Sequence record: PP129558
Source of the DNA: Escherichia phage vB_EcoM_01
Direction: 5' to 3' (one strand)
DNA: 64,000 bases
In this document: positions 1-64,000 of the stretch, one piece after another
How positions within the stretch are numbered: the stretch's first letter is position 1
How the letters are laid out: each line of letters starts with the position of its first letter
Notes under the pieces: generated by a model
Databases searched by the model: none
What the model was told of the DNA's origin: nothing
The model's input: only the letters and a program-made list of their open reading frames with translations
Position numbers and translations under genes: made by a program

Positions 1-187
1 GAAAGTGCATTCCTCGCAAAACACCGAAGTTTGATTTAGACATGTTATCTTGAACGAAAGTTTGTCTACCAATGATATCTTCGTATTTTTGTTCATTATA
101 TGTTTCTAAAAAGAAACCACGATCATCTTTATAAACATCTGGTTTGATAATTACCGCACCTTCAATTTTTGTTTTTTCTACTTTCAT
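1..187 (-). CDS. rmlC: dTDP-4-dehydrorhamnose 3,5-epimerase (RmlC), N-terminal 62 codons; gene runs off the window start
   Basis: Minus-strand translation from ATG at 187 gives [33 protein letters not shown]...[20 protein letters not shown], matching the RmlC N-terminal signature as recalled from memory (RGFF.ET, FVQDNxSKS, VLRGxHF). ATGA start/stop overlap with rmlA. Absent from the ORF track only because it is truncated by the window edge. Confidence 0.7.
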
Positions 188-1062
188 TTTCTCTCCGCTA
201 ATTTGAGTAGGTATTGCCCGTACTCTGTTTTCTTCAGTGAGTTTCCATGATATACCAAAGTCTCTAAAGAAATCCACCCTTTTTTGAAAGCAATTTCTTC
301 CAGGCACGCAATCTTCAATCCTTGACGGTTCTCAATAGTCTGCACGAATTGACCAGCTTCCATCAGACTGGCGTGTGTTCCTGTGTCAAGCCAAGTAAAT
401 CCTCGTCCGAGAACTTCCACTTGTAACTTCCTGTCTTCGAGGTAGCTGCGATTGATATCTGTGATCTCCAGTTCTCCACGCGCGGAAGGGGTTACTTCTA
501 ATGCACGTTGAACAACAGAGTTATCATAGAAATACAAACCTGTGACAGCATAATCTGATTTAGGATTTTCAGGTTTCTCTTCAATAGAAATAGCTTGACG
601 ATTACTCCCAAATTCAACCACACCAAATCGTTCAGGATCTTTCACCAAATACCCGAAGATACAAGCTCCGCCACAAACATCTACCATCTCACTGGCGTTA
701 ATCAGTAGTTTACCAAAGCTTTGTCCGAAGAATAGGTTGTCACCTAAAATAAGAGCAACAGAGTCTTCTCCGATAAAATCTTTACCGATGATGAAAGCGT
801 CCGCAAGACCTCGTGGCTCGGATTGGATTGCGTAAGTGAGTTTTATCCCAAACATAGACCCATCTCCGAGAAGATACTCAAAGTCTTCCTGATCGCCTGG
901 TGTGGTGATGATTAAGATATCCTTAATGTCAGCCAACATCAATACCGATAAAGGGTAGTAGATCATGGGTTTGTCATACACAGGGAGCAATTGCTTGCTC
1001 ACACTGCGTGTTACCGGATGAAGGCGGGTTCCACTTCCTCCCGCCAAAATAATACCTTTCAT
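184..1062 (-). CDS. rmlA: glucose-1-phosphate thymidylyltransferase (RmlA)
   Basis: 292 aa; N-terminal [18 protein letters not shown] nucleotidyltransferase motif, overall length and pattern typical of RmlA/RfbA. Confidence 0.9.
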
Positions 1063-1070
1063 AACCCTCC

Positions 1071-2063
1071 TTAAATCTTCTCACTCCACCATTGAGGGTT
1101 GTTTAAGTACCATTCAATCGTTGAGTAGAGATCTTGTTCAAATGTAGAGTTTGCACTCCAACCCAGTTCAGACTCTATTTTAGAAGGATTGATTTCATAA
1201 CGCAAGTCATGTCCTTTACGATCTTCAACAAAAGTTATCAAGTTGGAAGAAGGGTAGGTTCCTGCTTCTGGATGTACAGTATCCATGTAGTCACAAACCA
1301 TATAGATGATCTCCATATTGGTTTTGGGATTACGTGTTCCAACATTATACGTTTGACCTGGTTCTCCACCTGTTGCCACTTGAAGAATAGCTCGCGCATG
1401 ATCCTCAACAAAAAGCCAGTCTCGCACCTGATCGCCTTTACCATACACCGGAATCTCTTTATTCGTCAAGATACTTGTGATGATTTTTGGGATCAGCTTT
1501 TCTGGATGTTGATAAGGTCCAAAGTTATTGGAGCAGTTGGTTATCACAACAGGTAAACCGTAGGTACGGTACCAAGCTTTCACAAGATGGTCAGATGCTG
1601 CCTTAGACGCACTGTACGGGCTTGAAGGGGCATAAGCTGTCTCTTCGGTAAAGGGAACGCCAGAGTCTGCCATATCACCGTACACTTCGTCTGTGGAGAC
1701 GTGTACGAACATCTTCAGTTTATTTTTTGGGAGGAGCCTTGCAGCTTCCAATAAATTGTATGTACCAATAATATTGGAGTCGATGAAAACTCGTGGATTC
1801 TTGATAGAATTATCCACATGACTCTCTGCCGCTAAGTGAATGATGAAATCGGGATTGCACTCTACTACTAAACTTTTTACTTGGGCTTCGTTTGCCAAAT
1901 CTGTCATGCTTAGTTTAACGTGAGTGATATCGCCTACATTCTCAATATCTGCTGCATAGCTCATCTTATCAACGACAAAAACTTCGTTATTAGGATCTTG
2001 ACAAAGAGAGCGCACCACGGCACTCCCAATAAAACCAAGACCACCTGTTACCAGATAGCGCAT
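1071..2063 (-). CDS. rmlB: dTDP-glucose 4,6-dehydratase (RmlB)
   Basis: 330 aa; N-terminal GGLGFIGS Rossmann motif and YSASK catalytic YxxxK motif of short-chain dehydratases; AAGGAG RBS 6 nt upstream. Confidence 0.9.
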
Positions 2064-2072
2064 CAGTTCTCC

Positions 2073-2399
2073 TTACCAGACGTTTTGTGATACTAATGTT
2101 TCAGTTTCAATATTATACTTATTAAGCAGTTCAAAATAGATCTCATTCGCTTTTTTATTTAAGCTTGTGAGGTCTATGGCACAAGCACCACAGCCGCTAC
2201 ACAGCTTGACACCGAAGACACAATCTTCAGGATCTGCATCGTACCACGGGGAAATGTTGTCCAAGCCCAAACCTTCGCAGAGAAACCAATTAAAGTCCCC
2301 ATCGAACTGGTCTTCAACTTGTGGGTCGTCTCCAAATATTTCTTTCCATTTATCATATGGTGCACCCTGTAACATATGCCATTCGATATCAATACCCAT
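2073..2399 (-). CDS. hypothetical protein (Cys-rich, CSGCGAC motif)
   Basis: 108 aa ORF in the gene-dense minus-strand operon; start overlaps the stop of the upstream small ORF. Confidence 0.4.
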   Translation of the reverse strand: MGIDIEWHMLQGAPYDKWKEIFGDDPQVEDQFDGDFNWFLCEGLGLDNISPWYDADPEDCVFGVKLCSGCGACAIDLTSLNKKANEIYFELLNKYNIETETLVSQNVW

Positions 2400-2553
2400 T
2401 ATTCATCTCCTCCTCTTCTTGAGCAGCTTTAATAATTGCTTCATAAATATCGTAAGCAATACCTCCACAACATCTAGCTTCGAAAGCTATTGCTTCTGCA
2501 ATGTGATCTGTTAATTCTCGTGGAATGCGGACATACTCTTTTTCACTCTCCAT
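2389..2553 (-). CDS. hypothetical small protein (54 aa)
   Basis: ATG at 2553 to TGA at 2389-2391, found by manual translation; below the ORF-track length cutoff; overlaps neighbours at both ends. Confidence 0.25.
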   Translation of the reverse strand: MESEKEYVRIPRELTDHIAEAIAFEARCCGGIAYDIYEAIIKAAQEEEEMNNGY

Positions 2554-2695
2554 CTTCTACCTCCAACCCTTCTTTTTCAAAGACTACTACTCGTCCCTCA
2601 CCATGACAATTCAGGCAAGGAAATGTTACCATAATTTCCACTTCCATCTGTCCCGTCCCACCGCACACAGGACAAAAAATAAGTTTTTCAGCCAC
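2543..2695 (-). CDS. hypothetical zinc-ribbon protein (50 aa, CPVCGG...CLNCHG)
   Basis: GTG start at 2695 preceded by AAGGAGG; two CxxC pairs; stop overlaps the next start. Confidence 0.3.
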   Translation of the reverse strand: MAEKLIFCPVCGGTGQMEVEIMVTFPCLNCHGEGRVVVFEKEGLEVEDGE

Positions 2696-2904
2696 TATTC
2701 CTCCTTAATTATTTCAAACTTGGCAACACCATTTACAATAATATGACCACAAGACATAACTCCTAGCCAAGGATCGCCGTTTTTCTTCAGGCGTTTACCG
2801 AATACATCACAAAAACCATTCTTCATTTCAGAGGCTTCATAAGAAGCCCCTTTGTCAAAAACGTCTTTGAATGTGTCGATTATACCAACACATTTCAAAA
2901 TCAT
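2695..2904 (-). CDS. hypothetical protein
   Basis: 69 aa ORF; start overlaps the nrdB stop. Confidence 0.35.
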   Translation of the reverse strand: MILKCVGIIDTFKDVFDKGASYEASEMKNGFCDVFGKRLKKNGDPWLGVMSCGHIIVNGVAKFEIIKEE

Positions 2905-3989
2905 TCGAAGTCAAGCTCCTCATCATCAGAGAGATCTTTGTTAGCTGAATTCAATTTGTAGTTAGTTAACTGAATCTCTTGGGCTGCTGACTGAATCAAA
3001 TCAGGATTCAACCATTTTTCCATCCAAGCTAAAGGACTATGTTTAGGTGCTTTAAACTTGGCTTTCATTTTCAATCGACGATAAATAGGGGCAGCATTGA
3101 AATAAACCCACTGTTTAGACAATTCGGCGTTAAGACCTACAATAAAACGCCCTTCACTAAACAGGTAGTCACACCACTGTTCCTCTTGTTCAACAACAGT
3201 GTCGAGAATCAAAGTCAACTCTTCGATATTGTCTTCGTAAATTTTACGCCAAATTGGGTCATGCATCAATGCATCAATTACAGCATAATCCATCTTAACA
3301 TGCAAGATTTCATCTAGCATAATTTTCTGGATCAGTTTACAAGCCCCAACAAACAGTTGTTGTTCTGCCATAGCAAAAGTAGCAGAGAAGGAAGATATAA
3401 ACTGAATACCTTCTAATCCAATCAGGGCTACCATCCCTTTAAGAATCAGCAGTCGAAGTTCATCGTTAGCTTCAATCAATCCTAGAGCATACTTATGACC
3501 AGCTTCTTCCAACTGACCCATGATATCAGCAATGATACCCATACGATTGAAAATTTTATCATTAATCATAATCTGATTGATGACTTCGATTGGATCTGGA
3601 GTACATTGACGGATTATTTCAGAATACGTTAACGCATGGAGAACTTCCATTTCACTCTGCTTCATCATCATAGCACAGGCTTCATTGTTACTCAAGAATG
3701 GAGAGAACAAAGTGATGATTGATTTTGCAAGAGAATCATTTTCCCATTGGAACGATAAGTTTTTAATCATAACATCATAGTTGTTTTTAGAACAAGCTAC
3801 GAAATCTTTACGTGTCTGATCCAGATTGACTTCATTCTCATCCCAATCTTGTGCTTTTTGAAGTTTGTAGAGTTTGTGCATCTCTGGATAAGTTACGTTA
3901 ACAGAATCAAAGATCCCTAATTGTTCCCCTAAAAATACTGGATATTTTCCTGTTTTGTAAACTTCATTGTGTAAATTAATTGCTGCCAT
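2901..3989 (-). CDS. nrdB: ribonucleotide reductase class Ia beta subunit (NrdB)
   Basis: 362 aa; ferritin-like R2 pattern and acidic C-terminal tail (DLSDDEELDFE) typical of NrdB; lies next to nrdA once the N gap is discounted. Confidence 0.85.
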   Translation of the reverse strand: MAAINLHNEVYKTGKYPVFLGEQLGIFDSVNVTYPEMHKLYKLQKAQDWDENEVNLDQTRKDFVACSKNNYDVMIKNLSFQWENDSLAKSIITLFSPFLSNNEACAMMMKQSEMEVLHALTYSEIIRQCTPDPIEVINQIMINDKIFNRMGIIADIMGQLEEAGHKYALGLIEANDELRLLILKGMVALIGLEGIQFISSFSATFAMAEQQLFVGACKLIQKIMLDEILHVKMDYAVIDALMHDPIWRKIYEDNIEELTLILDTVVEQEEQWCDYLFSEGRFIVGLNAELSKQWVYFNAAPIYRRLKMKAKFKAPKHSPLAWMEKWLNPDLIQSAAQEIQLTNYKLNSANKDLSDDEELDFE

Positions 3990-5124
3990 TTAAAATTCTC
4001 CTCAATAAAAAGGGGCCGAAGCCCCTAGTTTCATCACATCTTGCAAGCTTCACAACCACCATCAGAATCTTCTTGTGCTAAAGAGTCTGCTGATTTTGTT
4101 CTACTATTAAGGTAATACAATGANNNNNNNNNNNNNNNNNNNNNNNNNNNNNNNNNNNNNNNNNNNNNNNNNNNNNNNNNNNNNNNNNNNNNNNNNNNNN
4201 NNNNNNNNNNNNNNNNNNNNNNNNNNNNNNNNNNNNNNNNNNNNNNNNNNNNNNNNNNNNNNNNNNNNNNNNNNNNNNNNNNNNNNNNNNNNNNNNNNNN
4301 NNNNNNNNNNNNNNNNNNNNNNNNNNNNNNNNNNNNNNNNNNNNNNNNNNNNNNNNNNNNNNNNNNNNNNNNNNNNNNNNNNNNNNNNNNNNNNNNNNNN
4401 NNNNNNNNNNNNNNNNNNNNNNNNNNNNNNNNNNNNNNNNNNNNNNNNNNNNNNNNNNNNNNNNNNNNNNNNNNNNNNNNNNNNNNNNNNNNNNNNNNNN
4501 NNNNNNNNNNNNNNNNNNNNNNNNNNNNNNNNNNNNNNNNNNNNNNNNNNNNNNNNNNNNNNNNNNNNNNNNNNNNNNNNNNNNNNNNNNNNNNNNNNNN
4601 NNNNNNNNNNNNNNNNNNNNNNNNNNNNNNNNNNNNNNNNNNNNNNNNNNNNNNNNNNNNNNNNNNNNNNNNNNNNNNNNNNNNNNNNNNNNNNNNNNNN
4701 NNNNNNNNNNNNNNNNNNNNNNNNNNNNNNNNNNNNNNNNNNNNNNNNNNNNNNNNNNNNNNNNNNNNNNNNNNNNNNNNNNNNNNNNNNNNNNNNNNNN
4801 NNNNNNNNNNNNNNNNNNNNNNNNNNNNNNNNNNNNNNNNNNNNNNNNNNNNNNNNNNNNNNNNNNNNNNNNNNNNNNNNNNNNNNNNNNNNNNNNNNNN
4901 NNNNNNNNNNNNNNNNNNNNNNNNNNNNNNNNNNNNNNNNNNNNNNNNNNNNNNNNNNNNNNNNNNNNNNNNNNNATTAATTGCTGCCATTTAAAATTCT
5001 CCTCAATAAAAAGGGGCCGAAGCCCCTAGTTTCATCACATCTTGCAAGCTTCACAACCACCATCAGAATCTTCTTGTGCTAAAGAGTCTGCTGATTTTGT
5101 TCTACTATTAAGGTAATACAATGA
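3973..5124. other. assembly gap: N run 4125-4975 flanked by identical ~150-bp sequence (3973-4124 = 4973-5124)
   Basis: Flanks are identical and each contains the nrdA stop, a terminator hairpin and the nrdB start; uncollapsed contig-end overlap. ORFs 4034..4990 and 4120..4980 are artefacts. Confidence 0.9.
5005..5027 (-). terminator. intrinsic terminator-like hairpin between nrdA and nrdB (duplicated at 4005-4027)
   Basis: Minus-strand RNA reads AGGGGCTTCGGCCCCT followed by TTTTTAT; GC stem with TTCG loop. Confidence 0.5.
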
Positions 5125-7275
5125 TTTGCCACCCAGTCTAGCAAAATTCAAAATAAACTGCATCTCAGCTTTCACGGATAAACGTCCACCTACCAATTTA
5201 GAATAATCTAGCCAAGAATCACAAGAAATTCCTTGGTCAGTAAACTTGGTAAAGATACCATACATTTCTGCAAGGTCTTTAGCCGGAGTATCCCAGGCAG
5301 ATTGGTAGAACATTTTCAGTTTTTCGTAGTCTGGAACAATAAATAATACACTACCTTTCTGACTTTGTTTATACATAATGGTATCACGAACAGGATACAG
5401 AGAGTTAGTAGTATTGCTTACCAAACTGCTGGACTCATTAGGTGCAATAGCAGCCAATACACTGTTACGGATACCACCTTGTTCAATGATTTCAGCACGT
5501 AAGCCTTCCCAGTCCATTTTAAGATCAAAATTACCGATACTATCTACTGTTTTAGCATAAGTGTCAATTGGTAGCCAACCTTGAGGCCATTTGGTCTTAT
5601 CGATCCATTCTGCATTACCTTTTTCCTTAGCCAGACGCAGAGAGGCTTTTGCCAACCAGAAGTAATGACGTTCTGCAAGTTCATGCATTAATTTTTTAGC
5701 ATAAGCATCTGAATAATTTACAAAATTACTTGCCAAGTAATGCGCTAAGTTTGTAATGCCTACACCAATAGATCTACGTGCTTTAGCAGTTATTTCGTTA
5801 TGTTTAAATGGATAATCCATTGTTTCAATAACGTTGTCAATTGTCAATACAGTGTAGTATGCAACATCTTCATATTCTTCAGGTAATACACGACCAGCAA
5901 CAATAGAAGATAAGAAGCATAAAGCCAATTCTTGATCTTCTGTATTCTCACCAGTAAAGAGATCCGGCATACTGTGGAAAGCTTTAGTTGGTAAGAAGAT
6001 CTCTTGACACAGGTTTGATTGATACACCGTATCCAGGAAAGGTGTATGGTTGTTAACGTTGTCAGCAAAGAACATGTAAATACGTCCTGTTTCTGCACGT
6101 TGAACAATAATCTCTGTCAGAAGATCACGAGCCTTAACAAATTTTTTCTTAATGCGACGACGGCTTACTTTGTCATAAACTGCATCAAACTCTTCTTCAC
6201 TTTTATACAAAGCTTCATAAAGTTCTGGAGCATCATCACAACTAACTAACATCCAATCTTCGTTTTTTGCTGCTCGACGCAAGAATGAACGGTTAACAAC
6301 AATAGAATAATCCAGTTTGTCTACTCGTTTATCTATAGGTGTTGTTGGATTCTTCAGTCGAATCAGATCGTCGAAGTCTGGTTCAAGTATGGTAAAGGTA
6401 ACTGTAGCACTACCTCCACGGCTTGCTTGCTTCGAAGCTCCAACACTATCTTCCATCCATTTCAGATATGGAAGAAGACCACCATGAATAATACGATTAT
6501 TCTTAACACCTTGACCTGTGGCACGAGTTTGAAGATTAACACCAATACCTGCGTTATTTAACGTATACTCATGAGCTAAGTAATTAGCAATGGCTAAAGA
6601 CTCTGCTGTATCGTCTGCGCGGAATAAACAACAAGACGCACTTCCTTTGATTGGAGTTCGTAGAGTTGTCAGATACGGCGATGGCAGATTAATCTTAAGA
6701 TCGCTAACATAAGTATAAAGTTTTTTAATATCTTCTATACGGCGTTCTTTTGGTTGGATCTCCATAACCTTCATTGCGATACCAATGAAAAGAAACTGTG
6801 GAGACTCATGCACAACATCGTTTACTGCATCTCGAATAAGATATTTATCTACCATCTGACGTAAAACAGAATAACCATAAGTTAGATTTTTATTATGCTT
6901 TACAATCTTACCGATTTCTTTGATCTCTTCATCAGTATAATCCATTTTAGCCCAATGTCCACGTTCTACCATATCATGATAAAAGGTATTCAGTGAAGGG
7001 ATACTGTGGTATCCCCCATGAGCCTGTTTGTAAATCATACCCAGAAGAAGTCTTCCTGCCATATCACTGTAAGCTTGTGTTTTCTTGTCAATACACGCTG
7101 CAATCATTGCTTTATGCAGATCACGTGTAGACACACCGTCATAACACCGCTTCACAGCTTCTAATTCAATTTCAGACCAGTTTAGTTTACCTGCTGCAAA
7201 TTCAGACCACTTGCGAAGTTTTTCTGGATTAAACTCCTCTGTCTTACCGTTAGATTTAGTTACAAAACGAATCAA
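5035..7275 (-). CDS. nrdA: ribonucleotide reductase class Ia alpha subunit (NrdA)
   Basis: 746 aa; N-terminal ATP-cone-like region and C-terminal Cys pair (CEACKM) typical of NrdA. Confidence 0.85.
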   Translation of the reverse strand: MIRFVTKSNGKTEEFNPEKLRKWSEFAAGKLNWSEIELEAVKRCYDGVSTRDLHKAMIAACIDKKTQAYSDMAGRLLLGMIYKQAHGGYHSIPSLNTFYHDMVERGHWAKMDYTDEEIKEIGKIVKHNKNLTYGYSVLRQMVDKYLIRDAVNDVVHESPQFLFIGIAMKVMEIQPKERRIEDIKKLYTYVSDLKINLPSPYLTTLRTPIKGSASCCLFRADDTAESLAIANYLAHEYTLNNAGIGVNLQTRATGQGVKNNRIIHGGLLPYLKWMEDSVGASKQASRGGSATVTFTILEPDFDDLIRLKNPTTPIDKRVDKLDYSIVVNRSFLRRAAKNEDWMLVSCDDAPELYEALYKSEEEFDAVYDKVSRRRIKKKFVKARDLLTEIIVQRAETGRIYMFFADNVNNHTPFLDTVYQSNLCQEIFLPTKAFHSMPDLFTGENTEDQELALCFLSSIVAGRVLPEEYEDVAYYTVLTIDNVIETMDYPFKHNEITAKARRSIGVGITNLAHYLASNFVNYSDAYAKKLMHELAERHYFWLAKASLRLAKEKGNAEWIDKTKWPQGWLPIDTYAKTVDSIGNFDLKMDWEGLRAEIIEQGGIRNSVLAAIAPNESSSLVSNTTNSLYPVRDTIMYKQSQKGSVLFIVPDYEKLKMFYQSAWDTPAKDLAEMYGIFTKFTDQGISCDSWLDYSKLVGGRLSVKAEMQFILNFARLGGKSLYYLNSRTKSADSLAQEDSDGGCEACKM

Positions 7276-7291
7276 CTTCTCCTCCCTATTA

Positions 7292-7546
7292 TTAATGCAT
7301 ATTCAAAACATCTACATCATAACCGAACTTCATTTCATTAAAAAGTCCATTAGCATATAGAAAACCTTCAAAATGAGTTATGTCATCAAACCCTTTTGCT
7401 TTTGCTCGACGGTCTGCTTCTTGTCTTTTAGGAGATAAACGTTTTGAAGTGTCTAGAATTACAGTTACATTACAACCAACAGTTTCATCAAAATAGACTT
7501 CGATTTCACAGCCTTCATATTTATTATCAGTCATTGTCCCTCTCAT
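7292..7546 (-). CDS. hypothetical protein
   Basis: 84 aa ORF; alternative start at 7534 (MTDNK) behind a GAGAGGG RBS. Confidence 0.35.
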   Translation of the reverse strand: MRGTMTDNKYEGCEIEVYFDETVGCNVTVILDTSKRLSPKRQEADRRAKAKGFDDITHFEGFLYANGLFNEMKFGYDVDVLNMH

Positions 7547-7953
7547 TGATTAGTATCATCTGCTTTCGCAGGATCATAAGAGTTACCGAAATCATCCATC
7601 TTAATATGTGACGCACCCCAACCTGTAAATTCTTCATCACCAAAATGAAAAATATCATTTTCTTGGTAGATTCGTTTAAAACCACAATTAGGTGAAACAG
7701 GGAAAGTGAAAAGCGTTGTATTTGCAAACACTACTCGCTTATCGTTATTGCTTCGGATATTCACATTACGCTCAACAGAATAGTGTGAATCTTCAGCCAT
7801 ACCCAGCATTACAAGCGACGCTCTAATAACAGCATTTTGTTTCTCGTGTGGGATATTGCCATTGTGTTTATTTGATTCTAGTTTCCAGATAGGGGTAGAC
7901 ATTACAGTAGACATGCTTACGGTAGCCCAAGTTGTAGTATTTACTAATGACAT
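7543..7953 (-). CDS. hypothetical protein
   Basis: ORF track gives 7543..7986; the ATG at 7953 (MSLVNTTTW) has an AAGGAGAA RBS and is the likelier start. Confidence 0.4.
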   Translation of the reverse strand: MSLVNTTTWATVSMSTVMSTPIWKLESNKHNGNIPHEKQNAVIRASLVMLGMAEDSHYSVERNVNIRSNNDKRVVFANTTLFTFPVSPNCGFKRIYQENDIFHFGDEEFTGWGASHIKMDDFGNSYDPAKADDTNQ

Positions 7954-8007
7954 ATTTTCTCCTTCATTTTGAATGGGAGGACTCACCTCCTCCCAGTATT
8001 GTGCTAT

Positions 8008-8035
8008 ATTATACTAAAACTAATACTAAAGTCAA
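8008..8035 (-). promoter_or_regulatory. sigma70-like promoter (TTGACT-N16-TATAAT) on the minus strand
   Basis: Minus strand reads TTGACT, 16-nt spacer, TATAAT; followed by a GGGAGGA/TCCTCCC hairpin in the 5-prime UTR of the 7543..7953 gene. Confidence 0.55.
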
Positions 8036-8051
8036 TAATTATTTAAACAGA

Positions 8052-9050
8052 TCACCATTTAGTATGATTTGTTAAAAGTTGACGATGTTGAATCCAGCCT
8101 TTGAAATTGCCAGACCAAAACTTACCATTACGATCTACATGGGTAATACCTGGTTCCCAAGAGTTAAAATCCCAAGGAGCATTGATAAACAAATCTTCAA
8201 AACAGTTCTCTCCATATTGTTCGCATGTTTCTTGCATTGGAGTCGCTTGATGTTCAAACGGAGAAGCATGAACCTTGCGCCCAGTCAGCAAACGACCATA
8301 GATATCTAAAGCTTTATCTTTAGTTGCATTTAAACGACGATAGCTAACCTGTGCACAACACGAAGCTGAAATAGCTTTGGCTTCTTCCAAAGTAAGCACA
8401 ACAACTTCTCCAGATTCATCTTGAACGTAGTATCCACCAAAAACAAAATGATCGTCACCTTCTGTGCCAATATTATCATAGAAATGGTCTACATAAGGTG
8501 TGTGCCATTGCCCTGGTTTCAGCACTTCTGGTGTAGATTCTTCATACTCTTTGTGCATCTCTTTAGCCAAAGCTTCGATAGTAGGATCGGCTTCTTTGTC
8601 ATCACGTAGCCACCAGAAATTTTCATATTCTGTTGCTGTCAGAACTGTTTTAATTCGTTGGAAAGGTTCCAGAAGACGGTTTGCAACTTGTTTGTGGTAC
8701 CCTGCCAAAGAGAATTCTTCTGCAAAACGTGCTGCACTAAGCGCGGCAAGATCCCACCACTCTTGAGCAGTATAACCTGCATCAATAAGAGCGTCATGAT
8801 CAACACCTTTATCCTGCATACCAGGTTGGTTAGCCCCAAAACGATAAGGACGAGCAGGTTGATTTCGCACCATTTCAATCAGTGTTTTAACAGGTATAGC
8901 ACGGCTAGAAGCAGCATTACGACTGAACAGGCGGTGAGTCATCAATTCTGAATGAATAATACGTGGATATTCTAGTTCAAAAGTTACAATCTCTTTTCCG
9001 TCTTCAGTGATGGAATGCGCAATAATACTAGCCGAAATCTGTTTTGTCAT
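8052..9050 (-). CDS. ThyX-like (flavin-dependent thymidylate synthase family) protein, divergent
   Basis: 332 aa; HRLFSRNAASSR resembles the ThyX RHRxxSxNxxSxR signature and HASPFEH resembles the ThyX HxSPFEH motif, but in non-canonical order and spacing, with a second weak HR motif (QHRQLLTNH) at the C-terminus. Confidence 0.45.
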   Translation of the reverse strand: MTKQISASIIAHSITEDGKEIVTFELEYPRIIHSELMTHRLFSRNAASSRAIPVKTLIEMVRNQPARPYRFGANQPGMQDKGVDHDALIDAGYTAQEWWDLAALSAARFAEEFSLAGYHKQVANRLLEPFQRIKTVLTATEYENFWWLRDDKEADPTIEALAKEMHKEYEESTPEVLKPGQWHTPYVDHFYDNIGTEGDDHFVFGGYYVQDESGEVVVLTLEEAKAISASCCAQVSYRRLNATKDKALDIYGRLLTGRKVHASPFEHQATPMQETCEQYGENCFEDLFINAPWDFNSWEPGITHVDRNGKFWSGNFKGWIQHRQLLTNHTKW

Positions 9051-9059
9051 TTTTTCTCC

Positions 9060-9668
9060 TTAGTTTTTAAAATTGTTCAAAGTGTTAAAAACATCCAAAC
9101 ATGTTAGCCACTGATCTTCTAAACCTGTGATCACAACATTTGGTTTTTTCTTTAGTTCTTCTAGATGGTTATCTTTATAAGGCGTATTAAAATATATTTT
9201 AACCACTTCATCTGGAAAATATAGTAGGTTATCAGCCCTGTCATCTATTGCTATATCACAAGGCAATAAATATTTTTCTTTCGTAGCAAAAAAGCCGTTG
9301 CCAGATCCTTTGCTAAAATCAATCGTATCTAATGTTCTTAAAACATGCTTATGTTTAGAACTTAAGTGACCACCTTTTGTCACACTTGCGATCAAAAGAT
9401 TGCTACCTTTTCTTGAAACATACTTTAAGAAATCTGGCATACCTGTAACAAAACCCATTGTATCATAGAGATGAGGATTATCCAGAAATCCGTAAGGATC
9501 TATGTTGAACTCTTCCCTGAAACCAGGAAAATAGTTGGTAAGATCGTAATCTGCATTTTTTGTGAATGTGTCGATTTTAACACCAAGTCCACTAATCTTA
9601 TTCAACCATTCTAACCAAGCAACATCTAATGGAGCCACAACTAAATCCCAATCACATACTATCTGCAT
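9060..9668 (-). CDS. HAD-superfamily phosphatase, possible 5-prime deoxynucleotidase
   Basis: 202 aa; N-terminal DxD motif (VCDWDLV) and a late hhhhDD motif (IAIDDRADN) typical of HAD hydrolases. Confidence 0.4.
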   Translation of the reverse strand: MQIVCDWDLVVAPLDVAWLEWLNKISGLGVKIDTFTKNADYDLTNYFPGFREEFNIDPYGFLDNPHLYDTMGFVTGMPDFLKYVSRKGSNLLIASVTKGGHLSSKHKHVLRTLDTIDFSKGSGNGFFATKEKYLLPCDIAIDDRADNLLYFPDEVVKIYFNTPYKDNHLEELKKKPNVVITGLEDQWLTCLDVFNTLNNFKN

Positions 9669-9704
9669 AAAACCTCCTCTCTCTTTTAGTATAGTTATCT
9701 TATA

Positions 9705-10280
9705 CTAACTTTCAATTTCCTGCAATAGGATTTTGACTATTTGTTTACGGCGTTTAGCTACTGTGCTTTCAGGTTCTATTTTACGCTTCTTCAACCAAGC
9801 TTTATCTTTCTTAGCTCTACACAAAGCTATCGCTTCTTTTTCAGCTTTTGCTTCTTCAAAAGATATGCCTTGCTTGTCTGCATAAGCAAGAATAGAGTTG
9901 CACAATTTACAAACCATGCGCAAATCTTCTTCTTTCACATAGATTAAACGGAAAACAAAAAGAGGAATATCATCAAAACATTGAAGTTGTTTTGCTGCGT
10001 GAATATGATCCACTTGGAAGTCTTTCATTCCTCCTCTATGTCCACATATTTCGCACTCACAATTCCAAACTTGTTTTGGTTTTCCAGTTTTCTTGTCTAT
10101 CATCACATTGCCGTCTTTATCTACGCGATCAACTTTAAAACGCCTTGCATTGATAACCTTAATTTTATTAGGGTGTCTCATCCATGCTTTTCTAAAACAT
10201 CCTCTAAGATAAGTATAAAATTCCGCTTGTGTTTTCCAGGGTGTTCCTTCACCCCACATTATTTTTGGTTCACCTGCCAA
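9705..10280 (-). CDS. HNH endonuclease
   Basis: 191 aa; CECEICGH...QVDHIHA...CKLCN matches a CxxC-HH-N-CxxC HNH zinc-finger nuclease layout. Confidence 0.55.
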   Translation of the reverse strand: MAGEPKIMWGEGTPWKTQAEFYTYLRGCFRKAWMRHPNKIKVINARRFKVDRVDKDGNVMIDKKTGKPKQVWNCECEICGHRGGMKDFQVDHIHAAKQLQCFDDIPLFVFRLIYVKEEDLRMVCKLCNSILAYADKQGISFEEAKAEKEAIALCRAKKDKAWLKKRKIEPESTVAKRRKQIVKILLQEIES

Positions 10281-10327
10281 TATTGCTCACCTTTTTAGCT
10301 GTATATTCCCCTGGTGGGATATTGTGT

Positions 10328-10359
10328 TTAAAAAACAAAAGGCGGTCTAACCCCGCCTT
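10328..10359 (-). terminator. intrinsic terminator (minus strand)
   Basis: Minus-strand hairpin AAGGCGG...CCGCCTT followed by TTTGTTTTTT, downstream of the 10448..10849 gene. Confidence 0.55.
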
Positions 10360-10447
10360 GCACATTGTTTCTGGAATAGTCAAAGTTAGTAAAAGTTTAT
10401 CACCTTTTCGGTTGAATATTTTATAAACTTCTCCTGCTCCATATTGT

Positions 10448-10849
10448 TTAGTATTGCTCGCCACTAATACGTTCCTTAAGTTGTTTAATAGCTTCAACTG
10501 CATCTACATAAGAAGAGTTATACATGTGTTTCAGTGCCACTCGGATTAAAGGATCTTTTGTGAAGAAATCAATAAGAAGCATAGCTTGATCATGTTTAGC
10601 TGCATTTGTCATAGATGGATAATTTTCACGAACCATATACGTGTTATTTTGCATAAGGGTTCTTTCTAGTTCGATACAATGAATAGCTTTATCTAGGTTA
10701 ATCTGACGTTCACCTTTAATACGTGTTGCGTATTTTGCCAATTTGCAAAAACAAGGTGTGCCACCAACCAAATAAGTTAGTTCGATAGGTTGCATTGCCA
10801 TTTTTGTGTAGTGATCACCGTCAACCTGATTATCAAAAGCATTAGACAT
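10448..10849 (-). CDS. hypothetical protein (GDHY motif; possibly DUF3310-like)
   Basis: 133 aa ORF in the operon; family assignment is from memory of a GGDHY-type motif only. Confidence 0.35.
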   Translation of the reverse strand: MSNAFDNQVDGDHYTKMAMQPIELTYLVGGTPCFCKLAKYATRIKGERQINLDKAIHCIELERTLMQNNTYMVRENYPSMTNAAKHDQAMLLIDFFTKDPLIRVALKHMYNSSYVDAVEAIKQLKERISGEQY

Positions 10850-11114
10850 AATTTTCCTCCTGAATTCCTACTGCGCCTTCTTCTGGGTAATCTGTATAAT
10901 AAGCTACCCTACCTTGATAGATAACATCACCATCATCATTGTAGATTGCTGTATCTTCTTGAATTGTTATTTTAACGTCAAGTAAATCGGGGTCTTTCTC
11001 GATGGTGTAGTTTAAACCTAACATTTCAAACAGTTCGAAAATTTCGTTACCTGTTAATGTAATGCTCATATTTCCTCCTTTTATTGTGGTTAGCAGAGTA
11101 TACACTAATATCAA
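10842..11114 (-). CDS. hypothetical protein
   Basis: 90 aa acidic ORF; ATGA-type overlap with the downstream gene. Confidence 0.35.
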   Translation of the reverse strand: MILVYTLLTTIKGGNMSITLTGNEIFELFEMLGLNYTIEKDPDLLDVKITIQEDTAIYNDDGDVIYQGRVAYYTDYPEEGAVGIQEENYV

Positions 11115-11155
11115 ATTTTTGTCAATAAAAAAGGGAGCAATAAGCTCCCTGATTA

Positions 11156-12115
11156 TTAGATTCCAATAATAGTTGCTGCTCGTTTATCTTTGGATCTGGT
11201 GTTTGCTCTACTACGTGACAAACCTCCACAAGATTCACAACGAATGATATCGAAAGAACTTACCGCAGTGTGGTATTGTTTACCAGTAACAACGTGAACG
11301 TGATCACTGCCACAACGAGAACAACGGACCTTCTCATCTGGGTAATAAGCGGATAAGTTAGGATGCTGTGGAATCCACGGAAGGATTTTCATATACAAAT
11401 CACGGAGCGAAACAACATCACCATCATTGTAAATCTGCATACGTTCAAAAGCATCACGATCACCTTCACAACATGCTTTCCATAAAGGGAACCCCTCGTT
11501 ATCCAGTTTTTCACTTTCTGTTTCGAAATATGCTCCCATTTCTTTAAGGGAATTGGAAGGAAGTGCAAATTGTTTCTTAGCTGCCTTCAATGTATCAACA
11601 ACTACATAATTAGAAGGAGGAGCCATATCGTGATATGCAAATCGTTGGTTAATGTATGCACGGTCAAACTTATATCCGTTGTGTGCCACAACTACATCTG
11701 CCTCATTCAGAAGGTTCCAAAGATCTTGGCAAAGCTCCCAATCATCTGTATGATCAATATCAAAAAGAGGATAAGAAGACAAGTTCTTACCTTCCACTTC
11801 ACCAGTATACAGGTCGGCAGAAGAGTAAGATAACAAATAACCCCTACGAATTACTTGATCTGGAGAAATGAAGGCTTTGAATCGACGGAAAGTATATGCA
11901 ATCTCTGGTGCAGTTTCAACATCAATAATTTTAATAACTGGTTGTTTCTTTTTAACTGGCTCTTGTTTACTTGCTCCGAATCGTGCAAGGAAATCGTTCA
12001 CTGTGCTTTTTCTTGTTGGACTACCTAAAACAATTGCTGCAATATTGCGAGAAGACATACCCTCTGCACTCATACTAAGGATATCTGCTTTCTGCTCTTC
12101 TGTTAATCTGCTCAC
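11156..12115 (-). CDS. DEDD-family 3-prime to 5-prime exonuclease with C-terminal zinc ribbon
   Basis: 319 aa; Exo I (IIDVETAPE), Exo II (HNGYKFD) and Exo III (YNDGDVVSLRDLY) motifs of DnaQ-like exonucleases; two CxxC pairs near the C-terminus. Confidence 0.55.
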   Translation of the reverse strand: MSRLTEEQKADILSMSAEGMSSRNIAAIVLGSPTRKSTVNDFLARFGASKQEPVKKKQPVIKIIDVETAPEIAYTFRRFKAFISPDQVIRRGYLLSYSSADLYTGEVEGKNLSSYPLFDIDHTDDWELCQDLWNLLNEADVVVAHNGYKFDRAYINQRFAYHDMAPPSNYVVVDTLKAAKKQFALPSNSLKEMGAYFETESEKLDNEGFPLWKACCEGDRDAFERMQIYNDGDVVSLRDLYMKILPWIPQHPNLSAYYPDEKVRCSRCGSDHVHVVTGKQYHTAVSSFDIIRCESCGGLSRSRANTRSKDKRAATIIGI

Positions 12116-12801
12116 TCTGCCTCCTGTTGCGAGATGTATGACTGAAGCATACTCTCAAATGTTGTATCGTCATTATCCCAGCGTTTCATGTATACCAACT
12201 GGAAAATTGTTTCTATCCATTCATCTGTTGTCATATGGACTTCTTCTCCATCCCAAGAAGTAAAATTAACACCATCTGGGAACCATGAGTAGTAAGTATC
12301 TTTAACTGTTTGGAAAAGTTCTGCTTGAGTTTTACAAGCTGAAAGAAGATTAAAACAAGTAATATCTCCGAACTTAATATCAAAATCTTGATAAGGTCGG
12401 ATACTATCTGTTTTATCTCCCATTAGCATCTGATATGCTAACCAGTAACTGCCCCAACCTTTAACTTCTTTCTTTTTACCTTTATCTACGATCCATATGT
12501 CGCCAATAGACTCGTCAATAAGAATTATATCTGGATTTTTAAATACTCCATCCTCTTTGTAGAAATTAAAAAGGATACTAGGAGTATGTAAACTATCTTT
12601 ATCTATAGATACAACGATATAAGAAAATTTACCCGTCCTTTTATAATCTTTATAACCTTGGAAACCATACTTCTCTAACTCATCATCAGCTTCTATTACA
12701 GTAACAACATCACCATTGTGGAACTCCACAAGATAATCTTTGGTTTCTGAAAGCTGGAGTGGTTTGATATCTAATCGTTCAGATTTATATTCTACAGGCA
12801 T
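12112..12801 (-). CDS. hypothetical protein; reading frame stays open upstream to 13239 without an ATG
   Basis: 229 aa from the first ATG; the same frame has no stop for another 146 codons upstream and no in-frame ATG/GTG/TTG, so the true start is unresolved. Confidence 0.4.
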   Translation of the reverse strand: MPVEYKSERLDIKPLQLSETKDYLVEFHNGDVVTVIEADDELEKYGFQGYKDYKRTGKFSYIVVSIDKDSLHTPSILFNFYKEDGVFKNPDIILIDESIGDIWIVDKGKKKEVKGWGSYWLAYQMLMGDKTDSIRPYQDFDIKFGDITCFNLLSACKTQAELFQTVKDTYYSWFPDGVNFTSWDGEEVHMTTDEWIETIFQLVYMKRWDNDDTTFESMLQSYISQQEAE

Positions 12802-13243
12802 TTTGAAGGCGTGTCTGAAAGTTTTTCCTACGCCAATAACTCCGCAATATTTTTCTAAACGTAGATGTTTTAGAATACCTAAGACTTTTGTTTTAGCTGC
12901 TTGGAAGGTGTGTCCGATATCTTCTGGCGGGTATTGCTTATCAATGATTTCGAACTCTTCCTTTGTGAAGGGACGTTTGTTTTTGGAGGCTCTTTCTGCA
13001 TTTGTATCTCCTAGCCAACCTCCAATTTTAGTCTTGCTTTTACCCCAAAACTCTGTCTTATTTTTAAATTCCTTTTGAGCACCTGAAGGGATGTGCTTCG
13101 CAATGATTGTTCTTTTCTCTAATGCAGACGCTGCTTGGAAAGCGATCTGATCGTAATCAATTGCAGCTATTGTTTCTTCGTTGACATATAAATGAAGATC
13201 TTCAGGTTTAATTAAAATATAACCGCTAATATTTCCCCCCTAA

Positions 13244-13453
13244 TTATTCATCGTCATCCTCTGTTGAGAATGTTTTAGTATACGGACATTGACGACTTTT
13301 CGGGATTGCTATAACTTCATCTTGGTTAGCGTTAGAATAGTAGCAATATTTTGTATTGCCATTAACTTCAGAATCAGACAAGATTAAAGTAATTTGACCT
13401 GCTGCTACTGTGAAACTAAAAGCTAAAAGAACGACTGTCAGAATCTTTTTCAT
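13244..13453 (-). CDS. small secreted protein (signal peptide)
   Basis: 69 aa; N-terminal MKKILTVVLLAFSFTVAAG hydrophobic signal-like segment; AGGAGG RBS immediately after the upstream terminator. Confidence 0.4.
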   Translation of the reverse strand: MKKILTVVLLAFSFTVAAGQITLILSDSEVNGNTKYCYYSNANQDEVIAIPKSRQCPYTKTFSTEDDDE

Positions 13454-13463
13454 AACGCCTCCT

Positions 13464-13492
13464 AAAAAGCCTACCTCATTAAGTAGGTAGGC
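13464..13492 (-). terminator. intrinsic terminator (minus strand)
   Basis: Perfect 8-bp stem GCCTACCT/AGGTAGGC followed by TTTTT on the minus strand, then the AGGAGG RBS of the next gene. Confidence 0.65.
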
Positions 13493-13525
13493 ATAATATC
13501 ATAACTAATCCCGCAAGTCAAGAAC

Positions 13526-14404
13526 TTATTTAAGGATTGTTGCTTTGGTTAAATCTTCCATCAGACCTCGAATCTCATTGAAGCACAGAAGGACCGAAGC
13601 TTCAATACTACCTTCTTCGTCTGCAAAATATTTCGGAAAACGTAGTTTAGAAAGTTTAAACTCTTTATCCACTACAAAATCTACAACACCGTCATATTCA
13701 AGACCGATTGCAACAACATCTTTACCATCTTCTTTTAGTTCGACAGCTTTAGACTCGTATAGGGATTCTTTACTCCAAACAACAACGCCCTCGCTATCCT
13801 CCATTTTGATATAATTTCCGAGAGTAATACGATCTGCTTCGTGATTCTCCAGCAATTCACCAAAACCTTTCACAATAGCTTCTTCATGCACACTAAAACC
13901 TACCGAAGGGAAAGTCCCCAGAACGGAACGGAGGAAAGAAGTAATCTCTTCTGCAACCTTTTTACTTCCATTAAGAACATAAAGAAGATTCGTAGTTTTA
14001 TCCAGAACCACATAATTGAAGAAATCTTCCGGTTCGGTTTCTGGGAGCAGACCAAATTCAATATCAGCTTTCAGGACTTTCATGTCTTCTTTAGCTACAA
14101 AGAATTCTTGGCCTTGGCTTTCCATATCTACTCGAATTTCTTCCAGGCGTTCATTAAGAAGACGTTTAACTTTCTTCTTGTCAACTTTCTTAACAGATTG
14201 ACCAACCTGGAGGAGTTCCAGATCGGAGAACTCTTTTACGTATTTCCCATCATCTTCAAAACGAACCAGACCAATAGTATGGGCTTGAGATCCTTCGGCA
14301 GGTACAAAGTCAATCGGAAATTCGTTGAACTCGTTCAGAGACGCTACAGAAGCATTATCACCAGCAACCATCGGAAGTGCAGATTTAAAAGATTTAACGA
14401 ACAT
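13526..14404 (-). CDS. RdgC-like recombination-associated protein (tentative)
   Basis: 292 aa; length and residue pattern (LLP..F, V.D..S.K.AE, LR.SLG..P) loosely resemble RdgC as recalled from memory; not searched. Confidence 0.35.
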   Translation of the reverse strand: MFVKSFKSALPMVAGDNASVASLNEFNEFPIDFVPAEGSQAHTIGLVRFEDDGKYVKEFSDLELLQVGQSVKKVDKKKVKRLLNERLEEIRVDMESQGQEFFVAKEDMKVLKADIEFGLLPETEPEDFFNYVVLDKTTNLLYVLNGSKKVAEEITSFLRSVLGTFPSVGFSVHEEAIVKGFGELLENHEADRITLGNYIKMEDSEGVVVWSKESLYESKAVELKEDGKDVVAIGLEYDGVVDFVVDKEFKLSKLRFPKYFADEEGSIEASVLLCFNEIRGLMEDLTKATILK

Positions 14405-14430
14405 ATATTTCCTCCTATTATTTAACTCTC

Positions 14431-14453
14431 ACAATAACCGCCCCGAAGGGCGG
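14431..14453 (-). terminator. terminator-like hairpin (minus strand)
   Basis: CCGCCC-CGAA-GGGCGG stem-loop downstream of the 14462..15190 gene; weak U tract. Confidence 0.4.
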
Positions 14454-14461
14454 CTTACAGA

Positions 14462-15190
14462 TTATTTCTTAGCAATGATTTTTGCAATATCAGGTTTAAC
14501 AAAGGTAGAAGGCTTCATGATCTTACCTTTATCATCAAAGAACACATACACTTTCTGTTTTTCATTATAAACAGCATGAACACCAGTGTATGCCCCTTCT
14601 GGACGATTGGCATTTCGTTCTTCAATTGCAGCGCATTCTTGTGCAATGGCTGAATCGATATCCGAAGTTTTCCAAGTTTTCAGCAACTGTTGTTTAGTTG
14701 GATACTTGGAATCATTACTTTTCAATACCTCTTTAATAACTTTCTTTTCTGGATATTTTGAACGGATTAGAGTGTCACGAGACATACGCATAATACCAGC
14801 AGCCATTAGTGCCATTTGAACTGGCTCTGTAAATGTTTGTTCCAAAGCATCAAAATCAGTATACACAGTTGGAGTAAAAACATCGCCTACAACATAGTCC
14901 AAGAAATTCATCGTATGTTCTTCACCAAAGAACATGTAAGTAAGATAACTGGATACTACAAAAATATCCGCTGCTGCATCCAAGAGTTCTACATGATCGT
15001 TTACTTTCGCGGCTGTTTCATACTCTTTAAGCTCTTCACGAACGAACCCGATTTGGGACATAAATAGCTCTTGAGTGAATTCAGGTTGTTCACCACCTCG
15101 TGCTTTGGCATTCCAATCAATTACGTGCTTTGCTGCATTTTTGAAAAATTCAGTATCGAATTTAATATCTTTAAAAAAATTCTCGATCAT
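14462..15190 (-). CDS. hypothetical protein, possible MazG-like NTP pyrophosphohydrolase
   Basis: 242 aa; REELKEYETAA...ELLDAAADIF resembles the EExxE...ExxD acidic motif of MazG-type enzymes; weak. Confidence 0.3.
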   Translation of the reverse strand: MIENFFKDIKFDTEFFKNAAKHVIDWNAKARGGEQPEFTQELFMSQIGFVREELKEYETAAKVNDHVELLDAAADIFVVSSYLTYMFFGEEHTMNFLDYVVGDVFTPTVYTDFDALEQTFTEPVQMALMAAGIMRMSRDTLIRSKYPEKKVIKEVLKSNDSKYPTKQQLLKTWKTSDIDSAIAQECAAIEERNANRPEGAYTGVHAVYNEKQKVYVFFDDKGKIMKPSTFVKPDIAKIIAKK

Positions 15191-15199
15191 TATAACTCC

Positions 15200-15382
15200 T
15201 TATTTAAAATAGCTTTCTAGAAAGTTGCTAATATTTACTACAGACTCACCCATGTAAATCCCTGCGAAACCGAAAACAAGCATACGTGGAATATTGAAAT
15301 ACCATTTATCTGCCGGAAAAGATGCCAGAATTACGATAGCAATTGCTATCAACATCATAAGAATTGTTGCTAAAATTATCAT
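15200..15382 (-). CDS. small membrane protein (60 aa, two hydrophobic segments)
   Basis: Start MIILATILMMLIAIAIV with GGAGG 6 nt upstream; the ORF-track version (15200..15487) extends into the duplicated segment. Confidence 0.4.
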   Translation of the reverse strand: MIILATILMMLIAIAIVILASFPADKWYFNIPRMLVFGFAGIYMGESVVNISNFLESYFK

Positions 15383-15626
15383 AAAAATGCCTCCAGGTAT
15401 TTTGCACAATGATAAGCTAAGAACATTTTTCCTCCTTATTCTGCTGGTTCCCAAGTGCCTGGGATCATTTCTCGAATACGATAGCAATTGCTATCAACAT
15501 CATAAGAATTGTTGCTAAAATTATCATAAAAATGCCTCCAGGTATTTTGCACAATGATAAGCTAAGAACATTTTTCCTCCTTATTCTGCTGGTTCCCAAG
15601 TGCCTGGGATCATTTCTCGAATACGA
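15332..15626. repeat. perfect tandem duplication of ~146 bp (15336-15480 = 15481-15625)
   Basis: Unit holds the ligase 3-prime end, an RBS and the start of the small membrane protein; same size class as the other duplications and the gap flanks. Confidence 0.85.
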
Positions 15627-16708
15627 ACACCAACAGGTTTTGTTGGAATACCTTCATCTGAAAATTCTTCATACTCTATTTCAACGAACTGATTAATCAA
15701 GGTAGAAGCATTCTCTGCTTTACGATAATTGATAGTCTCATGAGCATCTTTACGCATTAAGAATTCGACTACTTTACCATTTTCCATCTCACCTGTCAAC
15801 ACTCCATCACCATTTTTATCACTTTTTGAATTTGTTACTTTAACTTCAAGGGTGTGGCGAGGCTTACGTTTAATAACGTCATAAGAACGTTTATCAAATT
15901 CGTAAACTCCGTGAGCATTACGATATACTACACCTTCAGCTTTCTCAAGTAAAGCTTTTTCATAGAAAGCATCAAACTGTTCTTGGTTTTCAATATACTC
16001 TGTATGAACTACGCAAATAAGCTCGTCAAGACCATAATCTTCAACTACTGCCTTAAGAGCAGCAAGAACATCAACACGTTTTTCAAACGGTAGATCTGGA
16101 ACTGGAATATCGTATACGTAATAATTCAGCAAAGGTGTATTTGCATTATGCTTCTTCCAGGCACTGTTAATTTGTTGCAGACTAAGGACACCTAACCCAG
16201 CAAACACTTCACCATCAAGAGGATGACCAACAACTTCACTAATAAAGTTTGGAATACCTTTCCAATGAGGTGGCAGGTTATACACTTCTCCAGCTTTTGA
16301 TAAACACTCCCCTTTCATGTTAATCATAGAACGTAACCCGTTCAGTTTGTATTGTGCATAACCAGGGAACACAACCCTTTCAGGATAATCTTTATAATCC
16401 TGGCATTTCATTGGTGTGGAAGGAACATGGTTTTCAGCTTCTTCTTTTGTTTTATAATAGCCATTCTTTAACTGTTTTGTCCATTTGGCAAAAGCTTCAA
16501 GTTCAGCTTGTTCTTCTGGTGTTGTTTCATTGGAACGACCGATGTTTTTTGCTTCTGCTGTATAAGATTTTTCTGTGATTTTTCCACCTACCCTTCCATG
16601 AGCTACAGTAACAACTGCACCATCTGTATACACTGTCCACTGTTTAAGTTTTCCTTTTGAATCTTTACCATACAGCGTTTGATTTGTTTGTTGCATTAGT
16701 CCTCCCAT
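15581..16708 (-). CDS. ATP-dependent ligase (nucleotidyltransferase superfamily), probably DNA ligase
   Basis: 375 aa; motif I KLNGLR (KxNG variant of KxDG), motif III LDGEVF, motif IV EGVVYR, motif V DVIKRKP. Confidence 0.55.
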   Translation of the reverse strand: MGGLMQQTNQTLYGKDSKGKLKQWTVYTDGAVVTVAHGRVGGKITEKSYTAEAKNIGRSNETTPEEQAELEAFAKWTKQLKNGYYKTKEEAENHVPSTPMKCQDYKDYPERVVFPGYAQYKLNGLRSMINMKGECLSKAGEVYNLPPHWKGIPNFISEVVGHPLDGEVFAGLGVLSLQQINSAWKKHNANTPLLNYYVYDIPVPDLPFEKRVDVLAALKAVVEDYGLDELICVVHTEYIENQEQFDAFYEKALLEKAEGVVYRNAHGVYEFDKRSYDVIKRKPRHTLEVKVTNSKSDKNGDGVLTGEMENGKVVEFLMRKDAHETINYRKAENASTLINQFVEIEYEEFSDEGIPTKPVGVRIREMIPGTWEPAE

Positions 16709-16917
16709 TTAAAAACTGAAATTTTCAATCTGTTACACACTTCATCCAAATCTGCGTCGAGTAACGTTGTAGATGTTGCCAACATATAATCAATGCTTGT
16801 GAAACCTTGCCCTTTGGCATAGTCAAGCATATCTTCATACATATCTTCAAGATCACCGTCATCAAAAGTAGCTAGAAAATCCTCGTCCCCACTACGAACA
16901 TAAAATGCAGTACTCAT
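16696..16917 (-). CDS. hypothetical small, highly acidic protein
   Basis: 73 aa, very D/E-rich (SGDEDFLATFDDGDLEDMYEDMLDY). Confidence 0.3.
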   Translation of the reverse strand: MSTAFYVRSGDEDFLATFDDGDLEDMYEDMLDYAKGQGFTSIDYMLATSTTLLDADLDEVCNRLKISVFKWED

Positions 16918-17102
16918 TCATCTTCATCCCAAGATTCAAAAACGCAGCAATCATCGGTTTCTATAATACCAACACGTCCGCAGGTATTGCAAGTGATTTT
17001 ATCACCGTAGAATAAATAATTTTTATCACCCTCTGTGTTTACAGTTATGTCATTACTACCACAAGGGCAAGTCAGCCAACCAACAACGATATCTTTTTTC
17101 AT
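16914..17102 (-). CDS. hypothetical zinc-ribbon protein
   Basis: 62 aa; CPCG...CNTCG Cys pairs. Confidence 0.3.
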   Translation of the reverse strand: MKKDIVVGWLTCPCGSNDITVNTEGDKNYLFYGDKITCNTCGRVGIIETDDCCVFESWDEDE

Positions 17103-17111
17103 AATCCCTCC

Positions 17112-17438
17112 TTAAGCGTTCAGTTCGTTGTTGAGTTCGTAAATCTCTTCTTGAAGAGCATCAATCTCTTCCTCCAAACGGGAGATCTCTTCTTTTAGAT
17201 ATACCATTTCTGATTCTTTCTCTTCTAATTCATTTTCAAATTTTACTTTATTCGCCTCATTTTCATAATGCAGTTCAGCGTAATCATCACGCATTTGTTC
17301 AATAAGATGAATCAGAGATAAGATATAGTTATCCCCAGTTTCATCTCGCCACTCTTCCCCGTGGCGCAAGATTGTGATTCGTCCAGTATCTTCATCTAAA
17401 ATTGTCTCATATTTACGATCATCTGTATAAATCTGCAT
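17112..17438 (-). CDS. hypothetical coiled-coil protein
   Basis: 108 aa; C-terminal heptad-like E/L-rich region. Confidence 0.35.
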   Translation of the reverse strand: MQIYTDDRKYETILDEDTGRITILRHGEEWRDETGDNYILSLIHLIEQMRDDYAELHYENEANKVKFENELEEKESEMVYLKEEISRLEEEIDALQEEIYELNNELNA

Positions 17439-17447
17439 TATTTCTCC

Positions 17448-17852
17448 TTATTGAAGTTTAAGTGAACCACGAAGACGCTTCTCTTGCTGATCACGAATAT
17501 ATTGTGGAACCTCGTGAATTGAATCATTACCGTGCCTATTTTCAACAACTAAAGAGATAACTTGATAACCAAACTCTTCAGCAAGAGTTAGATAAGGTTT
17601 AAGTTCTTTCTCTGTGGTTGAAGTGTTAGAAACAATAATCTTGTTAAGATTAGATGCCATAGCATCACGAACAATACTCTGACACCATGCGTGTGCTTTA
17701 CCTACATTTTCTGGCTTCCAATCGTAAACACCACTTTCTGTGTAATGATATTGATCTGCCTCACAGATAGGCCAATAACCTTCAGAAATAATTTCTGCTA
17801 CTGTAGATTTACCAGCACCTGAAACGCCACGTAAAATGATAAGTTGTTTCAT
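17448..17852 (-). CDS. P-loop polynucleotide 5-prime kinase (T4 Pnk kinase-domain-like)
   Basis: 134 aa; Walker A GVSGAGKST; IIVSNTS and LAEEFGYQV segments resemble the T4 Pnk kinase domain as recalled from memory; no phosphatase domain. Confidence 0.5.
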   Translation of the reverse strand: MKQLIILRGVSGAGKSTVAEIISEGYWPICEADQYHYTESGVYDWKPENVGKAHAWCQSIVRDAMASNLNKIIVSNTSTTEKELKPYLTLAEEFGYQVISLVVENRHGNDSIHEVPQYIRDQQEKRLRGSLKLQ

Positions 17853-18785
17853 TTATCCTCCAAAGAAGTTTTCGATTTTTTCACGTCGCTCTTGCTGATT
17901 TAAAGCAGCCCATTGAGTCTTCGTAAAATTATTTCGAATCCATTCTAACAAAGCGTAATATTCTTCGTCAACAATTTGTTTGGCATTTTTTGGATTATCC
18001 CAAATCAGATCCCACTTTTTATCTCCACCGCGCATAAGAAACTTCTTAGTAAGATAGTGTGGTGATTTAATTTTTAAAAGTAAGTTGAACGGATAGTTTG
18101 TTTCACGAACTACAAACCCTTCGTGTTTACAATGCTTAGACATTTCAACAACATCTGAAAACTTAACCATTGGATGAACTTCAGGACGCTTAAATTTGGT
18201 GACAGAAGCAATCCCATCAAGAGCACCTTCAGGTAACATAAAACTTGTCCCATCAGGATTTTGAATTCTGGCACCAATTAAGTATGCACCTGGTTCTTCT
18301 TCGACAATATGTGGATCAGAAGGATCACAGATTTCAAAAAGGAAAGTTGCTTTTGCACTCTCTGTCCATTTGATGAAATGTTCTATGTCATCACACTCTG
18401 AAACAATACGATTCTTTGCAATACTTGCAAAATCTGATTCAAGGCTTCCTGTTGTCGATACAATAAGCTGACCTTTATATACACCTACAGAGGCCATAAA
18501 ACCATTTACTTTACGAACCACATCTACAAATTCATCCGCTGGTAGATCTGTGCCATTCTCAAAACGATTAAAAATCTTAGTGAAAGGCCAAATAACAACA
18601 TTGTCATCAGCGTCAACAACGATTCCGCGACATTCTAGAAGACGAGAATCAATGTTCCACAGGTTATCCCAGAAAACTTTGTTCTTATACTTAAGAACAG
18701 ATAGACCAGAATACTCTCCTTCTTTATATGTTTTCTTATGAACTAAACCTTTTTCAACCAAATCGTCGCAATTAAATTTAGTCAC
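17853..18785 (-). CDS. RNA ligase-like nucleotidyltransferase (Rnl-type)
   Basis: 310 aa; motif I KVNGFM, motif IV EGFVVR, motif V LLLKIK; sits between the kinase and the phosphoesterase. Confidence 0.45.
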   Translation of the reverse strand: MTKFNCDDLVEKGLVHKKTYKEGEYSGLSVLKYKNKVFWDNLWNIDSRLLECRGIVVDADDNVVIWPFTKIFNRFENGTDLPADEFVDVVRKVNGFMASVGVYKGQLIVSTTGSLESDFASIAKNRIVSECDDIEHFIKWTESAKATFLFEICDPSDPHIVEEEPGAYLIGARIQNPDGTSFMLPEGALDGIASVTKFKRPEVHPMVKFSDVVEMSKHCKHEGFVVRETNYPFNLLLKIKSPHYLTKKFLMRGGDKKWDLIWDNPKNAKQIVDEEYYALLEWIRNNFTKTQWAALNQQERREKIENFFGG

Positions 18786-18786
18786 A

Positions 18787-19338
18787 TTACTCTCCTTTGA
18801 TTATTTTGTGATGGTCTACAGTTACGATATCTCGTTTACTCATCATAGAAATTATCTCATCAAAATGTAAGATTTTTCCATGTGCATCCCAACCCACATC
18901 TAACATTTTACCATAAGCTTCATCAGGGAAAGATCCGTGGGAATGCCCATGTAGCATGATTGATCCACGACCTTGTTTATTCCAGGAGGCCATAGGGTAA
19001 TGGCTTAAGACGAAGAACAGCTTCTGATATTTCACTTCGTCATAATACACCACTTCTCCATACTCTGCAAGCACTTCTCGGTGTTTGCTGTAATCATGGT
19101 TCCCAACACAATAAGTGATATCCCCTTGGAGGCGGGAAGCAATCTTACGGGTATCTTCTTCAGTCCCGAAACAGAAGTCACCCAAATGCCACATCTTGAC
19201 ACCTGGACTCGTAGCGCATTTATTCCATGCTTCGATCAGTGCTTCTGTCATGTGGTCCATATCTTCCCACGGTCGATATTCAGGAGCAAACTCTCGTATA
19301 CGTTTGTGCATAAAATGCAAATCACTTGTAATAAACAT
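18787..19338 (-). CDS. calcineurin-like metallophosphoesterase
   Basis: 183 aa; DLHF, GDFCFG, GNHD and GHSH motifs of the metallophosphatase fold. Confidence 0.7.
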   Translation of the reverse strand: MFITSDLHFMHKRIREFAPEYRPWEDMDHMTEALIEAWNKCATSPGVKMWHLGDFCFGTEEDTRKIASRLQGDITYCVGNHDYSKHREVLAEYGEVVYYDEVKYQKLFFVLSHYPMASWNKQGRGSIMLHGHSHGSFPDEAYGKMLDVGWDAHGKILHFDEIISMMSKRDIVTVDHHKIIKGE

Positions 19339-19694
19339 TAGTATAATCCCTCGCTAAATAGGTCACGATCATGACCATTACGTTCGTAGTCAATCTGGTC
19401 TGCGTGTTTTGCAATAATGTATGCATCTTCACGACTCCACCAATTGTAGTATTGATCAATAAAACCTTGATTGTTTGGAAGACAATGCACTTTATCAAGC
19501 ACACCTGCTTCTTTCAATACATTCAATTGTGCTGATAATACAGGATTTGCATGTCGAACACAAGGAATAATTAACTCTTCACCATTATTCAAAATATATT
19601 TATTCGCAGCACAGACGATAACACGTTGCGCATAATGACCCTCACCAATCCAGGTAAGAGGTTGGTAACAAATGTTCTGATCAATACTACTCAT
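19338..19694 (-). CDS. hypothetical protein
   Basis: 118 aa; AAGGAGAA RBS; its 5-prime end lies in copy 1 of a tandem duplication. Confidence 0.4.
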   Translation of the reverse strand: MSSIDQNICYQPLTWIGEGHYAQRVIVCAANKYILNNGEELIIPCVRHANPVLSAQLNVLKEAGVLDKVHCLPNNQGFIDQYYNWWSREDAYIIAKHADQIDYERNGHDRDLFSEGLY

Positions 19695-19913
19695 TAAGTT
19701 TCTCCTTAATAGTGAACACGAATCATTTTAATACCATAACGCAGCATGGATTCTTTTGCAAGCATATAACACGTTGCGCATAATGACCCTCACCAATCCA
19801 GGTAAGAGGTTGGTAACAAATGTTCTGATCAATACTACTCATTAAGTTTCTCCTTAATAGTGAACACGAATCATTTTAATACCATAACGCAGCATGGATT
19901 CTTTTGCAAGCAT
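19617..19913. repeat. perfect tandem duplication of ~148 bp (19618-19765 = 19766-19913)
   Basis: Unit holds the last 18 codons of gene 19854..20210, the intergenic RBS and the first 26 codons of gene 19338..19694. Confidence 0.85.
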
Positions 19914-20210
19914 GAATTTATCCCCAGCGGCGGGGTTAGAAGTATGCACGAAAATGGTAGGTGAACCAAAGCAAGGTTTACCAAACGCCAGAAGTTCTTC
20001 CAGGTACAGGAAAACATCATACCCATCTTGGTCTGACTCCATACCCAAATCGTTGTCAAAATGCCACTCGTCTACAAAACGATAACCCTTCTGCACCTCA
20101 TTCATGTAACGAGAGGCAAGAAGTTCCTGTGAGGTTTTAAACCAGATTGCATCTGGACAACCATAATCTTTTGGATCACGTAAATCATCAAGCCAAATAA
20201 TAGTACCCAT
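19854..20210 (-). CDS. hypothetical protein
   Basis: 118 aa ORF in the operon. Confidence 0.4.
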   Translation of the reverse strand: MGTIIWLDDLRDPKDYGCPDAIWFKTSQELLASRYMNEVQKGYRFVDEWHFDNDLGMESDQDGYDVFLYLEELLAFGKPCFGSPTIFVHTSNPAAGDKFMLAKESMLRYGIKMIRVHY

Positions 20211-20220
20211 ATAACCTCCT

Positions 20221-20691
20221 CTAAGCTGGCATTATTAAAAAAGAACTCTCCACTTCAAAATGCCAATCATCCACAAGCCCTGATTCCCAATCCTTCTCTT
20301 CATGGAAAGAGCAAATCCAACGGTACATACCTGGCGGTGTATTCTCAACATCTTCTGGCAACCCGTAATCCAAAGCTGTCAAACCGTTCTCTGTAAAACT
20401 AGGATGGAGATTAGGAGCTTTCAATACAGAAACCATGCCTCCAACATCTACAGCCACAATCCACTCTGTCATGTATGGGCTGTCATATTGAGGCTCATCA
20501 GAACCTACCTCAACAGCCTCTGTGCGTAAGATGATAATAGCCTGCTCTGTGATTGGGGCTTTGACAATATAACCTTGGTCCTCAAAAAGATCGATAACCT
20601 CGAACTCATCGCCGTTTTCGACACCATAACTCTTATTCAAAGAGATAAACTTCGGGTTATCATCGTAAGCTTTAGTTACTTTAATTTTCAT
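20221..20691 (-). CDS. hypothetical acidic protein
   Basis: 156 aa, D/E-rich. Confidence 0.4.
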   Translation of the reverse strand: MKIKVTKAYDDNPKFISLNKSYGVENGDEFEVIDLFEDQGYIVKAPITEQAIIILRTEAVEVGSDEPQYDSPYMTEWIVAVDVGGMVSVLKAPNLHPSFTENGLTALDYGLPEDVENTPPGMYRWICSFHEEKDWESGLVDDWHFEVESSFLIMPA

Positions 20692-20912
20692 TTTTCCTCC
20701 TTCACTTTAACCTCAAATTCTACAGGCTTACCCTCAATGTAAAAACACTGATACTCTGCCTTATCATCCTCATCACGAGGCCAAGTTACCAAGGAGTTAT
20801 AGCAATCTTCTGGTGCTTTGAAGATGGTTTTAGTCTCCACAGTAACATTCCCATTAAGTGTTGCCAATACCACCCAACCAGCTACAGGGATCATAGTGTC
20901 TCCACTTTCCAC
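20688..20912 (-). CDS. hypothetical protein
   Basis: 74 aa; ATGA overlap with the downstream gene. Confidence 0.3.
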   Translation of the reverse strand: MESGDTMIPVAGWVVLATLNGNVTVETKTIFKAPEDCYNSLVTWPRDEDDKAEYQCFYIEGKPVEFEVKVKEEK

Positions 20913-21073
20913 GTTTTACCATTATCAACCAAGGTCTTTGCTACAGCATACTCCTTCCCATTAACAAGGAAATAATAAACTATAAAAGATTTCCCGATTG
21001 TTACTGTCTTAGTAACCTCTACACGTTTAACACCTTGCATGTATTTTGCCTTACCGGAATAGAGTAAAATCAT
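20891..21073 (-). CDS. hypothetical protein
   Basis: 60 aa ORF. Confidence 0.25.
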   Translation of the reverse strand: MILLYSGKAKYMQGVKRVEVTKTVTIGKSFIVYYFLVNGKEYAVAKTLVDNGKTWKVETL

Positions 21074-21351
21074 TTTGCATTCCTCTTGTTGTTGATAACA
21101 TCCATAGCAGTATATGGTTTATTAGTGCCATGATACTCCAGAATCATTGGAGAGCCTTCTTGCACTACTTCAAAGATACCATAAACAGAACTTTCAGCAA
21201 ATACCATTTGCTTCGTGCCTTCATCGTTTACAACGAGAGAAAACTTCTTGCCTGTCCCGTTGAGGATCTCGTATTTCTTGCCAGCAGTGAATAATCCAGA
21301 GTACCACTCATTATCTGTTGCTTTTACACACTTCAGGAAAGTCTTGATCAT
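21070..21351 (-). CDS. hypothetical protein
   Basis: 93 aa; its start region is duplicated on the far side of the N gap. Confidence 0.35.
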   Translation of the reverse strand: MIKTFLKCVKATDNEWYSGLFTAGKKYEILNGTGKKFSLVVNDEGTKQMVFAESSVYGIFEVVQEGSPMILEYHGTNKPYTAMDVINNKRNAK

Positions 21352-22003
21352 TTCTTTTTGCTCCTCTTTTTAGATTTCTCATACAAACCTAACACAGCCG
21401 CTTCTTTTGCACAAGTAGGAACTGAAGTCATTCCTCTTCTTTTTGCTTCTGGCAGTTGCAAAGTCCATATTCNGTCTCTTATNNNNNNNNNNNNNNNNNN
21501 NNNNNNNNNNNNNNNNNNNNNNNNNNNNNNNNNNNNNNNNNNNNNNNNNNNNNNNNNNNNNNNNNNNNNNNNNNNNNNNNNNNNNNNNNNNNNNNNNNNN
21601 NNNNNNNNNNNNNNNNNNNNNNNNNNNNNNNNNNNNNNNNNNNNNNNNNNNNNNNNNNNNNNNNNNNNNNNNNNNNNNNNNNNNNNNNNNNNNNNNNNNN
21701 NNNNNNNNNNNNNNNNNNNNNNNNNNNNNNNNNNNNNNNNNNNNNNNNNNNNNNNNNNNNNNNNNNNNNNNNNNNNNNNNNNNNNNNNNNNNNNNNNNNN
21801 NNNNNNNNNNNNNNNNNNNNNNNNNNNNNNNNNNNNNNNNNNNNAGAGACAGCTTTTACACACTTCAGGAAAGTCTTGATCATTTCTTTTTGCTCCTCTT
21901 TTTAGATTTCTCATACAAACCTAACACAGCCGCTTCTTTTGCACAAGTAGGAACTGAAGTCATTCCTCTTCTTTTTGCTTCTGGCAGTTGCAAAGTCCAT
22001 ATT
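21331..22003. other. assembly gap: N run 21481-21844 flanked by ~140-bp duplicated sequence
   Basis: Flanks near 21331-21473 and 21861-22003 are identical, with ambiguous bases beside the Ns; ORFs made of X codons are artefacts. Confidence 0.9.
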
Positions 22004-22233
22004 CCCCACCAATAGATTTGGTCTGCCGTGAGTGGTTCAGCCATTGGATCTGCCTCCTGCTCCTCAAGACGTTGCAACGCTTCTTCAATCTTCTCGATTG
22101 GTGTGTCAAAGACGAATGCCTCCGTATCAAACTTATCTTTCTTAGGAACTGATTTGGCTACTTTGAGAACCTCGTTTTTCGGTTTCTTAGTAACGTTCTT
22201 TGGCTTTGATAACTTCTTCGGTGTTTTCGCCAC
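21880..22233 (-). CDS. hypothetical lysine-rich protein, possibly DNA-binding
   Basis: 117 aa; KK-rich N- and C-termini; its 3-prime end lies in the gap-flanking duplicate. Confidence 0.35.
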   Translation of the reverse strand: MAKTPKKLSKPKNVTKKPKNEVLKVAKSVPKKDKFDTEAFVFDTPIEKIEEALQRLEEQEADPMAEPLTADQIYWWGIWTLQLPEAKRRGMTSVPTCAKEAAVLGLYEKSKKRSKKK

Positions 22234-22426
22234 TTACTACCTCCATACGATCTAAAAAGTCATTCACAAATCTCCAGTAACGTTGACCTGTTCTAAGATC
22301 TTCATAGATAACCACAGGATCAAACACTTTAGATATTCCGGCAGGTTTTGGAAATTCCACTACTGTATATAAACCACCTTTTGCTACACAAGAATAGGTT
22401 ACGCCTGTAATTGGATAGTTGCTCAT
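22187..22426 (-). CDS. hypothetical protein
   Basis: 79 aa ORF. Confidence 0.3.
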   Translation of the reverse strand: MSNYPITGVTYSCVAKGGLYTVVEFPKPAGISKVFDPVVIYEDLRTGQRYWRFVNDFLDRMEVVSGENTEEVIKAKERY

Positions 22427-22617
22427 TTCTTTACGTACTCCATGATTGGGGTATGGTCGCCAGTAAGCGTAACACGGCTGTAGGACACATCTTGTGTCTT
22501 CAATGTATCAATCCACTCTAAGAAGTGTTCTTTAGCTTCTGTGTAGTTCTGTGTGCCTTTAACAACGTGTATACCATCTAGCGTTACACGGAATACCATT
22601 TGAATAACGTCTTTCAT
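22423..22617 (-). CDS. hypothetical protein
   Basis: 64 aa ORF. Confidence 0.3.
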   Translation of the reverse strand: MKDVIQMVFRVTLDGIHVVKGTQNYTEAKEHFLEWIDTLKTQDVSYSRVTLTGDHTPIMEYVKK

Positions 22618-22730
22618 TTCTTACCTCCTTTGTTGTCAAAGTAGCTTACCAGAACATCGTGAACCACACACATGGCAAAAATCAGAACAATTGTTGCCAG
22701 GATTGGGTTCTCACTAATTAGTGCTATCAT
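22614..22730 (-). CDS. hypothetical small membrane peptide (38 aa)
   Basis: Internal ATG (MIALISENPILATIVLIFAMCVV) behind GGAGGTGG; the longer ORF-track version overlaps the upstream gene by ~100 nt. Confidence 0.25.
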   Translation of the reverse strand: MIALISENPILATIVLIFAMCVVHDVLVSYFDNKGGKK

Positions 22731-23037
22731 CTTTAACCACCTCCAATTGCCTTTCGAGTTTGACTCTGTTTGAGAACTGATAATGACACAACTTACATTG
22801 CATGTCAACAATCTGATCGTGATTTAACCCTACAATTTTAACTTCCTTTGCACCATCCCACTCCAAATACTCAAAGCCATCTAAATGATTACTCTTGTCC
22901 AACAGGAATGCTATCTGCTGCCATTCAATCTGAATATCATTTAAATGATATGCTGCACAGAAGATATCCTCATAGTAAAAGACGATCATTGTCATTGCTT
23001 CGTCTAGTACAACTACCTCTTGTCTTGTAAATCTCAT
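22714..23037 (-). CDS. hypothetical protein; first gene of the leftward transcription unit
   Basis: 107 aa; AGGAGG RBS; borders the divergent control region. Confidence 0.35.
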   Translation of the reverse strand: MRFTRQEVVVLDEAMTMIVFYYEDIFCAAYHLNDIQIEWQQIAFLLDKSNHLDGFEYLEWDGAKEVKIVGLNHDQIVDMQCKLCHYQFSNRVKLERQLEVVKDDSTN

Positions 23038-23039
23038 TC

Positions 23040-23517
23040 TAGCCTCCTAAACGCGTCTCTGACACACTTTTTATATATAAGATGATAAATCACCTTACCT
23101 AGTAAGTAAACTTGCTCTACGAGCCTCTTATGAAGCTTATGTTATAGGCTATACTATTACTACCTGTTTAAGCAAGGTTTTGCACACAGAAATAATTTTT
23201 TAATAAAACTCTTGACTTTTGTGTTCGAAGTATGCTACCCTAGAAATCTATTAACGAGCGCAGCGAGTTAAGGTTTTAGGTTGTTGATGTAGTACTCTGT
23301 ACTCAAGTACTGTACTCCGTACTAGATTAATAATTATTAAATATTAATAATAAATAATTATTAGATCTAACAAACAGGTACAGTGTATCAGAACTGGTAC
23401 GTACAGATCAACTTCTATCAATTAAAAATAAAATAATAAATTATTATAAATAATACTTGATCTATAGATCAGTATGAAGTACAGTACGTAACATCTTAAC
23501 AAGAATGGAGGTGTGCA
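23040..23517. promoter_or_regulatory. divergent intergenic control region; candidate replication origin or promoter hub
   Basis: 478 bp without ORFs between the leftward and rightward gene blocks; five closely spaced GTACT(C) direct repeats, two fully A/T tracts of ~40 bp, GTAC-containing motifs and a 12-bp palindrome GATCTATAGATC. Confidence 0.4.
23291..23325. repeat. iteron-like array of five GTACT(C) direct repeats
   Basis: AGTACTCTGTACTCAAGTACTGTACTCCGTACTAG read directly from the sequence. Confidence 0.6.
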
Positions 23518-23703
23518 ATGATTAGTGAGAATCCGTGCAAATGGCATCATGTGCCTATTAAAGATTGTATGTCTTGTAATCCACGTTCTATTTATAACAT
23601 TGCATCTTATGATGATGACAATGTGTTAGACGATGATGAAGGCTGGGAGGATTTAGATTGGACTGGTTATGAAACCAAAAGGGATAAAATTATTCCTAGT
23701 TGA
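23518..23703 (+). CDS. hypothetical protein
   Basis: 61 aa; GGAGG RBS; first rightward ORF. Confidence 0.3.
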   Translation: MISENPCKWHHVPIKDCMSCNPRSIYNIASYDDDNVLDDDEGWEDLDWTGYETKRDKIIPS

Positions 23704-23740
23704 CTTAAGATATCCTTCGTGCTAAACTAGAAGTGAGGAG

Positions 23741-23992
23741 ATGCCGATCACTCCCCATTTGGGGTTCGAAGGATATATGCAAAATAGCTTTTATTTTAGG
23801 TGCCGTGCTTGTAATAGGCATTTGACAAACCACTCCAGACGTGATAAAAATGGAGTCATCAAGGAATCAGACCTCTGTTCTATTTGCACAGGTTTGGCTT
23901 TTGATGATAGTCCCGAAAGGGTTTATCAGCATCAATATATAACAGACGTTCTCGTGTCAAACTTGGTAGAGGACGAACAACTAACAGATTAG
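23741..23992 (+). CDS. hypothetical Cys-rich protein
   Basis: 83 aa; CRACN...CSIC pairs. Confidence 0.3.
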   Translation: MPITPHLGFEGYMQNSFYFRCRACNRHLTNHSRRDKNGVIKESDLCSICTGLAFDDSPERVYQHQYITDVLVSNLVEDEQLTD

Positions 23993-24000
23993 GAGGAACA

Positions 24001-24249
24001 ATGTCTCTATTAGAAAAACACGTGTTTGAAGATGGTAACGGCAATGCAGTTTTTCTTTTCCATCCAGAAAAATACACATCTGAAAATAATGGTACAACTT
24101 CTATTGTAATCACTAAAGATGTTAAAGTTATTGATTTCTTGGCTCTGATGCGAGAGATGGATCTTGAAATTAATACTTTTAACGCAGAAGCTTTGGTTGT
24201 TGCTCTTCTGGAAAAGAAAGATAGTGAAGAAGTAGCAGAATATGCTTAA
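24001..24249 (+). CDS. hypothetical protein
   Basis: 82 aa; GGAGGAACA RBS. Confidence 0.3.
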   Translation: MSLLEKHVFEDGNGNAVFLFHPEKYTSENNGTTSIVITKDVKVIDFLALMREMDLEINTFNAEALVVALLEKKDSEEVAEYA

Positions 24250-24256
24250 ATAACTA

Positions 24257-24285
24257 TTGACAAACGTATCCTTCATATGTTAGGA
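24257..24285 (+). promoter_or_regulatory. candidate promoter (TTGACA-N17-TTAGGA) ahead of the tRNA array
   Basis: Consensus -35 hexamer; weak -10; shares the AACTATTGACAA context with the promoter at 24844. Confidence 0.35.
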
Positions 24286-24299
24286 TACGTTCATCAAGT

Positions 24300-24490
24300 G
24301 TGGTAACAGGGTCGTTGATTTTTGTTAAGAGGGGCTTGCACTGCGGTAGTGTTAGAGACTACTTCTTCAGAGGTTAGCTACCAAAGAGGAAAAGGAATAG
24401 TCTCGGCTCAAGAACTTTTACGCTGAAAGTTGGGCTTGGTCTTAGAGAATGTAGCGATTCTCTACAATCGTCAGCGTCTCTGTTACCACA
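24300..24490 (+). ncRNA. candidate structured RNA (~190 nt) closed by a 10-bp long-range stem
   Basis: GTGGTAACAG at 24300-24309 pairs with CTGTTACCAC at 24481-24490; internal hairpins such as TAGAGAAT/ATTCTCTA; no ORF or tRNA fold; sits between a promoter and the first tRNA. Confidence 0.3.
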
Positions 24491-24495
24491 TTTAT

Positions 24496-24570
24496 GGCCC
24501 TGTAGCTCAATGGGAGAGCTGTCGGCTCATAACCGATAGGTAGCTGGATCGAAACCAGCCAGGGCCACCA
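24496..24570 (+). tRNA. tRNA with CAT anticodon (Met or Ile2)
   Basis: Manual fold: acceptor GGCCCTG/CAGGGCC, D stem GCTC/GAGC, anticodon loop CTCATAA, T arm GCTGG-ATCGAAA-CCAGC, encoded CCA. Confidence 0.7.
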
Positions 24571-24572
24571 AC

Positions 24573-24647
24573 GTCTTTATGGTGTAATGGATAGCACAGG
24601 AGTCTTCTAAACTCTTAGTCAAGGTTCGATTCCTTGTAAAGACACCA
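24573..24647 (+). tRNA. tRNA-Arg (anticodon TCT)
   Basis: Acceptor GTCTTTA/TAAAGAC, anticodon loop CTTCTAA, T arm CAAGG-TTCGATT-CCTTG, encoded CCA. Confidence 0.75.
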
Positions 24648-24650
24648 GAA

Positions 24651-24831
24651 CATTTTAACATGAATTAGCTCAAGTGATTTGAACCCACTACTGATCATGG
24701 TGGCAGAGAATGAGGCAAGTATGTCAGACATTATAAACAAAGGCCACGGTTATATTAGAAGACATAAATGCTCGAAGAGCACCGTTCGTGGAGAGCGGGG
24801 GTTGGTGGAGTCACCATTCATGGTAAAATGT
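24651..24831 (+). ncRNA. candidate structured RNA (~180 nt) closed by a 17-bp long-range stem
   Basis: AACATTTTAACATGAAT (24651-24667) pairs with ATTCATGGTAAAATGTT (24815-24831) with one mismatch; between two tRNAs; the 63-aa ORF inside is probably not coding. Confidence 0.3.
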
Positions 24832-24843
24832 TTTAAAAAACTA

Positions 24844-24872
24844 TTGACAACTAACATTATTTTATGTTAGAT
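24844..24872 (+). promoter_or_regulatory. candidate promoter (TTGACA-N17-TTAGAT) ahead of tRNA-Ser
   Basis: Consensus -35 hexamer; the tRNA 5-prime end at 24882 is at a plausible distance from the -10. Confidence 0.4.
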
Positions 24873-24881
24873 TATAAGTAT

Positions 24882-24972
24882 GGAAGGGCAAATCGACGTG
24901 GCGACGAAAACGGTCTTGAAAACCGCCGAGCTTGAAAGAGCCTTGGGAGTTCGACTCTCCCTCCTTCCGCCA
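24882..24972 (+). tRNA. tRNA-Ser (anticodon TGA), type II
   Basis: Acceptor GGAAGGG/TCCTTCC, anticodon loop CTTGAAA, long variable arm, T arm GGGAG-TTCGACT-CTCCC, encoded CCA. Confidence 0.65.
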
Positions 24973-24977
24973 GATTA

Positions 24978-25063
24978 GGTAGATTGGTGAAATGGTAGCC
25001 ACGACAGTTTGCTAAACTGTAGTCGGAAACGGCGTGTAGGTTCGAGTCCTACATCTACCGCCA
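24978..25063 (+). tRNA. tRNA-Ser (anticodon GCT), type II
   Basis: Acceptor GGTAGAT/ATCTACC, anticodon stem ACAGT/ACTGT with loop TTGCTAA, long variable arm, T arm GTAGG-TTCGAGT-CCTAC, CCA. Confidence 0.65.
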
Positions 25064-25193
25064 AGTTCTTTTTAATGTAGCTTACTTTAGCAGAGTAAAT
25101 CTTCGGCAAGTGGCGGTAACCACTTTACCGATACCTCATAGTTAGTGGTGAGAACACTGGCTATTTTAAAAAGAATTTAAATATTAGTATTTA

Positions 25194-25281
25194 GGTGAGT
25201 TAATTCCGTAGGGGTAGCGGGGCAGACTGTAAATCTGTTATCATTGCGATTCGGGTGGTTCGACTCCATCACTCACCACCA
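25194..25281 (+). tRNA. tRNA-Tyr (anticodon GTA), type II
   Basis: Acceptor GGTGAGT/ACTCACC, anticodon loop CTGTAAA, long variable arm, T loop TTCGACT, CCA. Confidence 0.6.
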
Positions 25282-25287
25282 AATTAA

Positions 25288-25373
25288 GATGAGTTGGCTG
25301 AATGGTTTAAGCGGCGGACTGTTAATCCGTGTTCGAAAGAACAATATAGGTTCGAATCCTATACTCATCGCCA
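25288..25373 (+). tRNA. atypical type II tRNA whose anticodon loop parses as GTT
   Basis: Perfect acceptor GATGAGT/ACTCATC, T arm ATAGG-TTCGAAT-CCTAT, CCA; best anticodon arm GCGGA-CTGTTAA-TCCGT gives GTT, yet there is a 15-nt variable arm with its own GTTC-GAAA-GAAC hairpin. Confidence 0.4.
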
Positions 25374-25380
25374 GAATTAT

Positions 25381-25457
25381 GGACTTGTAGAGTTAAGGTA
25401 AACCCCCAGTCGCCAATAGGCTTCTGGAATTGCAGGTATCGAATCCTGCCGAGTCCC
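25381..25457 (+). ncRNA. tRNA-like element with aberrant anticodon arm (possible tRNA pseudogene)
   Basis: Acceptor GGACTTG/CGAGTCC and T arm GCAGG...CCTGC (8-nt loop) are present, but the anticodon region forms a bulged hairpin with an AATA tetraloop; no CCA. Confidence 0.3.
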
Positions 25458-25463
25458 AGCATT

Positions 25464-25538
25464 GCTCCTATAGTATAATGGCTATTACAACGGTTTTGTA
25501 ATCCGTGGATCTCTGTTCGATTCAGTGTGGGAGCACCA
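25464..25538 (+). tRNA. tRNA-Thr (anticodon TGT)
   Basis: Acceptor GCTCCTA/TGGGAGC, anticodon loop TTTGTAA, T loop TTCGATT, CCA. Confidence 0.6.
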
Positions 25539-25811
25539 ACACAACATTAAGAGCACTGTGATTGATCGTCGTATCCTGTGCACAAGGTCTGCTCGAAAGA
25601 CAGTGTTCTTAGTATTGTGTTGATCACAAAAAGAGTCACCCGAAACTTGACCGGAGTAGGGTTGGATGGGGCAAAATGAGAAGCGGCTCTCCCATCGACA
25701 GCAACGAAGAATAATATTTGACTTTGGTTTTGTATTATTTTAAGTTAGCTTACCGAACGTAGGGCTAGTCACCCAACGGGATACTCGTCACTGTCCCAAT
25801 CAATAAAAGTC

Positions 25812-25841
25812 TTGACAACAAATAGTAAAATGTAGTATAGT
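25812..25841 (+). promoter_or_regulatory. sigma70-like promoter (TTGACA-N18-TATAGT) ahead of tRNA-Gly
   Basis: Consensus -35 and near-consensus -10; the tRNA 5-prime end is 12 nt downstream. Confidence 0.55.
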
Positions 25842-25852
25842 AAATATATAGG

Positions 25853-25926
25853 GCGTTCTTGGTGTAGCGGTAGCATTCCGTCCTTCCAAGTCGGCGGCAC
25901 GAGTTCGATCCTCGTAGAACGCTCCA
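25853..25926 (+). tRNA. tRNA-Gly (anticodon TCC)
   Basis: Acceptor GCGTTCT/AGAACGC, anticodon loop CTTCCAA, T arm ACGAG-TTCGATC-CTCGT, CCA. Confidence 0.6.
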
Positions 25927-26024
25927 AATTATTTAATAAAGGGTTGCCAGAAAACTTTCTCTTTTACTCATGGTTTTCTCCTTCTCTCACACTTCTTCTG
26001 GTTGCCCTTCATTAAATGATTTAT

Positions 26025-26100
26025 TGGTTTGTAGTGTAGTCCGGTAGCACACGACACTTTGACTGTCGTAGGTTTGGTTCAAATCCAGACAGACCAGCCA
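26025..26100 (+). tRNA. tRNA-Gln (anticodon TTG)
   Basis: Acceptor TGGTTTG/CAGACCA, anticodon stem CGACA/TGTCG with loop CTTTGAC, T loop TTCAAAT, CCA. Confidence 0.7.
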
Positions 26101-26270
26101 TATAACGGAATTTAGCTCAGTTTGGTAGAGCGTACGCTTTGGGAGCGTAGGGTCGCAGGTTCGAATCCTGCAATNCNGACAGACCAGCCATATAACGGAA
26201 TTTAGCTCAGTTTGGTAGAGCGTACGCTTTGGGAGCGTAGGGTCGCAGGTTCGAATCCTGCAATTCCGAC
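26091..26270. repeat. 90-bp tandem duplication with ambiguous bases at the junction (26175, 26177), duplicating tRNA-Pro
   Basis: 26091-26180 equals 26181-26270 apart from ncn; copy 1 of tRNA-Pro (26106-26180) is 3-prime degraded by the ambiguous bases; probably a consensus artefact. Confidence 0.7.
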
Positions 26271-26272
26271 CA
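26196..26272 (+). tRNA. tRNA-Pro (anticodon TGG)
   Basis: Acceptor CGGAATT/AATTCCG, anticodon stem TACGC/GCGTA with loop TTTGGGA, T arm GCAGG-TTCGAAT-CCTGC, CCA. Confidence 0.7.
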
Positions 26273-26278
26273 ATTAAA

Positions 26279-26352
26279 TGTTTCGTAGTTCAATGGTAGA
26301 ACCCACGACTGATAATCGTGAGACACAAGTTCGATTCTTGTCGAAACAACCA
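26279..26352 (+). tRNA. tRNA-Ile (anticodon GAT)
   Basis: Acceptor TGTTTCG/CGAAACA, anticodon stem CACGA/TCGTG with loop CTGATAA, T arm ACAAG-TTCGATT-CTTGT, CCA. Confidence 0.75.
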
Positions 26353-26354
26353 GT

Positions 26355-26424
26355 TTCCCGTTAGACTTACAGGATAAGAGATCCACAATTTATTGTGACG
26401 CTGGTTCGAATCCAGCACGGGATA
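26355..26424 (+). ncRNA. tRNA-like element with tetraloop in place of an anticodon loop
   Basis: Perfect T arm GCTGG-TTCGAAT-CCAGC and a 6/7 acceptor pairing, but the central arm is CACAA-TTTA-TTGTG (4-nt loop); CC without A at the 3-prime end. Confidence 0.3.
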
Positions 26425-26430
26425 CCTAAT

Positions 26431-26509
26431 AGCGGGATAGAGGAGTCTGGTCGTCCTCGCCAGTTTCATATGCTGGAGATCATTGGTTCAAATCCAATTC
26501 CCGCCTCCA
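26431..26509 (+). tRNA. second tRNA with CAT anticodon (Met or Ile2); A1-C72 mismatch
   Basis: Acceptor AGCGGGA/TCCCGCC (position 1-72 unpaired), D stem GAGG/CCTC, anticodon stem CCAGT/GCTGG with loop TTCATAT, T arm ATTGG-TTCAAAT-CCAAT, CCA; lacks the three G-C pairs of an initiator anticodon stem. Confidence 0.6.
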
Positions 26510-26624
26510 AATATCGCTTGCCAGCGGTATCTTTGAAGACCTTGCCTGGTTCCTTCTAAGATGGAGGGGTGCGACTCCTTAACGCACAATTATAATAAAT
26601 CATTTCAAATTAACAGTATTTATT

Positions 26625-26648
26625 AGCCTCCTTATTGGAGGCTTTTTG
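26625..26648 (+). terminator. intrinsic terminator ending the tRNA transcription unit
   Basis: AGCCTCC-TTATT-GGAGGCT hairpin followed by TTTTT. Confidence 0.65.
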
Positions 26649-26666
26649 CTATCTATTGAATAAAAC

Positions 26667-26695
26667 TTGACTTATTATTTTTTATATGTTAAGAT
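26667..26695 (+). promoter_or_regulatory. candidate promoter (TTGACT-N17-TAAGAT)
   Basis: Near-consensus -35; TAAGAT -10-like element; about 20 nt upstream of the 26717 start. Confidence 0.4.
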
Positions 26696-26716
26696 AAAGT
26701 TTAGGAGGATTTTATT

Positions 26717-27013
26717 ATGCCTAAACTAAAACGTGGTCGTGGAAGACCAACAGCCGAAATGCAACAGATTTACGCAATGGATGCGGCGCAAGCAAGTGTA
26801 AAAGAATTATTTGCAGAGCATTATTTAGAAGCTATGCGGTATATTGTTGAACTTGTTAATGATAAGGATGCAGCAAAACCTCTCCGCTTCCAAGCAGCTA
26901 AAGCTATTAAAGAGCAAGTAGAAGAATGGTTAGAAGAACATTATGAAGCTATGGAAGAAGAAACCCCTGCCGTGCAGAATACAGATGACGTTCCTAAAAA
27001 GATCGTAATCTAA
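26717..27013 (+). CDS. hypothetical DNA-binding protein (AT-hook-like KRGRGRP)
   Basis: 98 aa; TAGGAGG RBS; GRGRP motif near the N-terminus; could be a small terminase candidate but unsupported. Confidence 0.35.
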   Translation: MPKLKRGRGRPTAEMQQIYAMDAAQASVKELFAEHYLEAMRYIVELVNDKDAAKPLRFQAAKAIKEQVEEWLEEHYEAMEEETPAVQNTDDVPKKIVI

Positions 27014-27062
27014 TCCCTCTCCTCTCTTGGGGCTTTGCCCCTCCTCCTTGTTATTTTTAACA

Positions 27063-27097
27063 CCCCTCTCCGAAAGGTTAGGGGCTTTTTTATTTTT
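27063..27097 (+). terminator. intrinsic terminator
   Basis: CCCCTCTCC-GAAA-GGTTAGGGG hairpin followed by CTTTTTTATTTTT; a second smaller hairpin GGGGC-TTT-GCCCC lies at 27029-27041. Confidence 0.6.
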
Positions 27098-27102
27098 AAT
27101 GC

Positions 27103-27132
27103 TTGCAATTGTATATCATTTTATGATAAGAT
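27103..27132 (+). promoter_or_regulatory. candidate promoter (TTGCAA-N18-TAAGAT)
   Basis: -35-like hexamer and the same TAAGAT element as at 26690. Confidence 0.35.
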
Positions 27133-27153
27133 CAGATATGAGGAGGATAAAAT

Positions 27154-27327
27154 ATGCGCAATTTTGTAGTTAAAAATGATTTTAACCGTTCTTCTTATCA
27201 TAAAGATAAAAAGAATGATTACACACGGGTTTGGAACTTGGAGGAAGAACTTTATGATGACAGAGAAGACTTGGGAAGAGATCCTAGCGGAGGCTCAACC
27301 AATGGAAGTGAAGAAGATAGTTAACAA
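27154..27327 (+). CDS. hypothetical small protein (57 aa); alternative to the ORF-track 27176..27391
   Basis: ATG at 27154 is preceded by GAGGAGG; the ORF-track alternative in another frame has no obvious RBS. Confidence 0.25.
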
Positions 27328-27374
27328 CGCCCCTTCTCTTCCTAAAATAAAATTTTATGAGGAAGTAGAAGATA

Positions 27375-27767
27375 ATGAATCTAAAGACTAAAACTGTATT
27401 AAGTTTTGTTTTAATTGTTGTTCTTATTCTTGCCGGAATGTTTGCTTATAACAAGATACGTGAGTCTGGCTACAAAGATGGTGTTGCCTATCAAACGCAA
27501 GTATATCAAGCAGCCCAAGCAAAAGCAAAACAAGATTTTGATGTTCTTCAAAAAAGAGCAGATGAAGAAAGAGCATTATTAAATACTCAAATAAACAACT
27601 TGTCTAAAAACAATGCACAATTAAAAGCAGATTTAGAGAAGAAGAAACAAACGATCAATGAGGATACAACGAATTATGCAAAAACTAATTCTGGCAGTAT
27701 GTCTTGCTTTGCCCCTAATGATGACGGGTTGTTCATCATCAACAAAAGTTTCCCCAGTTCTTATTGA
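27375..27767 (+). CDS. i-spanin-like protein (Rz-like)
   Basis: 130 aa; N-terminal transmembrane segment (VLSFVLIVVLILAGMFAY) then a coiled-coil-rich domain; GAGGAAG RBS; an embedded lipoprotein gene overlaps its 3-prime end. Confidence 0.45.
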   Translation: MNLKTKTVLSFVLIVVLILAGMFAYNKIRESGYKDGVAYQTQVYQAAQAKAKQDFDVLQKRADEERALLNTQINNLSKNNAQLKADLEKKKQTINEDTTNYAKTNSGSMSCFAPNDDGLFIINKSFPSSY

Positions 27768-28002
27768 TGAGTGTAAGGCTGTAGCCATAGAAAAGGTTAA
27801 AGGTCCAGATTCGGACTTGATGGATAAAGTATCGACACCTGTGCCATACACTAAAAATCAAATTGCAAAAGGGGTTAGTAGATCTGAAGTTGTTAACAAC
27901 CAAACTCAAAACAATGCTCTTTGGGAGCAAGATAGACGAAAGGTTCTAGGTTTACAAACATATATTAAAACACTGCAAGAAAAAGGTATTATTGCTGAAT
28001 AA
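27658..28002 (+). CDS. o-spanin-like lipoprotein (Rz1-like), embedded or overlapping
   Basis: Signal peptide with lipobox-like LMMTGC; starts in another frame inside the i-spanin gene (possible start 27676) and extends past it. Confidence 0.45.
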   Translation: MRIQRIMQKLILAVCLALPLMMTGCSSSTKVSPVLIDECKAVAIEKVKGPDSDLMDKVSTPVPYTKNQIAKGVSRSEVVNNQTQNNALWEQDRRKVLGLQTYIKTLQEKGIIAE

Positions 28003-28011
28003 GGAGGGAAT

Positions 28012-30087
28012 GTGGCAAAGAAAAAGGCAGCAGGTAGTTTAGCTGGAGTAGATATTGAAGTAAAGGCTCAACCAGGTAAACAGACTCTTGCAATGGATTT
28101 AATGCCAGAAGTTATGATTTATGGTGGTGCCGCTGGATGTGTTTCGGCTGAAACGGAATATCTTACAAAAGATGGTTGGAGGCAGATTAGTGAATATTCG
28201 GGAGAGGATATTTACCAATACAATCCTAAGAATAAGCGTTTAGAATTGGTAACACCTTATTTTGTAGAATATGATTTAAATGGAGATAACCTATACAGAA
28301 TAACAAATGGTGTAGGATTGTTCCAAGAACTTAGTATGGAACACCGTTTTGTATTCTATAAGAAAAAGAAATCAAAGAAACATTTCGAGATTCTTGTAGG
28401 AGATCTTATTGCATTACAGCAAATAGGAAAACCCCTGCAAGGTTATGTAGAAAATCCATTCGGTAAACGTGTTCCTTTTAACATACCTGGTAAAAAGAGC
28501 ACTTACTTAAAAATACACGAGGTTATTTCAACAGATGATAAGAAATATTGTTTTGAGACTCCAAGCAGCTATATTGTCTTTAGACGTGGCGATCACTGCT
28601 TCGTTACTGGGAATAGCGGCAAGTCTCGTCTGCTATTGCTGAAAGCTTTAAAATACGCCTACAAAGACCCTTTGTTTGGTGGAATACTTTTCCGTAAGAA
28701 CACCACTGCTCACCGTAAACCAGGTGGTCTGTTTACAGAAGCAAAACGTTTGTATCTTCCTTTACAACCACACGTAAAAGAAAGTACAATGGATATCATT
28801 TTTGAAGCCACTGGTGGTGGAACCCTCAAATTTGACCATTTGGAAAATGATAACGTAACAGCAGAAACAAACCATCAGGGTACACAGTATTCAATGGTAG
28901 GTTTTGACGAGTTAACCCACTTCACACAATATGAAATGCTCTATCTTCTGGGACGTATGCGTTCAGAGTCAGAAACAAGTTTCATGTTGTGCACATGTAA
29001 CCCTGACGCAGATAGTTGGGTTTTGAATTGGGTGTTACCTTATCTTGATGAGGGTGGTTATCCTAGAGAAGATATGTGTGGTAAACAAAAATATTTCATC
29101 ATTGTTAACGATGAACCTGTTTTTGCTGACACACCTGAAGAACTGAAAGAAAAATATCCAGAAAACTGTTTCATGGAAAACCCTAATACAGGGGAGACAG
29201 TTGTTATTGAACCACAAACTTTCGTATTTATTGGTGGGACAATATTTGATAACCCAGAACTCATTAGGCTTAACCCTAATTACCTAGCACAGCTTAAATC
29301 ACAAACAGCGATCAAAAGAGCACAGCTTCTGGACGGTTGTTGGTTTGCACGTATCCAGAAAGAATCTTTCTTTCAACGTGAATGGTTACATAAAATATCT
29401 TATAAAGATGTTCCTAACAATCTTAAACTAATGCGAGCATGGGATAAAGCTGTTTCAGTTCCTACAGAAACTTACCGTTATCCAGACTATACAACATCTG
29501 TCAAAATGGGTAAAGATCAAGATGGTAATATCTACATCTTTGGCGACTATGATTATGATGCTGTGGATGAGAAAAGTAAAATTTTCGGAAGGTTTCGAAG
29601 ACTACCTGGGGAAAGGGATAATTTGATTCTAAATCAATGTAAGATTGATGGACCAGAAGTTACAGTAGTGCTTCCTAAAGACCCATCTGGTGCTGGGACA
29701 ATAGAATACACAGAGTCTGCAAAGAAACTTATTCTAGAAGGTTTTGTTGTTAAACCAGATGCTATGCCAGGTAACAAGAAAAAGCTTCAGCGTTTTATGC
29801 CTTTTAGTAGTGCGTGTCAAAACGGCTTTGTTTATATTGTTGAAGATTCTTTCCCTAATGTGGAAACTTTAACCCACTTTTATAAAGAATTGGAATCTTT
29901 CAATGGTGAAAGATCTACAGCCACTATTAAAGATGACATTCCCGATGCTGCTGCCTCTTGTTTTAATACTCTGTCAAAAGAGAATACTTTCAAAGCAGTA
30001 GCAATCCCTACAACAACAAATGCTCCTACAGGATACAGTAGAATGAACAGCGGATTTCACCAACCGTATAGTGTCCGTAAAAGATAA
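28012..30087 (+). CDS. terL: terminase large subunit (TerL) with intein
   Basis: 691 aa; GTG start after AAGGAGGG; Walker B-like MVGFDELTHF and TCNPD motifs; the P-loop is split by an insertion and re-forms as GGAAG-SGKS once that insertion is removed. Confidence 0.85.
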   Translation: MAKKKAAGSLAGVDIEVKAQPGKQTLAMDLMPEVMIYGGAAGCVSAETEYLTKDGWRQISEYSGEDIYQYNPKNKRLELVTPYFVEYDLNGDNLYRITNGVGLFQELSMEHRFVFYKKKKSKKHFEILVGDLIALQQIGKPLQGYVENPFGKRVPFNIPGKKSTYLKIHEVISTDDKKYCFETPSSYIVFRRGDHCFVTGNSGKSRLLLLKALKYAYKDPLFGGILFRKNTTAHRKPGGLFTEAKRLYLPLQPHVKESTMDIIFEATGGGTLKFDHLENDNVTAETNHQGTQYSMVGFDELTHFTQYEMLYLLGRMRSESETSFMLCTCNPDADSWVLNWVLPYLDEGGYPREDMCGKQKYFIIVNDEPVFADTPEELKEKYPENCFMENPNTGETVVIEPQTFVFIGGTIFDNPELIRLNPNYLAQLKSQTAIKRAQLLDGCWFARIQKESFFQREWLHKISYKDVPNNLKLMRAWDKAVSVPTETYRYPDYTTSVKMGKDQDGNIYIFGDYDYDAVDEKSKIFGRFRRLPGERDNLILNQCKIDGPEVTVVLPKDPSGAGTIEYTESAKKLILEGFVVKPDAMPGNKKKLQRFMPFSSACQNGFVYIVEDSFPNVETLTHFYKELESFNGERSTATIKDDIPDAAASCFNTLSKENTFKAVAIPTTTNAPTGYSRMNSGFHQPYSVRKR
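28138..28614 (+). mobile_element. mini-intein (159 aa) in the TerL Walker A motif
   Basis: Begins with Cys (CVSAETEYLTKDGW, block A-like), has a block B-like LSMEHRF, ends in Asn followed by Ser; excision gives IYGGAAG-SGKSRLLL; too short for a homing endonuclease domain; penultimate residue is Gly, not the usual His. Confidence 0.6.
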
Positions 30088-30090
30088 TTG

Positions 30091-30119
30091 TTGACAAAAG
30101 TCACTTTAAAGTGTATTAT
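30091..30119 (+). promoter_or_regulatory. sigma70-like promoter (TTGACA-N17-TATTAT, with TG extension)
   Basis: Consensus -35, 17-nt spacer, TGTATTAT -10; upstream of the portal gene. Confidence 0.55.
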
Positions 30120-30188
30120 AACTAGATAGGTGAGGTTGTATATAATACAGCCTTGCCTTAACGATTTTATACCTGACTGGAGGAACAA

Positions 30189-31754
30189 GTGTCAACAGGA
30201 AAAAGAACGTACACTAAAAAGTCAGAATACTGGGACAAAGGTGCTGCAAATAAAGCTGCTCTCTCTCCAACAAAAGAGGCAGAGAAAGAGAAAACGTTAC
30301 TCCTGTCACCTGAAATAGGAACGATCGGATTAAACTCAATCAAAGCATTTACGAATTTCATGCAACCTTATGAGACTCGTTTCCCAGAATGTATTCGCAC
30401 TTTTAAAGAGATGGGTGAAGACCCTGATGTAGCTACTGCTCTTGATGCTACATATATCTTTGTAGATAGAGCATTCTTTGATTTCAAGATAAAATACAAT
30501 GTAAACTCGGCAAAGTCAAGAAAAGCTGCTAAGTTTATTGATTACATGTTACGCAATATGCAAGCCCCTCTACGTCAATATGTTAGATCACTTTTGACAT
30601 ATAAGCAATATGGTTTTGCATTTGCAGAGAAAGTTTATGAGTTGGATGAAGATCCTAAAAGTCCTTACTTTGGGTATTGGCGATTAACCAAACTGGCTTT
30701 TAGACCACAAGACACTCTTCACATGGCTCAACCTTTTACATATTCGGCAGACGGACGTTCTATTCTATCTGTTAACCAGAATATCACCAATACGATGTTA
30801 GCTCCAGGCAATACAACTTTAGAAACTGGTATTAAAGAAATTCCTTTCAGTAAAGTTTTATTTGTTGGTAGCAACATTACAGAGAATAACCCACTAGGAG
30901 TTAGTCCGCTTTTAGCTGTATATCGTAGCTGGCGTGAAAAATCTCTTATTCAGGAATTTGAGGTTATTGGGGTATCTAAAGATTTAGGTGGTATGCCAGT
31001 TCTTAAGGTTCCAAGTGACATTCTAAACAGGGCATCTTTAGATCCTGCTGGGGATGAAGCACAATCTCTTCGAGTTCTCCAAGCCAACATCGCTAACCTG
31101 CACTCTGGTGAGCAAGCCTACATGGTATTGCCTTCAGACGTTTATGAAGGCACAGTGATGCGTCAATACGATCTTGTATTCCAAGGTGTTGATGGCACAG
31201 GTAAACAGTTTGACACTCAAGCACTAATCAAACAACGCAAGCTAGATATTTATAACCGCTTTGGTGCGGGTGTGTTGATTATGGGTGATGGTGATGCAGG
31301 AAGTTTTGCGCTTTCTGACAACAAACAAACACTATTGTCTCATTTTATTGAGCGAGATGTAGATATTGTTGTAGAAGCTATAAACTCTCAACTGATCCCT
31401 CAAACACTACGACTAAACAATATCTTCCTTTCTGATGAAGATATGCCTAAGTTTGTCAGTGGTGAAATGGGTGATCCTGATATTGAAGTAAATGCTAAAG
31501 CTATTCAGCAGTTGGTAGCCTCTGGTGCAATACCTTTAACCCCAGAAGTTATTAACGAGTTCCTTGAAAAAATTGGTTTTGAATATCGCATCCCTGACGA
31601 TATTGTTGCCAATAAAGAGAAATTCTTTGAATTCATGGATAACTATATGCCTGACAAAACTTCACGATCAGGAGATGGTTTAGCTACAGCGGGAACTGGA
31701 ACATCTGATACTGTTTCTGCTTTAGATCCTTCAGCACAAAACCTGTCGAATTAA
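30189..31754 (+). CDS. portal protein (putative)
   Basis: 521 aa; GTG start after GGAGG; directly downstream of terL, with size and position typical of a portal; no motif check possible. Confidence 0.55.
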   Translation: MSTGKRTYTKKSEYWDKGAANKAALSPTKEAEKEKTLLLSPEIGTIGLNSIKAFTNFMQPYETRFPECIRTFKEMGEDPDVATALDATYIFVDRAFFDFKIKYNVNSAKSRKAAKFIDYMLRNMQAPLRQYVRSLLTYKQYGFAFAEKVYELDEDPKSPYFGYWRLTKLAFRPQDTLHMAQPFTYSADGRSILSVNQNITNTMLAPGNTTLETGIKEIPFSKVLFVGSNITENNPLGVSPLLAVYRSWREKSLIQEFEVIGVSKDLGGMPVLKVPSDILNRASLDPAGDEAQSLRVLQANIANLHSGEQAYMVLPSDVYEGTVMRQYDLVFQGVDGTGKQFDTQALIKQRKLDIYNRFGAGVLIMGDGDAGSFALSDNKQTLLSHFIERDVDIVVEAINSQLIPQTLRLNNIFLSDEDMPKFVSGEMGDPDIEVNAKAIQQLVASGAIPLTPEVINEFLEKIGFEYRIPDDIVANKEKFFEFMDNYMPDKTSRSGDGLATAGTGTSDTVSALDPSAQNLSN

Positions 31755-31782
31755 AAATATTTAATATTTTTTAATTTTTCTA

Positions 31783-31816
31783 TTGACAAAACAACAAATA
31801 TCCTGTAGACTAAGAT
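31783..31816 (+). promoter_or_regulatory. candidate promoter (TTGACA with TAGACT/TAAGAT -10-like elements)
   Basis: Consensus -35 in the CTATTGACAAA context shared with the tRNA promoters; -10 assignment ambiguous. Confidence 0.35.
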
Positions 31817-31847
31817 TTATGGGATATCTGTTTTTAAGAGGTTTCAA

Positions 31848-32327
31848 ATGGAACTCAATAAAGATACACTGTGGGAACTCTTCAAAACCTTCGCTGGTTT
31901 TAAAGAGAATTCTGAATCCCAACAAGATTCTATACCATCTCAAAAACCTGAAACTCTAGTCAAACAAAATAAATTTGATGAAGAAAAGATGCAGGTTATT
32001 GAGGTCTTGTATTGTCCACCTGAAGAAGACGATCTCCACGGAGAGCGCATGTCTGATTTGGAAATCAGGAAGATGGTTGACAACTTCAATGAGAATATTA
32101 CCAACATTAGTGGTAATCTTGGTCACATGAAGAACACCGATAAGTTTTCTCCAATTAAAGCTTGGGTAAATGAAGTCGATTGTTACATTGGTGACGAACT
32201 CGTTGTGGAAGGAACTCCCCTCGTTAAAATCCAATTCAACGACCCTGAATTATATCAAGCTCGTAAAGACGGCGTTCTTAAAGGTTTGAGTATAGGCGCA
32301 ATGGGCGTTAAAGTCAAGAAGGACTAA
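31848..32327 (+). CDS. prohead protease, XkdF-like (tentative)
   Basis: 159 aa; VIEVLYCPPEEDDLHGERMSDLEIRKMVDNF resembles the N-terminal pattern of XkdF-type phage proteases as recalled from memory; lies between portal and scaffold. Confidence 0.4.
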   Translation: MELNKDTLWELFKTFAGFKENSESQQDSIPSQKPETLVKQNKFDEEKMQVIEVLYCPPEEDDLHGERMSDLEIRKMVDNFNENITNISGNLGHMKNTDKFSPIKAWVNEVDCYIGDELVVEGTPLVKIQFNDPELYQARKDGVLKGLSIGAMGVKVKKD

Positions 32328-32329
32328 TC

Positions 32330-33445
32330 GTGGCAAATACATATTTAACTAACGTAGACTTTTCTGGAAAAGCTACGGAAGAGTCACTAGGTGCTCATAT
32401 TGCTTACACTTTTGATTTTCAAGGTGGAGCGGCATCTGGTTACAATACCCCCCTTTTATTTAAGTCAGACGGATCTCCAGACATAACTTTTGAAAAGTTA
32501 GAAGCTCTCACTAAAATGGGAGAAGATGTTACAGAGTTACGTAAAAGCTATATTCAACAAGTGATGGATCGCATTTCTGAAAAAGTGCGTGAAAAATTTG
32601 AAGCTGGTTGGGATTGGGTTTACGTTATTGATGCTGACTTCGATGCGAACGTTGCAATTTTCTGTTCAGATAACGGTATGTTCTCTGTTGGCTTTAAAGT
32701 TGACGGACTGAATGTTGAAGTTGAAGAGGTTGCTAAACCTGTTGTTCGTGTTACTGATTATCAAGTTGTTGATGGTGATGTAATGATCTCCATTGATTTC
32801 TTTGAGGACGTTTTAGACGATGCTTTGAGTAATCTCGTTAAGAGTTCCTTGAAACAAAGTCAAGTTAAAGATTATTTAGTGAAAGCTCACGCTAAAGCTA
32901 ATACAAACTCTGTGGATGCAGAGGCTAACCCCGCAGGTGATAAATCTGCAAACACAACTGGAATCAATAAAGGAGAAACCCCTTTGGAAAATATCAACAA
33001 AGAAGAATTCCTGAAATCTGCTGAATTCCAAGAACTGATGAAAGCACAGATCGCTGAAGCTGTAGAAAAAGCAGCAGCAGATGCACGTGCAGCCGCAGAA
33101 CTTGAAGCACAGGAAAAAATCGCTAAGGCAGAACAGGAAGCAGAAGAACTTCGTAAAGCTGAACAAGCTCGTATCGAAGAAGAATATACAACTGTTGTTA
33201 AATCCTATTCTTTCGTAGAAGAAGACAAAGTTGAAGCTCTCGTTAAATATCTGGTAGACAATAAAGATATCGCTGAAACTATCGTCAAAGCATTCGAAAA
33301 AGCACGTGCAGAAGTGGACGCAGTTAAGAAAGAATTTGGAACAGAACGTGGTGTTGATGTGATCAATACTCAACCTGTAGCTAAATCTTCTTCTGAACTG
33401 ATTAGTCAGAAAGCTGCTGAACTTAAAAAAGCCCAGAAACAATAA
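32330..33445 (+). CDS. scaffolding protein (putative)
   Basis: 371 aa; GTG start coupled to the upstream stop; long A/E/K-rich coiled-coil segment; directly upstream of the capsid genes. Confidence 0.45.
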   Translation: MANTYLTNVDFSGKATEESLGAHIAYTFDFQGGAASGYNTPLLFKSDGSPDITFEKLEALTKMGEDVTELRKSYIQQVMDRISEKVREKFEAGWDWVYVIDADFDANVAIFCSDNGMFSVGFKVDGLNVEVEEVAKPVVRVTDYQVVDGDVMISIDFFEDVLDDALSNLVKSSLKQSQVKDYLVKAHAKANTNSVDAEANPAGDKSANTTGINKGETPLENINKEEFLKSAEFQELMKAQIAEAVEKAAADARAAAELEAQEKIAKAEQEAEELRKAEQARIEEEYTTVVKSYSFVEEDKVEALVKYLVDNKDIAETIVKAFEKARAEVDAVKKEFGTERGVDVINTQPVAKSSSELISQKAAELKKAQKQ

Positions 33446-33464
33446 TCTTAGGAGATTAAATTAA

Positions 33465-33863
33465 ATGGCTAAAGGAATTACTTTATCTAACTCTCGCCAG
33501 GAATTCGGACACCTGGTTCTGGGTGGAGTGTTTAGCTCTGACCTTGGACACTGTGTACGTGAAGTTAACCTGGTTAAAACAGCAACCATGAAAATTGGTT
33601 CTATCCTGAAAGCTGACAACACTGAAGCTGCTAAAGCTGAAGCTGCCGATGCTGCTAAAGTTCTGATTTGGACTGATGCTCTGTTCGGTATTGACGATGT
33701 AGCAGTAGGTGACACTTTCACCGCAGTTGTTGGCGTACGTGATCTTACTCTGAACCGCTTTGCAGTATACTACAAAGATGGCTCCCTGGTAGATGACGCT
33801 GGCGTAGCAGCACTGGAAACACATGATCTGAAACTGACCGAAAAAGTCGTTTTCACTTCTTAA
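33465..33863 (+). CDS. head decoration protein (lambda gpD-like position, tentative)
   Basis: 132 aa; immediately upstream of the gpE-like major capsid gene; host-like codon usage. Confidence 0.35.
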   Translation: MAKGITLSNSRQEFGHLVLGGVFSSDLGHCVREVNLVKTATMKIGSILKADNTEAAKAEAADAAKVLIWTDALFGIDDVAVGDTFTAVVGVRDLTLNRFAVYYKDGSLVDDAGVAALETHDLKLTEKVVFTS

Positions 33864-33884
33864 TTTTAATAGGAGATTAATATA

Positions 33885-34886
33885 ATGCCAGCAGTAATTT
33901 TAGATCAGGTTGTAGATTTCAGCCCTATGATCGAACTTCAGGATTCCCCTGATACACTGATTGCCAGCCTGAATCTGTTCAGTGTTGACTATCATTCAAC
34001 TACCGCTATTGAAATCGGTAAAGAAAAAGCTGAAGATGCTCTGATCTCCGCTCGTGAGCGTGGTGGTGAGCGTAACTTCCTGACCATGAAAAATCCAGAA
34101 CTGAAAGCGTTCCGCATTCCGTTCTTCCCTCTGGATAAAAACATCAAAGCTCAAGATATTCAATCTTTCCGTAGCTTTGCAATGGCAGGAATCAATGACT
34201 CTCTGCGCACAGACGCTGAAGTTGTTAACCGCTATATGTCCCAGATTCTGCGTGACGTAGCAAAAACCAAAGAGAAAATCTTTGCAGAAGCAGTTATGGG
34301 TCGTGCCTATAACGGCGTAGGTGGTGCAGCTAACTCTGCATACAACTGGTATACCGAATGGGGTGCTACCCAGAAATCTGTTGCTGTAGACTTTGCTTCT
34401 ACCACTGTTTCTCCAGCAGCCACTATCGAACAAGAAGCTCGTGCTTACATCATCGATACTAAACAAGATGGCTCTACCGCTACCCGTATCGTAGCTCTGT
34501 GTTCTCGTGAGTTTTTCGCATCTCTGGTTAACTCTCCATTTGTTCGCCAGGCATATCAGTATTTCCAGGGAACTCCTAACCTTCTGCGTGACCGCCTTAG
34601 CGGTAACATGGATGTTCAGGTGTTCGAATGGAACGGTGTAACTTACATTGAAGATATCCACGGTAACATCCCTGCTGGTGAAGCATATGTTCTGCCTATG
34701 GGTATCGAAGGTATGTTCCAGGCGCACTACGCTCCTGCGGATACCCCAGAACTGGCTAACACCCAGGCTCGTGAACTGTATACCTTCATGATCAGCCAGC
34801 ACCGCACTATTCAGCTTCAGTCTGAATTCTCGCTGCTCGCAGTTAACACCCGTCCAGAACTGGTAGTTAAACTGACTACGGCTTAA
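33885..34886 (+). CDS. major capsid protein (lambda gpE-like)
   Basis: 333 aa; C-terminal NTQARELYTF resembles lambda gpE GNTQARGLRTY as recalled; length matches; strong host-like codon bias; terminator follows. Confidence 0.75.
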   Translation: MPAVILDQVVDFSPMIELQDSPDTLIASLNLFSVDYHSTTAIEIGKEKAEDALISARERGGERNFLTMKNPELKAFRIPFFPLDKNIKAQDIQSFRSFAMAGINDSLRTDAEVVNRYMSQILRDVAKTKEKIFAEAVMGRAYNGVGGAANSAYNWYTEWGATQKSVAVDFASTTVSPAATIEQEARAYIIDTKQDGSTATRIVALCSREFFASLVNSPFVRQAYQYFQGTPNLLRDRLSGNMDVQVFEWNGVTYIEDIHGNIPAGEAYVLPMGIEGMFQAHYAPADTPELANTQARELYTFMISQHRTIQLQSEFSLLAVNTRPELVVKLTTA

Positions 34887-34908
34887 TAGAACTCTGTTAA
34901 GATTAGAG

Positions 34909-34941
34909 GCTCGTCCGTGATGGGCGAGCCTTTTCTGTTTA
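34909..34941 (+). terminator. intrinsic terminator after the capsid gene
   Basis: GGCTCG...CGAGCC stem followed by TTTTCTGTTT. Confidence 0.6.
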
Positions 34942-34970
34942 CAATAAGAGTTTACAACGAGGAGATTGAT

Positions 34971-35315
34971 ATGTCAAACCCAGAATTGAAACGTTACTTT
35001 AGTTATCACGAAATGATTCGTGATTTCGAATCGCTTTCACCACTGATCGATGCTGATAAAACATTAGTATCTGCGCCACCAATGTCTTTCTATCTGAAAG
35101 ATGGTCGTATTGCATTAGGTGGAAACTTCATTCACTTCCTCACGCGTTTGAGAGAAGAAACAGGTATTCTTGTGCATCCTTTTGCAAGTGAAGAACACAT
35201 GGGTTACTATCTTGTAAGTTACGAAGACTATGCACCTGTAAAAATCAAAGAAGAAGTTTTAAAAGTAGAAGCGGTAGACACTCCAGCTAAAAAACGTTCC
35301 CTTCGTAAAAAATAA
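34971..35315 (+). CDS. hypothetical head-tail joining or completion protein
   Basis: Start at the ATG behind GAGGAG (MSNPELKRY); the ORF-track start at 34917 lies inside the terminator. Confidence 0.3.
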   Translation: MSNPELKRYFSYHEMIRDFESLSPLIDADKTLVSAPPMSFYLKDGRIALGGNFIHFLTRLREETGILVHPFASEEHMGYYLVSYEDYAPVKIKEEVLKVEAVDTPAKKRSLRKK

Positions 35316-35324
35316 GGTGGGCTT

Positions 35325-35873
35325 ATGCTGAATGCGGTAGAGTTGGCACCACTGATCCGAATTCTTGTTTATAACCCTTCTCAAGAAGTATTGCCAGATG
35401 CAATGCTGATTCAGATCATCCAAACTTGGATTGATATTATAGGGAATGAAGATAAGGATAAGTGTGCAGTATTGTGGAACAGCTTGATTTCTGTTTTAGA
35501 GTATTTATGGAACAACGATGTTCTTAACAACAGTACTCAAACAGGAGGAGCTATGTCCCGCAGAGAAAAGATGGGTGAAGTCGAAGTTGAAGTTAAATTT
35601 AACAACGGTCAAGTCACTTATAAATCTCCGTGGGAAGATATCTATCATAACTATTTAAATGGTCTTATGGTGATCCCTGGGTGCACGGCAGGACGAGGAG
35701 CAACCAGTAAAGTTCTTATTGGTGGTGTTGATGCTCGTGAGATTGATCGAGTAAACAGTGATCCTAACTCTGTAAATGGTCTTGGTAATGTTGCAAGTGT
35801 TGATCGGAATACACGCAACGTTAATTATTTACGAAATTACGGACCTGTTTCTTTTTATCGTAGGGACAAATAA
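35325..35873 (+). CDS. hypothetical virion protein
   Basis: 182 aa; AAGGTGG RBS; in the head-tail connector region. Confidence 0.3.
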   Translation: MLNAVELAPLIRILVYNPSQEVLPDAMLIQIIQTWIDIIGNEDKDKCAVLWNSLISVLEYLWNNDVLNNSTQTGGAMSRREKMGEVEVEVKFNNGQVTYKSPWEDIYHNYLNGLMVIPGCTAGRGATSKVLIGGVDAREIDRVNSDPNSVNGLGNVASVDRNTRNVNYLRNYGPVSFYRRDK

Positions 35874-36361
35874 TGGAAAGTGAGATCTTACCAGGTGACG
35901 ATACAGATTGGGAAACCATTATCAAAAAGATGATGGACCTTGAACAAGTTCAAATTGAAGCTGGTTTTTTAACAAACAAAAGGCATCCTGAATCAGATCT
36001 CACTATTCCTGCAATAGCAGCTATTCAACAATATGGTAATGAAACAAATAACATACCTGCTCGCCCTTTTATAACAGATGGTGCTGTTATCTCACAGAAC
36101 AATATCGCTAAAAAGATGAAGCAGGTTTTTGCAAATTACCTAATGAACAATGTTGGATTAGCTGTTTTTGAGCCTATAGCGAGAGCCTCTAGAGAAGGAA
36201 TAGCTCAAGCGATTGCAATGCAACGTTATCGTCCTTTATCTCCTGTGACAATTAAGATACGACAAGATAAAGGCAACTATTCTAATCATATCTTAATAGA
36301 TACGGCACACATGATAAATGCAATCGAAACAAAAATCACAAAAAGCAAGTCTAAAAAATAA
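35873..36361 (+). CDS. hypothetical virion protein
   Basis: 162 aa; ATGA-type coupling to the upstream gene. Confidence 0.3.
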   Translation: MESEILPGDDTDWETIIKKMMDLEQVQIEAGFLTNKRHPESDLTIPAIAAIQQYGNETNNIPARPFITDGAVISQNNIAKKMKQVFANYLMNNVGLAVFEPIARASREGIAQAIAMQRYRPLSPVTIKIRQDKGNYSNHILIDTAHMINAIETKITKSKSKK

Positions 36362-36362
36362 C

Positions 36363-36391
36363 TTGCATAAACTTTGTTTTTGATGTATACT
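36363..36391 (+). promoter_or_regulatory. sigma70-like promoter (TTGCAT-N17-TGnTATACT)
   Basis: Near-consensus -35, 17-nt spacer, extended -10; upstream of the tail genes. Confidence 0.5.
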
Positions 36392-36406
36392 AAAAAGGAG
36401 ATACAA

Positions 36407-36823
36407 GTGTTACTAGATCAATTTACTCTCCTTGATCTAACTGAATACCAAGGTCGTAGACGAGTCTACAAAGAGGCCGTTGGTTCAGTTATTGCTAACT
36501 TAGAAAGTAGTGTAGAATATGAACCATTTACTATTGAAGCTGCAAGCTTACAACCGATATCTGGTAAAACACTGAATGCACTACCTGAAGGTTACAGATC
36601 TAAGGCTCAATATAGTTTCTGGACTAAAACAGAAATGAAGGGGTTACAACAAGGAACAGAACAGTTATCAGATCAGATATTGATAGATGGTAAATGGTAT
36701 TCTGTTTATTCCCTTAAAGATTGGACCAGAACATCTTTCTTAGTCCATCATCACTGTGTTGCAATATTAGACGATCAAAACAACTCCTGGTCTTATGGAA
36801 CAGAAGGAGGAAATTTTGGCTAA
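36407..36823 (+). CDS. hypothetical tail-completion or neck protein
   Basis: GTG at 36407 behind AAAGGAGA is the likelier start than the ORF-track ATG at 36374. Confidence 0.3.
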   Translation: MLLDQFTLLDLTEYQGRRRVYKEAVGSVIANLESSVEYEPFTIEAASLQPISGKTLNALPEGYRSKAQYSFWTKTEMKGLQQGTEQLSDQILIDGKWYSVYSLKDWTRTSFLVHHHCVAILDDQNNSWSYGTEGGNFG

Positions 36824-37454
36824 TATTTACCAACAAATAGAAGCATACGAAAATGCCATCTACTTAAATATAGGTGGCTTCCTTCAAGAATTAGTGGGGT
36901 TGCCAGTCTATGTTATGGATAAGCCATTCATTAAACCGGATACTCCTTACCTAGCACTACGTATTATCACTTCCAGCGATTCTGGAGGTTGGTCTTACCG
37001 AAGCTCTATTCAAAATGATATGTATTCCTACGAGATGGATAATACCTACGAGATTGAACTTGTAGCCTATCGTGGAAGACCTACCACTTTGATGAGCTAT
37101 GTTCTGGCTGCTCTCCGTGGTGCAGAGGAATTAAAATACAAACATCTCTATTCTAAAGGTCTTGGTTTTTTAGGAGCCTCCAATATAGCTCAAGCCAATA
37201 CAATTGTAGACGGAGATAAGACTGAATTAAGAGCGCGTATGGTTATGACGTTCAACACTCGTATGAGTATTGAAGATATTGCTACTACACCAATAGAAGC
37301 AATCAACATGCACATCCGTTCATTCAGAGATAGTTACAATGATCCTATCCCTTTAGATTTAATTCTAAACAGGGTTTATGCAATTACTTTGGTTCCAGGC
37401 GAATACTCGTCAGTCAATCAAAATGGATCATTATTTAACAACCCTACCGAATAA
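36795..37454 (+). CDS. hypothetical virion protein
   Basis: 219 aa; alternative TTG start at 36816 behind GAAGGAGG. Confidence 0.3.
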   Translation: MEQKEEILANIYQQIEAYENAIYLNIGGFLQELVGLPVYVMDKPFIKPDTPYLALRIITSSDSGGWSYRSSIQNDMYSYEMDNTYEIELVAYRGRPTTLMSYVLAALRGAEELKYKHLYSKGLGFLGASNIAQANTIVDGDKTELRARMVMTFNTRMSIEDIATTPIEAINMHIRSFRDSYNDPIPLDLILNRVYAITLVPGEYSSVNQNGSLFNNPTE

Positions 37455-37488
37455 ACTCATTGGAATTAAGTTTCTAACAGGAGCATAA

Positions 37489-38862
37489 ATGGCAACTTTT
37501 CGTGAAAAGGTAGCAACCGTAACTTTACTGTATGGTGCTACATCAATTCGTGAAACCCAGTTTGATATTCCCCTGATCCTTACAGGTCAGAACGTAACTG
37601 GCGAAGCGATTCAATATTACTCTTCTTCCGATGCACTTTTGGAAGCAGGTTATGGATTAAATGATCCAGCGTATATTATGGCAGTCAAACTGTTTAACGG
37701 TTTGTTCCCACCAGATCAAGTCATGGTTGGTAAGCGTGAAGTTACAAACTTTACTCTAACTCCAATCGTAGAAGATAGTGCAACTTACACAATTACCATC
37801 AAAAATGGTACCAAGAAAAAAGAATTTAAATTCATTGCTGATGACACTGCAACTGCACAAGAGATTGTAGTTGGTCTGACTGAAATGATCAATGCAGATC
37901 TTGTTTATGGTCCACTGTTTACAGTAGCTAACAACGGCGCTGCAATGACTTTCACTCCAGTAGAAGGTAAGTTTGGTTCTATTGACAGCACAGGTTTCAC
38001 TCAAGAAACTGTCTATGCTAATGCTATTACGGAAGATATTGCTGCTCTGCATGATATTGATAGTAGCTGGTTCTGGACCCTTTCAGATTCCCATGAAACA
38101 GAAGATGTTCTAGCTTTGGCTGCATGGGTAGAAGAGAATGATAAAGTTTACTTCTTCTCTAGCTCTGAACCTGGAATTAAAACGAAAGCAGAAGATAACG
38201 TTCTGGAACGACTGAATGACCTCGGTTATAATAACACTTGCTTTGCTTTGTGGATGACCGATGCAGATTCTGTATTCCCAGAAGCGGCAGTTGTTGGTGC
38301 AATCTGTTCTCGTCAACCTGGTTTAACTACTCTTCACGGTAAAACACTGGTAGGTGTAGAGATCGAGAAACTGGATCAGACTTCGGAAAACAATATTGTT
38401 CAACAGAACGGTAACATCTATCGTAAAGAGCATGGAACTCTGTTCTATCGTGATGGATTGATGGTTAGCGGTTTCTTTGTTGACTATGTTGTTCATGCTT
38501 TGTGGTTTAAAGCTCGCACAGAAGAATCACTGTTTACACTGTTTAAACAACAATCTATGCTGGGTGGTGGCGTTCGTGCTACTTCAAACGGTCTGGCTTT
38601 GATTCGACAAGCTGTTCTGGCTAACCCGATCCAAGTAGGTATCCTCAACGGTTCCATCGCTAATGAAGTTGTTACTTCTGAAGAGACTGGTTTGCGTGTC
38701 GATCTGAAACCTATTGTTTATATTCCTTCTCGTGCCGATATGACTGATGCGCAAATCAATGCTCGTCTGGTCGATGGGATGAAGATTGAATATGTTTACG
38801 CTGGCTTCTTCCATTACGTTAAAGTTCAGGTCAACGTCCTGACTAACCGTACTGCAAACTAA
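37489..38862 (+). CDS. tail sheath protein (putative)
   Basis: 457 aa; strongly biased codon usage; sheath-tube-chaperone-tape measure gene order. Confidence 0.55.
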   Translation: MATFREKVATVTLLYGATSIRETQFDIPLILTGQNVTGEAIQYYSSSDALLEAGYGLNDPAYIMAVKLFNGLFPPDQVMVGKREVTNFTLTPIVEDSATYTITIKNGTKKKEFKFIADDTATAQEIVVGLTEMINADLVYGPLFTVANNGAAMTFTPVEGKFGSIDSTGFTQETVYANAITEDIAALHDIDSSWFWTLSDSHETEDVLALAAWVEENDKVYFFSSSEPGIKTKAEDNVLERLNDLGYNNTCFALWMTDADSVFPEAAVVGAICSRQPGLTTLHGKTLVGVEIEKLDQTSENNIVQQNGNIYRKEHGTLFYRDGLMVSGFFVDYVVHALWFKARTEESLFTLFKQQSMLGGGVRATSNGLALIRQAVLANPIQVGILNGSIANEVVTSEETGLRVDLKPIVYIPSRADMTDAQINARLVDGMKIEYVYAGFFHYVKVQVNVLTNRTAN

Positions 38863-38863
38863 T

Positions 38864-38888
38864 ACGGCGGGGGTTAAGCCCCCGTTAT
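38864..38888 (+). terminator. terminator-like hairpin after the sheath gene
   Basis: CGGGGG-TTAAG-CCCCCG stem-loop; poor U tract. Confidence 0.35.
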
Positions 38889-38908
38889 CAAAATAAAGAG
38901 GATTTATA

Positions 38909-39388
38909 ATGGATAAAATGCTTACTGGCGTAATGGCCTACGACCCATCTCAAGTTATCCTTTCATTAGGTGGTTGGGAACCGTGGGGTTTTGCGGCTGA
39001 TACTAAAATCGTTATTGCTAAATCTAACGATATTATCAACCCTTATTCAGGGACTGATGGCGACGTTTCACTAGCTTTGAGTCGTAACCGTTTGGGAACA
39101 CTCACCATGTCTTTGCAACGCACATCTCCAGCTAACGAAGTACTTGCAACATATGCACAAACAATGTATTCTACTCGTCAAGTAGCGTTCAGTGTTTACT
39201 TGGAAGACCCACGTGGCTATTACATTAGCACGATTGGATGGATTCAAAGTCAGCCTGAAGATACTATTGGCGAAATGATTACAGAGAACCAATGGGTTAT
39301 TGGTCTTAAAGATGCAAGCCTTCTGCGTAATGAAGTTGGTGTAGGTTTGAGCACCCTTAACTCAATCTCTGCTCTGACAATTCAATAA
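38909..39388 (+). CDS. tail tube protein (putative)
   Basis: 159 aa; immediately downstream of the sheath; terminator follows. Confidence 0.45.
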   Translation: MDKMLTGVMAYDPSQVILSLGGWEPWGFAADTKIVIAKSNDIINPYSGTDGDVSLALSRNRLGTLTMSLQRTSPANEVLATYAQTMYSTRQVAFSVYLEDPRGYYISTIGWIQSQPEDTIGEMITENQWVIGLKDASLLRNEVGVGLSTLNSISALTIQ

Positions 39389-39394
39389 TAAATA

Positions 39395-39416
39395 AAGGGC
39401 AGAAATGCCCTTTTTA
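39395..39416 (+). terminator. intrinsic terminator
   Basis: AAGGGCA-GAAA-TGCCCTT hairpin followed by TTTTTAT. Confidence 0.7.
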
Positions 39417-39433
39417 TCATTAGAGAGGAAAAT

Positions 39434-39916
39434 ATGTCACAAGAACAAGATAACACAATTCAAAAATATGCTCGACCAGAAGAAGTAGTTGAGATTCCGT
39501 TAGATGGAAACAGATCTGTTACTTTCCGTATTATGAAGTGGAGTCCATCTAAAGTGTTTGACAGGATTCCAGAATTGGGTAGTGTTCTGGTTGTTCCTAT
39601 GACTATGTATAGCACAGCAACAATGTCCGCAGACGAAGACCTTGAGTCACGTATTGCTATGGCACTGATCCAACTTTTTGCAGGTTTGGAAGAAAAGAAT
39701 TTAACTGTCTTTTTGCGTAAAATTTTAGATGAGGTTTATACTCAAGACGGTTATAACGTTGCAGAAAATTTTGATGAATTATTTATGGCTCACCCAGAAC
39801 TAGTGTTAGATCTTACGGCTAAAGTTCTGGAGGTAAACTACGGCCCTTTTTTCAAACGAGGTTTCGGAAAACTGTTCACACAGCTTCAGGCGATGACGAG
39901 TTTAGCAGCAAATTAA
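39434..39916 (+). CDS. tail assembly chaperone (G-like), zero-frame product
   Basis: 160 aa; sits between tube and tape measure; carries the slippery heptamer near its 3-prime end. Confidence 0.55.
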   Translation: MSQEQDNTIQKYARPEEVVEIPLDGNRSVTFRIMKWSPSKVFDRIPELGSVLVVPMTMYSTATMSADEDLESRIAMALIQLFAGLEEKNLTVFLRKILDEVYTQDGYNVAENFDELFMAHPELVLDLTAKVLEVNYGPFFKRGFGKLFTQLQAMTSLAAN

Positions 39917-40182
39917 CACCTGCGATTGAACATGCTATCGACACAGCAACGAAAACCCTTACTTTGAAGTGGTATGAGGTTATTCTTTGCAAAGTCGTTA
40001 AAGATACCTCGGAAACACTGAAAACATTGGATAACTACGGTGTAGATTATCTTTTAAAACTATATGAGTATTTAACATACGAAGAGTATGTTGAAGCCAT
40101 GTATGTTAAAGACACTTCAATAAAGAGAAAACATCAAAACCAGACAAATAAAATGTCAGATTTGTTTAAGAAACTTGTTTAA
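39434..40182 (+). CDS. tail assembly chaperone frameshift fusion (GT-like); -1 shift at 39847-39853
   Basis: The -1 frame from 39847 has no stop until 40182 and reads ...TLTLKWYEVILCKVV..., joining the downstream 72-aa ORF; predicted fusion about 250 aa. Confidence 0.5.
39847..39853 (+). other. programmed -1 ribosomal frameshift slippery heptamer T_TTT_TTC
   Basis: Heptamer is in the X_XXY_YYZ register of the zero frame (CCT TTT TTC); the -1 frame is open from here and runs in phase into ORF 39964..40182. Confidence 0.6.
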
Positions 40183-40202
40183 TCCAACACGAGGAACATA
40201 CT

Positions 40203-42191
40203 TTGTTAGAAATTAACGCCTCCAAAATTAGTAACGTGGTTACGTTTAAGGTGGACAAGAACAGTCTCAAGGAAGCAAAAGATGCCGTGTTGAGTGTTCA
40301 GAAGTTTGCAAATAAAATGCAACCCACTATGAACATGACCAAGTTTAGACAACAAATGAAAGAGATTGAGCGTGAACTTAAGAAAGCTCAAACTCAAAGT
40401 CAAAAACCTATGCGAGCACCTACTCCCGCTGGAGCGGGTGCTCCTGTAGGAGGATCTGGTAGACCTAGAACTCCTAAAACCCCGCAAGGAAGAGAAGAAG
40501 AAAAAGCTCGTAAAGCTGCTGAACGCGAAGCTAAAGCAGCAGCACGTAGGGAAGATTTAGGTAATCTTCGTTTGCAGAACTTTAACTACAGAGCAAGAGC
40601 ATTTAGTAAAGCCAGTCCTGGCGCTATGCAAGAAGCTAGAGACGTTATGGGTAAAGCTGTAGAGCAATACAAAAAGGGTGAAATAACTCTTCAACGTATG
40701 AACCAAGCTCTTGCTCACCAGTTAGATGCCTTACGCAGATCTCATCGTGAAAAGAATGCTGAAATAGAAGACGAGGTTCGCGGTCGTCGCCGTATTCGTA
40801 GAGAGCTAGAAGCAGAAGCTAAAATGCGTATACGTATGCGAAATCGTGAACTTAGAGATATAGAACGCAACCGTAAGCGTGAATTAGCTCAACAAAAACG
40901 TGATCGTGATCGTCGATATGGACAATTAAAAGAAGGTGCAGCAGGTCTTAATCCACGCATGATTGCATCCTCTTTAATAGGTGCTGGGCTGTTTGCAGGT
41001 GGTTCTGTAGTTGGTAACACGTTGATGAATACTAACGAAAGAATTAAACTTGTAAGTCGTGGTGCTGAAAACGTTCAGACAAACGCCAACGCTATTTTGG
41101 CAATGACAGCTTGGGGTGAACAGAACGGTGTAGACTCTGCAAATATTATTAAGTCAATAGATAATATTAAAGACGTTCGTGAACGTCTTGGTAATACAGT
41201 TTTAGCCTCAAAATGGAATGAGAAAGAAGGGAAGTGGAAAGGCGGTGATAATGGCATAAATGACATTATGAACTTGTTTGGATGGAATCCAGAACAGCTT
41301 AAACCTTTACAGAACGATCCTTTAGCTTTTATTCAGGCTACTGTTAATGAAGGTGAGCGTCGAGGTATGAACTCTGCTCAAATCGGGCGACTTCTTGAAA
41401 ACCTTGGTGATGACCTTATGCACTACCAACGTATGTTTAGTAAAAACGGCGAAGGGTATAATGAAGTATTGAAAATGCTTCAAAGAACAGGTGCAACATT
41501 AACTCAAGAACAAATAGATGCTTCTAAAGAGTTTACTCGTTTTGCTGCAACAGTTCAGCTTGTAGGTCAAGGTATGCAGAACCACTTCTTAGAGGGTTTT
41601 GTGAAAGCCTTACCTAAAGATGATTCTTGGTTGGATAACGTTAAAGTGCTAGATCAGTTTGCCAAAGATTTAGGTGAAGAACTCGGTAAGACAACAGTTC
41701 AATTAGGAGGTTTTGCTAAAGAATTGGGAGATGGTTTCGGATCTTTTACCAATTGGCTTAAAGAAACATTCCCAGATACATTCGGAGACAACACAGATCC
41801 TAATAAATCTATGGCACAAAAAGCATACGAGGCAACGCAAAGTGGAGACAGCAATCCTGTAGCAGATTGGTTGTACAATTTAACAGGTATTGATACACAA
41901 GATATTGGTCGTATGTGGAGAGGAGAACAAACAAGGACACGTGCTTTTGGATTTGGTAATCCTCTTGAAGATTTACGTGAATCAGCCTATACACCTAACG
42001 TAAGTTTGGCTCGTAATCAACCTGTTGTTGAGAATACGGTAGCAATACCAAGTGATCTTATCAAAGTTACGATCAGCCCTTCTTCCGAGTTTGGAAATAT
42101 TCTTGATGCAAGAATTCAAAATAGCGGAAATAGTATTTTCCAACGTTTGTCTCTTTCAACTCTAAGTGGACAATCTAACACTGGTGGTTAA
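40203..42191 (+). CDS. tail tape measure protein
   Basis: 662 aa; TTG start behind GAGGAA; long R/E/K/A-rich helical N-terminal region; follows the frameshifting chaperone. Confidence 0.7.
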   Translation: MLEINASKISNVVTFKVDKNSLKEAKDAVLSVQKFANKMQPTMNMTKFRQQMKEIERELKKAQTQSQKPMRAPTPAGAGAPVGGSGRPRTPKTPQGREEEKARKAAEREAKAAARREDLGNLRLQNFNYRARAFSKASPGAMQEARDVMGKAVEQYKKGEITLQRMNQALAHQLDALRRSHREKNAEIEDEVRGRRRIRRELEAEAKMRIRMRNRELRDIERNRKRELAQQKRDRDRRYGQLKEGAAGLNPRMIASSLIGAGLFAGGSVVGNTLMNTNERIKLVSRGAENVQTNANAILAMTAWGEQNGVDSANIIKSIDNIKDVRERLGNTVLASKWNEKEGKWKGGDNGINDIMNLFGWNPEQLKPLQNDPLAFIQATVNEGERRGMNSAQIGRLLENLGDDLMHYQRMFSKNGEGYNEVLKMLQRTGATLTQEQIDASKEFTRFAATVQLVGQGMQNHFLEGFVKALPKDDSWLDNVKVLDQFAKDLGEELGKTTVQLGGFAKELGDGFGSFTNWLKETFPDTFGDNTDPNKSMAQKAYEATQSGDSNPVADWLYNLTGIDTQDIGRMWRGEQTRTRAFGFGNPLEDLRESAYTPNVSLARNQPVVENTVAIPSDLIKVTISPSSEFGNILDARIQNSGNSIFQRLSLSTLSGQSNTGG

Positions 42192-42198
42192 TAAAATA

Positions 42199-42220
42199 CC
42201 TCGCTTCGGCGGGGTTTTTT
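42199..42220 (+). terminator. intrinsic terminator after the tape measure gene
   Basis: CCTCGC-TTCG-GCGGGG hairpin followed by TTTTTT. Confidence 0.7.
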
Positions 42221-42228
42221 CGTTTCCC

Positions 42229-42258
42229 TTGACACGAAGTTTCTATATGTGTTACAAT
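42229..42258 (+). promoter_or_regulatory. sigma70-like promoter (TTGACA-N18-TACAAT)
   Basis: Consensus -35 and near-consensus -10; followed by a GGAAGAT/ATCTTCC hairpin in the 5-prime UTR. Confidence 0.5.
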
Positions 42259-42317
42259 AATCAATATGGGAAGATCTTGCATCTTCCTTTTGGCATTATC
42301 ATTACTACGAGGTTATC

Positions 42318-43019
42318 ATGGCAGCAATGACTCCACAACAGTCGGTGAGAGCCGTCTATAAGGCAGAACAGGAAATCAACTCTACCGAGAATAAAAATAC
42401 CTCGGCATCTACTGTAAAGGGTGATAATGGTTTCTGCATTTTAGCAAGTGTTTATAATAGTTCAAGTGATCAATACATTCAAAACTTTAAAGCAATTACT
42501 TTCGATTCGGTCCCTGAAGTAGGTGTAACTCGTGAGGCAGATGTTACAAGTTTTCCAGTAGAATCAGGATCGGATGTAAGTGACCACGTTCAAATAAAAA
42601 ACAACAGATTTAAACTTTCAGGTATAATTACCGAAACACCAATTCGGCTTATGCGAGATCAATTATACAGTGCAGGTGTAAATGGGGCAAGGATTTCTCA
42701 AGCAATAGAATATCTAGATCAAATATTTGAGTCAAGACAACCAATAGTTCTTTTGACAGAACACAGGACTTTTGAAAATGTTATTCTCAAAGGCTACTCT
42801 TATGATTATAAATCTGAATTTGCTATGCAATTTGATTTAGAGTTTGAACAAATCCGTCTCGTTTCTAAGGCCACTACTAATGCTATTGCTGTAAAAACAG
42901 CACCAAATAAATCGACTGGTGGTGATGTGAAAGGTCAAGTTGCTTCGAATGGTCCTAAGTCAGATATTACAGTAAGAACTGCTGAAGCTACTAATACCCC
43001 AACAAACAACGGAGGTTAA
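42318..43019 (+). CDS. hypothetical tail or baseplate protein
   Basis: 233 aa; first gene after the tape measure. Confidence 0.3.
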   Translation: MAAMTPQQSVRAVYKAEQEINSTENKNTSASTVKGDNGFCILASVYNSSSDQYIQNFKAITFDSVPEVGVTREADVTSFPVESGSDVSDHVQIKNNRFKLSGIITETPIRLMRDQLYSAGVNGARISQAIEYLDQIFESRQPIVLLTEHRTFENVILKGYSYDYKSEFAMQFDLEFEQIRLVSKATTNAIAVKTAPNKSTGGDVKGQVASNGPKSDITVRTAEATNTPTNNGG

Positions 43020-43021
43020 TA

Positions 43022-43435
43022 GTGACAACTTATTCTAAAACAACAAGGTCTACAAGTAATACAGGCTACAGTGCAGTTTATCTAGAGGACCATTCTACTT
43101 ATTTTGCATGGTATCTGAAAACTGAAGAGTATCCTGATCAAACATATACAGTTACATTGGATGGAGTTGATTATGACATTCGTTTAAGGTGGAACACTAG
43201 GGACGAGTCTTGGCAATGTCAGATTGGATTATCTGGAGATGATCCAAGTATAAGTTTCAAAGTTACAAATGGTTTAGATCTTCTTAAACCTTATAAATAT
43301 CTTGAAAGTGTGCCAGATGGTCAATTGTATATAGTAGATACAGTTAAGATTAATGGTCGTCCTGGGTATACAACTACAGGTCGAGATAAACGTTTTGTAT
43401 TGGTTTATATTGATAACAAACCTAATCAGGCGTAA
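43022..43435 (+). CDS. hypothetical tail or baseplate protein
   Basis: 137 aa. Confidence 0.3.
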   Translation: MTTYSKTTRSTSNTGYSAVYLEDHSTYFAWYLKTEEYPDQTYTVTLDGVDYDIRLRWNTRDESWQCQIGLSGDDPSISFKVTNGLDLLKPYKYLESVPDGQLYIVDTVKINGRPGYTTTGRDKRFVLVYIDNKPNQA

Positions 43436-43444
43436 GGAGATAAT

Positions 43445-44455
43445 ATGGCAGAAAGAGAGTATACAAAAGCTCCTGCCCCTAATTTAAACAGGGCATACAA
43501 ATTATTAATTGGTTCTGCCACAAACACAATACAGAAGAGAACTAAGAACTCGGCATTTAAATCTACAGTAGATTTGGATACCAAGTTAGGGACAACAGAA
43601 AAATCCTCTTCTAATTTGTATTTGTTGCAAGACCATCAAATAACCTTCAGTATTAAGAAAGATAATAACAAAGATCCTAACCAAGCAGAGATTGTAGTTT
43701 ATAACCTTTCGGATGATACTGTTAACTATATAAACCGTGGTATCCGAAATAACTTGGCTGTTGCTTTAGCGGTAGGATACGAAGGTGAAGAGTTGGTTAT
43801 GATCTTCAAAGGAACTATCCAGTGGGTTAGTGATACTTTTGACTCGGTAGACAGGAAAACCACTTTACACTGTTTGGATGGCGGGATTAACATTGCAGAA
43901 GCAAGAACAAGTCGCAGTTATCCAAAAGGAACTAAAATCAAACGTGTTGTGACAGATTTGGTAAAGGATTTAGGAACTACAGAAGGTAATATACACGTAG
44001 ATAATGATCAAACCTTATCTTCAGCAACAGCTATGTGTGGAAACACTTCACATTACCTAGAACATATTTGTAAAAGTATTGATCACAATGTATCAATACA
44101 AGATGGATCTGTTTATGTCACTCCTCGTTCACAAATGTCTAGTGCACGTAGCGCCTATATTAGCCCTGAAACTGGTCTGATAGGAAGTCCAGAACCATTC
44201 CACAACGATATAAAACCTACTAAAAAAGTTACCAAGTCCTCTAAGAAGGCAAAGAAACCTACAGACGGTGTTAAATTCAAATGCCAAATGAATGGTGCAA
44301 TATTACCAGAAAAAACAATCTGGTTAAAAAGCCGAGATTATGATGGTCCGTTTAAAGTTGTTTCTGTGTCTCACAATGGTGATAAAGAGGGTAAAGAGTG
44401 GGTTACTGAAGTGGAGTGTGTATCCGTGTCTGAAATAATGACTAAGGAGAAATAA
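43445..44455 (+). CDS. baseplate hub-like protein (tentative)
   Basis: 336 aa; positioned between tape measure and the spike-like gene. Confidence 0.3.
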   Translation: MAEREYTKAPAPNLNRAYKLLIGSATNTIQKRTKNSAFKSTVDLDTKLGTTEKSSSNLYLLQDHQITFSIKKDNNKDPNQAEIVVYNLSDDTVNYINRGIRNNLAVALAVGYEGEELVMIFKGTIQWVSDTFDSVDRKTTLHCLDGGINIAEARTSRSYPKGTKIKRVVTDLVKDLGTTEGNIHVDNDQTLSSATAMCGNTSHYLEHICKSIDHNVSIQDGSVYVTPRSQMSSARSAYISPETGLIGSPEPFHNDIKPTKKVTKSSKKAKKPTDGVKFKCQMNGAILPEKTIWLKSRDYDGPFKVVSVSHNGDKEGKEWVTEVECVSVSEIMTKEK

Positions 44456-45189
44456 TGGATGCATTAAATTTTGTCACAGCAATGCGTGGCTTAATGACAG
44501 AACAATTAGCAGAAGTCCATACAGCCCTGCCAGTCCGTGTGACTGGCGTTAATTATGGTGCTAAAACTGTCACTTTAGAATCTATTGTTAAAAACACACG
44601 ATCTAGTGAAGATGAAATAGATTACCCTACTTTTGAAGATGTTCCTTTTATGGTTAATGGGGGTGGGACAGGAAGAATCTCATTCCCTATTAAAGCTGGC
44701 GATTTAGGAACTGTTATATTTTCTGAAAGAGATCCTTCTAATGCACTGCAAACTAGTGGAGAAACCTCTTCATCATCCACTTTTATGCAGCCTTGTGGAT
44801 TATACCCTATTTGTTTTATTCCCAAAATAGCTACAGGAACAGATTCAACAGAAGCTGTAGATTCTGAAAAGGTAGTTATTTCTAATAACAAAAACACGTA
44901 CGCTTCTTTCGACCCTACAGGTAATATTTCAATATGGAATAGTCAAGGGATGAAAATAGATATTACTACCTCCGGTATTACTATTACAGATGGCACAGGG
45001 ACTTTGGATCTAAAAGGTGGTAATTTAACTTTCAAAGGCGGCGTGGCAGATATCAATGGTCTTAAAATAGACCAGAACGGTTTGATGACAGATGGTAATG
45101 GCATCGGATTCCATACTCACACGCACACGGTTCGTAACATTCAGAGCGGTAACTCAAGTGCCGAGTCCTTAAAACCAACAGGAGCCTAA
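44455..45189 (+). CDS. baseplate spike protein (gpV-like, tentative)
   Basis: 244 aa; ATGA coupling; Gly-rich C-terminal region with GxxG repeats. Confidence 0.35.
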   Translation: MDALNFVTAMRGLMTEQLAEVHTALPVRVTGVNYGAKTVTLESIVKNTRSSEDEIDYPTFEDVPFMVNGGGTGRISFPIKAGDLGTVIFSERDPSNALQTSGETSSSSTFMQPCGLYPICFIPKIATGTDSTEAVDSEKVVISNNKNTYASFDPTGNISIWNSQGMKIDITTSGITITDGTGTLDLKGGNLTFKGGVADINGLKIDQNGLMTDGNGIGFHTHTHTVRNIQSGNSSAESLKPTGA

Positions 45190-45190
45190 C

Positions 45191-45817
45191 ATGGGAATCC
45201 CTTTTGACTTAAAACTTGGGCCAAACAACGACCTCATCATGGATGATGGGGATTTGGTCCTCACTACAACCAGAACAGAAATTGCAGCACAAACTCTTGG
45301 GATAACTCTGAACACGTATCGTGGGGAGTGGTTTTTAAATACTAACTTCGGTGTTCCTTACTTACAAGAGATTATTGGTGTTGCCAGAAAGAAAGATATT
45401 GTAGACAGAATATTTTTAGCAGAGATTGCCAAAAACGTTTACATAGATACAATAAACAGTTATAAATCTGCTTATGATATGGATCAACGTTATTACTCAA
45501 TGACAGTTATGGTCACAGTTGGAGCAGATACAGTAACATCTATATTCAATACTCAACCTTCTGAAGAGTTTATTTACCCTGAAGCTGGTGAAGACAATGC
45601 AGCGATCATTTGTGAAGCTTACAGTATTGTTGAGAATTCGAATAGACTTTATCGCTTTATCAACTTTGTTGGTTTGCCACGTGATACCTACTCTACTTGG
45701 TGGAATGAATGGTCTACAGAGTCAGCAGTGGAAAGAATCATGGTTAACGAAAAAGGTGATGCATTAGCTACAAACAATAATTTCGGTATAACAGCTATGA
45801 CAGGAGTAGAAGAGTAA
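45191..45817 (+). CDS. baseplate protein (tentative)
   Basis: 208 aa; N-terminal NDLIMDDGDLVL pattern reminiscent of small baseplate proteins. Confidence 0.3.
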   Translation: MGIPFDLKLGPNNDLIMDDGDLVLTTTRTEIAAQTLGITLNTYRGEWFLNTNFGVPYLQEIIGVARKKDIVDRIFLAEIAKNVYIDTINSYKSAYDMDQRYYSMTVMVTVGADTVTSIFNTQPSEEFIYPEAGEDNAAIICEAYSIVENSNRLYRFINFVGLPRDTYSTWWNEWSTESAVERIMVNEKGDALATNNNFGITAMTGVEE

Positions 45818-46290
45818 TGGCAGATTTAACTACGATCAAAATTTCTGATCTTACACAAACAACCTCTGTGTCTGATACAGATTTCTTTGTAACAGATCAG
45901 GCTGGAATAACAAAGAAAACTTCTTTGAAAGTGCTGTTGAGTGGTGCAGGGGTAACTAGAAACCGTCTGAATGCACGGGGAACAGTAACTAGCACCTTGG
46001 CATTAGATATTAGTTCGGCAGAATATTTTTCAGCAACTTTATCTTCTGCAACGTGCACAATTAGTTTTACTAATATTCCAGTAGCAACAAATGCAGTTTT
46101 AAACTTTACTTTAGCTTTGCGTCAAGGAAGTGGTGCAAATAAAGTCGTATGGCCTTCTTCTGTAAAATGGAGTTTTGGTCGTTCCCCAGTTTTGAGTTAT
46201 CGTCAAGGTGCAACAGACACTTTTGAGTTTATCAGTTATGATAATGGAGCAACTTGGACAGGTAGCTTAGTTTTAGCAGGAGTTATTTAA
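45817..46290 (+). CDS. hypothetical tail protein
   Basis: 157 aa; ATGA coupling. Confidence 0.3.
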   Translation: MADLTTIKISDLTQTTSVSDTDFFVTDQAGITKKTSLKVLLSGAGVTRNRLNARGTVTSTLALDISSAEYFSATLSSATCTISFTNIPVATNAVLNFTLALRQGSGANKVVWPSSVKWSFGRSPVLSYRQGATDTFEFISYDNGATWTGSLVLAGVI

Positions 46291-49166
46291 TGTCAAGAGT
46301 TAAGCACAATATTGACAACACGTTTCAGTTGATTGAAGGGTTGGTTCAGTTTTTGGAAAGAAATACTGGGCTTACCATAGATCCTACGGTTCAGCATTAC
46401 ATTATCAACCCACAAAACGTATTGGCGAACAACAGACACTTTATTAACTGGACAGCGCAGGAAGGGCAACCAAACGGTGACGCTACTACCGAAGGTCAAT
46501 CTGTGCTTATCACTGGTTTTGCTTATGCATATTTGGCTACAGGGGATAAAAAATATCTTGAATCTGCCGAGAAGTATTGGCAAGCCTATATAGATCACTT
46601 CTTCGGGGGCCAACCTATTCCTGATCCTCCGGCTAAGTATCGTCCCAACTGGATCATCAATGGTAAAGAACCACGTTTAGCACATTACCCTCTCACAGAT
46701 GATGGGTATCCTACGCACGGCGGGTTCAAAGGTAGCATGATGACTTGGATTAACGGAAGGACTGTTATTCCTAAAGGTGCACCGCATTGGGGGGAATACT
46801 TAGATAAAGCTTGGTTTGCTTTCAATGGCAATCTTGGTTGGAACTCCGTTAACGCAACAGTTTATGCAACTAACCCAGATGGTTCAACCAACTGGAAAGA
46901 ATATGGAGATCAGTGGGACGTTGAATGGATTATAGACCGTCTAGGACGTAAAGTTGATTGGGATGGTAACATTTTATCTACTGGTCATAGCTTTGCAGAA
47001 TATGGAACAGTGCAACTTAAAAATGCTTCTGTGAACGGGGACTATAAATTCAACTACGCTACATGCAATCCTGTAGAACACGGTGGATATCTGCTTAAGC
47101 GTAATGAGATGTGGCATAACCGTCCTGTAAACGTTCCGGTAGAGTTAGGCTATCAAGATAATGCTTCCGATGCTGAAACGTGGTGGTGTGATGCAAACTA
47201 CTTGATGTATCAGATCACAGGAGAGAGAAAATACTGGCTTTGCTGGCAATCTTCTTTATTGTTGTGTCAAGACTACTCAAACATCGATATGTTTGATAAA
47301 TTCTTCCGTAGATCTACGACAGCAATAATTCCTTTTACAGATGGTATCTCGTATGATTACTCATACCCATCTACAGCAATACCTAAATATTCTCGTGACG
47401 AATTAGGATACACAGTAATTCGCCAAGATGTTTCAGCACAAACAACTCTAGAACAACAGGCAGTTTGGTTCAGAGTAGATCAGAATTCAAAACTGCGTAT
47501 TGAGTTTCAAGGTGTAGATGATGCAGGGGAAGGTGTTCTTTTCCGTCCAGAGCTAGAATTAAGCAAAACTAAGAGTGAAACAGACACAGTGACATATCGT
47601 TGTGGCTTACCTCTTGGTGCAGCTAATATGACTAAGATGGATATACCTTTATCTAGTTTTATGCGCACCGAACCTCCTGGAGGTGGTGTATATATTATTG
47701 CTGAACCCAGAATTATTGTTGACTGGGGAAGCAATACTGTGATACAATATAAATATGCAACTGGTATTGCTGGGACAAATAGTGATCAGATAGTTTCTGC
47801 TAATATGGATTCAGATGGTGGTTTTACTGTTGGGTTTTGGTTAACACCAACTAAAACAGCCAATTTAAAATCTATTACATATCGTTCATACGCAGATGAT
47901 TTTAACATCACTATTACGGATTCAGCAGGTTGGAGATGGTGGGCCATGTTAGAAAAAACAAATTCTGCATGGGTTACTAAAGCTTTAAGTCCTGCTGATT
48001 TCAAATTAAGTACTTGGCAACCTAATCACAATGACACAGAGACAAAACCTTCGTCAATAAACTTGACTACTGTTGATCAGATCAACATTGCATTGGATTC
48101 TGAACCTGCAAATGGCTTGACAGGGGCAATCGACTTTTATTGCGTTAACGATATCCCATCTTTGTATTCTTCAGCCGCTGGCGATGATTACACAATGTAT
48201 TTCAGGGTTACAGTTTCATCTGAAAATCCTTATACAGCAAAACTTGGAGATTGTACAATACTGGACTACAAACTTGACAGTTTGAATTATACTCCAGGAA
48301 TCATTCCATTTTCCAATATTAGTGATCCTAACACAGCATTATATGACGGTTGGCGTGGTATTCCTTACCCAGGTTATCAATACCCATCCTTATATTGTTT
48401 TAAAGGGAGAGATATTGACTGGGTTCGTATGAACAACAGTATAGACTTTTTATATGATTCACAAATGTGGTTTTATAATAAGTTTGCCCCTGTGATGCCT
48501 GGGCCAATGGCACAAGCTTATGTTTGGGATCGTTGGGATGCTCATAAATATGGAAACAAGAATGAGTTCACAATGTATCATTGGAACGATAAAGCTTGGG
48601 ATGGTTATGAAGCACGAGCATTCTTCTGTGCGTGTCATACAGTATACGAACTGAAACAACGAGGAGCAGAAGTTCCTGAAAAACTTTTAACAGTTTGTAA
48701 AAACTGGATCAACTATCTGAAGTGGTTCCAAGACAACAACGAAGGAAGAACACCAACAATATTTTATCCCGATGGAGAAGTGGCTGCGCCTGTAGATGAC
48801 TTTACAAGTCACATGTCTGCGCTCTTTATGGCGGGATGTGCTATAATGGGGATGGCTGGATATGATTCAGAAATTCCTAACATTAAAATAGTAGCAGATC
48901 GCTGTTTTGAACTTATTCAGGAAAATTATATTGTTCTTGGTCCTAATCACGTTATGAATGGTTGTTGGAGTGCTGCCCCTAGACCAGACAGTGATAACGG
49001 AGTCTTCTTTGGCTTCCACGCCGGAGAGTTGTTACGTGGTTTTGGGTTGTATGCCTTATACAAAAAACTTAATCCCCAAAATGCATTACCTGTTTTGGAT
49101 TCGAGCAATATTCCTGCACTTACTGTTTTGACAATGGCAAACATTAGTGTGGACGTTACCGAGTAA
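46290..49166 (+). CDS. large tail fibre or tailspike-like protein
   Basis: 958 aa; W/Y/N/G-rich; size and position in the tail module; no domain assignable by eye. Confidence 0.4.
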   Translation: MSRVKHNIDNTFQLIEGLVQFLERNTGLTIDPTVQHYIINPQNVLANNRHFINWTAQEGQPNGDATTEGQSVLITGFAYAYLATGDKKYLESAEKYWQAYIDHFFGGQPIPDPPAKYRPNWIINGKEPRLAHYPLTDDGYPTHGGFKGSMMTWINGRTVIPKGAPHWGEYLDKAWFAFNGNLGWNSVNATVYATNPDGSTNWKEYGDQWDVEWIIDRLGRKVDWDGNILSTGHSFAEYGTVQLKNASVNGDYKFNYATCNPVEHGGYLLKRNEMWHNRPVNVPVELGYQDNASDAETWWCDANYLMYQITGERKYWLCWQSSLLLCQDYSNIDMFDKFFRRSTTAIIPFTDGISYDYSYPSTAIPKYSRDELGYTVIRQDVSAQTTLEQQAVWFRVDQNSKLRIEFQGVDDAGEGVLFRPELELSKTKSETDTVTYRCGLPLGAANMTKMDIPLSSFMRTEPPGGGVYIIAEPRIIVDWGSNTVIQYKYATGIAGTNSDQIVSANMDSDGGFTVGFWLTPTKTANLKSITYRSYADDFNITITDSAGWRWWAMLEKTNSAWVTKALSPADFKLSTWQPNHNDTETKPSSINLTTVDQINIALDSEPANGLTGAIDFYCVNDIPSLYSSAAGDDYTMYFRVTVSSENPYTAKLGDCTILDYKLDSLNYTPGIIPFSNISDPNTALYDGWRGIPYPGYQYPSLYCFKGRDIDWVRMNNSIDFLYDSQMWFYNKFAPVMPGPMAQAYVWDRWDAHKYGNKNEFTMYHWNDKAWDGYEARAFFCACHTVYELKQRGAEVPEKLLTVCKNWINYLKWFQDNNEGRTPTIFYPDGEVAAPVDDFTSHMSALFMAGCAIMGMAGYDSEIPNIKIVADRCFELIQENYIVLGPNHVMNGCWSAAPRPDSDNGVFFGFHAGELLRGFGLYALYKKLNPQNALPVLDSSNIPALTVLTMANISVDVTE

Positions 49167-49174
49167 GGGGTAAA

Positions 49175-51328
49175 ATGAAACAAGCTATATTTACTGTCAC
49201 GCGAGACAAGAGAGTAAATGCGAGTTCATTTAACTACACGACTGTTGATGGAACAGCAGTCGCTGGTAGAGATTATATTGCAAAATCGGGAACACTTGTG
49301 TTCCCTGATGATGCTGATTCTGCTACCATTGTGGTTGAAGTATTTGAACGACCAAAGAACTCAATAGATCTTAACTTCTCCCTCCAAGTTTCAGGGATTA
49401 GTCAAAATAACATGATGGTTGAAACGACCATCAATTGTATTATAACTACTATCCAAGAAAATACTACTCCAATAACTTGGACTACAAAAGACGTTAAAAT
49501 GTTCTCTCCTATGTATTGGACAATAGACTCTCAAGCAACGGAAAGTTGTTCTATTGTATCTCATGGAGACTCTTTTACTGCAAGATTTGTAAACAGAACA
49601 ACAGCAGGTTTGGCAGGGGTTATCTGGAGCACAGTTGACAAATATGATCACAAAGGTGTTGGGTATTTACCCCACACAGATTTAAGTTCAGAGAAACTTT
49701 GGTTTAAAATGGAAATTAGTCAAAACATGCCAGGTTTTAAAGAAGAACCTTTGGTGCCGACTTTGACTGTAACTCTCCTGGATAAAAGTGTTCATTATAT
49801 CAGTTTAGGATTCTACGCTTCAGATATTTCAGAAGATGGTAAAACAGCTACAATCAAGTTAGATTTTGGTAATATCTTTTCTGGCCCTAATAATGATATT
49901 CCTTTGGATATGAGTGCTGTAGATAATATTTTCTTCTCTTTGATTACAGCAAGGTATGAAGAAATAGAAGAGGTTGTACCTATTGACAGTCAAGAGGCTT
50001 GGTTTACTTTCACTCTTCTTGAACCTACCTCTGGTTATAGTATGATGAAAGTCAGCAATCTTGTCCAGCCTGAACATGATATTCGCATGTGCACATCTTA
50101 TGATGATATGTATAACCTGACTCCAGAGAGAGTTATTTATAATACGTATGCACTAGGTTATCGTGGAATGATTAACCATTACAACGGAATGTCTCACTAT
50201 TATGAGTTCTCATGGAACGGAACATCTTGGGCTTTAAATAGATCTGTTTTCCTGAATCCGGCTACAGAAGCTTGGCTTAACAGTTTCCATTCTATAGCTA
50301 ATGAAAATGGCTACACAATAATGAACTCTTTGAGTTTTGAGTTGATGAGCACAGTTTGTCCTGTTGAATGGGTCCAGCATGATTGGAACGATGCTCTTGC
50401 AGCAACAGGGTATAAGCCTCCTAGTTACGTGTTGTCTCCAACTATTGACGAAGGCATGGAATATTTGCAAAATGTTATTAACAAAATAGCATCTATTTCT
50501 CAAGCTAATAACATTCCAGTCGTCATTCAAATTGGTGAACCTTGGTGGTGGTATAATACAGCAAGTAAAATGCCTTGCATATACGATTACACTACCAAAC
50601 TGGCATTCAACACAGAAACTGGCTTATTTGCACAAGATGCAGGAACAATAGATAATTATAAAACAGGAACGCCGTTTGACGAATACTATGCGTTTTTGTC
50701 TCGTAAACTAGGATTAAGAGTTACAAAGTTTGCAACAGATACTAGAGCAACTTACCCAGGAGCTAAAGTAACATTGCTTCCGTTCTTACCATCGATTATC
50801 GGCAACGGTTTGATGGAGAAAGTTAACTTTCCGTCTGATTACTACATTCCTGAAGCTTTTGATTTTTACTGTTCAGAGTGTTACGACTGGCTTCTGGAAG
50901 GTAAGATGATGAAAGCATTTGATGCAATTACCATACCACATGAAAAATTAGGTTTTGAATATTCTGATATTCACTATCTTTCAGGTTTTGTTCCAGATGC
51001 TACTCTTGCGCCTTTGTATGGCTTCGATCCTGAATCAAACTACCGCACGTATCTTTGGAAAATGATTATAGGTAATATAGTGTTGAACGCCAATAAGTTC
51101 AATGGGCTTACACAATATATATGGGCCTACCCTCAAATAATGCATGATTCCATCACGGTAGTTAATTCTCAATCCCAAGTTTTCTATATGGGTAATGTGC
51201 CTTTGAATTGTTATTTGCAAGATATCACTCTTAAACAAGCAAATGTTGAGATTGCTACCATAAGTGGAATTACATTAGCTACTAAATCTGGAGAAGATTT
51301 AGTAACAACACAAAAATTTTATATATAG
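49175..51328 (+). CDS. large tail-associated protein
   Basis: 717 aa; in the tail fibre module. Confidence 0.35.
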   Translation: MKQAIFTVTRDKRVNASSFNYTTVDGTAVAGRDYIAKSGTLVFPDDADSATIVVEVFERPKNSIDLNFSLQVSGISQNNMMVETTINCIITTIQENTTPITWTTKDVKMFSPMYWTIDSQATESCSIVSHGDSFTARFVNRTTAGLAGVIWSTVDKYDHKGVGYLPHTDLSSEKLWFKMEISQNMPGFKEEPLVPTLTVTLLDKSVHYISLGFYASDISEDGKTATIKLDFGNIFSGPNNDIPLDMSAVDNIFFSLITARYEEIEEVVPIDSQEAWFTFTLLEPTSGYSMMKVSNLVQPEHDIRMCTSYDDMYNLTPERVIYNTYALGYRGMINHYNGMSHYYEFSWNGTSWALNRSVFLNPATEAWLNSFHSIANENGYTIMNSLSFELMSTVCPVEWVQHDWNDALAATGYKPPSYVLSPTIDEGMEYLQNVINKIASISQANNIPVVIQIGEPWWWYNTASKMPCIYDYTTKLAFNTETGLFAQDAGTIDNYKTGTPFDEYYAFLSRKLGLRVTKFATDTRATYPGAKVTLLPFLPSIIGNGLMEKVNFPSDYYIPEAFDFYCSECYDWLLEGKMMKAFDAITIPHEKLGFEYSDIHYLSGFVPDATLAPLYGFDPESNYRTYLWKMIIGNIVLNANKFNGLTQYIWAYPQIMHDSITVVNSQSQVFYMGNVPLNCYLQDITLKQANVEIATISGITLATKSGEDLVTTQKFYI

Positions 51329-51336
51329 GAGTAAAA

Positions 51337-54174
51337 ATGTCAACTACAATTACTAATTTACCCGAAACATCAAAAGTTAATGATTCTGATTACCTGGTTT
51401 TAGACCAACCTGATAAGACTGTTAAAAGCACAGTTTCCAACTTTCTTACTGACACTGGGGTGGTTTTAGCCACCCAGTTGAAAGNNNNANNNGGGNCTGA
51501 GTTAATAGGACACAGAAACGCTACGGTTGGTGCCACTCTGGATTCAATTGCAGTCCGCTCAGATCAATTTTCTACTATTCAGGAATGGGCATCATACCCG
51601 GCAAAGAATAAAATTTTAGCGGAGGGTACTTATACTCTTGACTCAACTCNTNNNNGTGTTGAATGTGAATCACTAACCACTGAGGGTGTAGTTANNNNNN
51701 NNNNNNNNNNNNNNNNNNNNNNNNNNNNNNNNNNNNNNNNNNNNNNNNNNNNNNNNNNNNNNNNNNNNNNNNNNNNNNNNNNNNNNNNNNNNNNNNNNNN
51801 NNNNNNNNNNNNNNNNNNNNNNNNNNNNNNNNNNNNNNNNNNNNNNNNNNNNNNNNNNNNNNNNNNNNNNNNNNNNNNNNNNNNNNNNNNNNNNNNNNNN
51901 NNNNNNNNNNNNNNNNNNNNNNNNNNNNNNNNNNNNNNNNNNNNNNNNNNNNNNNNNNNNNNNNNNNNNNNNNNNNNNNNNNNNNNNNNNNNNNNNNNNN
52001 NNNNNNNNNNNNNNNNNNNNNNNNNNNNNNNNNNNNNNNNNNNNNNNNNNNNNNNNNNNNNNNNNNNNNNNNNNNNNNNNNNNNNNNNNNNNNNNNNNNN
52101 NNNNNNNNNNNNNNNNNNNNNNNNNNNNNNNNNNNNNNNNNNNNNNNNNNNNNNNNNNNNNNNNNNNNNNNNNNNNNNNNNNNNNNNNNNNNNNNNNNNN
52201 NNNNNNNNNNNNNNNNNNNNNNNNNNNNNNNNNNNNNNNNNNNNNNNNNNNNNNNNNNNNNNNNNNNNNNNNNNNNNNNNNNNNNNNNNNNNNNNNNNNN
52301 NNNNNNNNNNNNNNNNNNNNNNNNNNNNNNNNNNNNNNNNNNNNNNNNNNNNNNNNNNNNNNNNNNNNNNNNNNNNNNNNNNNNNNNNNNNNNNNNNNNN
52401 NNNNNNNNNNNNNNNNNNNNNNNNNNNNNNNNNNNNNNNNNNNNNNNNNNNNNNNNNNNNNNNNNNNNNNNNNNNNNNNNNNNNNNNNNNNNNNNNNNNN
52501 NNNNNNNNNNNNNNNNNNNNNNNNNNNNNNNNNNNNNNNNNNNNNNNNNNNNNNNNNNNNNNNNNNNNNNNNNNNNNNNNNNNNNNNNNNNNNNNNNNNN
52601 NNNNNNNNNNNNNNNNNNNNNNNNNNNNNNNNNNNNNNNNNNNNNNNNNNNNNNNNNNNNNNNNNNNNNNNNNNNNNNNNNNNNNNNNNNNNNNNNNNNN
52701 NNNNNNNNNNNNNNNNNNNNNNNNNNNNNNNNNNNNNNNNNNNNNNNNNNNNNNNNNNNNNNNNNNNNNNNNNNNNNNNNNNNNNNNNNNNNNNNNNNNN
52801 NNNNNNNNNNNNNNNNNNNNNNNNNNNNNNNNNNNNNNNNNNNNNNNNNNNNNNNNNNNNNNNNNNNNNNNNNNNNNNNNNNNNNNNNNNNNNNNNNNNN
52901 NNNNNNNNNNNNNNNNNNNNNNNNNNNNNNNNNNNNNNNNNNNNNNNNNNNNNNNNNNNNNNNNNNNNNNNNNNNNNNNNNNNNNNNNNNNNNNNNNNNN
53001 NNNNNNNNNNNNNNNNNNNNNNNNNNNNNNNNNNNNNNNNNNNNNNNNNNNNNNNNNNNNNNNNNNNNNNNNNNNNNNNNNNNNNNNNNNNNNNNNNNNN
53101 NNNNNNNNNNNNNNNNNNNNNNNNNNNNNNNNNNNNNNNNNNNNNNNNNNNNNNNNNNNNNNNNNNNNNNNNNNNNNNNNNNNNNNNNNNNNNNNNNNNN
53201 NNNNNNNNNNNNNNNNNNNNNNNNNNNNNNNNNNNNNNNNNNNNNNNNNNNNNNNNNNNNNNNNNNNNNNNNNNNNNNNNNNNNNNNNNNNNNNNNNNNN
53301 NNNNNNNNNNNNNNNNNNNNNNNNNNNNNNNNNNNNNNNNNNNNNNNNNNNNNNNNNNNNNNNNNNNNNNNNNNNNNNNNNNNNNNNNNNNNNNNNNNNN
53401 NNNNNNNNNNNNNNNNNNNNNNNNNNNNNNNNNNNNNNNNNNNNNNNNNNNNNNNNNNNNNNNNNNNNNNNNNNNNNNNNNNNNNNNNNNNNNNNNNNNN
53501 NNNNNNNNNNNNNNNNNNNNNNNNNNNNNNNNNNNNNNNNNNNNNNNNNNNNNNNNNNNNNNNNNNNNNNNNNNNNNNNNNNNNNNNNNNNNNNNNNNNN
53601 NNNNNNNNNNNNNNNNNNNNNNNNNNNNNNNNNNNNNNNNNNNNNNNNNNNNNNNNNNNNNNNNNNNNNNNNNNNNNNNNNNNNNNNNNNNNNNNNNNNN
53701 NNNNNNNNNNNNNNNNNNNNNNNNNNNNNNNNNNNNNNNNNNNNNNNNNNNNNNNNNNNNNNNNNNNNNNNNNNNNNNNNNNNNNNNNNNNNNNNNNNNN
53801 NNNNNNNNNNNNNNNNNNNNNNNNNNNNNNNNNNNNNNNNNNNNNNNNNNNNNNNNNNNNNNNNNNNNNNNNNNNNNNNNNNNNNNNNNNNNNNNNNNNN
53901 NNNNNNNNNNNNNNNNNNNNNNNNNNNNNNNNNNNNNNNNNNNNNNNNNNNNNNNNNNNNNNNNNNNNNNNNNNNNNNNNNNNNNNNNNNNNNNNNNNNN
54001 NNGGTTATCTATGATAAGGAGACGCAAAGGGCGTATTCCCTACCTGCTGATATTGCCCCAGGTACTACTGCCATTAGTCTTAGTGCTGCTGTACTTGTGC
54101 ATTCGGCGGGTTCTGTAGACCTTGGGGAATTAGCTGTATCTTGTGATTTAAAAAGTAATGAGAACACACTATGA
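51337..54174 (+). CDS. tail fibre protein interrupted by an assembly gap
   Basis: N-terminus MSTTITNLPETSKVNDSDYLVLD is fibre-like; the interior is an N run, so length and frame continuity are unknown. Confidence 0.35.
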   Translation: MSTTITNLPETSKVNDSDYLVLDQPDKTVKSTVSNFLTDTGVVLATQLKXXXGXELIGHRNATVGATLDSIAVRSDQFSTIQEWASYPAKNKILAEGTYTLDSTXXXVECESLTTEGVVXXXXXXXXXXXXXXXXXXXXXXXXXXXXXXXXXXXXXXXXXXXXXXXXXXXXXXXXXXXXXXXXXXXXXXXXXXXXXXXXXXXXXXXXXXXXXXXXXXXXXXXXXXXXXXXXXXXXXXXXXXXXXXXXXXXXXXXXXXXXXXXXXXXXXXXXXXXXXXXXXXXXXXXXXXXXXXXXXXXXXXXXXXXXXXXXXXXXXXXXXXXXXXXXXXXXXXXXXXXXXXXXXXXXXXXXXXXXXXXXXXXXXXXXXXXXXXXXXXXXXXXXXXXXXXXXXXXXXXXXXXXXXXXXXXXXXXXXXXXXXXXXXXXXXXXXXXXXXXXXXXXXXXXXXXXXXXXXXXXXXXXXXXXXXXXXXXXXXXXXXXXXXXXXXXXXXXXXXXXXXXXXXXXXXXXXXXXXXXXXXXXXXXXXXXXXXXXXXXXXXXXXXXXXXXXXXXXXXXXXXXXXXXXXXXXXXXXXXXXXXXXXXXXXXXXXXXXXXXXXXXXXXXXXXXXXXXXXXXXXXXXXXXXXXXXXXXXXXXXXXXXXXXXXXXXXXXXXXXXXXXXXXXXXXXXXXXXXXXXXXXXXXXXXXXXXXXXXXXXXXXXXXXXXXXXXXXXXXXXXXXXXXXXXXXXXXXXXXXXXXXXXXXXXXXXXXXXXXXXXXXXXXXXXXXXXXXXXXXXXXXXXXXXXXXXXXXXXXXXXXXXXXXXXXXXXXXXXXXXXXXXXXXXXXXXXXXXXXXXXXXXXXXXXXXXXXXXXXXXXXXXXXXXXXXXXXXXXXXXXXXXXXXXXXXVIYDKETQRAYSLPADIAPGTTAISLSAAVLVHSAGSVDLGELAVSCDLKSNENTL
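51485..54002. other. assembly gap: scattered ambiguous bases (51485-51655) and N run 51695-54002
   Basis: Runs of n in the sequence; the ORFs across it on both strands are artefacts. Confidence 0.95.
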
Positions 54175-54413
54175 GAAAATTTTTAATAGGTATGTTCTGT
54201 ACATATCCTGATAATAAAGTCAGTTCTACGAAAGTCTGGAACGCTGTAGGCATGTCGGTTATGACAGGCATGTTTATCTTTTTAGGAATAGAAAAAGAAA
54301 TTCCTGAATGGATGGGTTGGGCTTTTGTTTTCATGATAACTCCTTCTCGCCTCATGAAAAATCTTATTGATTTACGCTGGGGCAGATCACAATCTACCAA
54401 AGAGGATGACTAA
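54171..54413 (+). CDS. small membrane protein (possible holin-like, two hydrophobic segments)
   Basis: 80 aa; two hydrophobic stretches and a charged C-terminus; overlaps neighbours by ATGA. Confidence 0.3.
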   Translation: MRKFLIGMFCTYPDNKVSSTKVWNAVGMSVMTGMFIFLGIEKEIPEWMGWAFVFMITPSRLMKNLIDLRWGRSQSTKEDD

Positions 54414-55900
54414 TGGACGAATATGGTTTGACAGATGCGGGATTTGTAATCCCGACTTTTGACGATGTTTTAAACAACTACATGACAGCAGTAAAAAACA
54501 CATTTGGTGCAGATGCAGCCACTTCGGAAGATACTGTGATCGGACAACTGTTTAGAATAATTGCATACACAGATTACACATTGTGGGAAGGTATGCAAGG
54601 TGTTTATAATACTCAAACACTGGATGGTGCAGAAGGTATTTATCTTGATGAAATCTTTTCTAAACGCGGTTTCTATCGAGCAGGTGCAGCAGCAAGTACA
54701 GGTTATGCATATGTTAAGAGTAATAACAAAGCAGCTTGGACTTATGAGCTAGGCACGGATATTTACTTCAACTCTGATAGTGATATGAACTACTATGTTA
54801 GCACACCAACTATGTTGAATGCTAAGATTGCAGCTTATCAAATCTCTCGTGCTAATGCAACTGCTACAGGTGTTCCAAATATTACTTTTTATGCACAAAG
54901 TGCGGTCGATGGAGGACTAAACAGTAAAACACTTGCACCTGGTTCTTCTACATTTATAACCGATCTTGAAACTTTTATCAAGGCAAATTTAACAGAAGCT
55001 GATCGTAGTCTTGTATTTTCTGATTCAGGTAACTTATCAATTGGTTTTACTTCTTTAACCAGTGATACTCCAGTGGGTCTGGTAACTCCTATTAAATTTT
55101 ATGCTAGTGTTCCGGTTGGAACCAAATGGAGTGAGATTCCGGTAGTTGCAGCAGAGAAAGGATACAATCCTGTTGGTGTGGAGTCTATTACAGGGATATC
55201 TTCTACCTTTACAGGTTATCTTGACAGTGGTAACTTCTATTCATTTTCTCCTGGTCGAGATGTTGAGACAGACGCAGAATTCCGCTCTCGTTTCAATGAC
55301 AACGTTGATGAAGCTAACGCAGGGACACGAGCAGCTATTGTGAAAGCTCTGTTGCTTACAGATGGTGTTACTAAGGTGAAGATTTATGATAACCCTACGT
55401 TACATGATCAAGAACACGCTCCAGCTATGACTTTCCAGACTATAGTTTATGGTGGCAGTGCAGAAGAAATTGCAAATGTTATCTATAAAACCAAACCAAT
55501 TAACACTTTGACACACGGAACAACTAACATAACAGTTACAACAGAAGATGGAGGACAAGAAATTATTCGCTTCTCCCCTGGTGCTTCTGCTATGTATTCT
55601 GTAAAACTTGTTTATCAAACTGTCAACGGAACAACTTTAAGTGGAACAGAAAAACAAAACATCGTAGAAGCTTTACAAAACCTGCAAGCTTACTTTGAGT
55701 TAGGTTCTTCAGTAACAAACGATCAAATCAAAGGTGTTATTTATGCAGCACTTGCTTTTGGACGCTTGACTTCTCTTCGTGTTTATGTTAAACTTAATAC
55801 TGAGGATGACAGTAAATATACAGAGAATAATATAGTTCCTGCTTATAATGTTGTCCCTTCTTTTGACCTTGATAACATTTCTTACGAGTATGGAGTGTAA
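54413..55900 (+). CDS. baseplate J-like protein (tentative)
   Basis: 495 aa; size and position beside the gpI-like protein and tail fibre genes. Confidence 0.4.
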   Translation: MDEYGLTDAGFVIPTFDDVLNNYMTAVKNTFGADAATSEDTVIGQLFRIIAYTDYTLWEGMQGVYNTQTLDGAEGIYLDEIFSKRGFYRAGAAASTGYAYVKSNNKAAWTYELGTDIYFNSDSDMNYYVSTPTMLNAKIAAYQISRANATATGVPNITFYAQSAVDGGLNSKTLAPGSSTFITDLETFIKANLTEADRSLVFSDSGNLSIGFTSLTSDTPVGLVTPIKFYASVPVGTKWSEIPVVAAEKGYNPVGVESITGISSTFTGYLDSGNFYSFSPGRDVETDAEFRSRFNDNVDEANAGTRAAIVKALLLTDGVTKVKIYDNPTLHDQEHAPAMTFQTIVYGGSAEEIANVIYKTKPINTLTHGTTNITVTTEDGGQEIIRFSPGASAMYSVKLVYQTVNGTTLSGTEKQNIVEALQNLQAYFELGSSVTNDQIKGVIYAALAFGRLTSLRVYVKLNTEDDSKYTENNIVPAYNVVPSFDLDNISYEYGV

Positions 55901-55902
55901 AA

Positions 55903-56532
55903 ATGGCAGTGAGTGTTGACCATGTAACAACTTGGGCCAGTATCAATGAAGACGTTAAAAACCTTCTGATTGAAGATTTTAAATCTTCTCCTAACATTGT
56001 CAAGCTCCTCTACATCGTATCCAGTGAAAAGCAAAAGATAGATCAGGCAATGATCTATCTTGCTAAACACCGCTTGATCTCCACAGCCACAGGCAAATAC
56101 CTAGATATCTTAGGAGAAGAAATGGGGATCGAACGTAATGGCTCTGATGATGAAGAGTATAGAACAATATTAAAAATCAGGGCTTACCGCGTAGCCTCAT
56201 CGGGGACTCGTGGTGACATAATTGATATCTTCGCCCGTTTCACAGGAACAGAGCGTGAAACGCTTAATACTTACGTAGGTTTGAATAAAACCTTTGATGT
56301 GTTTTTCTACAACCTGTGTCTTCAATCTGATCAAGCTTTAGAGCAGTTGCTAAGTGTTTTCCCTATTATTAGTAGCTACCGTCTTGGAGCAAAAGCAGGA
56401 TCAGCTTTTGGTTTTAGTTCTTATTATGCTACCAAACCACCTCATGGTATTGGTGGTTTAGGTTCCCTGTACATGGAATCTACTGGGGATGAAACAGGAC
56501 GCATGTGTACGCTTCTCAAGCAAATAGATTAA
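55903..56532 (+). CDS. baseplate or tail protein (gpI-like position)
   Basis: 209 aa; between the J-like protein and a tail fibre. Confidence 0.3.
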   Translation: MAVSVDHVTTWASINEDVKNLLIEDFKSSPNIVKLLYIVSSEKQKIDQAMIYLAKHRLISTATGKYLDILGEEMGIERNGSDDEEYRTILKIRAYRVASSGTRGDIIDIFARFTGTERETLNTYVGLNKTFDVFFYNLCLQSDQALEQLLSVFPIISSYRLGAKAGSAFGFSSYYATKPPHGIGGLGSLYMESTGDETGRMCTLLKQID

Positions 56533-56541
56533 GGAGTTTAA

Positions 56542-57603
56542 ATGGCGAAGCCAATATATTATCCTGACTGGGCTACACAAACTGTAACGCTCCCAGGAAC
56601 TTTAAACACAAACAAAATTAGACCTAAAGAAACCATCCGCACAGTTGGTATGGATTATGGTCAAATCATGACTTGCGAAGAAATGAACTGGATTCTTAAT
56701 AATATCGGTTTATGGATTCGTTATTTGGTGGATGACTTTATTCCAACTTTACCTAATACTTACTTGCCTTTAGTTGGAACTAAGATTACAATGGCAGGTG
56801 ATGCTACTGGTGAGGCTACTTGGAACGGTGATAAAGAAGTTATTTTATCTGTCCAAGTTCAAGATAACAGTCATAATCACTTATCGGCAAACATTACAGA
56901 TGCTACTAGTTCAATAGTAACACCAAATGTGTTGGTAAAACGTGATGCAGGTGGTGCTATTTATGGTGGTGATGTTTATGTTAATGGTACTTCCACAACA
57001 GATCCTGCAACCCTGTTTTTCAAGAACTTTGCAGGACAGACTAATGGTGAGATTTCTGCCGAATACCAAAGTGGAGGTCAGCTTTATATTTATCGTAGAA
57101 ATCCTAGTACAGGTAGTGTAGCCGCAGGTGTTCGTTTATATGATGCAGGTTATGTTCTAATAGACAATCCAAGATCAAACAATGGACAAGACACTTCTAA
57201 CGGAAATGCCTTGGTTCGCTTAGATTATCTGAATTCTCGTTTGACTTCTCTTCAGAACACATTGCAAACGAATATTAATACTGTTCAAAACAACCTGAAT
57301 AGTGTTAACAACAACCTCTCTTCCCGTATAAACAATGTAGAAAGTAATCATCAAAGTCAGATTACAAATAACTACAACTATGCTAATGGAACCTTTGTAA
57401 GAGATATTCGTTACACTAGCCAAGGTGTGTATTATCCGCCAGGGAACGAAGTTTCTTGGACTTATATCTGTTCTTCTGGTTATGTTCTTTCTGGTATTAT
57501 TGTTCAGGAAACAGGTCGTAGTTCTGCGGATAACATTGGTGGGGTTTACTTCAAACGCCTCCAGCGCAACGTTAACGGAAACTGGTACGATATTGGAGGC
57601 TAA
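56542..57603 (+). CDS. tail fibre protein
   Basis: 353 aa; N/Q/S/T-rich repeats (NTLQTNINTVQNNLNSVNNNLSS); followed by an assembly chaperone. Confidence 0.45.
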   Translation: MAKPIYYPDWATQTVTLPGTLNTNKIRPKETIRTVGMDYGQIMTCEEMNWILNNIGLWIRYLVDDFIPTLPNTYLPLVGTKITMAGDATGEATWNGDKEVILSVQVQDNSHNHLSANITDATSSIVTPNVLVKRDAGGAIYGGDVYVNGTSTTDPATLFFKNFAGQTNGEISAEYQSGGQLYIYRRNPSTGSVAAGVRLYDAGYVLIDNPRSNNGQDTSNGNALVRLDYLNSRLTSLQNTLQTNINTVQNNLNSVNNNLSSRINNVESNHQSQITNNYNYANGTFVRDIRYTSQGVYYPPGNEVSWTYICSSGYVLSGIIVQETGRSSADNIGGVYFKRLQRNVNGNWYDIGG

Positions 57604-58149
57604 ATGATATTTACAAATTTTAAAAAGTATATTCCTGAAGATCCTGAACTAAAAGAATTGGTAGAAGCAGAGAACATTCTTTTCCTTCGTTGTGATCAAG
57701 GTTACGATTGGTATGATTTACGTAGCACAGAATTCAATAACGATAAAATGAAAGTCGTTTTTGATGATCAAAATCGTATTGTGTTTTGGAATACTGATCC
57801 TACACTACTTTGCCCTGAAGATCTTTCTATAGCACAAGTAGACTTTAATATAGATACTTTTGAGGATATTAGGAACAAGGTTTTGGATTTAGAAACCTTA
57901 ACTCTTAAGGATAAAGAGTATTCCCGTGAAGAGTTGATGACGCAAGCTAGTGCAAAGATTCGCTCTTTACAAGAGACAGCGGTAGCACTTATAACACCTT
58001 TACAATATGCTAAAGATTTAGAAATGGCTACTGAAGATGAATTAGCTTATCTTAAAAATCTTCAAGTTTATGTGGTTAAACTAAACCGTGTTCCGCTTCA
58101 AAAAAACTATCCTTACACTATAGATTGGCCTACATTACCGACGGAATAA
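57604..58149 (+). CDS. tail fibre assembly protein (Tfa-like)
   Basis: 181 aa; C-terminal YPYTIDWPTLP resembles the conserved Tfa C-terminus; directly downstream of a fibre gene. Confidence 0.5.
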   Translation: MIFTNFKKYIPEDPELKELVEAENILFLRCDQGYDWYDLRSTEFNNDKMKVVFDDQNRIVFWNTDPTLLCPEDLSIAQVDFNIDTFEDIRNKVLDLETLTLKDKEYSREELMTQASAKIRSLQETAVALITPLQYAKDLEMATEDELAYLKNLQVYVVKLNRVPLQKNYPYTIDWPTLPTE

Positions 58150-58158
58150 GGGATCACT

Positions 58159-58494
58159 ATGGAATTTCAAGAAGCATGGGGACTTGCAAAGGATGCAATC
58201 ATCCCTTTAATCGGAGTCATCTGGTTCTTTTTCAAACAAAAAATGGATAAATTCGGCTCTGATCTTGAGGAAATGGAGGAGAAAAGTCGAGAGCTAGAGA
58301 AGAAGTTGGTCTTTGTTGAATCAACTTATGCAACTAAAGCCGAACTTACCCAGATGCTAAATCAAATTAACTCTACATTAATGGCAAATAATAACACTCT
58401 TGAGCAAAAGATTGAAAAGATTATGGACCTCAAGAATGCTACTATTCAAATGATGCTAGATGACATAGTTAAACGTACACAGAATAAGGGGTAA
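58159..58494 (+). CDS. hypothetical membrane-anchored coiled-coil protein
   Basis: 111 aa; N-terminal hydrophobic segment (AIIPLIGVIWFFF) then coiled coil. Confidence 0.3.
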   Translation: MEFQEAWGLAKDAIIPLIGVIWFFFKQKMDKFGSDLEEMEEKSRELEKKLVFVESTYATKAELTQMLNQINSTLMANNNTLEQKIEKIMDLKNATIQMMLDDIVKRTQNKG

Positions 58495-58497
58495 TTA

Positions 58498-61400
58498 ATG
58501 GCAACATTCCCAACATATCCAGCAACGTCTCTTGAACAGGGCGTAGATCTGGTTATTTTCTCGTCTAACCAACTCCATGATGTTATTAATGGAAGTGCTA
58601 CAGAGAGTATTGAAACAGAATCAGGGTTGATACCAACCCTGAGAAAAGCCCTTGTTGACAACTTTTTCTTTAAAAGTCCATTAGATTGGGCGCAAGGCAC
58701 AAACGAAACAGTTTTTAACCAACTTCGTTATTTCCAGAACGGAGTGTTGAGTGGTTATTACTATGCGCCTAATGCTACGCTGGTAAACCCAATTCCTATG
58801 CAAGGGACTCCAGTAGGAGATAACAACTGGGTATTGTGGGGACTGAAGACAGAACAACTAGCAACAGAAGTCACCCCTTGGGTATATTCTGGTGCAACTG
58901 GTTATGAAACAGTAATCAGTCCTCCCTACATCTTTGATAGTGCTATTGTTACAATCAATGGTGTTATTCAGGTTCTGGGAGAAGCTTTCCGCATAGAAGA
59001 TAGTAAAATCATTTTATCTGAACCTTTGGGACATGATCCTGCAACAGGACTGCCAAACAAGCTTTTTGCCTATATTGGTAAAATCGTAGCTTCCGCAGAT
59101 ACAGATCCTAACTTAGAAAACCGTCTTGTCAGTTTAGAAACAAAAACTGAAGAACTGACAGAAAGCATGGATAAAGTACCTTTACAAACTATTGCTCGTA
59201 AATACGGTTTGTTGGATGATGAAGTAGCTTACGCAACAGCGGGTCAATCATTAACAGGGATTAAAGCTCTGTATGATCCGGTAGCACAATCTTCCTACAC
59301 ATTGCCTCCTAACATCACAGGGACTTTAACATCTTTGTCTGTTTCTGGAGTAATGACTTATTCTGGCGGATCTGTAGACCTTTCTGCATTAGCTGTTGAA
59401 CGTGGACAGTTTGTTCATTTGCCTACAAGCTTTGGTAATAACGTAACTCTGACAGCTAAAAATCAGACGATTGGGCGTGGCGCTGGTCGCTATCGTTGGG
59501 CGGGGAGTTTACCAAAAAGTATTTTAGCTTCTGATACATTGGAAACAAGTGGTGGATTAGGTCCAAATGCATGGGTTCTAACTAATACAGAAGGACTGTT
59601 AACCCCTCGTGGTGGAACATACAACGATTTATTCGATGTTGTCTACTTGTCAGAATTTGCTAACAATACAACTACCTATGCCACACCAGAAGCAGCTTTC
59701 CAGGCGGCACTGTTAGCAGCAAAAGCTTCGAAAAGTAAGATTCTCGACGCTTACGGTTGTGATATGACTTTCACGACAAGCTCTTTTGATATTCAAGATA
59801 TCACTTTGCGTGGGGGTGTGTTCCGTGGTCAACGCGACTATCGTGTGCAAAATGCTACAGTAGAAGGCACAACTTTCCGTAACTCTCGTGTTATGTATTG
59901 GGGTGGTGCTGTGCGCATGTTCGATTGTTTGTGGGACGGTGCTCCTCGCGCAGGTCAAGTTGGTAGCTTGGTATTCCAAGGCAACCCAATATCAGGTACT
60001 TTTGAAATTGATAATTGTACTTTTAAAAATGGGTTATATGGCATCCTTCAACAAGGAACAGGGGAACCAGTAACACGTGGTGTCTTCCGTAACCTTACCT
60101 TCATGGACATGCAAGGTGATGCAATAGAACTGAACGTCATCAATAAACATTATGACGATGGTTGTGTGATTGAGAATATTTACCTGTCTAATATCGATGG
60201 GACTAACGCTCCTATTCCTCTGTCCAACTGGGGTATCGGTATCGGTGTAGCTGGTAAAGGACCATATGGTTACGGAATCCCTGATGATCAATATTGCAAG
60301 AATATTACAATTCGTAACGTTTTTGCAAAACGTTGTCGTCAGATTGTCCACGTAGAAGTTGGTCGTAATATCTCTATCGAAAACATTCATGGCGATCCAG
60401 ATCAAACCGTATCTGTTGGGACAGGTTTGGCAACAGGCGCAGTTGTAATGTATGGAAGTAAAGATTTTACGATTGACGGTGTTTACGGAGAGCCTAAAAC
60501 AGACGGTAGCACACTTGCAAGTAATATCCGTATGATTTATTTGGAGTGGGGAACTAACGCAGTTCTGGACGAAGAGGGTAATCCGGTAGTTCCGGCACAG
60601 GGTAGACCTTCAAACCCATGCTTTAACTATTCTGTTCGTAACATTCACACCAAAACTGGGCGTGTTTTTGCGGGAGTTTCCGCTGGGCCAGGTTATGAAA
60701 ACAGAGTTAGCTTTGAAAATATTCGTTGCGCTGCATTGCAGTTGTTCGGTATAGCTTCTTGGCTTTCAATGTCTAACATCACCTGTAATATCTTCGATTG
60801 TGTTGGTCAACCTGAATCTGGTCCAGGGACATTTTATGATGGATTCTTCCGTAGAGAAAAATCTGTTCTTGAAATGGTTAACGTAAACTGTTACCCAGAT
60901 GGCAAGACGATGGTTACTGGTCGTCCACAGTGGAGCCGTTGCCGTTACTCGGATATTCATCGTGTCAACTGTAATGTTGAAGCTAATATGTATACCAATA
61001 TCGCAGGTGGTATTGGAGCTATTGTAGGGACAACGGGCAAAGTTTATTACTTAGAGCCTAATCCTAGTCGAAACATTGATGGAATGCATTTCCCAACAGG
61101 GAAAGAGTTTGACAAAGGTGATATGATAGTCAAGGCGGATAATACGTTCTTCCTTGTAACAACAAGTGGGGCATATATTCCAGATATCCCAGCTTTCGGT
61201 ATTCGAGCTACACAAGCAGGAGATACCTTCCTGACACAGAACTTGACTCCTAACGGGACAGCAACAAATGCTTCTTGGTTGTATCATTACCCTCTGTCAG
61301 CAGGGACACGTATCCGTATTCCTGGTGCTGGCGTAGGTGGAGCAGATTTGGACACAGTTATTACTCGTGCACCTTATCAAGATAATGATACGTGGACTAA

Positions 61401-61551
61401 CCCAGTTAAAATAGACATTGCAGATCCAATTGTAACGCCTACAAGTGCTGGAGTTAGAATTAAAACCATACCTAATGATTCCAGTAATGTTTCTGTAGGT
61501 AATACTGCGGTTATTCGCCCAACGCCAGTAGTAGATGTGCCAACAACCTAA
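58498..61551 (+). CDS. tailspike or tail fibre with beta-helix-like repeats (possible depolymerase)
   Basis: 1017 aa; central region with recurring N-I-x-I/V-x-N motifs (NITIRNVF, ISIENIHG, YSVRNIHT, SFENIRC) suggestive of a parallel beta-helix. Confidence 0.45.
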   Translation: MATFPTYPATSLEQGVDLVIFSSNQLHDVINGSATESIETESGLIPTLRKALVDNFFFKSPLDWAQGTNETVFNQLRYFQNGVLSGYYYAPNATLVNPIPMQGTPVGDNNWVLWGLKTEQLATEVTPWVYSGATGYETVISPPYIFDSAIVTINGVIQVLGEAFRIEDSKIILSEPLGHDPATGLPNKLFAYIGKIVASADTDPNLENRLVSLETKTEELTESMDKVPLQTIARKYGLLDDEVAYATAGQSLTGIKALYDPVAQSSYTLPPNITGTLTSLSVSGVMTYSGGSVDLSALAVERGQFVHLPTSFGNNVTLTAKNQTIGRGAGRYRWAGSLPKSILASDTLETSGGLGPNAWVLTNTEGLLTPRGGTYNDLFDVVYLSEFANNTTTYATPEAAFQAALLAAKASKSKILDAYGCDMTFTTSSFDIQDITLRGGVFRGQRDYRVQNATVEGTTFRNSRVMYWGGAVRMFDCLWDGAPRAGQVGSLVFQGNPISGTFEIDNCTFKNGLYGILQQGTGEPVTRGVFRNLTFMDMQGDAIELNVINKHYDDGCVIENIYLSNIDGTNAPIPLSNWGIGIGVAGKGPYGYGIPDDQYCKNITIRNVFAKRCRQIVHVEVGRNISIENIHGDPDQTVSVGTGLATGAVVMYGSKDFTIDGVYGEPKTDGSTLASNIRMIYLEWGTNAVLDEEGNPVVPAQGRPSNPCFNYSVRNIHTKTGRVFAGVSAGPGYENRVSFENIRCAALQLFGIASWLSMSNITCNIFDCVGQPESGPGTFYDGFFRREKSVLEMVNVNCYPDGKTMVTGRPQWSRCRYSDIHRVNCNVEANMYTNIAGGIGAIVGTTGKVYYLEPNPSRNIDGMHFPTGKEFDKGDMIVKADNTFFLVTTSGAYIPDIPAFGIRATQAGDTFLTQNLTPNGTATNASWLYHYPLSAGTRIRIPGAGVGGADLDTVITRAPYQDNDTWTNPVKIDIADPIVTPTSAGVRIKTIPNDSSNVSVGNTAVIRPTPVVDVPTT

Positions 61552-61557
61552 TGGAAT

Positions 61558-61583
61558 AGAGGGGGAATCCCCCCTCTTCTTCC
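61558..61583 (+). terminator. terminator-like hairpin
   Basis: AGAGGGGG-AATC-CCCCCTCT stem; weak U tract. Confidence 0.35.
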
Positions 61584-61613
61584 AATAGAATGGTCTAATG
61601 ATAGGAGAGATAA

Positions 61614-63638
61614 ATGAATTTAACAAGACCTAATAGTGCGATAGCCGATCTGGTAGAAGCTACTTATCGAAAACGTCGCAGCTTTGAGGCAGGTTTTACA
61701 TTACGTAATTCCCGTGAAGTTTTGCTGTTAGCAGCAGAAGGGAATTATTACCAATGGAAAGGAACTTTTCCTAAAGTAGTTCCAGCAAACTCTACGCCAG
61801 CCACCACAGGTGGTATTTCTTCCCTTGCATGGCAAAGTGTTGGGACCGCTGATGATATAGCAATTATCAATGCCAAGTTTACGGCAGTGCAACAACAGAT
61901 CGATGATTTGTCAGAAGCAATACCTGAAGCTGGTAAATCGGCTTATCAGATCGCACTTGATAATGGTTTTGTTGGAACAGAAGCACAATGGCTTGCTTCT
62001 TTGAAAGGGGATACTGGTGCTCAACTTAATATTAAAGGATCATTAGCAAGCACTAGTGAACTACCATCTACAGGTAACGTTGCAGGGGATGGTTATATCG
62101 TAGGTGATGTTATTTACGCTTGGGACGGTTCTGTTTGGAAACTTATTTCTTCTCTTGGACCAGAAGGGAAATCAGCTTACGAGGTATGGTTGGCAGATGG
62201 TAATACAGGATCTGTTTATGACTTTCTTGCCTCTATAAAAGGTGATAAAGGAGACGTTGGTCCTACAGGTCCACAGGGTGCACCTGGTGTCAACGCTAAT
62301 GGTTTTGATTATCGTGGGGATTTGCCTTCTACAAGTAACTTACCACAACCTAACTCTGAAAACGTAAGCCAAGCTTATTCTATCAGTGGTAATCTTTATG
62401 TCTCCAATGGGACAGCTTGGGTCAACATGGGTAATATTGTTGGTCCTCAAGGTCCACAAGGTGAGGCAGGTAAAGACGGTCTAGATGGAACAGATGGAGA
62501 TGAAGGGAAATCTGCATATCAAAGTTGGCTGGATGCTGGTAATGAAGGGACAGAAGTAGATTTTATTGCCTCGCTTAAAGGTCCAAAAGGAGACAAGGGA
62601 GAGCAAGGAGAACGAGGACCACAAGGCGAATTAGGTCCACAAGGACCAGTGGGTGCAACAGGATCAGGTTTAGAGATTATCGGGGTTCTGAACAGCGAAG
62701 CTGAACTTCCTCCGACTGGAGAAGTAGGTGACGCATATAAAATTAATAATGATTTGTATGTTTGGGTTCAAGATGCTACGGAATGGATGAATGTTGGTAG
62801 TCTTGGAGGAACATCAATTACAGCTAAAGGTCATGTTCCGAACAGTGAAGCTCTACCTGTTTACAATAACTATGGTGATGCTTACTTAACTGAAGACACT
62901 AGTAATCTTTACATCTATACCTACGATCAAGACACCAATTCCGCATCTTTTGTTGACATGGGAAGTATTAAAGGCGACAAAGGTGAAAAAGGGGATAAAG
63001 GAGATAAGGGTGATCCTGGAACAAACGGAACCAACGGTACTGATGGGACCAACGGTAAGGACGGCGCACAGTGGTTTGTAGCAACAACTAATCCAGTCAC
63101 AGGAGACGGTGTTATCAATGATTACGCCTTCAATACTACTACTGGAGCAGTATTTAAGAAAACAGATTCTTCTACGTGGACACTTATAGGAACTCTTCCT
63201 AGTATACCAGAAGCCCCTCAAGACGGCTTGACGTATGGTCGTTCTGATGGAAACTGGATCGAAATATCAGGATCAGATCCTACGGAAGCTATAACACCAA
63301 CTAAAGTTACAGCAGGTTTCATGGAACTTGAAACAACTACTGCCAACTCTGGAGCATCTTGGACTCCTTCTGGAACTTCCAATATGTATGTTGTTACAGT
63401 AACTGACGCTCTGACAGTTGGAGCATGGCCTGGTGTCACTGGCTCTACAAAACCTAAAGCGTTTTCAGCAATGATTTATTTGATTCAAGATACAACGGGA
63501 CACACGGTTACACTAGATGCGTCTTATGGAGCACTAAATGATACAGAAATAGCAACTACTGCTAACGCAGTAACAATTTTGCAATTAACGTATCCTGGTG
63601 TGGGTGATATCGTGGACATGGTTGTTGTAACACGATAA
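61614..63638 (+). CDS. tail fibre with collagen-like Gly-X-Y repeats and three phage-tail-fibre-repeat motifs
   Basis: 674 aa; Gly-X-Y runs (GPQGPQGEAGKDGLDG, GPKGDKGEQGERGPQGELGPQGPVGATG, GDKGEKGDKGDKGDPGTNGTNGTDG) and three GKSAYxxWLxxGxxGxxxxFxASLKG repeats. Confidence 0.6.
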   Translation: MNLTRPNSAIADLVEATYRKRRSFEAGFTLRNSREVLLLAAEGNYYQWKGTFPKVVPANSTPATTGGISSLAWQSVGTADDIAIINAKFTAVQQQIDDLSEAIPEAGKSAYQIALDNGFVGTEAQWLASLKGDTGAQLNIKGSLASTSELPSTGNVAGDGYIVGDVIYAWDGSVWKLISSLGPEGKSAYEVWLADGNTGSVYDFLASIKGDKGDVGPTGPQGAPGVNANGFDYRGDLPSTSNLPQPNSENVSQAYSISGNLYVSNGTAWVNMGNIVGPQGPQGEAGKDGLDGTDGDEGKSAYQSWLDAGNEGTEVDFIASLKGPKGDKGEQGERGPQGELGPQGPVGATGSGLEIIGVLNSEAELPPTGEVGDAYKINNDLYVWVQDATEWMNVGSLGGTSITAKGHVPNSEALPVYNNYGDAYLTEDTSNLYIYTYDQDTNSASFVDMGSIKGDKGEKGDKGDKGDPGTNGTNGTDGTNGKDGAQWFVATTNPVTGDGVINDYAFNTTTGAVFKKTDSSTWTLIGTLPSIPEAPQDGLTYGRSDGNWIEISGSDPTEAITPTKVTAGFMELETTTANSGASWTPSGTSNMYVVTVTDALTVGAWPGVTGSTKPKAFSAMIYLIQDTTGHTVTLDASYGALNDTEIATTANAVTILQLTYPGVGDIVDMVVVTR

Positions 63639-63641
63639 CAG

Positions 63642-63666
63642 AAGCCCCGAAAGGGGCTTTCTTTTT
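63642..63666 (+). terminator. intrinsic terminator
   Basis: AAGCCCC-GAAA-GGGGCTT hairpin followed by TCTTTTT. Confidence 0.7.
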
Positions 63667-63679
63667 ATGGAGGGTTTAA

Positions 63680-64000
63680 ATGTTTCCAATTCCAATATTT
63701 ACTATTATGACCAGCACTGGTGTCGTTCCTCTGCCAGCAGGTATTGTTAAAAAAGTAATCACTTTAGATTACCCAGATAATGCTGGCAATTCTAATAGCA
63801 GTTTAGCAATTTTGCTTAATGATGGTAGATTGTTTACTCAAGGCGCAAACCTTTTTGGTGAGATTGCAGATGGAACTCGTAGTGCACGATTCAATAATTT
63901 CCACTTAGCTTCTACTGTAGTAGCGGATGTGTTTACCGCAGATCGTTGTTTTGTTATTAAAACTAACAGTGGAGGATGGCAATATTCAGGATTGACAGCA
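63680..64000 (+). CDS. hypothetical tail-associated protein, 5-prime partial at window end
   Basis: ATG at 63680 behind GGAGGG; open to the last base of the window (107 codons). Confidence 0.35.
   Translation, partial: MFPIPIFTIMTSTGVVPLPAGIVKKVITLDYPDNAGNSNSSLAILLNDGRLFTQGANLFGEIADGTRSARFNNFHLASTVVADVFTADRCFVIKTNSGGWQYSGLTA

Follow-up and report, generated by a model that had tools for sequence, protein, structure and literature searches.

Introduction

Small stable RNAs encoded in the tRNA gene clusters of phages T4 and T5 first became known about fifty years ago. To our knowledge, a mechanism has been worked out for no RNA of this kind. In the tRNA region of T5, eight misc_RNA features are annotated as 'stable RNA with unknown functions' (NC_005859), namely RNAI, RNAIII, RNA1, RNA2, RNA2H, RNAIV, RNA3 and RNAX. 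T4 encodes two small stable RNAs, rnaC and rnaD (PMC3014915, PMC9697503); northern blots confirmed that both are expressed (PMC9697503), and decades on their function is still listed as unknown (PMC3014915, PMC9697503). GOLLD and ROOL are large phage-associated RNAs that often lie next to tRNA genes and form RNA-only oligomers (PMC12286853).

Here we describe the spacers of a tRNA array in Escherichia phage vB_EcoM_01 (PP129558), within a stretch of 64,000 nucleotides that was analysed as a whole and that we call the window. The phage is a phAPEC8-like phage of E. coli; the window belongs to Phapecoctavirus and is 98-99% identical to phage AV126. Its tRNA gene gaps contain at least five folded, conserved, non-coding RNA modules, which are of the same kind as the small stable RNAs of T4 and T5 and fall outside every described RNA family. 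A preliminary description had proposed spacers of this array as candidates for such RNAs; the T4 and T5 precedent is real, and the proposal is supported by conserved stems with compensatory base changes. In the literature, we found nothing specific on transcriptomes of this phage group or on these RNAs.

Results

Organization of the array

The segments share with the small stable RNAs of phage tRNA clusters their location in the cluster, on the tRNA strand and within the tRNA transcription units, which on the + strand are delimited by predicted promoters and one terminator (Table 1). From P1, transcription would start at about 24293-24295, immediately 5' of the closing helix of seg1. A second transcription unit is predicted to begin at P2, and a third, from tRNA-Gly on, at P3, which is conserved among related phages. 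The promoter-like elements claimed for the last spacer (25539-25852) were thus found in P3. This spacer had also been described as hairpin-rich; it consists of a hairpin module (seg4a), another structured region that is likewise conserved (seg4b) and the promoter of the third transcription unit.

Table 1. RNA modules and promoter-like elements of the tRNA array, in positions of the window
Feature	Position	Strand	Description
P1	24257..24286	+	promoter-like; TTGACA-18-TAGGAT, TG-extended
seg1	24296..24493	+	~198-nt structured RNA, before tRNA-Met
seg2	24647..24834	+	~188-nt structured RNA, directly 3' of tRNA-Arg(UCU)
P2	24844..24873	+	promoter-like; TTGACA-18-TAGATT
seg3	25063..25193	+	structured leader immediately 5' of tRNA-Tyr (25194-25278)
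x1	25374..25463	+	tRNA-like element, 3' of tRNA-Asn, homologue of T5 RNA3
seg4a	25537..25622	+	23-bp helix, small three-helix core as cap
seg4b	25623..25805	+	conserved structured region, tRNA-Thr to tRNA-Gly spacer
P3	25812..25841	+	promoter-like; TTGACA-18-TATAGT, 11/12 matches
seg5	25927..26024	+	closed spacer, tRNA-Gly to tRNA-Gln, just beyond 24300-25852

The array holds degenerate tRNA-like elements, x1 and x2, the former occupying the same position relative to tRNA-Asn as RNA3, a 'putative tRNA-like RNA', does in T5. The local alignment score of x1 with RNA3 is 53, a value reached by none of 2000 shuffles (mean 17, sd 3.4). In seg5, a closing helix of ~24 bp surrounds a C/U-rich interior (folding z -5.2); its identity is 99% in L001 and L002 and 73% in phi92.

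Folding, strand and covariation

Long-range inverted repeats are present in all four spacers. The segment at 24300-24490, previously described as closed by such a repeat, has arms at 24296-24330 and 24459-24493 (35 nt, 74% complementary), and the 17-bp repeat reported to close 24651-24831 corresponds to arms at 24649-24665 and 24816-24832 (17 nt, 94% complementary). The two spacers characterized as hairpin-rich are closed in the same manner: in 25064-25193 (seg3), arms at 25063-25081 and 25160-25178 (19 nt, 84% complementary) enclose three hairpins, and in the last spacer the arms of seg4a lie at 25537-25559 and 25600-25622 (23 nt, 87% complementary). The resulting folds are compact and their 5' and 3' ends pair with each other, a further property of phage tRNA-cluster stable RNAs.

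By minimum free energy, all four spacers fold better than dinucleotide-shuffled sequence, with z scores from -2.6 to -5.7 (seg1 -5.7, equalled by 0/200 shuffles; seg2 -3.2; seg3 -3.45; seg4 -2.6). In every segment the + strand fold is the more stable one, the - strand being weaker by 3-25 kcal/mol (for seg1, -74.6 versus -50.1 kcal/mol).

Rather than being lost in relatives, the stems are kept with compensatory base changes in Phapecoctavirus, the phiWec179 group, Klebsiella phage 05F01 and Seunavirus, and also in Justusliebigvirus, rV5-like and T5-like phages. Lineages that are ~70% identical retain, by way of compensatory changes, 91-97% of the pairs predicted for seg2, seg3 and seg4a. In seg2, 97% of positions expected to pair do so and both sides have changed in 21 of 51 pairs, as compared with 3-6 in slid controls; the corresponding values are 96.5% with 7 double-changed pairs (controls 0-3) in seg4a and 91% with 4 of 37 (controls 0-2) in seg3. 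For seg2, none of five measures was reached by any of 500 shuffles. Compensatory change was also seen in 10 of 70 pairs of seg1, whose closing helix is nearly invariant, and in 12 of 26 pairs of seg4b. The counts for seg1 and seg2 come from few independent lineages (n=3 for each), and the covariation of seg3 is weaker than that of seg1, seg2, seg4a and seg4b. For seg3 a smaller alignment, A2, was used; the addition of IMG/VR and phi1_175008 sequences, which differ in their 5' parts, worsened the alignment.

Loops and joining strands are invariant despite ~30% overall divergence, a constraint that exceeds the need of a passive spacer. Moreover, G-U pairs greatly outnumber A-C pairs (40:1 in seg2, 26:4 in seg3), which indicates selection on the + strand RNA. 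Each segment is single-copy within the window and is always oriented as the tRNAs are, and the multiple copies and arms free of strand bias of a miniature inverted-repeat DNA element were not observed.

Coding capacity and known RNA families

The claim that the spacers hold no credible ORF stands: the longest spans 63 aa, ORFs are not preserved in homologues and, as in other stable RNAs of phage tRNA clusters, no conserved reading frame was found. With Rfam 15 (4227 models), no family was matched by the segments at E<=10 with permissive filters, and in the region as a whole the gathering threshold and E<=10 yielded only tRNAs and chance matches. Self-cleaving ribozymes and the other Rfam families, as represented by curated covariance models, are thus not recognized in the segments. 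The reported lack of a tRNA fold holds for the four segments as judged by ARAGORN and Rfam, a cloverleaf with canonical D- and T-arms (RF00005) being detected in none of them even at E<=10. It holds for seg2 taken whole, although the 5' half of this segment looks tRNA-Ile-derived.

Seg2 and tRNA-Ile(GAU)

The closing helix of seg2 spans 16 bp. Two hairpins of seg2 recall a tRNA, one resembling a D-arm and the other an anticodon arm, the latter with the invariant loop CUGAUCA; a long hairpin is variable, another has the loop G(U/C)GGA, and GGUGGAGUCACC forms an invariant hairpin. Its 5' half aligns with the D-arm and anticodon arm of the window's own tRNA-Ile(GAU) (TAGCTCAAGTGATTTGAACCCACTACTGATCATGGTG versus TAGTTCAATGGTAGAACCCACGACTGATAATCGTG), with a local alignment score of 42 that none of 2000 shuffles equalled. 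This tRNA-Ile was the best match among 212 tRNAs tested, and the score lies ~2.7 sd above the null for a best-of-212 comparison. In both RNAs the anticodon stem is 5 bp long, and its 7-nt loop contains U33 and G34-A35-U36. However, position 37 of seg2 is C rather than A in all homologues, the D-stem is weaker, an insertion of ~75 nt occupies the variable-loop position, only GAGU is left of the T-loop, and the acceptor helix, extended to 16 bp, lacks the CCA end. Neither ARAGORN nor the Rfam tRNA model recognizes seg2. Taken together, the alignment suggests that seg2 was probably derived from the phage's own tRNA-Ile(GAU). The same alignment test placed none of seg1, seg3, seg4a, seg4b and seg5 above the null, so that tRNA similarity was seen in seg2 alone among the six.

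A covariance model of seg2, applied to 25 loci including those of T4, T5, phi92 and rV5-like phages, found members only in Phapecoctavirus, the phiWec179 group, 05F01 and Seunavirus. Motif scans of IMG/VR and of metagenomes returned four contigs each, all near known lineages and adding no diversity.

Seg1 and seg3 as neighbours of tRNA genes

In seg1, a multi-hairpin core lies inside a terminal helix of ~26 bp (16 + 6 (+4) bp). The perfect Watson-Crick core of this helix is 11 bp and, with G-U pairs, it extends to 16 bp, a bulge and 6 bp. Seg1 occurs in 70 phage records, none of which annotates an RNA there. Its 3' end is located 2 nt upstream of tRNA-Met (24496), and RNase P cleavage at that position would define the 3' end of seg1.

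Seg3 contains the invariant sequences CUUACUUUAGCAGAGUAA and UUACCGAUAC. The block of seg3 and tRNA-Tyr is 99.5% identical in the rV5-like phage JES2013 and 82% identical in the T5-like phage HildyBeyeler and, judging from these matches, the two travel together as a single cassette.

A widespread hairpin module

On the alignment of its arms, seg4a belongs to a hairpin module that is widespread in phages and without earlier description, in which the arms are conserved and the interior is hypervariable. We defined the module by arms related to ..ACAACAGGTAAGAGCAYTG / CAGTGCTCTTTCCGTTGTGG.. around a cargo of 25-86 nt, and the seg4a arms, CAACACAACATTAAGAGCACTGT / ACAGTGTTCTTAGTATTGTGTTG, align with these. 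Among 176 elements in the phage and IMG/VR sequences examined there are 116 cargo variants, of which the seg4a cargo is the commonest type; some elements occur in tandem and some within tmRNA-like RNAs. The 7-nt loop of seg4a contains the palindrome GUGCAC, whose positions 2 and 5 covary (U-A, G-C, C-G), so that in this cargo type the loop hexamer stays self-complementary (GUGCAC, GGGCCC, GCGCGC). Adjacent to it, seg4b carries the invariant sequences CCGAACGUAG and GAUAYYCGUCACUGU and a terminal hairpin GGGAUA...UGUCCC, and has homologues in 05F01, phi1_175008 and Citrobacter phage Tr1.

Seg4a is 73-82% identical to a hairpin ~80 nt 3' of a tmRNA-type tag frame in SCNJ1-C, PJ16 and Bas79. The hairpin module is all that these tmRNA-like RNAs of enterobacterial phages share with the window: their tag region has no similarity to the window, no tmRNA was called, and no Rfam tmRNA match was obtained in 23000-27200. 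We therefore rejected seg4 as a degenerate tmRNA: it lacks a tag frame and a tRNA-like domain, and beyond the hairpin it shows no similarity.

Discussion

We consider it somewhat probable (a probability of about 0.55) that the spacers encode structured RNAs, non-coding and sharing transcripts with the tRNAs, which are released, accumulate and act in trans. From the features described above, we infer the transcription, processing and stability of the segments and any trans function. According to this model, three sigma-70-type promoters, P1, P2 and P3, would drive transcription of the modules together with the phage tRNAs. Each module is closed by a long helix pairing its own 5' and 3' ends, and tRNA maturation would set the modules free. 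The 3' ends of seg1 and seg3 would be generated by RNase P as it cuts the following tRNA at its 5' end, and the 5' ends of seg2, seg3 and seg4a by 3' processing of the tRNA before them. In seg1 and seg4a, helices of at least 20 bp would be plausible RNase III sites too. The paired termini may shield the freed RNAs of ~85-200 nt from exonucleases, and being so protected the RNAs would accumulate in the manner of T4 RNAC and RNAD and T5 RNAI and RNAIII. Once released, they would act in trans as RNAs. For seg2, the retention of the D-arm and anticodon arm, together with C37, the remodelled T-arm and the insertion, suggests a tRNA-Ile mimic that cannot decode. A factor that recognizes the anticodon loop of tRNA-Ile may bind such an RNA as a ligand or be decoyed by it.

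A possible, though clearly less probable, explanation is that the segments serve processing or stability in cis alone and, once cleaved, are degraded without having any role themselves. As folded leaders, spacers and trailers, they would then set the geometry of tRNA ends for RNase P, E, III and Z, or guard the primary transcript. Every closing helix starts or stops a few nucleotides from a tRNA end, and RNase III stalks typically have helices of at least 20 bp, such as those of seg1 and seg4a. Likewise, seg3 and tRNA-Tyr form one cassette across unrelated phages and are adjacent in T5-like phages, and the leader 5' of tRNA-Tyr in T5 is also a closed hairpin, of unrelated sequence. As seg3 is always found with tRNA-Tyr, a purely cis leader role is equally possible for this segment. 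However, a stalk requires the helix alone, yet the interior loops and junctions are invariant over long distances. In addition, the seg4a homologues of PJ16 and Bas79 are flanked on both sides by ~1.5 kb without a tRNA, an argument for a function independent of tRNA processing, and the comparable T4 RNAs do accumulate (PMC9697503).

Decaying, functionless tRNA pseudogenes or scars of homing-endonuclease recombination are very unlikely, even though seg2 resembles tRNA-Ile, x1 and x2 in the array are degenerate, and an HNH endonuclease gene, of a type present in the tRNA regions of T4 and T5, adjoins the seg2 homologue of SSE-121. Neutral decay would erase both the compensated pairs and the invariant loops, and tRNA similarity is confined to seg2 among the segments tested; this reading is largely refuted by covariation. 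We also give very little credence to the idea that the inverted repeats act at the DNA level, as mobile-element termini, cruciforms or protein-binding palindromes that form no RNA helix. The modules are mobile across unrelated phages, the conserved arms and hypervariable cargo of the seg4a type look cassette-like, and the loops GTGCAC, GGGCCC and GCGCGC are palindromic as DNA too, but tolerance of G-U and not of A-C is strand-specific and expected for RNA alone, and the weaker - strand folds, the single copies in the window and the orientation following that of the tRNAs also speak against it. That the segments encode small proteins is highly improbable. A 63-aa TTG ORF (24679-24870) and others of 25-37 aa are present, and several GenBank records place a hypothetical CDS here; against this, the longest stop-free frames among seg2 homologues vary in frame and in length (18-71 aa), the CDS annotated over seg4a homologues, on the opposite strand, has 48 aa in common before the frame is broken, and substitutions are pairwise-compensatory with no codon pattern. 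Protein coding was rejected, since the frames are not conserved among homologues. HDV-like 'theta' ribozymes have reportedly been observed beside phage tRNAs, and self-cleaving ribozymes that aid the cutting of tRNA precursors would also be tRNA-adjacent and compact, with conserved unpaired nucleotides. This is hardly credible for the segments, which matched no ribozyme family of Rfam 15 at E<=10 with permissive filters. A hammerhead in the seg4a core was dropped after inspection by eye, which showed neither the CUGANGA...GAAA arrangement nor a three-stem topology.

One may speculate further, at a rather low level of confidence, that the spacers sample a pool of horizontally mobile accessory RNA modules of phages that work by loop-loop pairing, as decoys or sensors in a conflict over tRNAs. 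In seg2, the change of A37 to C, the sole change in the anticodon loop, would create both the palindrome UGAUCA and a mimic of the AUC codon. The RNAs may then homodimerise or capture tRNA anticodon loops, and would serve as decoys or sensors where phage and host anticodon nuclease compete over tRNAs. An excess of palindromic loops was not borne out, a palindromic hexamer occurring in only 2 of 15 minimum-free-energy loops (P ~0.075), and the kissing-loop idea therefore derives mainly from the covariation in seg4a.

The T4/T5 kind of stable RNA gains at least five further families from the window. For several of these modules, unlike the T4 and T5 RNAs so far, there are now alignments, structures supported by covariation and distinct invariant nucleotides. 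Origins also come into sight, one RNA being traceable to tRNA-Ile and another bound to a mobile tRNA-Tyr cassette, and one module, the seg4a type, occurs in hundreds of phages and prophages. Concrete targets for mutation are the palindromic loops, the C37 loop and the closing helices, in phages that grow on E. coli K-12, among them the Phapecoctavirus isolate 'ukendt', which makes an old question experimentally approachable. Annotation pipelines leave such regions unannotated or assign spurious 'hypothetical proteins' to them.

Comparison with known systems

GOLLD and ROOL are, like the segments, phage-borne RNAs that lie next to tRNAs and whose function is unknown, but they are 3-8 times larger, and the segments have no Rfam match. 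By analogy with RNA oligomers, the self-complementary loops of seg4a and seg2 could, hypothetically, mediate self-association.

In rRNA operons and in T7 early transcripts, long helices that are cut by RNase III flank the RNA to be excised. Seg1 (16 + 6 (+4) bp) and seg4a (23 bp with one mismatch) have near-continuous helices of the ~20 bp characteristic of such stalks, in both cases at least 20 bp around an RNA that is predicted to be part of a polycistronic transcript of stable RNAs. Seg2 and seg3 differ in having helices that are A/U-rich, mismatched and shorter, and compared with the stalks of rRNA operons the segments enclose small interiors that are not rRNA.

RNAC (species 1) and RNAD (species 2) of T4 lie directly 3' of tRNA-Arg, as does seg2, to which they show no sequence or covariance-model similarity. 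RNAC has a canonical T-arm, and the minimum-free-energy fold of RNAD is not closed by a terminal helix. In a BLAST comparison of all spacers with the tRNA regions of T5 and T4, no homology was detected for seg1-4, and neither BLAST nor the covariance model relates these segments to a named RNA of either phage; the exception in the array is x1, the homologue of RNA3.

The stable RNAs of T5 measure 73-172 nt, apart from RNAX with 719 nt. Where T5 RNAs are tRNA-like they keep canonical T-arms, which seg2 has not kept, and T5 itself lacks seg3, a homologue of which is present in T5-like phages such as HildyBeyeler. RNA1 and RNA2 are, like seg2, tRNA-like with large insertions, and a helix joining the 5' and 3' ends formed in 7 of 9 T5 spacer sequences folded. 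As with the segments described here, the T5 RNAs are non-coding, lie between tRNA genes on the tRNA strand, and follow sigma-70-type promoters.

Results

The tRNA array and its spacers

Across 24250-26600 the window shares 98-99% identity with Escherichia phages AV126, ukendt and KKP 3954, phAPEC8-like myophages of ~150 kb that belong to Phapecoctavirus (subfamily Stephanstirmvirinae). ARAGORN places 11 tRNAs on the + strand from 24496 to 26509, and Rfam adds one at 25194-25278, where relatives annotate tRNA-Tyr, as well as a tRNA-like match below threshold at 24882-24968. Given three promoter-like sites and one terminator-like site, the array may be read as three transcription units (Table).

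Table. Spacer modules, signals and putative units of the tRNA array
Feature	Position	Form or order
P1, promoter-like site	24257-24286	TTGACA-18-TAnnnT
seg1, structured spacer	24296-24493	
seg2, structured spacer	24647-24834	
P2, promoter-like site	24844-24873	TTGACA-18-TAnnnT
seg3, structured spacer	25063-25193	
x1, tRNA-like element	25374-25463	
seg4a, first part of spacer	25537-25622	
seg4b, second part of spacer	25623-25805	
P3, promoter-like site	25812-25841	TTGACA-18-TAnnnT
seg5, closed spacer	25927-26024	
Intrinsic-terminator-like site	26625-26643	
Unit 1 (putative)		P1-seg1-Met-Arg-seg2
Unit 2 (putative)		P2-Ser-like-Ser-seg3-Tyr-Asn-x1-Thr-seg4a-seg4b
Unit 3 (putative)		P3-Gly-seg5-Gln-Pro-Ile-x2 (tRNA-like)-Met-terminator

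The preliminary description had put the structured spacers forward as candidate small stable RNAs, two of them closed by inverted repeats. The inverted repeats are all present where it placed them, the folds of seg1, seg2, seg3 and seg4 beat dinucleotide shuffles (z -5.7, -3.2, -3.45 and -2.6), and neither a tRNA, as that description had held for the first two, nor any Rfam family matches the four segments even at E<=10. Each segment is single-copy within the window, and in related phages the helices are kept with compensatory changes; the feature is real and conserved. The promoter-like signal noticed in 25539-25852 is present as P3, while the spacer treated there as one splits into seg4a, seg4b and P3. 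A fifth closed spacer, seg5 (z -5.2), lies just past the range first described. In 70-97 matching GenBank records none of the four segments carries an RNA annotation, being left blank or given 'hypothetical protein'.

Several other features of the window were recorded. The match at 24882-24968 is probably a tRNA-Ser of type II, with anticodon loop CUUGAAA and, by eye, anticodon UGA; ARAGORN does not call it, Rfam gives a sub-threshold tRNA-Sec, its best alignment is to PVP-SE1 tRNA-Ser(GGA) (score 75), and PsgM04F annotates tRNA-Ser. At 26353-26430 a tRNA-like element has a canonical T-arm and acceptor stem, but its anticodon stem ends in a loop of just 4 nt (CACAA-UUUA-UUGUG); none of the tools recognises this element as a tRNA, and some relatives annotate pseudo-tRNAs in the array. 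A ~90-bp block duplicated within 26085-26272, with N at 26175 and 26177, yields two tRNA-Pro(TGG) calls and is probably an assembly artefact, because related phages have one tRNA-Pro at the same place. Long N runs occupy 4124-4975, 21483-21844 and 51695-54002. The very A/T-rich intergenic region 23280-23500, flanked by divergently oriented gene blocks, holds many short GTAC-containing repeats (GTACTC, GTACTG, GTACAG) and long A/T palindromes, and could be a regulatory region or replication origin.

Conservation of the segments

Seg1 is so far known only from Phapecoctavirus and an 80% lineage; 10 of its 70 predicted pairs show compensatory change, every one in internal hairpins. In its closing helix (~26 bp) almost nothing varies, and folding of the + strand is favoured over that of the - strand by 24 kcal/mol. 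For seg4b, in an alignment that takes in 05F01, phi1_175008 and Citrobacter phage Tr1, the figure is 12 of 26 pairs. Seg5, 99% identical in the phiWec179 group and 73% in phi92, has a closing helix of ~24 bp around an unstructured C/U-rich loop of ~45 nt (CUUUCUCUUUUACUCAUGGUUUUCUCCUUCUCUCACACUUCUUC).

Seg2 has homologues in the phiWec179 group (~82% identity), Klebsiella phage 05F01 (72%) and Seunavirus (~70%; PVP-SE1, GAP31, SSE-121, 4MG, Csp-D17). RNAalifold on eight sequences predicts 51 pairs, 21 with compensatory change; 97% of cells are paired, double-changed pairs number 21 versus 3-6 with the 3' partners slid, and on each of five measures none of 500 shuffles reached the observed value. 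Seg2 is probably derived from tRNA-Ile(GAU): local alignment of its 5' portion with the tRNA-Ile of the window itself (26279-26352) covers the D-arm and anticodon arm and scores 42, the top among 212 phage tRNAs, matched by 0 of 2000 shuffles (null for the best of 212: mean 32, sd 3.6). The aligned hairpin is a covariation-supported helix whose invariant 7-nt loop, CUGAUCA, is the tRNA-Ile loop CUGAUAA with A37 changed to C. In contrast to tRNA-Ile, seg2 has a longer terminal helix (16 bp), ~75 nt inserted at the variable-loop position, and a T-arm shrunk to GGUG-GAGU-CACC. With A37C the t6A site is lost, the palindrome UGAUCA arises and the loop comes to mimic an AUC codon; t6A is required in E. 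coli for decoding and IleRS recognition. From A37C and the rebuilt features we infer that seg2 may serve as a decoy or ligand.

Seg3 is 91% paired, with four double-changed pairs versus 0-2 in controls, a modest covariation support. A 213-bp block (25060-25272), made up of seg3 and the greater part of tRNA-Tyr, recurs at 99.5% identity between unrelated flanks in the rV5-like Vequintavirus JES2013 (L015 3001-3213), which indicates that a tRNA-Tyr cassette moved horizontally between subfamilies in the recent past. Seg3 (82%) again lies directly upstream of tRNA-Tyr (81%) in T5-like HildyBeyeler, between tRNA-Ser(GCU) and tRNA-Tyr in 05F01, and between tRNA-Ser(GCU) and tRNA-Lys, then tRNA-Tyr, in phi92; it is part of a mobile tRNA-Tyr cassette. 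Directly downstream of its seg2 homologue, Salmonella phage SSE-121 carries an HNH endonuclease gene (L006 516-1010), where PVP-SE1 has ~490 unannotated bases (L004 3684-4171); such a gene might help cassettes to move.

A widespread hairpin module

Seg4a is 96.5% paired (seven double-changed pairs versus 0-3). Siphophages SCNJ1-C, PJ16 (Nonanavirus) and Bas79 share its core, GAUUGAUCGUCGU...GUCUGCUCG, as do 17 IMG/VR contigs, and seg4a is one member of a much wider phage module. The arms are conserved across phages (..AACAGGTAAGAGCA.. / ..GTGCTCTTTCCGTTGTGG..; also AAGAGCAYTG...CAGTGCTCTT) around a hypervariable cargo of 25-86 nt, with at least 116 different cargos in at least 176 elements from phage and IMG/VR sequences (contigs L048-L206, L022 1500-1733, L023 1493-1719). 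Two or three modules stand in tandem at ~15% of loci, 100-180 nt apart, and some cargos hold T-arm-like GGTTCGA motifs. The 7-nt loop of the seg4a cargo type presents a palindromic hexamer in which positions 2 and 5 change together as a pair (GUGCAC, GGGCCC, GCGCGC); one variant is broken and another has an inserted base. A 6-nt loop cannot pair with itself within one molecule, so its self-complementarity suggests loop-loop dimerisation; taken over all segments, however, palindromic loops show no clear enrichment.

A tmRNA-type tag frame (AUAAAU GCA AAC GAA GAU CGU UUC CUG AUG GCG GCG UAA, ANEDRFLMAA) precedes the module by ~80 nt in Klebsiella phage SCNJ1-C and relatives, where the only tmRNA matches in Rfam are sub-threshold. 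Only ~15-25% of modules have a tmRNA-like context, and the window has the hairpin module alone in common with SCNJ1-C, without such a tag region. The unannotated tmRNA-like RNA of enterobacterial phages (SCNJ1-C, L021 1316-1700; also L022, L023, L026, L027, L028) has tag frames such as ANEDRFLMAA, ANEEMYLAVA, ANDDVVLMAA and ANDEQFLAVA and a 3' end CCGG-(UUCGAUU or AGAUCAGCA)-CCGG-CCACCAC. Matches to parts of a 406-nt query come from 695 phage records, with Ackermannviridae, Felix O1-like and N4-like phages among them. ARAGORN calls a tmRNA in 0 of 176 elements and Rfam hits are sub-threshold only; the candidate 5' strand of the acceptor shares sequence with a predicted promoter spacer, and there is no evident G3-U70 pair.

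Discussion

As far as sequence analysis can carry it, the small-stable-RNA reading holds, and the segments would be new examples of a known, functionally unexplained RNA kind. Most likely, with a probability of roughly 0.55, tRNA-processing nucleases would excise the modules from tRNA precursors, and the excised modules would persist owing to their paired ends and work in trans as RNAs. The main rival, clearly less probable, confines them to cis-acting roles in processing or stability; because seg3 keeps company with tRNA-Tyr across phages, a cis-acting tRNA-Tyr leader is a serious alternative for that segment.

The other explanations we consider very improbable. Small protein genes are opposed by reading frames that are unconserved, in line with the earlier remark that seg1 and seg2 hold no credible ORF. 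A DNA-level element is equally doubtful, and in seg2 the 40 G-U pairs versus one A-C pair place the constraint on the + strand RNA rather than on DNA. We give as little weight to a pseudogene or scar, and to ribozymes.

Comparable RNAs are known from T5 and T4. The T5 RefSeq record lists eight misc_RNAs between tRNAs, as 'stable RNA with unknown functions' or 'tRNA-like', and most of them, when folded, close by a 5'-3' end helix like the segments of the window. In T4, rnaD and rnaC sit directly after tRNA-Arg; neither has a known role (PMC3014915), and northern blots confirm that both are expressed (PMC9697503). Seg1-4 resemble these RNAs in location, strand, architecture and non-coding nature, but not in sequence. 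The element x1, within the range first described, has a T-loop-like UAUCGAAU but no D-arm; it is clearly homologous to T5 RNA3 ('putative tRNA-like RNA') and follows tRNA-Asn, as RNA3 does in T5.

What the first reader, a model, noticed from the sequence alone, without database searches (positions are those of the whole stretch)
25288..26509. Non-canonical tRNAs: a type-II tRNA with GUU anticodon, two tRNA-like elements lacking an anticodon loop, and a CAU tRNA with a 1-72 mismatch
25288-25373 has a perfect acceptor and T arm, but its anticodon loop parses as GTT (Asn) while carrying a 15-nt variable arm, normally restricted to Leu/Ser/Tyr. 25381-25457 and 26355-26424 have acceptor and T arms but a tetraloop hairpin where the anticodon arm should be. 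26431-26509 is otherwise canonical but has A1 opposite C72. These could be decoys or processing signals, identity-altered tRNAs, or pseudogenes.
Basis: seen in the sequence. Interest (0 to 1): 0.55.

Follow-up and report, generated by a model that had tools for sequence, protein, structure and literature searches.

The report
Phage tRNA-Asn with extra arm; anticodon-less tRNA mimics
In the tRNA operon of a phAPEC8-like coliphage, the asparagine tRNA carries a small conserved extra hairpin normally seen only in Leu/Ser/Tyr tRNAs, two neighbouring genes are conserved tRNA-shaped RNAs with no anticodon (relatives of phage T5 'RNA3'), and the 'mismatched' CAU tRNA is simply the phage's initiator tRNA.

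Summary
All four observations are real. (1) 25288-25373 is a GUU tRNA with a 4-bp GAAA-capped extra arm. It is not a freak. The same design recurs in Stephanstirmvirinae, T5-like and T4-like phages and many uncultured viral contigs (about 9% of sampled viral tRNA-Asn). Stems covary, all copies keep G73, and the anticodon arm is identical to E. coli tRNA-Asn. It is most likely a genuine Asn tRNA. The arm's role is unknown, and a steric shield against tRNA-cutting defence nucleases is my best guess. (2) 25381-25457 (E1) is a homolog of T5 rna3, which GenBank calls a 'putative tRNA-like RNA'. It always sits directly 3' of tRNA-Asn, and 11 of 17 base pairs show compensatory change. (3) 26355-26424 (E2) is a second tRNA-derived RNA without an anticodon, also found in a Vequintavirinae phage and one other viral contig. 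Neither is a decaying pseudogene, and their function is unknown. (4) 26431-26509 is a phage initiator-type tRNA, for which a 1-72 mismatch is the norm. I found no paper describing the extra-arm tRNA-Asn. Similar mini-arms occur sporadically on Thr, Ile and other phage tRNAs.

The parts
25288..25373 (+). tRNA-Asn(GUU) with encoded CCA, G73, an anticodon arm identical to host tRNA-Asn, and an extra variable arm
   Evidence: ARAGORN; Rfam tRNA 62.1 bits; MFE fold; alignment with the host tRNA-Asn
25331..25342 (+). Extra mini-arm of the tRNA-Asn: 4-bp stem GUUC/GAAC capped by a GAAA tetraloop and followed by 3 unpaired nucleotides
   Evidence: Fold; coordinates; compensatory variants GAAC/GUUC, GUC/GAC, GUCA/UGAC, GGA/UCC and others in relatives
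25381..25457 (+). E1: anticodon-less tRNA-like RNA, homolog of T5 rna3. Acceptor 25381-25387 with 25451-25457; D-loop-like core 25388-25404; central hairpin 25406-25427; T arm 25432-25449 with an 8-nt loop
   Evidence: Fold; T5 annotation 'RNA3, putative tRNA-like RNA'; covariation 93.7% paired with 11 of 17 pairs compensatory; coordinates
26355..26427 (+). E2: second anticodon-less, tRNA-derived RNA. U1.U72 mismatch; D-loop-like core 26362-26380; hairpin CACAA-UUUA-UUGUG 26384-26397; T arm 26400-26416; tail ACCU
   Evidence: Fold; sub-threshold Rfam tRNA hit limited to the acceptor and T arms; homologs in W70 and L056 with compensatory changes
26431..26509 (+). Initiator-type tRNA(CAU): A1.C72 mismatch, G2-C3-G4-G5-G6, A11:U24, U73, CCA
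   Evidence: ARAGORN and Rfam; fold; family comparison with alia, T5 (annotated initiator) and CHI14
24844..24873 (+). Promoter-like site (TTGACA-18-TAGATT with TG) upstream of the Ser-Ser-Tyr-Asn-E1-Thr block
   Evidence: Consensus scan, 10 of 12 matches; consensus match only
25812..25841 (+). Promoter-like site (TTGACA-18-TATAGT) upstream of the Gly-Gln-Pro-Ile-E2-tRNA(CAU) block
   Evidence: Consensus scan, 11 of 12 matches; consensus match only
26625..26643 (+). Terminator-like hairpin plus T run closing the array

Best explanation
The region is the distal part of a polycistronic tRNA operon of a Phapecoctavirus-type coliphage. Its four 'odd' genes are three different things.

(a) 25288-25373 is a working asparagine tRNA of a phage-specific design. 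It has a normal tRNA-Asn body and a host-identical anticodon arm, plus a very short, hyper-stable hairpin inserted in the variable loop. I infer that it is charged by host AsnRS (identity elements GUU and G73) and decodes AAC/AAU. I also infer that the hairpin is a steric appendage. The ribosome, EF-Tu and the synthetase would tolerate it, as they tolerate the arms of class II tRNAs. It would change how other tRNA-binding proteins see the hinge and anticodon-stem region. The candidates are defence nucleases such as PARIS AriB, which cuts host tRNA-Asn at 40|41, only 3 nt from the insertion point.

(b, c) E1 and E2 are tRNA-derived small RNAs that have lost the anticodon loop but keep the acceptor stem, T arm and a D-loop-like core. 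They lie 2-7 nt from the flanking tRNAs. I therefore infer that RNase P and 3' trimming release them as tRNA-shaped RNAs of about 70-77 nt that cannot decode. Their most likely job is to occupy a factor that recognises the acceptor, T-arm or elbow part of tRNA, acting as a mimic or decoy. Alternatively they organise processing of the precursor.

(d) 26431-26509 is the phage initiator tRNA.

Sub-confidences: gene identities and conservation about 0.85; Asn charging about 0.75; arm as anti-nuclease shield about 0.3; E1/E2 as mimic or decoy about 0.35.
For: Shown.
- The window is 98.9% identical to Phapecoctavirus AV126, and relatives annotate this gene as tRNA-Asn.
- The extra arm is found by ARAGORN, Infernal and the MFE fold.
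- There are 29 unique long-arm tRNA-Asn genes in Stephanstirmvirinae, T5-like phages, T4-like phages and diverse IMG/VR contigs. All have G73, and 19 have U1-A72, the first pair of E. coli tRNA-Asn.
- 18 of 26 variable regions form a hairpin of 3 bp or more (shuffles 9.5 +/- 2.3). They use 14 different stems, and 12 have GAAA loops.
- 9 of 105 viral tRNA-Asn genes sampled without regard to arm length are long.
- The anticodon arm is identical to E. coli tRNA-Asn over 18 nt, and the arm is a clean insertion.
- There is no near match in 5,426 complete E. coli genomes.
- E. coli Asn identity is the anticodon plus G73 (PMC9976931).
- Host tRNA-Asn is a PARIS/AriB target cut at 40|41 (PMC12409363).
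- The type I phage alleles in T5 and T2 have changed anticodon stems, whereas the long-arm alleles keep the host stem.
- E1 corresponds to T5 rna3. It lies directly 3' of tRNA-Asn in three clades. 93.7% of cells are paired and 11 of 17 pairs are compensatory, against about 40% paired in slid controls.
- E2: 96% paired with 6 compensatory pairs. Its D-loop motif is shared with a normal tRNA in L056.
- Initiator family: position 1-72 is A.C, C.C, U.U or U.C; G2-G6 and U73 are conserved; the T5 member is annotated as initiator.
Against: - No expression, charging or cleavage data exist for the long-arm tRNA-Asn, E1 or E2. T5 RNA3 is itself only 'putative'.
- The T5 tRNA-Asn shown to help against PARIS is the type I allele, not the long-arm one.
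- Mini-arms also occur on Thr, Ile(UAU), Cys, His, Gly, Trp and other tRNAs, and never on Lys, the main AriB target. There is therefore no specific link to AriB.
- Covariation shows that the hairpin must stay folded. It does not show that the hairpin is advantageous.
- A long arm plus G73 are also the main SerRS determinants. The phage's own tRNA-Ser(GCU) has an arm of the same size.
- The window E1 lacks an encoded CCA.
- Processing by RNase P is inferred from shape alone.
Confidence: 0.6

Rival explanations
1. The GUU tRNA is a serine acceptor (or a dual Asn/Ser acceptor). SerRS ignores the anticodon and recognises the long variable arm plus G73. The phage would then insert Ser at Asn codons as deliberate or tolerated mistranslation.
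For: - Serine identity rests mainly on the variable arm and G73 and is anticodon-independent (PMC9976931).
- The window phage's own tRNA-Ser(GCU) has a 4-bp GAAA arm of the same 15-nt size and a similar D arm and T arm.
- T5-like and T4-like copies have G1-C72 and G2-C71.
Against: - The window copy has A2-U71. 12 of 29 relatives have C2-G71, which the review lists as an anti-determinant for SerRS. 19 have U1-A72, whereas G1-C72 and G2-C71 are conserved in bacterial tRNA-Ser.
- The full AsnRS identity set and a host-identical anticodon arm are conserved.
- Arms are only 2-5 bp and are followed by 3-4 unpaired nucleotides.
- It is the only tRNA-Asn of the phage.
- Proteome-wide Asn-to-Ser replacement would be costly.
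Confidence: 0.08
2. The extra arm is a selectively neutral insertion. A short palindromic insertion in the permissive variable loop persists because it folds into a compact hairpin. Purifying selection keeps it folded, but it does nothing.
For: - Similar mini-arms are scattered over many isoacceptors at low frequency.
- Loops are generic hyper-stable tetraloops (GNRA, UUCG) rather than one specific sequence.
- Type I and long-arm alleles replace each other at the same T5-like locus.
Against: - The arm is retained across three phage families and in 247 or more T5-like records, although deletion would be easy.
- It pairs consistently with a host-like anticodon stem, whereas type I alleles have altered stems.
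- It is enriched in viral loci relative to bacterial loci: about 25 of 120 pattern hits against 1 of 120.
Confidence: 0.3
3. E1 and E2 are processing 'punctuation'. These former tRNAs are kept only because their acceptor and T-arm shape directs RNase P and 3' trimming, which matures the neighbouring tRNAs (Asn and Thr; Ile and the initiator). The released RNAs have no function of their own.
For: - They are embedded 2-7 nt from flanking tRNAs in one transcription unit.
- Exactly the parts RNase P recognises are retained: acceptor, T arm, elbow-forming loops and a partly encoded CCA.
- E1 is always adjacent to tRNA-Asn.
Against: - Flanking tRNAs are themselves RNase P substrates, so extra punctuation seems unnecessary in the window.
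- Invariance of 17-19 nt of the D-like region and of an unusual 8-nt T loop, across clades whose helices have all changed, suggests a more specific interaction.
- In T5, RNA3 is followed by an ORF, not a tRNA.
Confidence: 0.3
4. E1 and E2 are decaying tRNA pseudogenes with no function at all.
For: - ARAGORN does not call either as a tRNA, and Rfam does not place either above threshold.
- The D stems are degenerate.
- The L056 homolog of E2 still looks like a tRNA and is called Val-AAC by ARAGORN.
Against: - Compensatory changes occur in all three helices.
- The loops are invariant.
- The elements are present in hundreds of genomes of three or four phage groups.
Confidence: 0.07

Closest known systems
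Canonical bacterial tRNA-Asn (E. coli asnT/U/V/W)
   Same: GUU anticodon, G73, a 7/5 acceptor/T architecture, and 18 nt of the anticodon arm identical.
   Different: There is a 12-nt hairpin insertion in the variable loop. The window copy has G1-C72 and A2-U71 instead of U1-A72 and C2-G71, and a different D arm. The gene is absent from 5,426 E. coli genomes.
Class II tRNAs (Leu, Ser, bacterial Tyr, Sec) and allo-tRNAs (Mukai et al. 2017, PMC5389517)
   Same: A base-paired variable arm. G73 as in tRNA-Ser. The window copy has a 3-bp D stem with G13.A22. Allo-tRNAs show that long-arm tRNAs with non-Ser anticodons exist in nature.
   Different: The anticodon and anticodon arm are those of tRNA-Asn. 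The arm is shorter (2-5 bp). The acceptor/T split is the standard 7/5 rather than 8/4 or 9/3. The tRNA-Ser acceptor pairs are not conserved.
Phage T5 RNA3 (rna3, AY543070 33877-33949, 'putative tRNA-like RNA'), and T5 RNA1/RNA2 ('tRNA-like stable RNA with unknown functions')
   Same: E1 shares the position directly 3' of tRNA-Asn, the core GUAGAGUUAAG(G)UAAACC, the 8-nt T loop YAUCGAAU and the three-helix layout.
   Different: All helices differ in sequence. The window E1 has a paired 1-72 and no encoded CCA, whereas T5 RNA3 has U1.U72 and A73-CCA. E2 is a separate family with no T5 counterpart detected.
Phage T4 species 1 and 2 stable RNAs (rnaC, rnaD)
   Same: Small non-tRNA RNAs of unknown function encoded inside a phage tRNA cluster. 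rnaC ends in a tRNA-like T arm.
   Different: They are longer (139 and 119 nt). There is no sequence homology to E1 or E2 beyond the T loop.
Bacterial initiator tRNA-fMet and the T5 initiator tRNA
   Same: CAU anticodon, no Watson-Crick pair at 1-72, G2-C71 and C3-G70, and A11:U24.
   Different: The mismatch is A1.C72 instead of C1.A72, and the discriminator is U73 instead of A73. The anticodon stem has one G-C pair instead of three consecutive ones. The D stem has 5 bp.
Phage tRNA variants that escape defence tRNases (T5 tRNA-Lys/Thr/Asn against PARIS AriB, PMC12409363; phage tRNA-Thr against P2-OLD, PMC12445682)
   Same: A phage-encoded copy of a host tRNA that is a known nuclease target, carried in a tRNA array.
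   Different: Known escape variants change bases in the anticodon stem-loop. This tRNA keeps the host stem-loop exactly and adds an arm instead. Escape has not been tested.

Membership tests
tRNA-Asn (AsnRS substrate, E. coli rules) | Anticodon G34 U35 U36 in a 7-nt loop with U33 | tested here: met
   Loop CUGUUAA; ARAGORN anticodon gtt; Infernal alignment
tRNA-Asn (AsnRS substrate, E. coli rules) | Discriminator G73 | tested here: met
   G73 in the window copy and in all 29 unique long-arm relatives after register correction. The identity rule is from PMC9976931.
tRNA-Asn (AsnRS substrate, E. coli rules) | Class I architecture with a 4-5 nt variable loop | tested here: not met
   15-nt variable region containing a 4-bp hairpin; a 12-column insertion relative to E. 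coli tRNA-Asn
tRNA-Asn (AsnRS substrate, E. coli rules) | Aminoacylation with asparagine | not testable with these tools
   Needs charging assays or tRNA mass spectrometry
Class II tRNA-Ser (SerRS substrate) | Long base-paired variable arm and G73 | tested here: met
   4 bp + GAAA + 3 nt, with G73. The arm is at the short end; relatives have 2-5 bp.
Class II tRNA-Ser (SerRS substrate) | G1-C72 and G2-C71, conserved in bacterial tRNA-Ser (PMC9976931) | tested here: not met
   The window has G1-C72 but A2-U71. 19 of 29 relatives have U1-A72 and 12 have C2-G71.
Class II tRNA-Ser (SerRS substrate) | Serine anticodon (NGA or GCU) | tested here: not met
   The anticodon is GUU
T5 RNA3-type tRNA-like RNA | Located directly 3' of tRNA-Asn on the same strand | tested here: met
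   E1 starts 7 nt after the Asn CCA. The arrangement is the same in alia, SHSML-45 and T5.
T5 RNA3-type tRNA-like RNA | Shared core sequence and three-helix layout (acceptor, central hairpin, T arm with an 8-nt loop) | tested here: met
   32 invariant columns, including GUAGAGUUAA..AAACC and AUCRAAY. 93.7% of cells paired and 11 of 17 pairs compensatory.
T5 RNA3-type tRNA-like RNA | Accumulates as a stable RNA in infected cells | not testable with these tools
   Even T5 RNA3 is annotated only as 'putative'
Bacterial/phage initiator tRNA-fMet | CAU anticodon and no Watson-Crick pair at 1-72 | tested here: met
   A1.C72. Homologs have C.C, U.U and U.C.
Bacterial/phage initiator tRNA-fMet | G2-C71, C3-G70 and A11:U24 (formylation determinants; from established knowledge of E. 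coli tRNA-fMet) | tested here: met
   Sequence and fold
Bacterial/phage initiator tRNA-fMet | Three consecutive G-C pairs at the bottom of the anticodon stem | tested here: not met
   The stem CCAGU/GCUGG has A29-U41, G30-C40 and U31.G39. The annotated T5 initiator also lacks them.
Known RNA families in Rfam (tRNA, tmRNA, Y RNA/YrlA and others) for E1 and E2 | Score at or above the family gathering threshold | tested here: not met
   E1: no hit at E<=10. E2: tRNA model 24.3 bits against a threshold of 29.
T4 species 1/2 RNAs (rnaC/rnaD) | Sequence homology | tested here: not met
   nhmmer with E1 and E2 profiles finds only a 26-nt T-arm match at E=0.008

The most novel reading that the evidence does not exclude
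Phages carry 'armoured' tRNAs and tRNA dummies as a counter-defence kit. In this reading the GNRA-capped mini-arm is a modular steric shield. It lets a phage copy of a nuclease-targeted tRNA (Asn here; Thr, Ile and others elsewhere) keep the host anticodon arm, and therefore full synthetase and decoding compatibility, while escaping Toprim or anticodon-stem nucleases. The anticodon-less E1/E2 RNAs would act as non-decodable decoys for factors that bind the acceptor or elbow. A still more radical variant, that the arm recruits SerRS so that Asn codons are partly read as Ser, is not strictly excluded.
Probability: 0.2. Interest if true: 0.8.

Novelty: new variant of a known kind. Interest (0 to 1): 0.55.

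Why it matters
Textbooks restrict long variable arms to Leu, Ser, bacterial Tyr and Sec tRNAs. A conserved, covarying extra arm on tRNA-Asn breaks that rule, and apparently on several other phage isoacceptors too. These genes are already deposited in hundreds of phage genomes and are simply labelled 'tRNA-Asn'.

The finding comes just as phage tRNAs are being recognised as counter-measures to tRNA-cutting defence systems such as PARIS, retron-Eco7, P2-OLD and PrrC. Known escape works by changing the anticodon stem-loop. An arm added to an otherwise host-identical tRNA would be a different solution, and it is directly testable with existing AriB and OLD assays.

It also poses a clean question for synthetase biology: how does class IIb AsnRS accommodate a variable arm?

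The two anticodon-less RNAs extend the half-century-old puzzle of T4 and T5 'stable RNAs of unknown function' to other phage families. They also give that puzzle a comparative handle: loops that never change, helices that covary, and a fixed position next to tRNA-Asn.

If the arm turns out to be neutral and the mimics to be mere processing spacers, the result is a useful annotation note rather than new biology.

Tried and rejected
1. **T5 experiments as evidence for the long-arm tRNA.** Rejected. T5 itself has a 78-nt type I allele with an altered anticodon stem.
2. **PARIS-sensitive Bas34 (SelmaRatti) as a natural test of shielding.** Rejected. Its tRNA-Asn is a chimera whose acceptor strands cannot pair.
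4. **Class I refolding of 25288-25373.** Not obtained by any tool.
5. **E1/E2 as tmRNA-like or Y-RNA-like domains.** No Rfam support.
6. **Homology to T4 rnaC/rnaD or to T5 RNA1, RNA2, RNAI, RNAIII or RNAIV.** None beyond T-arm words.
7. **Wider relatives of E1/E2.** A descriptor search and nhmmer over about 400 loci found none outside Phapecoctavirus, Justusliebigvirus and T5-like phages for E1, or outside Phapecoctavirus, W70 and L056 for E2.
8. **A specific link between mini-arms and AriB targets.** Not supported. Lys has none, while Ile(UAU), Trp, Cys and others do.
9. **Literature.** Ten searches found no description of extra-arm phage tRNA-Asn or of RNA3 function. The T4 genome review was not held.
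Full report
**Source and context.** The window is a Phapecoctavirus-type (Stephanstirmvirinae, phAPEC8-like) E. coli myovirus. Bases 24400-26700 are 98.9% identical to phage AV126 and 97-98% identical to many relatives. The finding lies in a tRNA array on the + strand, 24496-26509. ARAGORN finds 11 tRNAs there. Rfam adds a Tyr(GUA) at 25194-25278. High-scoring promoter-like sites lie at 24844-24873 and 25812-25841, and a terminator-like hairpin at 26625-26643. There is no ORF longer than 63 codons inside the array. The odd genes are therefore embedded, 2-7 nt from their neighbours, in what look like two polycistronic tRNA transcripts.

**Observation check.** All four descriptions hold.
- 25288-25373 is called tRNA-Asn(GTT) by ARAGORN (86 nt). 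It scores 62.1 bits with the Rfam tRNA model, with a 12-nt insertion in the variable region. Its MFE fold is a cloverleaf plus an extra hairpin, GUUC-GAAA-GAAC, at 25331-25342. No tool yields a class I fold.
- 25381-25457 (E1) and 26355-26424 (E2) fold into an acceptor stem, a T arm and a central tetraloop hairpin, with z-scores of -3.2 and -2.5. ARAGORN calls neither.
- E1 has no Rfam hit even at E<=10. E2 has only a sub-threshold tRNA hit covering the acceptor and T arms (24.3 bits against 29).
- 26431-26509 is a CAU tRNA with A1 opposite C72.

**The GUU tRNA is a conserved phage design, not an accident.**
- Relatives annotate it as tRNA-Asn.
- The same architecture occurs in Justusliebigvirus alia (arm GAAC-GAAA-GUUC, the mirror image of the window's), in the T5-like SHSML-45 and in the T4-like Serratia phage CHI14 (both GUC-GAAA-GAC).
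- At least 247 T5-like records carry it.
- A scan of IMG/VR followed by ARAGORN gave 29 unique long-arm tRNA-Asn genes with unrelated acceptor and D arms.
- All have G73, and 19 have U1-A72, the first pair of E. coli tRNA-Asn.
- The arm is a 2-5 bp stem (one of 7 bp) starting 0-2 nt after the anticodon stem. It is followed by 3-4 unpaired nucleotides.
- 18 of 26 unique variable regions form a hairpin of 3 bp or more, against 9.5 +/- 2.3 in shuffles. They use 14 different stems. Loops are GAAA in 12, plus GGAA, GUAA and UUCG.
- In a sample taken without regard to arm length, 9 of 105 viral tRNA-Asn genes are long.
- With the same biased pattern, about 25 of 120 viral hits were real long-arm tRNA-Asn genes, against 1 of 120 bacterial-genome hits. 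That one hit lies in a MAG tRNA array.
- The window gene plus E1 has no near match in 5,426 complete E. coli genomes.

**Which amino acid?** According to the identity review PMC9976931:
- E. coli asparagine identity is the anticodon plus G73.
- Serine identity is the variable arm plus G73, helped by the conserved G1-C72 and G2-C71 pairs, and is anticodon-independent.

The phage tRNA has GUU and G73. It also shares an 18-nt stretch, GGCGGACUGUUAAUCCGU, covering the whole anticodon arm, with host tRNA-Asn. I verified the host sequence in 5,425 genomes.

The serine acceptor pairs are not conserved. The window has A2-U71, and many relatives have U1-A72 and C2-G71, the latter listed as an anti-determinant for SerRS. 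I therefore read it as a genuine Asn tRNA (about 0.75).

Serylation is not excluded. The phage's own tRNA-Ser(GCU) has an arm of identical size.

**What is the arm for?** This is inferred, not shown.

*Points consistent with a steric shield:*
- Host tRNA-Asn(GUU) is a secondary target of the PARIS nuclease AriB. AriB cuts at 40|41 in the 3' strand of the anticodon stem and also contacts the D loop (PMC12409363). Host tRNA-Asn is also a P2-OLD substrate (PMC12445682).
- Known phage escape variants change the anticodon stem.
- T5 and T2 carry type I tRNA-Asn alleles with altered stems. The long-arm alleles keep the host stem and add a hairpin 3 nt from the AriB cut site.
- The preference for hyper-stable tetraloops of any kind suggests that compact bulk matters, not sequence.

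*Points against:*
- The T5 tRNA-Asn that was tested experimentally is the type I allele.
- Bas34 looked like a natural test but has a broken chimeric tRNA-Asn.
- Mini-arms also occur on Thr(UGU) (4 of 59), Ile(UAU) (13 of 52), Cys, His, Gly, Trp, Pro, Phe and Glu. They never occur on Lys, the main AriB target.
- Covariation proves only that the insertion must stay folded.

I give the shield about 0.3 and a neutral insertion about 0.3.

**E1 is a homolog of T5 RNA3.** The T5 record AY543070 annotates the 73 nt directly after tRNA-Asn as 'rna3: RNA3, putative tRNA-like RNA'. It also lists RNA1 and RNA2 as 'tRNA-like stable RNA with unknown functions'.

E1-type elements occur directly 3' of tRNA-Asn in Phapecoctavirus, Justusliebigvirus and T5-like phages, whichever Asn allele is present.

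Across 15 distinct sequences:
- 93.7% of cells pair in the three helices I defined, against 30-42% in slid controls.
- 11 of 17 pairs show changes on both sides.
- No shuffle out of 500 reaches the observed covariation score.

The core GUAGAGUUAAG(G)UAAACC and the 8-nt T loop YAUCGAAU are invariant. The core retains a residual D arm: U13-A22 and G12-C23, with an A11.C24 mismatch. T5-type copies end in U1.U72 / A73-CCA, whereas the window copy has G1-C72 and no CCA.

**E2 is a second, separate family.**
- Homologs occur in Phapecoctavirus, in the Vequintavirinae phage W70 (there directly after tRNA-Tyr) and in contig L056.
- Six sequences give 96% paired cells and 6 compensatory pairs.
- Its conserved UUACAGGAUAAG is a D-loop sequence also present in a normal tRNA next to it in L056. 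There the central hairpin happens to have a 7-nt loop, and ARAGORN calls it tRNA-Val(AAC). E2 is therefore tRNA-derived.
- In the coliphages the hairpin has a 4-5 nt loop and cannot be an anticodon loop.
- The 3' ends read A73-CCA in L056 and ACCU in the window.

Neither E1 nor E2 is related to T4 rnaC/rnaD or to other T5 RNAs beyond the T arm. I found no further relatives in about 400 loci.

The pseudogene reading is disfavoured by the covariation. I cannot separate a mimic or decoy role from processing punctuation with these tools.

**The CAU tRNA is the initiator.** Position 1-72 is conserved as a mismatch whatever the bases: A.C in the window, C.C in alia, U.U in T5 and U.C in CHI14. All four share G2-C3-G4-G5-G6 and U73. 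The window copy has A11:U24. The T5 member is annotated 'initiator tRNA fMet', and some relatives annotate it tRNA-fMet. It lacks the three G-C pairs of the E. coli initiator anticodon stem, as does the T5 initiator. This part of the finding is ordinary.

**Novelty and verdict.** The genes are already in databases, labelled tRNA-Asn, RNA3 and tRNA-Met. Ten full-text searches found no description of an extra-arm tRNA-Asn in phages, of mini-arms on phage tRNAs in general, or of a function for RNA3. In the AriB paper, which deals with T5 tRNA-Asn, the word 'variable' does not occur.

I rate the whole as a new variant of a known kind. It is moderately interesting, with a clear experimental path.

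Noticed in passing
viral loci L008, L140, L317, L339 (Thr-UGU); L303, L310, L319, L359, L379, L391 (Ile-UAU); L070, L104, L120, L320, L391 and others: Mini variable arms (short stem plus GNRA or UUCG loop) also occur on other normally type I phage tRNAs: Thr(UGU) 4 of 59, Ile(UAU) 13 of 52, and one or two each of Cys, His, Gly, Trp, Pro, Phe and Glu. None occur on Lys, Asp, Ala or Val.
   Followed up: partly
L297 (T5) 8453-8971 and 8948-9025; L004 (SHSML-45) 1479-1561: T5-like phages have two alternative tRNA-Asn alleles at the same locus. The type I allele of T5 is overlapped at its 5' end by ORF T5.069, which has a T5orf172/MUG113 nuclease-type domain (Pfam 5.8e-16). This suggests allele replacement by a mobile endonuclease gene.
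   Followed up: partly
L298 (SelmaRatti/Bas34) 401-483: The Bas34 'tRNA-Asn' is a chimera. The long-arm 5' part is fused to a foreign 3' end, so the acceptor strands cannot pair. This may explain why Bas34 needs the T5 tRNA-Asn in trans to escape PARIS in PMC12409363.
   Followed up: partly
window 24882-24971: A probable tRNA-Ser(UGA) with an aberrant D arm (CAAAUCGACGUGGCGACGAAAA). ARAGORN and the Rfam tRNA model both miss it; only the tRNA-Sec model hits, at 37 bits, below threshold. T5-like tRNA-Ser(GGA) genes share the same odd D arm.
   Followed up: partly
window 25194-25281: tRNA-Tyr(GUA) is missed by ARAGORN, scores only 39 bits in Rfam, and is flagged 'tRNA-Pseudo-GTA' in record MT496970.
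   Followed up: no
L003 (alia) 1357-1434; also L102 7564-7642, L138 1625-1712, L391 12887-12961, L398 133-207: Unannotated tRNA-like genes that lack a D arm but have a normal anticodon loop (UCU in alia). After the anticodon arm they carry an extra segment containing GUAACUGG. This may be another non-canonical phage tRNA class.
   Followed up: no
window 25064-25193, 25539-25640, 25927-26024: The long spacers inside the array have no credible ORF and fold into extended helices, for example a roughly 20-bp stem at 25539-25620. They may be stable RNAs like T5 RNAI, RNAIII and RNAIV.
   Followed up: no
window 26081-26260 (N at 26175 and 26177): A 90-bp tandem duplication with ambiguous bases at the junction creates a second tRNA-Pro(UGG). 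Relatives have one copy, and the window contains 3,538 N in all. This is most likely an assembly artefact.
   Followed up: yes
window 25185-25545 compared with MG065650.1: A record named 'Campylobacter phage B15' is 100% identical to this coliphage segment. Several other 'Campylobacter phage' records also match, so the host label looks doubtful.
   Followed up: no
window 24496-24570: The first CAU tRNA, annotated tRNA-Met, resembles E. coli tRNA-Ile2 (lysidine-dependent) in its acceptor, D and T arms, judged from my memory of that sequence. If so, the phage may encode Ile2 and an initiator but no elongator Met.
   Followed up: no

What the first reader, a model, noticed from the sequence alone, without database searches (positions are those of the whole stretch)
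39434..40182. Programmed -1 frameshift in the tail assembly chaperone
A T_TTT_TTC heptamer in the correct zero-frame register lies 21 codons before the stop of the 160-aa chaperone ORF. The -1 frame from that point is open and continues in phase into the downstream 72-aa ORF, predicting a G/GT-type product pair as in other tailed phages. It is conserved biology rather than novel, but it confirms the tail module assignment and is often missed by gene callers.
Basis: partly seen in the sequence, partly recalled or inferred. Interest (0 to 1): 0.4.

Follow-up and report, generated by a model that had tools for sequence, protein, structure and literature searches.

The report
Tail chaperone -1 frameshift site
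This phAPEC8-like E. coli phage carries the well-known programmed -1 ribosomal frameshift of phage tail assembly chaperone genes, which makes a short and a long protein from one gene. It is ordinary biology, but no public record I examined for this phage group annotates it.

Summary
T_TTT_TTC lies at 39847-39853 in the zero-frame register of the 160-aa chaperone ORF (39434-39916). That ORF matches Pfam PF21822 Phage_TAC_15 and sits between the tail tube and tape measure genes of a Phapecoctavirus (99.7% identical to phAPEC8). The -1 frame opens 8 codons upstream of the heptamer and runs 109 codons to 40182. The predicted products are G (160 aa) and GT (249 aa, junction ...NYGPFF|QTRFR...).

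Comparative evidence is strong:
- All 60 homologous loci with the FF motif, from 11 named genera, keep NNT TTT TTC.
- Third-position entropy is zero only at those three codons.
- Two divergent relatives have other canonical heptamers at nearly the same spot (G_GGA_AAG and A_AAT_TTT).
- The annotated 72-aa ORF has no Shine-Dalgarno sequence, and its TTG start lies inside the conserved T domain.

Citrobacter phage Moogle has the homologous site, and it is already annotated there. A 2025 paper proposes the same frameshift for two related families. This is therefore a new member of a known kind. Its value is in annotation, not in concept. Translation of GT has not been shown experimentally.

The parts
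39434..39916 (+). Gene G: tail assembly chaperone, zero-frame product of 160 aa. The SD sequence GAGGA lies at 39425-39429.
   Evidence: ORF and translation. Pfam PF21822 Phage_TAC_15, E = 1.3e-23, residues 29-143. phrog_3840 'tail assembly chaperone', E = 2.8e-55. SD duplex -6.4 kcal/mol. AlphaFold model: pLDDT 74, folded to about residue 141, tail 141-160 below 50.
39847..39853 (+). Slippery heptamer T_TTT_TTC in zero-frame register (codons F139 and F140, plus the third base of P138).
   Evidence: It is invariant in 60 of 60 homologous loci with the FF motif, and third-position entropy is zero only at these three codons. U_UU.U_UU.C belongs to the high-efficiency E. coli class H_HH.U_UU.Y (PMC4066793).
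39844..39850 (+). Overlapping second heptamer C_CCT_TTT. Slipping here gives the identical fusion protein.
   Evidence: It is present in all Pro-containing (Stephanstirmvirinae-type) loci and absent in Cys-containing (Vequintavirinae-type) loci.
39853..40182 (+). The -1 frame extension (T part): 109 codons plus a stop. The predicted GT product is join(39434..39853, 39853..40182), 249 aa.
   Evidence: Alignment A4 shows an invariant RFR just after the shift, then a variable linker, then a conserved domain with invariant A28, A32, L38 and W40. In the relatives with the FF heptamer the -1 frame is open for 101-127 codons after it and for only 3-23 codons before it.
39964..40182 (+). The 72-aa ORF as annotated (phAPEC8 gp105, 'hypothetical protein'). 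I read it as the C-terminal fragment of GT, not an independent gene.
   Evidence: The TTG start has no SD (duplex +0.1 kcal/mol, against -5.5 to -10.2 for most neighbouring genes). Conserved residues lie upstream of this start. Called starts of homologues are inconsistent. It matches phrog_16039, function unknown.
39829..39833 (+). GGAGG, 13 nt upstream of the heptamer. It is a possible dnaX-like Shine-Dalgarno-type stimulator (hypothesis only).
   Evidence: GGAGG occurs in 7 of 29 distinct contexts, including Moogle at the same spacing. A 4-nt GGAG or GAGG occurs in 15 more, and 7 have none. The pattern is confounded by the Leu-Glu-Val/Ile codons.
40203..42191 (+). Tape measure protein gene (662 aa, TTG start with SD). 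It is the expected client of G/GT.
   Evidence: phrog_16051, E = 0. Annotated in phAPEC8. SD duplex -5.9 kcal/mol.
38909..39388 (+). Tail tube protein gene (159 aa). By analogy with lambda gpV, it is the expected binding partner of the T domain.
   Evidence: PF11681 KPP10_Orf10, weak match. phrog_280. Annotated as tail tube in relatives.
39394..39413 (+). Terminator-like hairpin followed by a T run, between the tube gene and G.
   Evidence: Annotated as a putative terminator in phAPEC8.

Best explanation
The region encodes a tail assembly chaperone expressed as two proteins through a programmed -1 ribosomal frameshift.

Most ribosomes translate 39434-39916 and make G (160 aa). A minority slip back one nucleotide. 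They do so with tRNA-Phe in the P site (UUU) and A site (UUC) on U_UUU_UUC (39847-39853), or one codon earlier on C_CCU_UUU. Both tRNAs re-pair to codons they can still read. Translation then continues in the -1 frame from CAA at 39853 to the stop at 40180-40182. The result is GT (249 aa), which shares the first 140 residues with G and carries a 109-residue T extension.

The function is inferred by analogy with lambda gpG/gpGT (PMC5009743). The shared G domain would coat the tape measure protein (40203-42191). The T domain would recruit the tail tube protein (38909-39388), so that the tube, and then the sheath, polymerise to the measured length. Neither protein would remain in the virion.

What is shown here: the anatomy, its departure from chance, membership of the chaperone family, and purifying selection on the heptamer and on the -1 frame protein. 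What is inferred: that ribosomes actually shift, how efficiently they do so, and which proteins bind which.
For: 1. Register and open frame are exact and far from chance.
2. PF21822 Phage_TAC_15 matches residues 29-143, so the domain ends at the shift site. The AlphaFold model (pLDDT 74) is ordered to about residue 141 and disordered after it.
3. Gene order is sheath, tube, G, T, tape measure.
4. Sixty loci keep NNT TTT TTC while flanking third positions vary by 0.2-1.9 bits. They comprise the window, 15 GenBank loci and 44 IMG/VR loci, and fall into 29-30 distinct sequence contexts. The named GenBank loci span 11 genera: Phapecoctavirus, Justusliebigvirus, Vequintavirus, Avunavirus, Seunavirus, Henunavirus, Mydovirus, Certrevirus, Plateaulakevirus, Mooglevirus and an unclassified Stephanstirmvirinae lineage. 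Chaperone identity falls to about 25-35%.
5. The heptamer has been replaced at the same place in two lineages: G_GGA_AAG in Rheinheimera phage Barba18A and A_AAT_TTT in Vibrio phage S4-7. Both sit inside the narrow window where the -1 frame is open.
6. The T part is a conserved protein, and its invariant residues begin upstream of the annotated TTG start.
7. That TTG has no SD, and no other start codon exists in the -1 frame between 39823 and 39964 apart from one ATT.
8. The window's genes otherwise avoid T runs in Phe-Phe dipeptides: 10 of 37 start with TTT although TTT is 59% of Phe codons.
9. U_UU.U_UU.C and C_CC.U_UU.U are in the most shift-prone class in E. coli (PMC4066793).
10. GenBank KM236239 (phage Moogle) annotates a joined 'tape measure chaperone' across the homologous T_TTT_TTC.
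Against: - There is no experimental evidence for the GT protein in this phage or in any Stephanstirmvirinae or Vequintavirinae phage in the literature I could search.
- No conserved downstream hairpin or pseudoknot was found. The fold z-score is -0.65 and the consensus structures are weak. There is no Rfam match. Efficiency may therefore be low, although lambda G-T also works at a low level.
- The upstream GGAGG is only partly conserved.
- The single-sequence model of GT was uninformative, with pLDDT 41.
- The IMG/VR sampling used an amino-acid pattern containing FF, so it is biased toward loci with that motif. It is not biased toward their codon choice.
Confidence: 0.9

Rival explanations
1. 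Transcriptional slippage. RNA polymerase adds one extra U while copying the T6 run, and normal translation of the U7 mRNA yields the same GT protein.
For: The site is a homopolymeric run of six T. The product would be identical (...GPFFQTR...), so protein data cannot tell the two mechanisms apart. Slippage on A or T runs is used productively in bacteria (PMC5009743).
Against: Productive slippage in bacteria is described for runs of about 9 A or T (PMC5009743), and six is short. The conserved unit is exactly the register-specific heptamer NNT TTT TTC. Barba18A and S4-7 use G_GGA_AAG and A_AAT_TTT, which are ribosomal slippery heptamers and not homopolymers. The Vequintavirinae-type context is G TTTTTT C, with no lengthening of the run in any of the 60 loci.
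Confidence: 0.04
2. Two separate genes. 39964-40182, or some other start in that frame, is translated independently as a small protein, and the heptamer is incidental.
For: This is how phAPEC8, phi92 and many other records annotate the region. An ORF with a TTG start exists. PHROGs holds it as a family of its own, phrog_16039.
Against: The TTG has no SD (+0.1 kcal/mol, against -5.5 to -10.2 for most neighbouring genes). Invariant residues A28 and A32, and the conserved segment 'PAI.HAI', lie upstream of that start. Annotated starts in relatives fall at inconsistent positions, including a CTG exactly at the heptamer in rV5, and several records leave the 287-nt stretch empty. The synonymous invariance of the heptamer and the narrow upstream opening of the -1 frame (3-23 codons) would be left unexplained.
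Confidence: 0.04
3. Artefact or pseudogene. A single G-T gene is broken by a sequencing or assembly error, or by a mutation, in the homopolymer run.
For: Homopolymer runs are classic sites of indel errors.
Against: The same T6 run and frame arrangement occur in 127 GenBank records matching at the DNA level and in 44 independent metagenomic loci. No in-frame G-T fusion protein exists among 41 chaperone homologues, nor among 14 T-part homologues in 1.84 billion cluster representatives.
Confidence: 0.01

Closest known systems
Tape measure chaperone frameshift of FelixO1-like phages (Citrobacter phage Moogle, GenBank KM236239; Ounavirinae)
   Same: It is a homologous protein: PF21822, E = 7.5e-20. 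It has the same motif ...(E)(A/V)N(F/Y)G.FF, the same T_TTT_TTC heptamer in register, and even GGAGG 13 nt upstream. Its -1 extension of about 93 codons ends just before the tape measure gene. [quoted passage not shown]
   Different: It belongs to a different subfamily and has a smaller genome (88 kb). G is shorter (133 aa). The residue before FF is Ser, not Pro, so there is no overlapping C_CCT_TTT. tblastn at E <= 1e-3 did not retrieve it, so sequence identity to the window's G is too low for that search.
The -1 PRF proposed for tail assembly chaperones of Vandenendeviridae (Pakpunavirus, phage Adele) and Andersonviridae (PMC12846349, 2025)
   Same: The logic and evidence are the same: a conserved T-rich motif (GTTTTT) near the 3' end of TAC-N, a -1 frame open through a stretch annotated as 'hypothetical protein' or intergenic, and no experimental test. 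That paper finds these families related to Vequintavirinae and Stephanstirmvirinae.
   Different: That paper does not analyse the chaperone locus of Stephanstirmvirinae or Vequintavirinae. Here the register-specific heptamer is defined and its synonymous-site invariance is quantified.
Lambda gpG/gpGT (Levin, Hendrix and Casjens 1993; Xu, Hendrix and Duda 2004, 2013, 2014)
   Same: Two products come from overlapping ORFs placed between the major tail (tube) gene and the tape measure gene. A -1 shift occurs at a heptamer near the end of G. The level is low and no elaborate stimulator is needed. The proteins are chaperones that are absent from virions (PMC5009743).
P2 gpE/gpE+E' (myovirus tail chaperone frameshift)
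   Same: It is a contractile-tail phage with a -1 shift on a T-rich heptamer (T_TTT_TTG, from my own knowledge of Xu et al. 2004) upstream of the tape measure gene. The reported efficiency is 2-3-fold higher than in lambda (PMC5009743).
   Different: It belongs to different protein families (Pfam Phage_E and P2_GpE, from my own knowledge). Neither was matched here: only PF21822 scored.

Membership tests
Phage tail assembly chaperone, Pfam PF21822 (Phage_TAC_15) | Sequence match to the family profile above the curated cut-off | tested here: met
   84.3 bits against a cut-off of 22, E = 1.3e-23, residues 29-143 on profile positions 3-125 of 127. phrog_3840 'tail assembly chaperone', E = 2.8e-55.
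G/GT-type frameshifted tail assembly chaperone pair (Xu, Hendrix and Duda 2004) | Gene position: immediately downstream of the major tail (tube) gene and immediately upstream of the tape measure gene | tested here: met
   Sheath 37489-38862, tube 38909-39388, G 39434-39916, T to 40182, tape measure 40203-42191.
G/GT-type frameshifted tail assembly chaperone pair (Xu, Hendrix and Duda 2004) | A canonical slippery sequence in the correct register near the 3' end of G, inside the overlap with an open alternative frame that extends to just before the tape measure gene | tested here: met
   T_TTT_TTC at 39847-39853 is 20 sense codons before the stop. The -1 frame is open from 39823 to 40182, and 20 nt separate its stop from the tape measure start at 40203.
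G/GT-type frameshifted tail assembly chaperone pair (Xu, Hendrix and Duda 2004) | Conservation of the arrangement and of the slippery site among diverged relatives | tested here: met
   60 of 60 loci with the FF motif keep the heptamer, with zero synonymous variation. Two further lineages carry substitute heptamers.
G/GT-type frameshifted tail assembly chaperone pair (Xu, Hendrix and Duda 2004) | Actual synthesis of both G and a G-T fusion protein, at a low GT:G ratio | not testable with these tools
   This needs mass spectrometry, a western blot or a reporter assay. No published data were found for this clade.
G/GT-type frameshifted tail assembly chaperone pair (Xu, Hendrix and Duda 2004) | The G domain binds the tape measure protein, the T domain binds the tail tube protein, and both are absent from virions | not testable with these tools
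   Inferred from lambda only (PMC5009743).
Tail assembly chaperone fold (solved examples: HK97 2ob9, YqbN 3klu) | Structural similarity of a confident model to solved chaperones | tested here: inconclusive
   [not shown]
dnaX-type stimulated -1 PRF (upstream SD-like element plus downstream hairpin) | A conserved SD-like sequence 10-14 nt upstream and a stable hairpin 5-9 nt downstream of the heptamer | tested here: not met
   GGAGG lies 13 nt upstream in the window but in only 7 of 29 distinct contexts, and 7 of 29 have no SD-like tetramer. The downstream fold has z = -0.65, and consensus folds have no supported helix in the right place. The site can still work as a plain slippery heptamer.

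The most novel reading that the evidence does not exclude
In the Stephanstirmvirinae the site is a tandem double-slippery run, C_CCU_UUU_UUC. With the GGAGG 13 nt upstream, it would give ribosomes two consecutive chances to shift into the same frame. That would set a GT:G ratio markedly higher than the few percent of lambda and tuned to a contractile tail. More broadly, one homologous frameshift position would have been kept across at least five phage families or subfamilies, with the heptamer itself swapped (T_TTT_TTC, G_GGA_AAG, A_AAT_TTT). That would make it a natural series for measuring how heptamer identity sets chaperone stoichiometry.
Probability: 0.2. Interest if true: 0.4.

Novelty: new member of a known kind. 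Interest (0 to 1): 0.25.

Why it matters
The main value is in annotation. phAPEC8-like, phi92-like and rV5-like phages are widely isolated and used in phage-therapy work. Every record of theirs that I inspected either calls the T part a free-standing 'hypothetical protein' with an implausible start or leaves a gap of about 290 nt. PHROGs carries that fragment as families of unknown function. Recognising join(39434..39853, 39853..40182) removes a false small gene, assigns a function, and gives a correct target for engineering, because synonymous recoding of the tail module must not touch the T run.

A secondary point is that the set of homologous loci with three different heptamers at one position offers a tidy comparative system for studying frameshift efficiency. 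It does not change any concept.

Tried and rejected
- **Downstream stimulatory RNA.** I folded 39854-39960 (z = -0.65) and ran RNAalifold on two sets of relatives. The only helices either include the slippery run itself or lack support, so I rejected this.
- **Rfam scan of 39300-40300.** It gave only sub-threshold sRNA noise.
- **Upstream SD-like stimulator.** It is present in the window but only partly conserved and confounded by the codons, so I kept it as a hypothesis only.
- **In-frame G-T fusions as orthogonal proof.** There are none among 41 homologues or 14 T-part homologues. This argues against a sequencing error but gives no positive proof of fusion.
- **P0045, a 3956-aa repeat protein that matched the T part.** The score is a sum over repeats of a weak chance similarity, so I rejected it.
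- **Single-sequence AlphaFold of GT.** pLDDT was 41, so I did not use it.
- **Sequence search of the PDB with G and T profiles.** Nothing significant was found.
- **Literature searches for a report of this frameshift in phAPEC8, rV5, Stephanstirmvirinae or Vequintavirinae.** None was found. One hit (PMC13119998) concerned T4-like phages and was irrelevant.
- **A_AAT_TTT at 39766-39772.** The -1 frame there closes at 39820-39822, so it is not productive.

Full report
**What the window is.** The stretch 38900-40300 is 99.7-99.8% identical to Escherichia phage phAPEC8 and about 60 other Phapecoctavirus genomes (Stephanstirmvirinae). It is about 78% identical to phi92-like Justusliebigvirus genomes. 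The local gene order is:
- tail sheath, 37489-38862
- tail tube, 38909-39388
- a terminator-like hairpin, 39394-39413
- the 160-aa ORF, 39434-39916
- the 72-aa ORF, 39964-40182
- the 662-aa tape measure protein, 40203-42191, followed by a second terminator-like hairpin

**Checking the observation.** The sequence reads ...AAC TAC GGC CCT TTT TTC AAA CGA... in the frame of the 160-aa ORF. T_TTT_TTC therefore occupies 39847-39853 in the X_XXY_YYZ register, at residues P138 (third base), F139 and F140. Twenty sense codons and the stop follow.

The -1 frame has a stop at 39820-39822 and is then open from 39823 to the stop at 40180-40182. It contains the 72-aa ORF in phase. The +1 frame closes after 7 codons. 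A shift at the heptamer predicts join(39434..39853, 39853..40182), a 249-aa GT protein with the junction ...LEVNYGPFF|QTRFRKTV...

Because the -1 frame reads TTT across the run, shifting at either heptamer gives the same protein.

**Is it more than chance?** The window has 56 gene-like ORFs (16,469 codons; masked N runs excluded) and 68 in-frame X_XXY_YYZ heptamers.
- The -1 frame stays open after them for a median of 5.5 codons, with a 95th percentile of 46.
- The two heptamers here are the maximum, at 109 and 110 codons.
- The -1 frame of genes has a stop every 9.4 codons on average, so 110 open codons have a probability of about 4e-6.
- T_TTT_TTC occurs in frame only here.
- Of 37 Phe-Phe dipeptides, only 10 start with TTT although TTT is 59% of Phe codons, and only one is T|TTT|TTC. 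The genome otherwise avoids such runs.

**What the proteins are.** The 160-aa product matches Pfam PF21822 (Phage_TAC_15) at E = 1.3e-23 over residues 29-143, so the domain ends at the shift site. It also matches phrog_3840, 'tail assembly chaperone'.

An AlphaFold model built on 26 homologues has a mean pLDDT of 74. It is ordered up to about residue 141, and the zero-frame tail (141-160) is below 50.
- Foldseek against BFVD returns annotated tail or tape measure chaperones, including that of phage Moogle.
- Foldseek against the PDB is not significant.

The T part matches only families of unknown function. The best, phrog_16039, covers just residues 38-109, which is the truncated ORF as usually annotated.

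**Comparative evidence.** I collected 16 GenBank loci and 44 IMG/VR loci encoding relatives of the chaperone.
- Every locus that has the ...N(Y/F)G.FF motif encodes it as NNT TTT TTC. That is 60 loci including the window, in 29-30 distinct sequence contexts. The named loci span Phapecoctavirus, Justusliebigvirus, an unclassified Stephanstirmvirinae lineage, Vequintavirus, Avunavirus, Seunavirus, Henunavirus, Mydovirus, Certrevirus, Plateaulakevirus and Mooglevirus.
- Third-position entropy is exactly zero at these three codons and 0.2-1.9 bits at all flanking codons.
- In all of them the -1 frame is open for 101-127 codons after the heptamer and for only 3-23 codons before it.
- Two divergent relatives lack the FF motif and instead carry other canonical heptamers at nearly the same place, inside the open -1 window. 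Rheinheimera phage Barba18A has G_GGA_AAG and Vibrio phage S4-7 has A_AAT_TTT. Both are still PF21822 proteins.

Replacement of one slippery heptamer by another at a fixed position is what selection for frameshifting predicts. Selection for a particular sequence would not predict it.

**The -1 product is a real protein that needs the shift.** The alignment of the -1 products shows three segments: an invariant RFR immediately after the shift, a Ser/Gly-rich linker of variable length, and a conserved helical domain with invariant A28, A32, L38, W40, L68 and E72.

The annotated TTG start of the 72-aa ORF is residue 38, inside that domain. The TTG has no Shine-Dalgarno complementarity (+0.1 kcal/mol). 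The starts of the neighbouring tail genes score -5.5 to -10.2, apart from 36795 at -2.1. No other ATG, GTG or TTG lies in the -1 frame between 39823 and 39964.

Public annotations of the homologous stretch disagree with one another. Starts are placed at different residues, rV5 has a CTG start exactly at the heptamer, and several RefSeq records have no gene there at all. Gene calls in metagenomes begin at query positions 1, 16, 30, 38, 40 or 45.

No in-frame G-T fusion exists among 41 chaperone homologues, nor among 14 T-part homologues in 1.84 billion cluster representatives. The split arrangement is therefore the maintained state, not an assembly error.

**Mechanism.** The best-supported reading is a classical simultaneous-slippage -1 PRF. 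E. coli tRNA-Phe reads both UUU and UUC, so after a one-base backward slip on U_UUU_UUC both the P-site and A-site tRNAs face UUU.

Sharma et al. measured all heptamers in E. coli and placed H_HH.U_UU.Y (H = U, C or A; Y = U or C) among the most efficient classes. They list U_UU.U_UU.C among motifs giving more than 0.1% frameshifting without stimulators, as under-represented in E. coli genes, and as used by IS elements (PMC4066793).

I found no conserved stimulatory structure downstream. A GGAGG lies 13 nt upstream in the window, in rV5 and in Moogle, a spacing compatible with dnaX-type stimulation. However, it is degenerate or absent in many relatives and is confounded by the Leu-Glu-Val codons, so it remains a hypothesis.

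The overlap region encodes a disordered tail in the zero frame and a variable linker in the -1 frame. This keeps dual-coding constraints low (inference).

The function is inferred from lambda. There, G and the G part of GT coat the tape measure protein and the T domain recruits the tube protein. The ratio of about 30:1 is critical, and neither protein stays in the virion (PMC5009743).

**Rivals.**
- *Transcriptional slippage* on the T6 run would give the same protein. It is unlikely because productive slippage is described for runs of about 9 (PMC5009743), because the conserved unit is register-specific, and because relatives use non-homopolymeric heptamers.
- *Independent translation of the small ORF* is contradicted by the missing SD, by the conserved residues upstream of the start, and by the unexplained synonymous constraint.
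- *Sequencing error* is excluded by the large number of independent assemblies.

**Comparison with what is known.** The closest known case is the homologous site of FelixO1-like phage Moogle. It has the same Pfam family, the same T_TTT_TTC and the same upstream GGAGG spacing. It has been annotated as a joined 'tape measure chaperone' since 2015.

A December 2025 paper argues, on the same kind of comparative evidence, for a -1 PRF with a conserved GTTTTT motif in Vandenendeviridae and Andersonviridae. It notes that these families are related to Vequintavirinae and Stephanstirmvirinae but does not analyse the chaperone locus in those two subfamilies (PMC12846349).

I found no paper and no GenBank record that reports the frameshift for phAPEC8-like, phi92-like or rV5-like phages.

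**Verdict.** Both the observation and the interpretation are correct. This is a new, unannotated member of a thoroughly known kind. Its interest lies in annotation quality and, modestly, in the tandem heptamer and the series of heptamer replacements at one homologous position. Experimental proof is still missing.

Noticed in passing
window 4124-4975, 21483-21844, 51695-54002 (plus isolated N at 21473, 26175, 26177, 51485-51655): These are masked runs of N in the window. ORF statistics must exclude them, because an uncorrected scan reports spurious 'NNNNNNN heptamers' and a false long ORF at 51336-54174.
   Followed up: partly
window 39394-39413 and 42198-42258: Terminator-like hairpins bracket the G/GT and tape measure unit. 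The second is followed by a near-consensus sigma-70-like promoter (TTGACA, 18 nt, TACAAT with an upstream TG; 42229-42258) ahead of the gene at 42318. This suggests the chaperone and tape measure genes are expressed at a lower level than the sheath and tube genes.
   Followed up: no
all gene-like ORFs of the window: Phe-Phe dipeptides avoid starting with TTT: 10 of 37, although TTT is 59% of Phe codons. This is consistent with selection against accidental slippery T runs.
   Followed up: partly
L064 (Rheinheimera phage Barba18A) 1530-1536 and 1832-2470; L015 (Vibrio phage S4-7) 1500-1506: The relatives have swapped the slippery heptamer. Barba18A has G_GGA_AAG, the lambda heptamer, and S4-7 has A_AAT_TTT. 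Barba18A also has an HNH endonuclease gene inserted on the opposite strand between the T ORF and the tape measure gene.
   Followed up: partly
GenBank MG065650, MG065645, MG065689, MG065652 and others (hits H8, H83, H84, H211): Records named 'Campylobacter phage', with host given as C. jejuni, are 99.6-100% identical in this region to E. coli Phapecoctavirus, Justusliebigvirus and rV5-like phages. The host labels look doubtful.
   Followed up: no
L003 (phi92, NC_023693) 986-1078: The RefSeq record annotates a 'hypothetical tRNA' inside the tail sheath coding sequence. It is probably a false prediction.
   Followed up: no
L007 (rV5, NC_011041) 1551-1919: rV5 gp050 is annotated with a CTG start placed exactly at the slippery heptamer, overlapping gp051 by 109 nt. 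This is in effect the T frame without the join. The rV5 paper does not mention a frameshift.
   Followed up: yes
[not shown]
   Followed up: no
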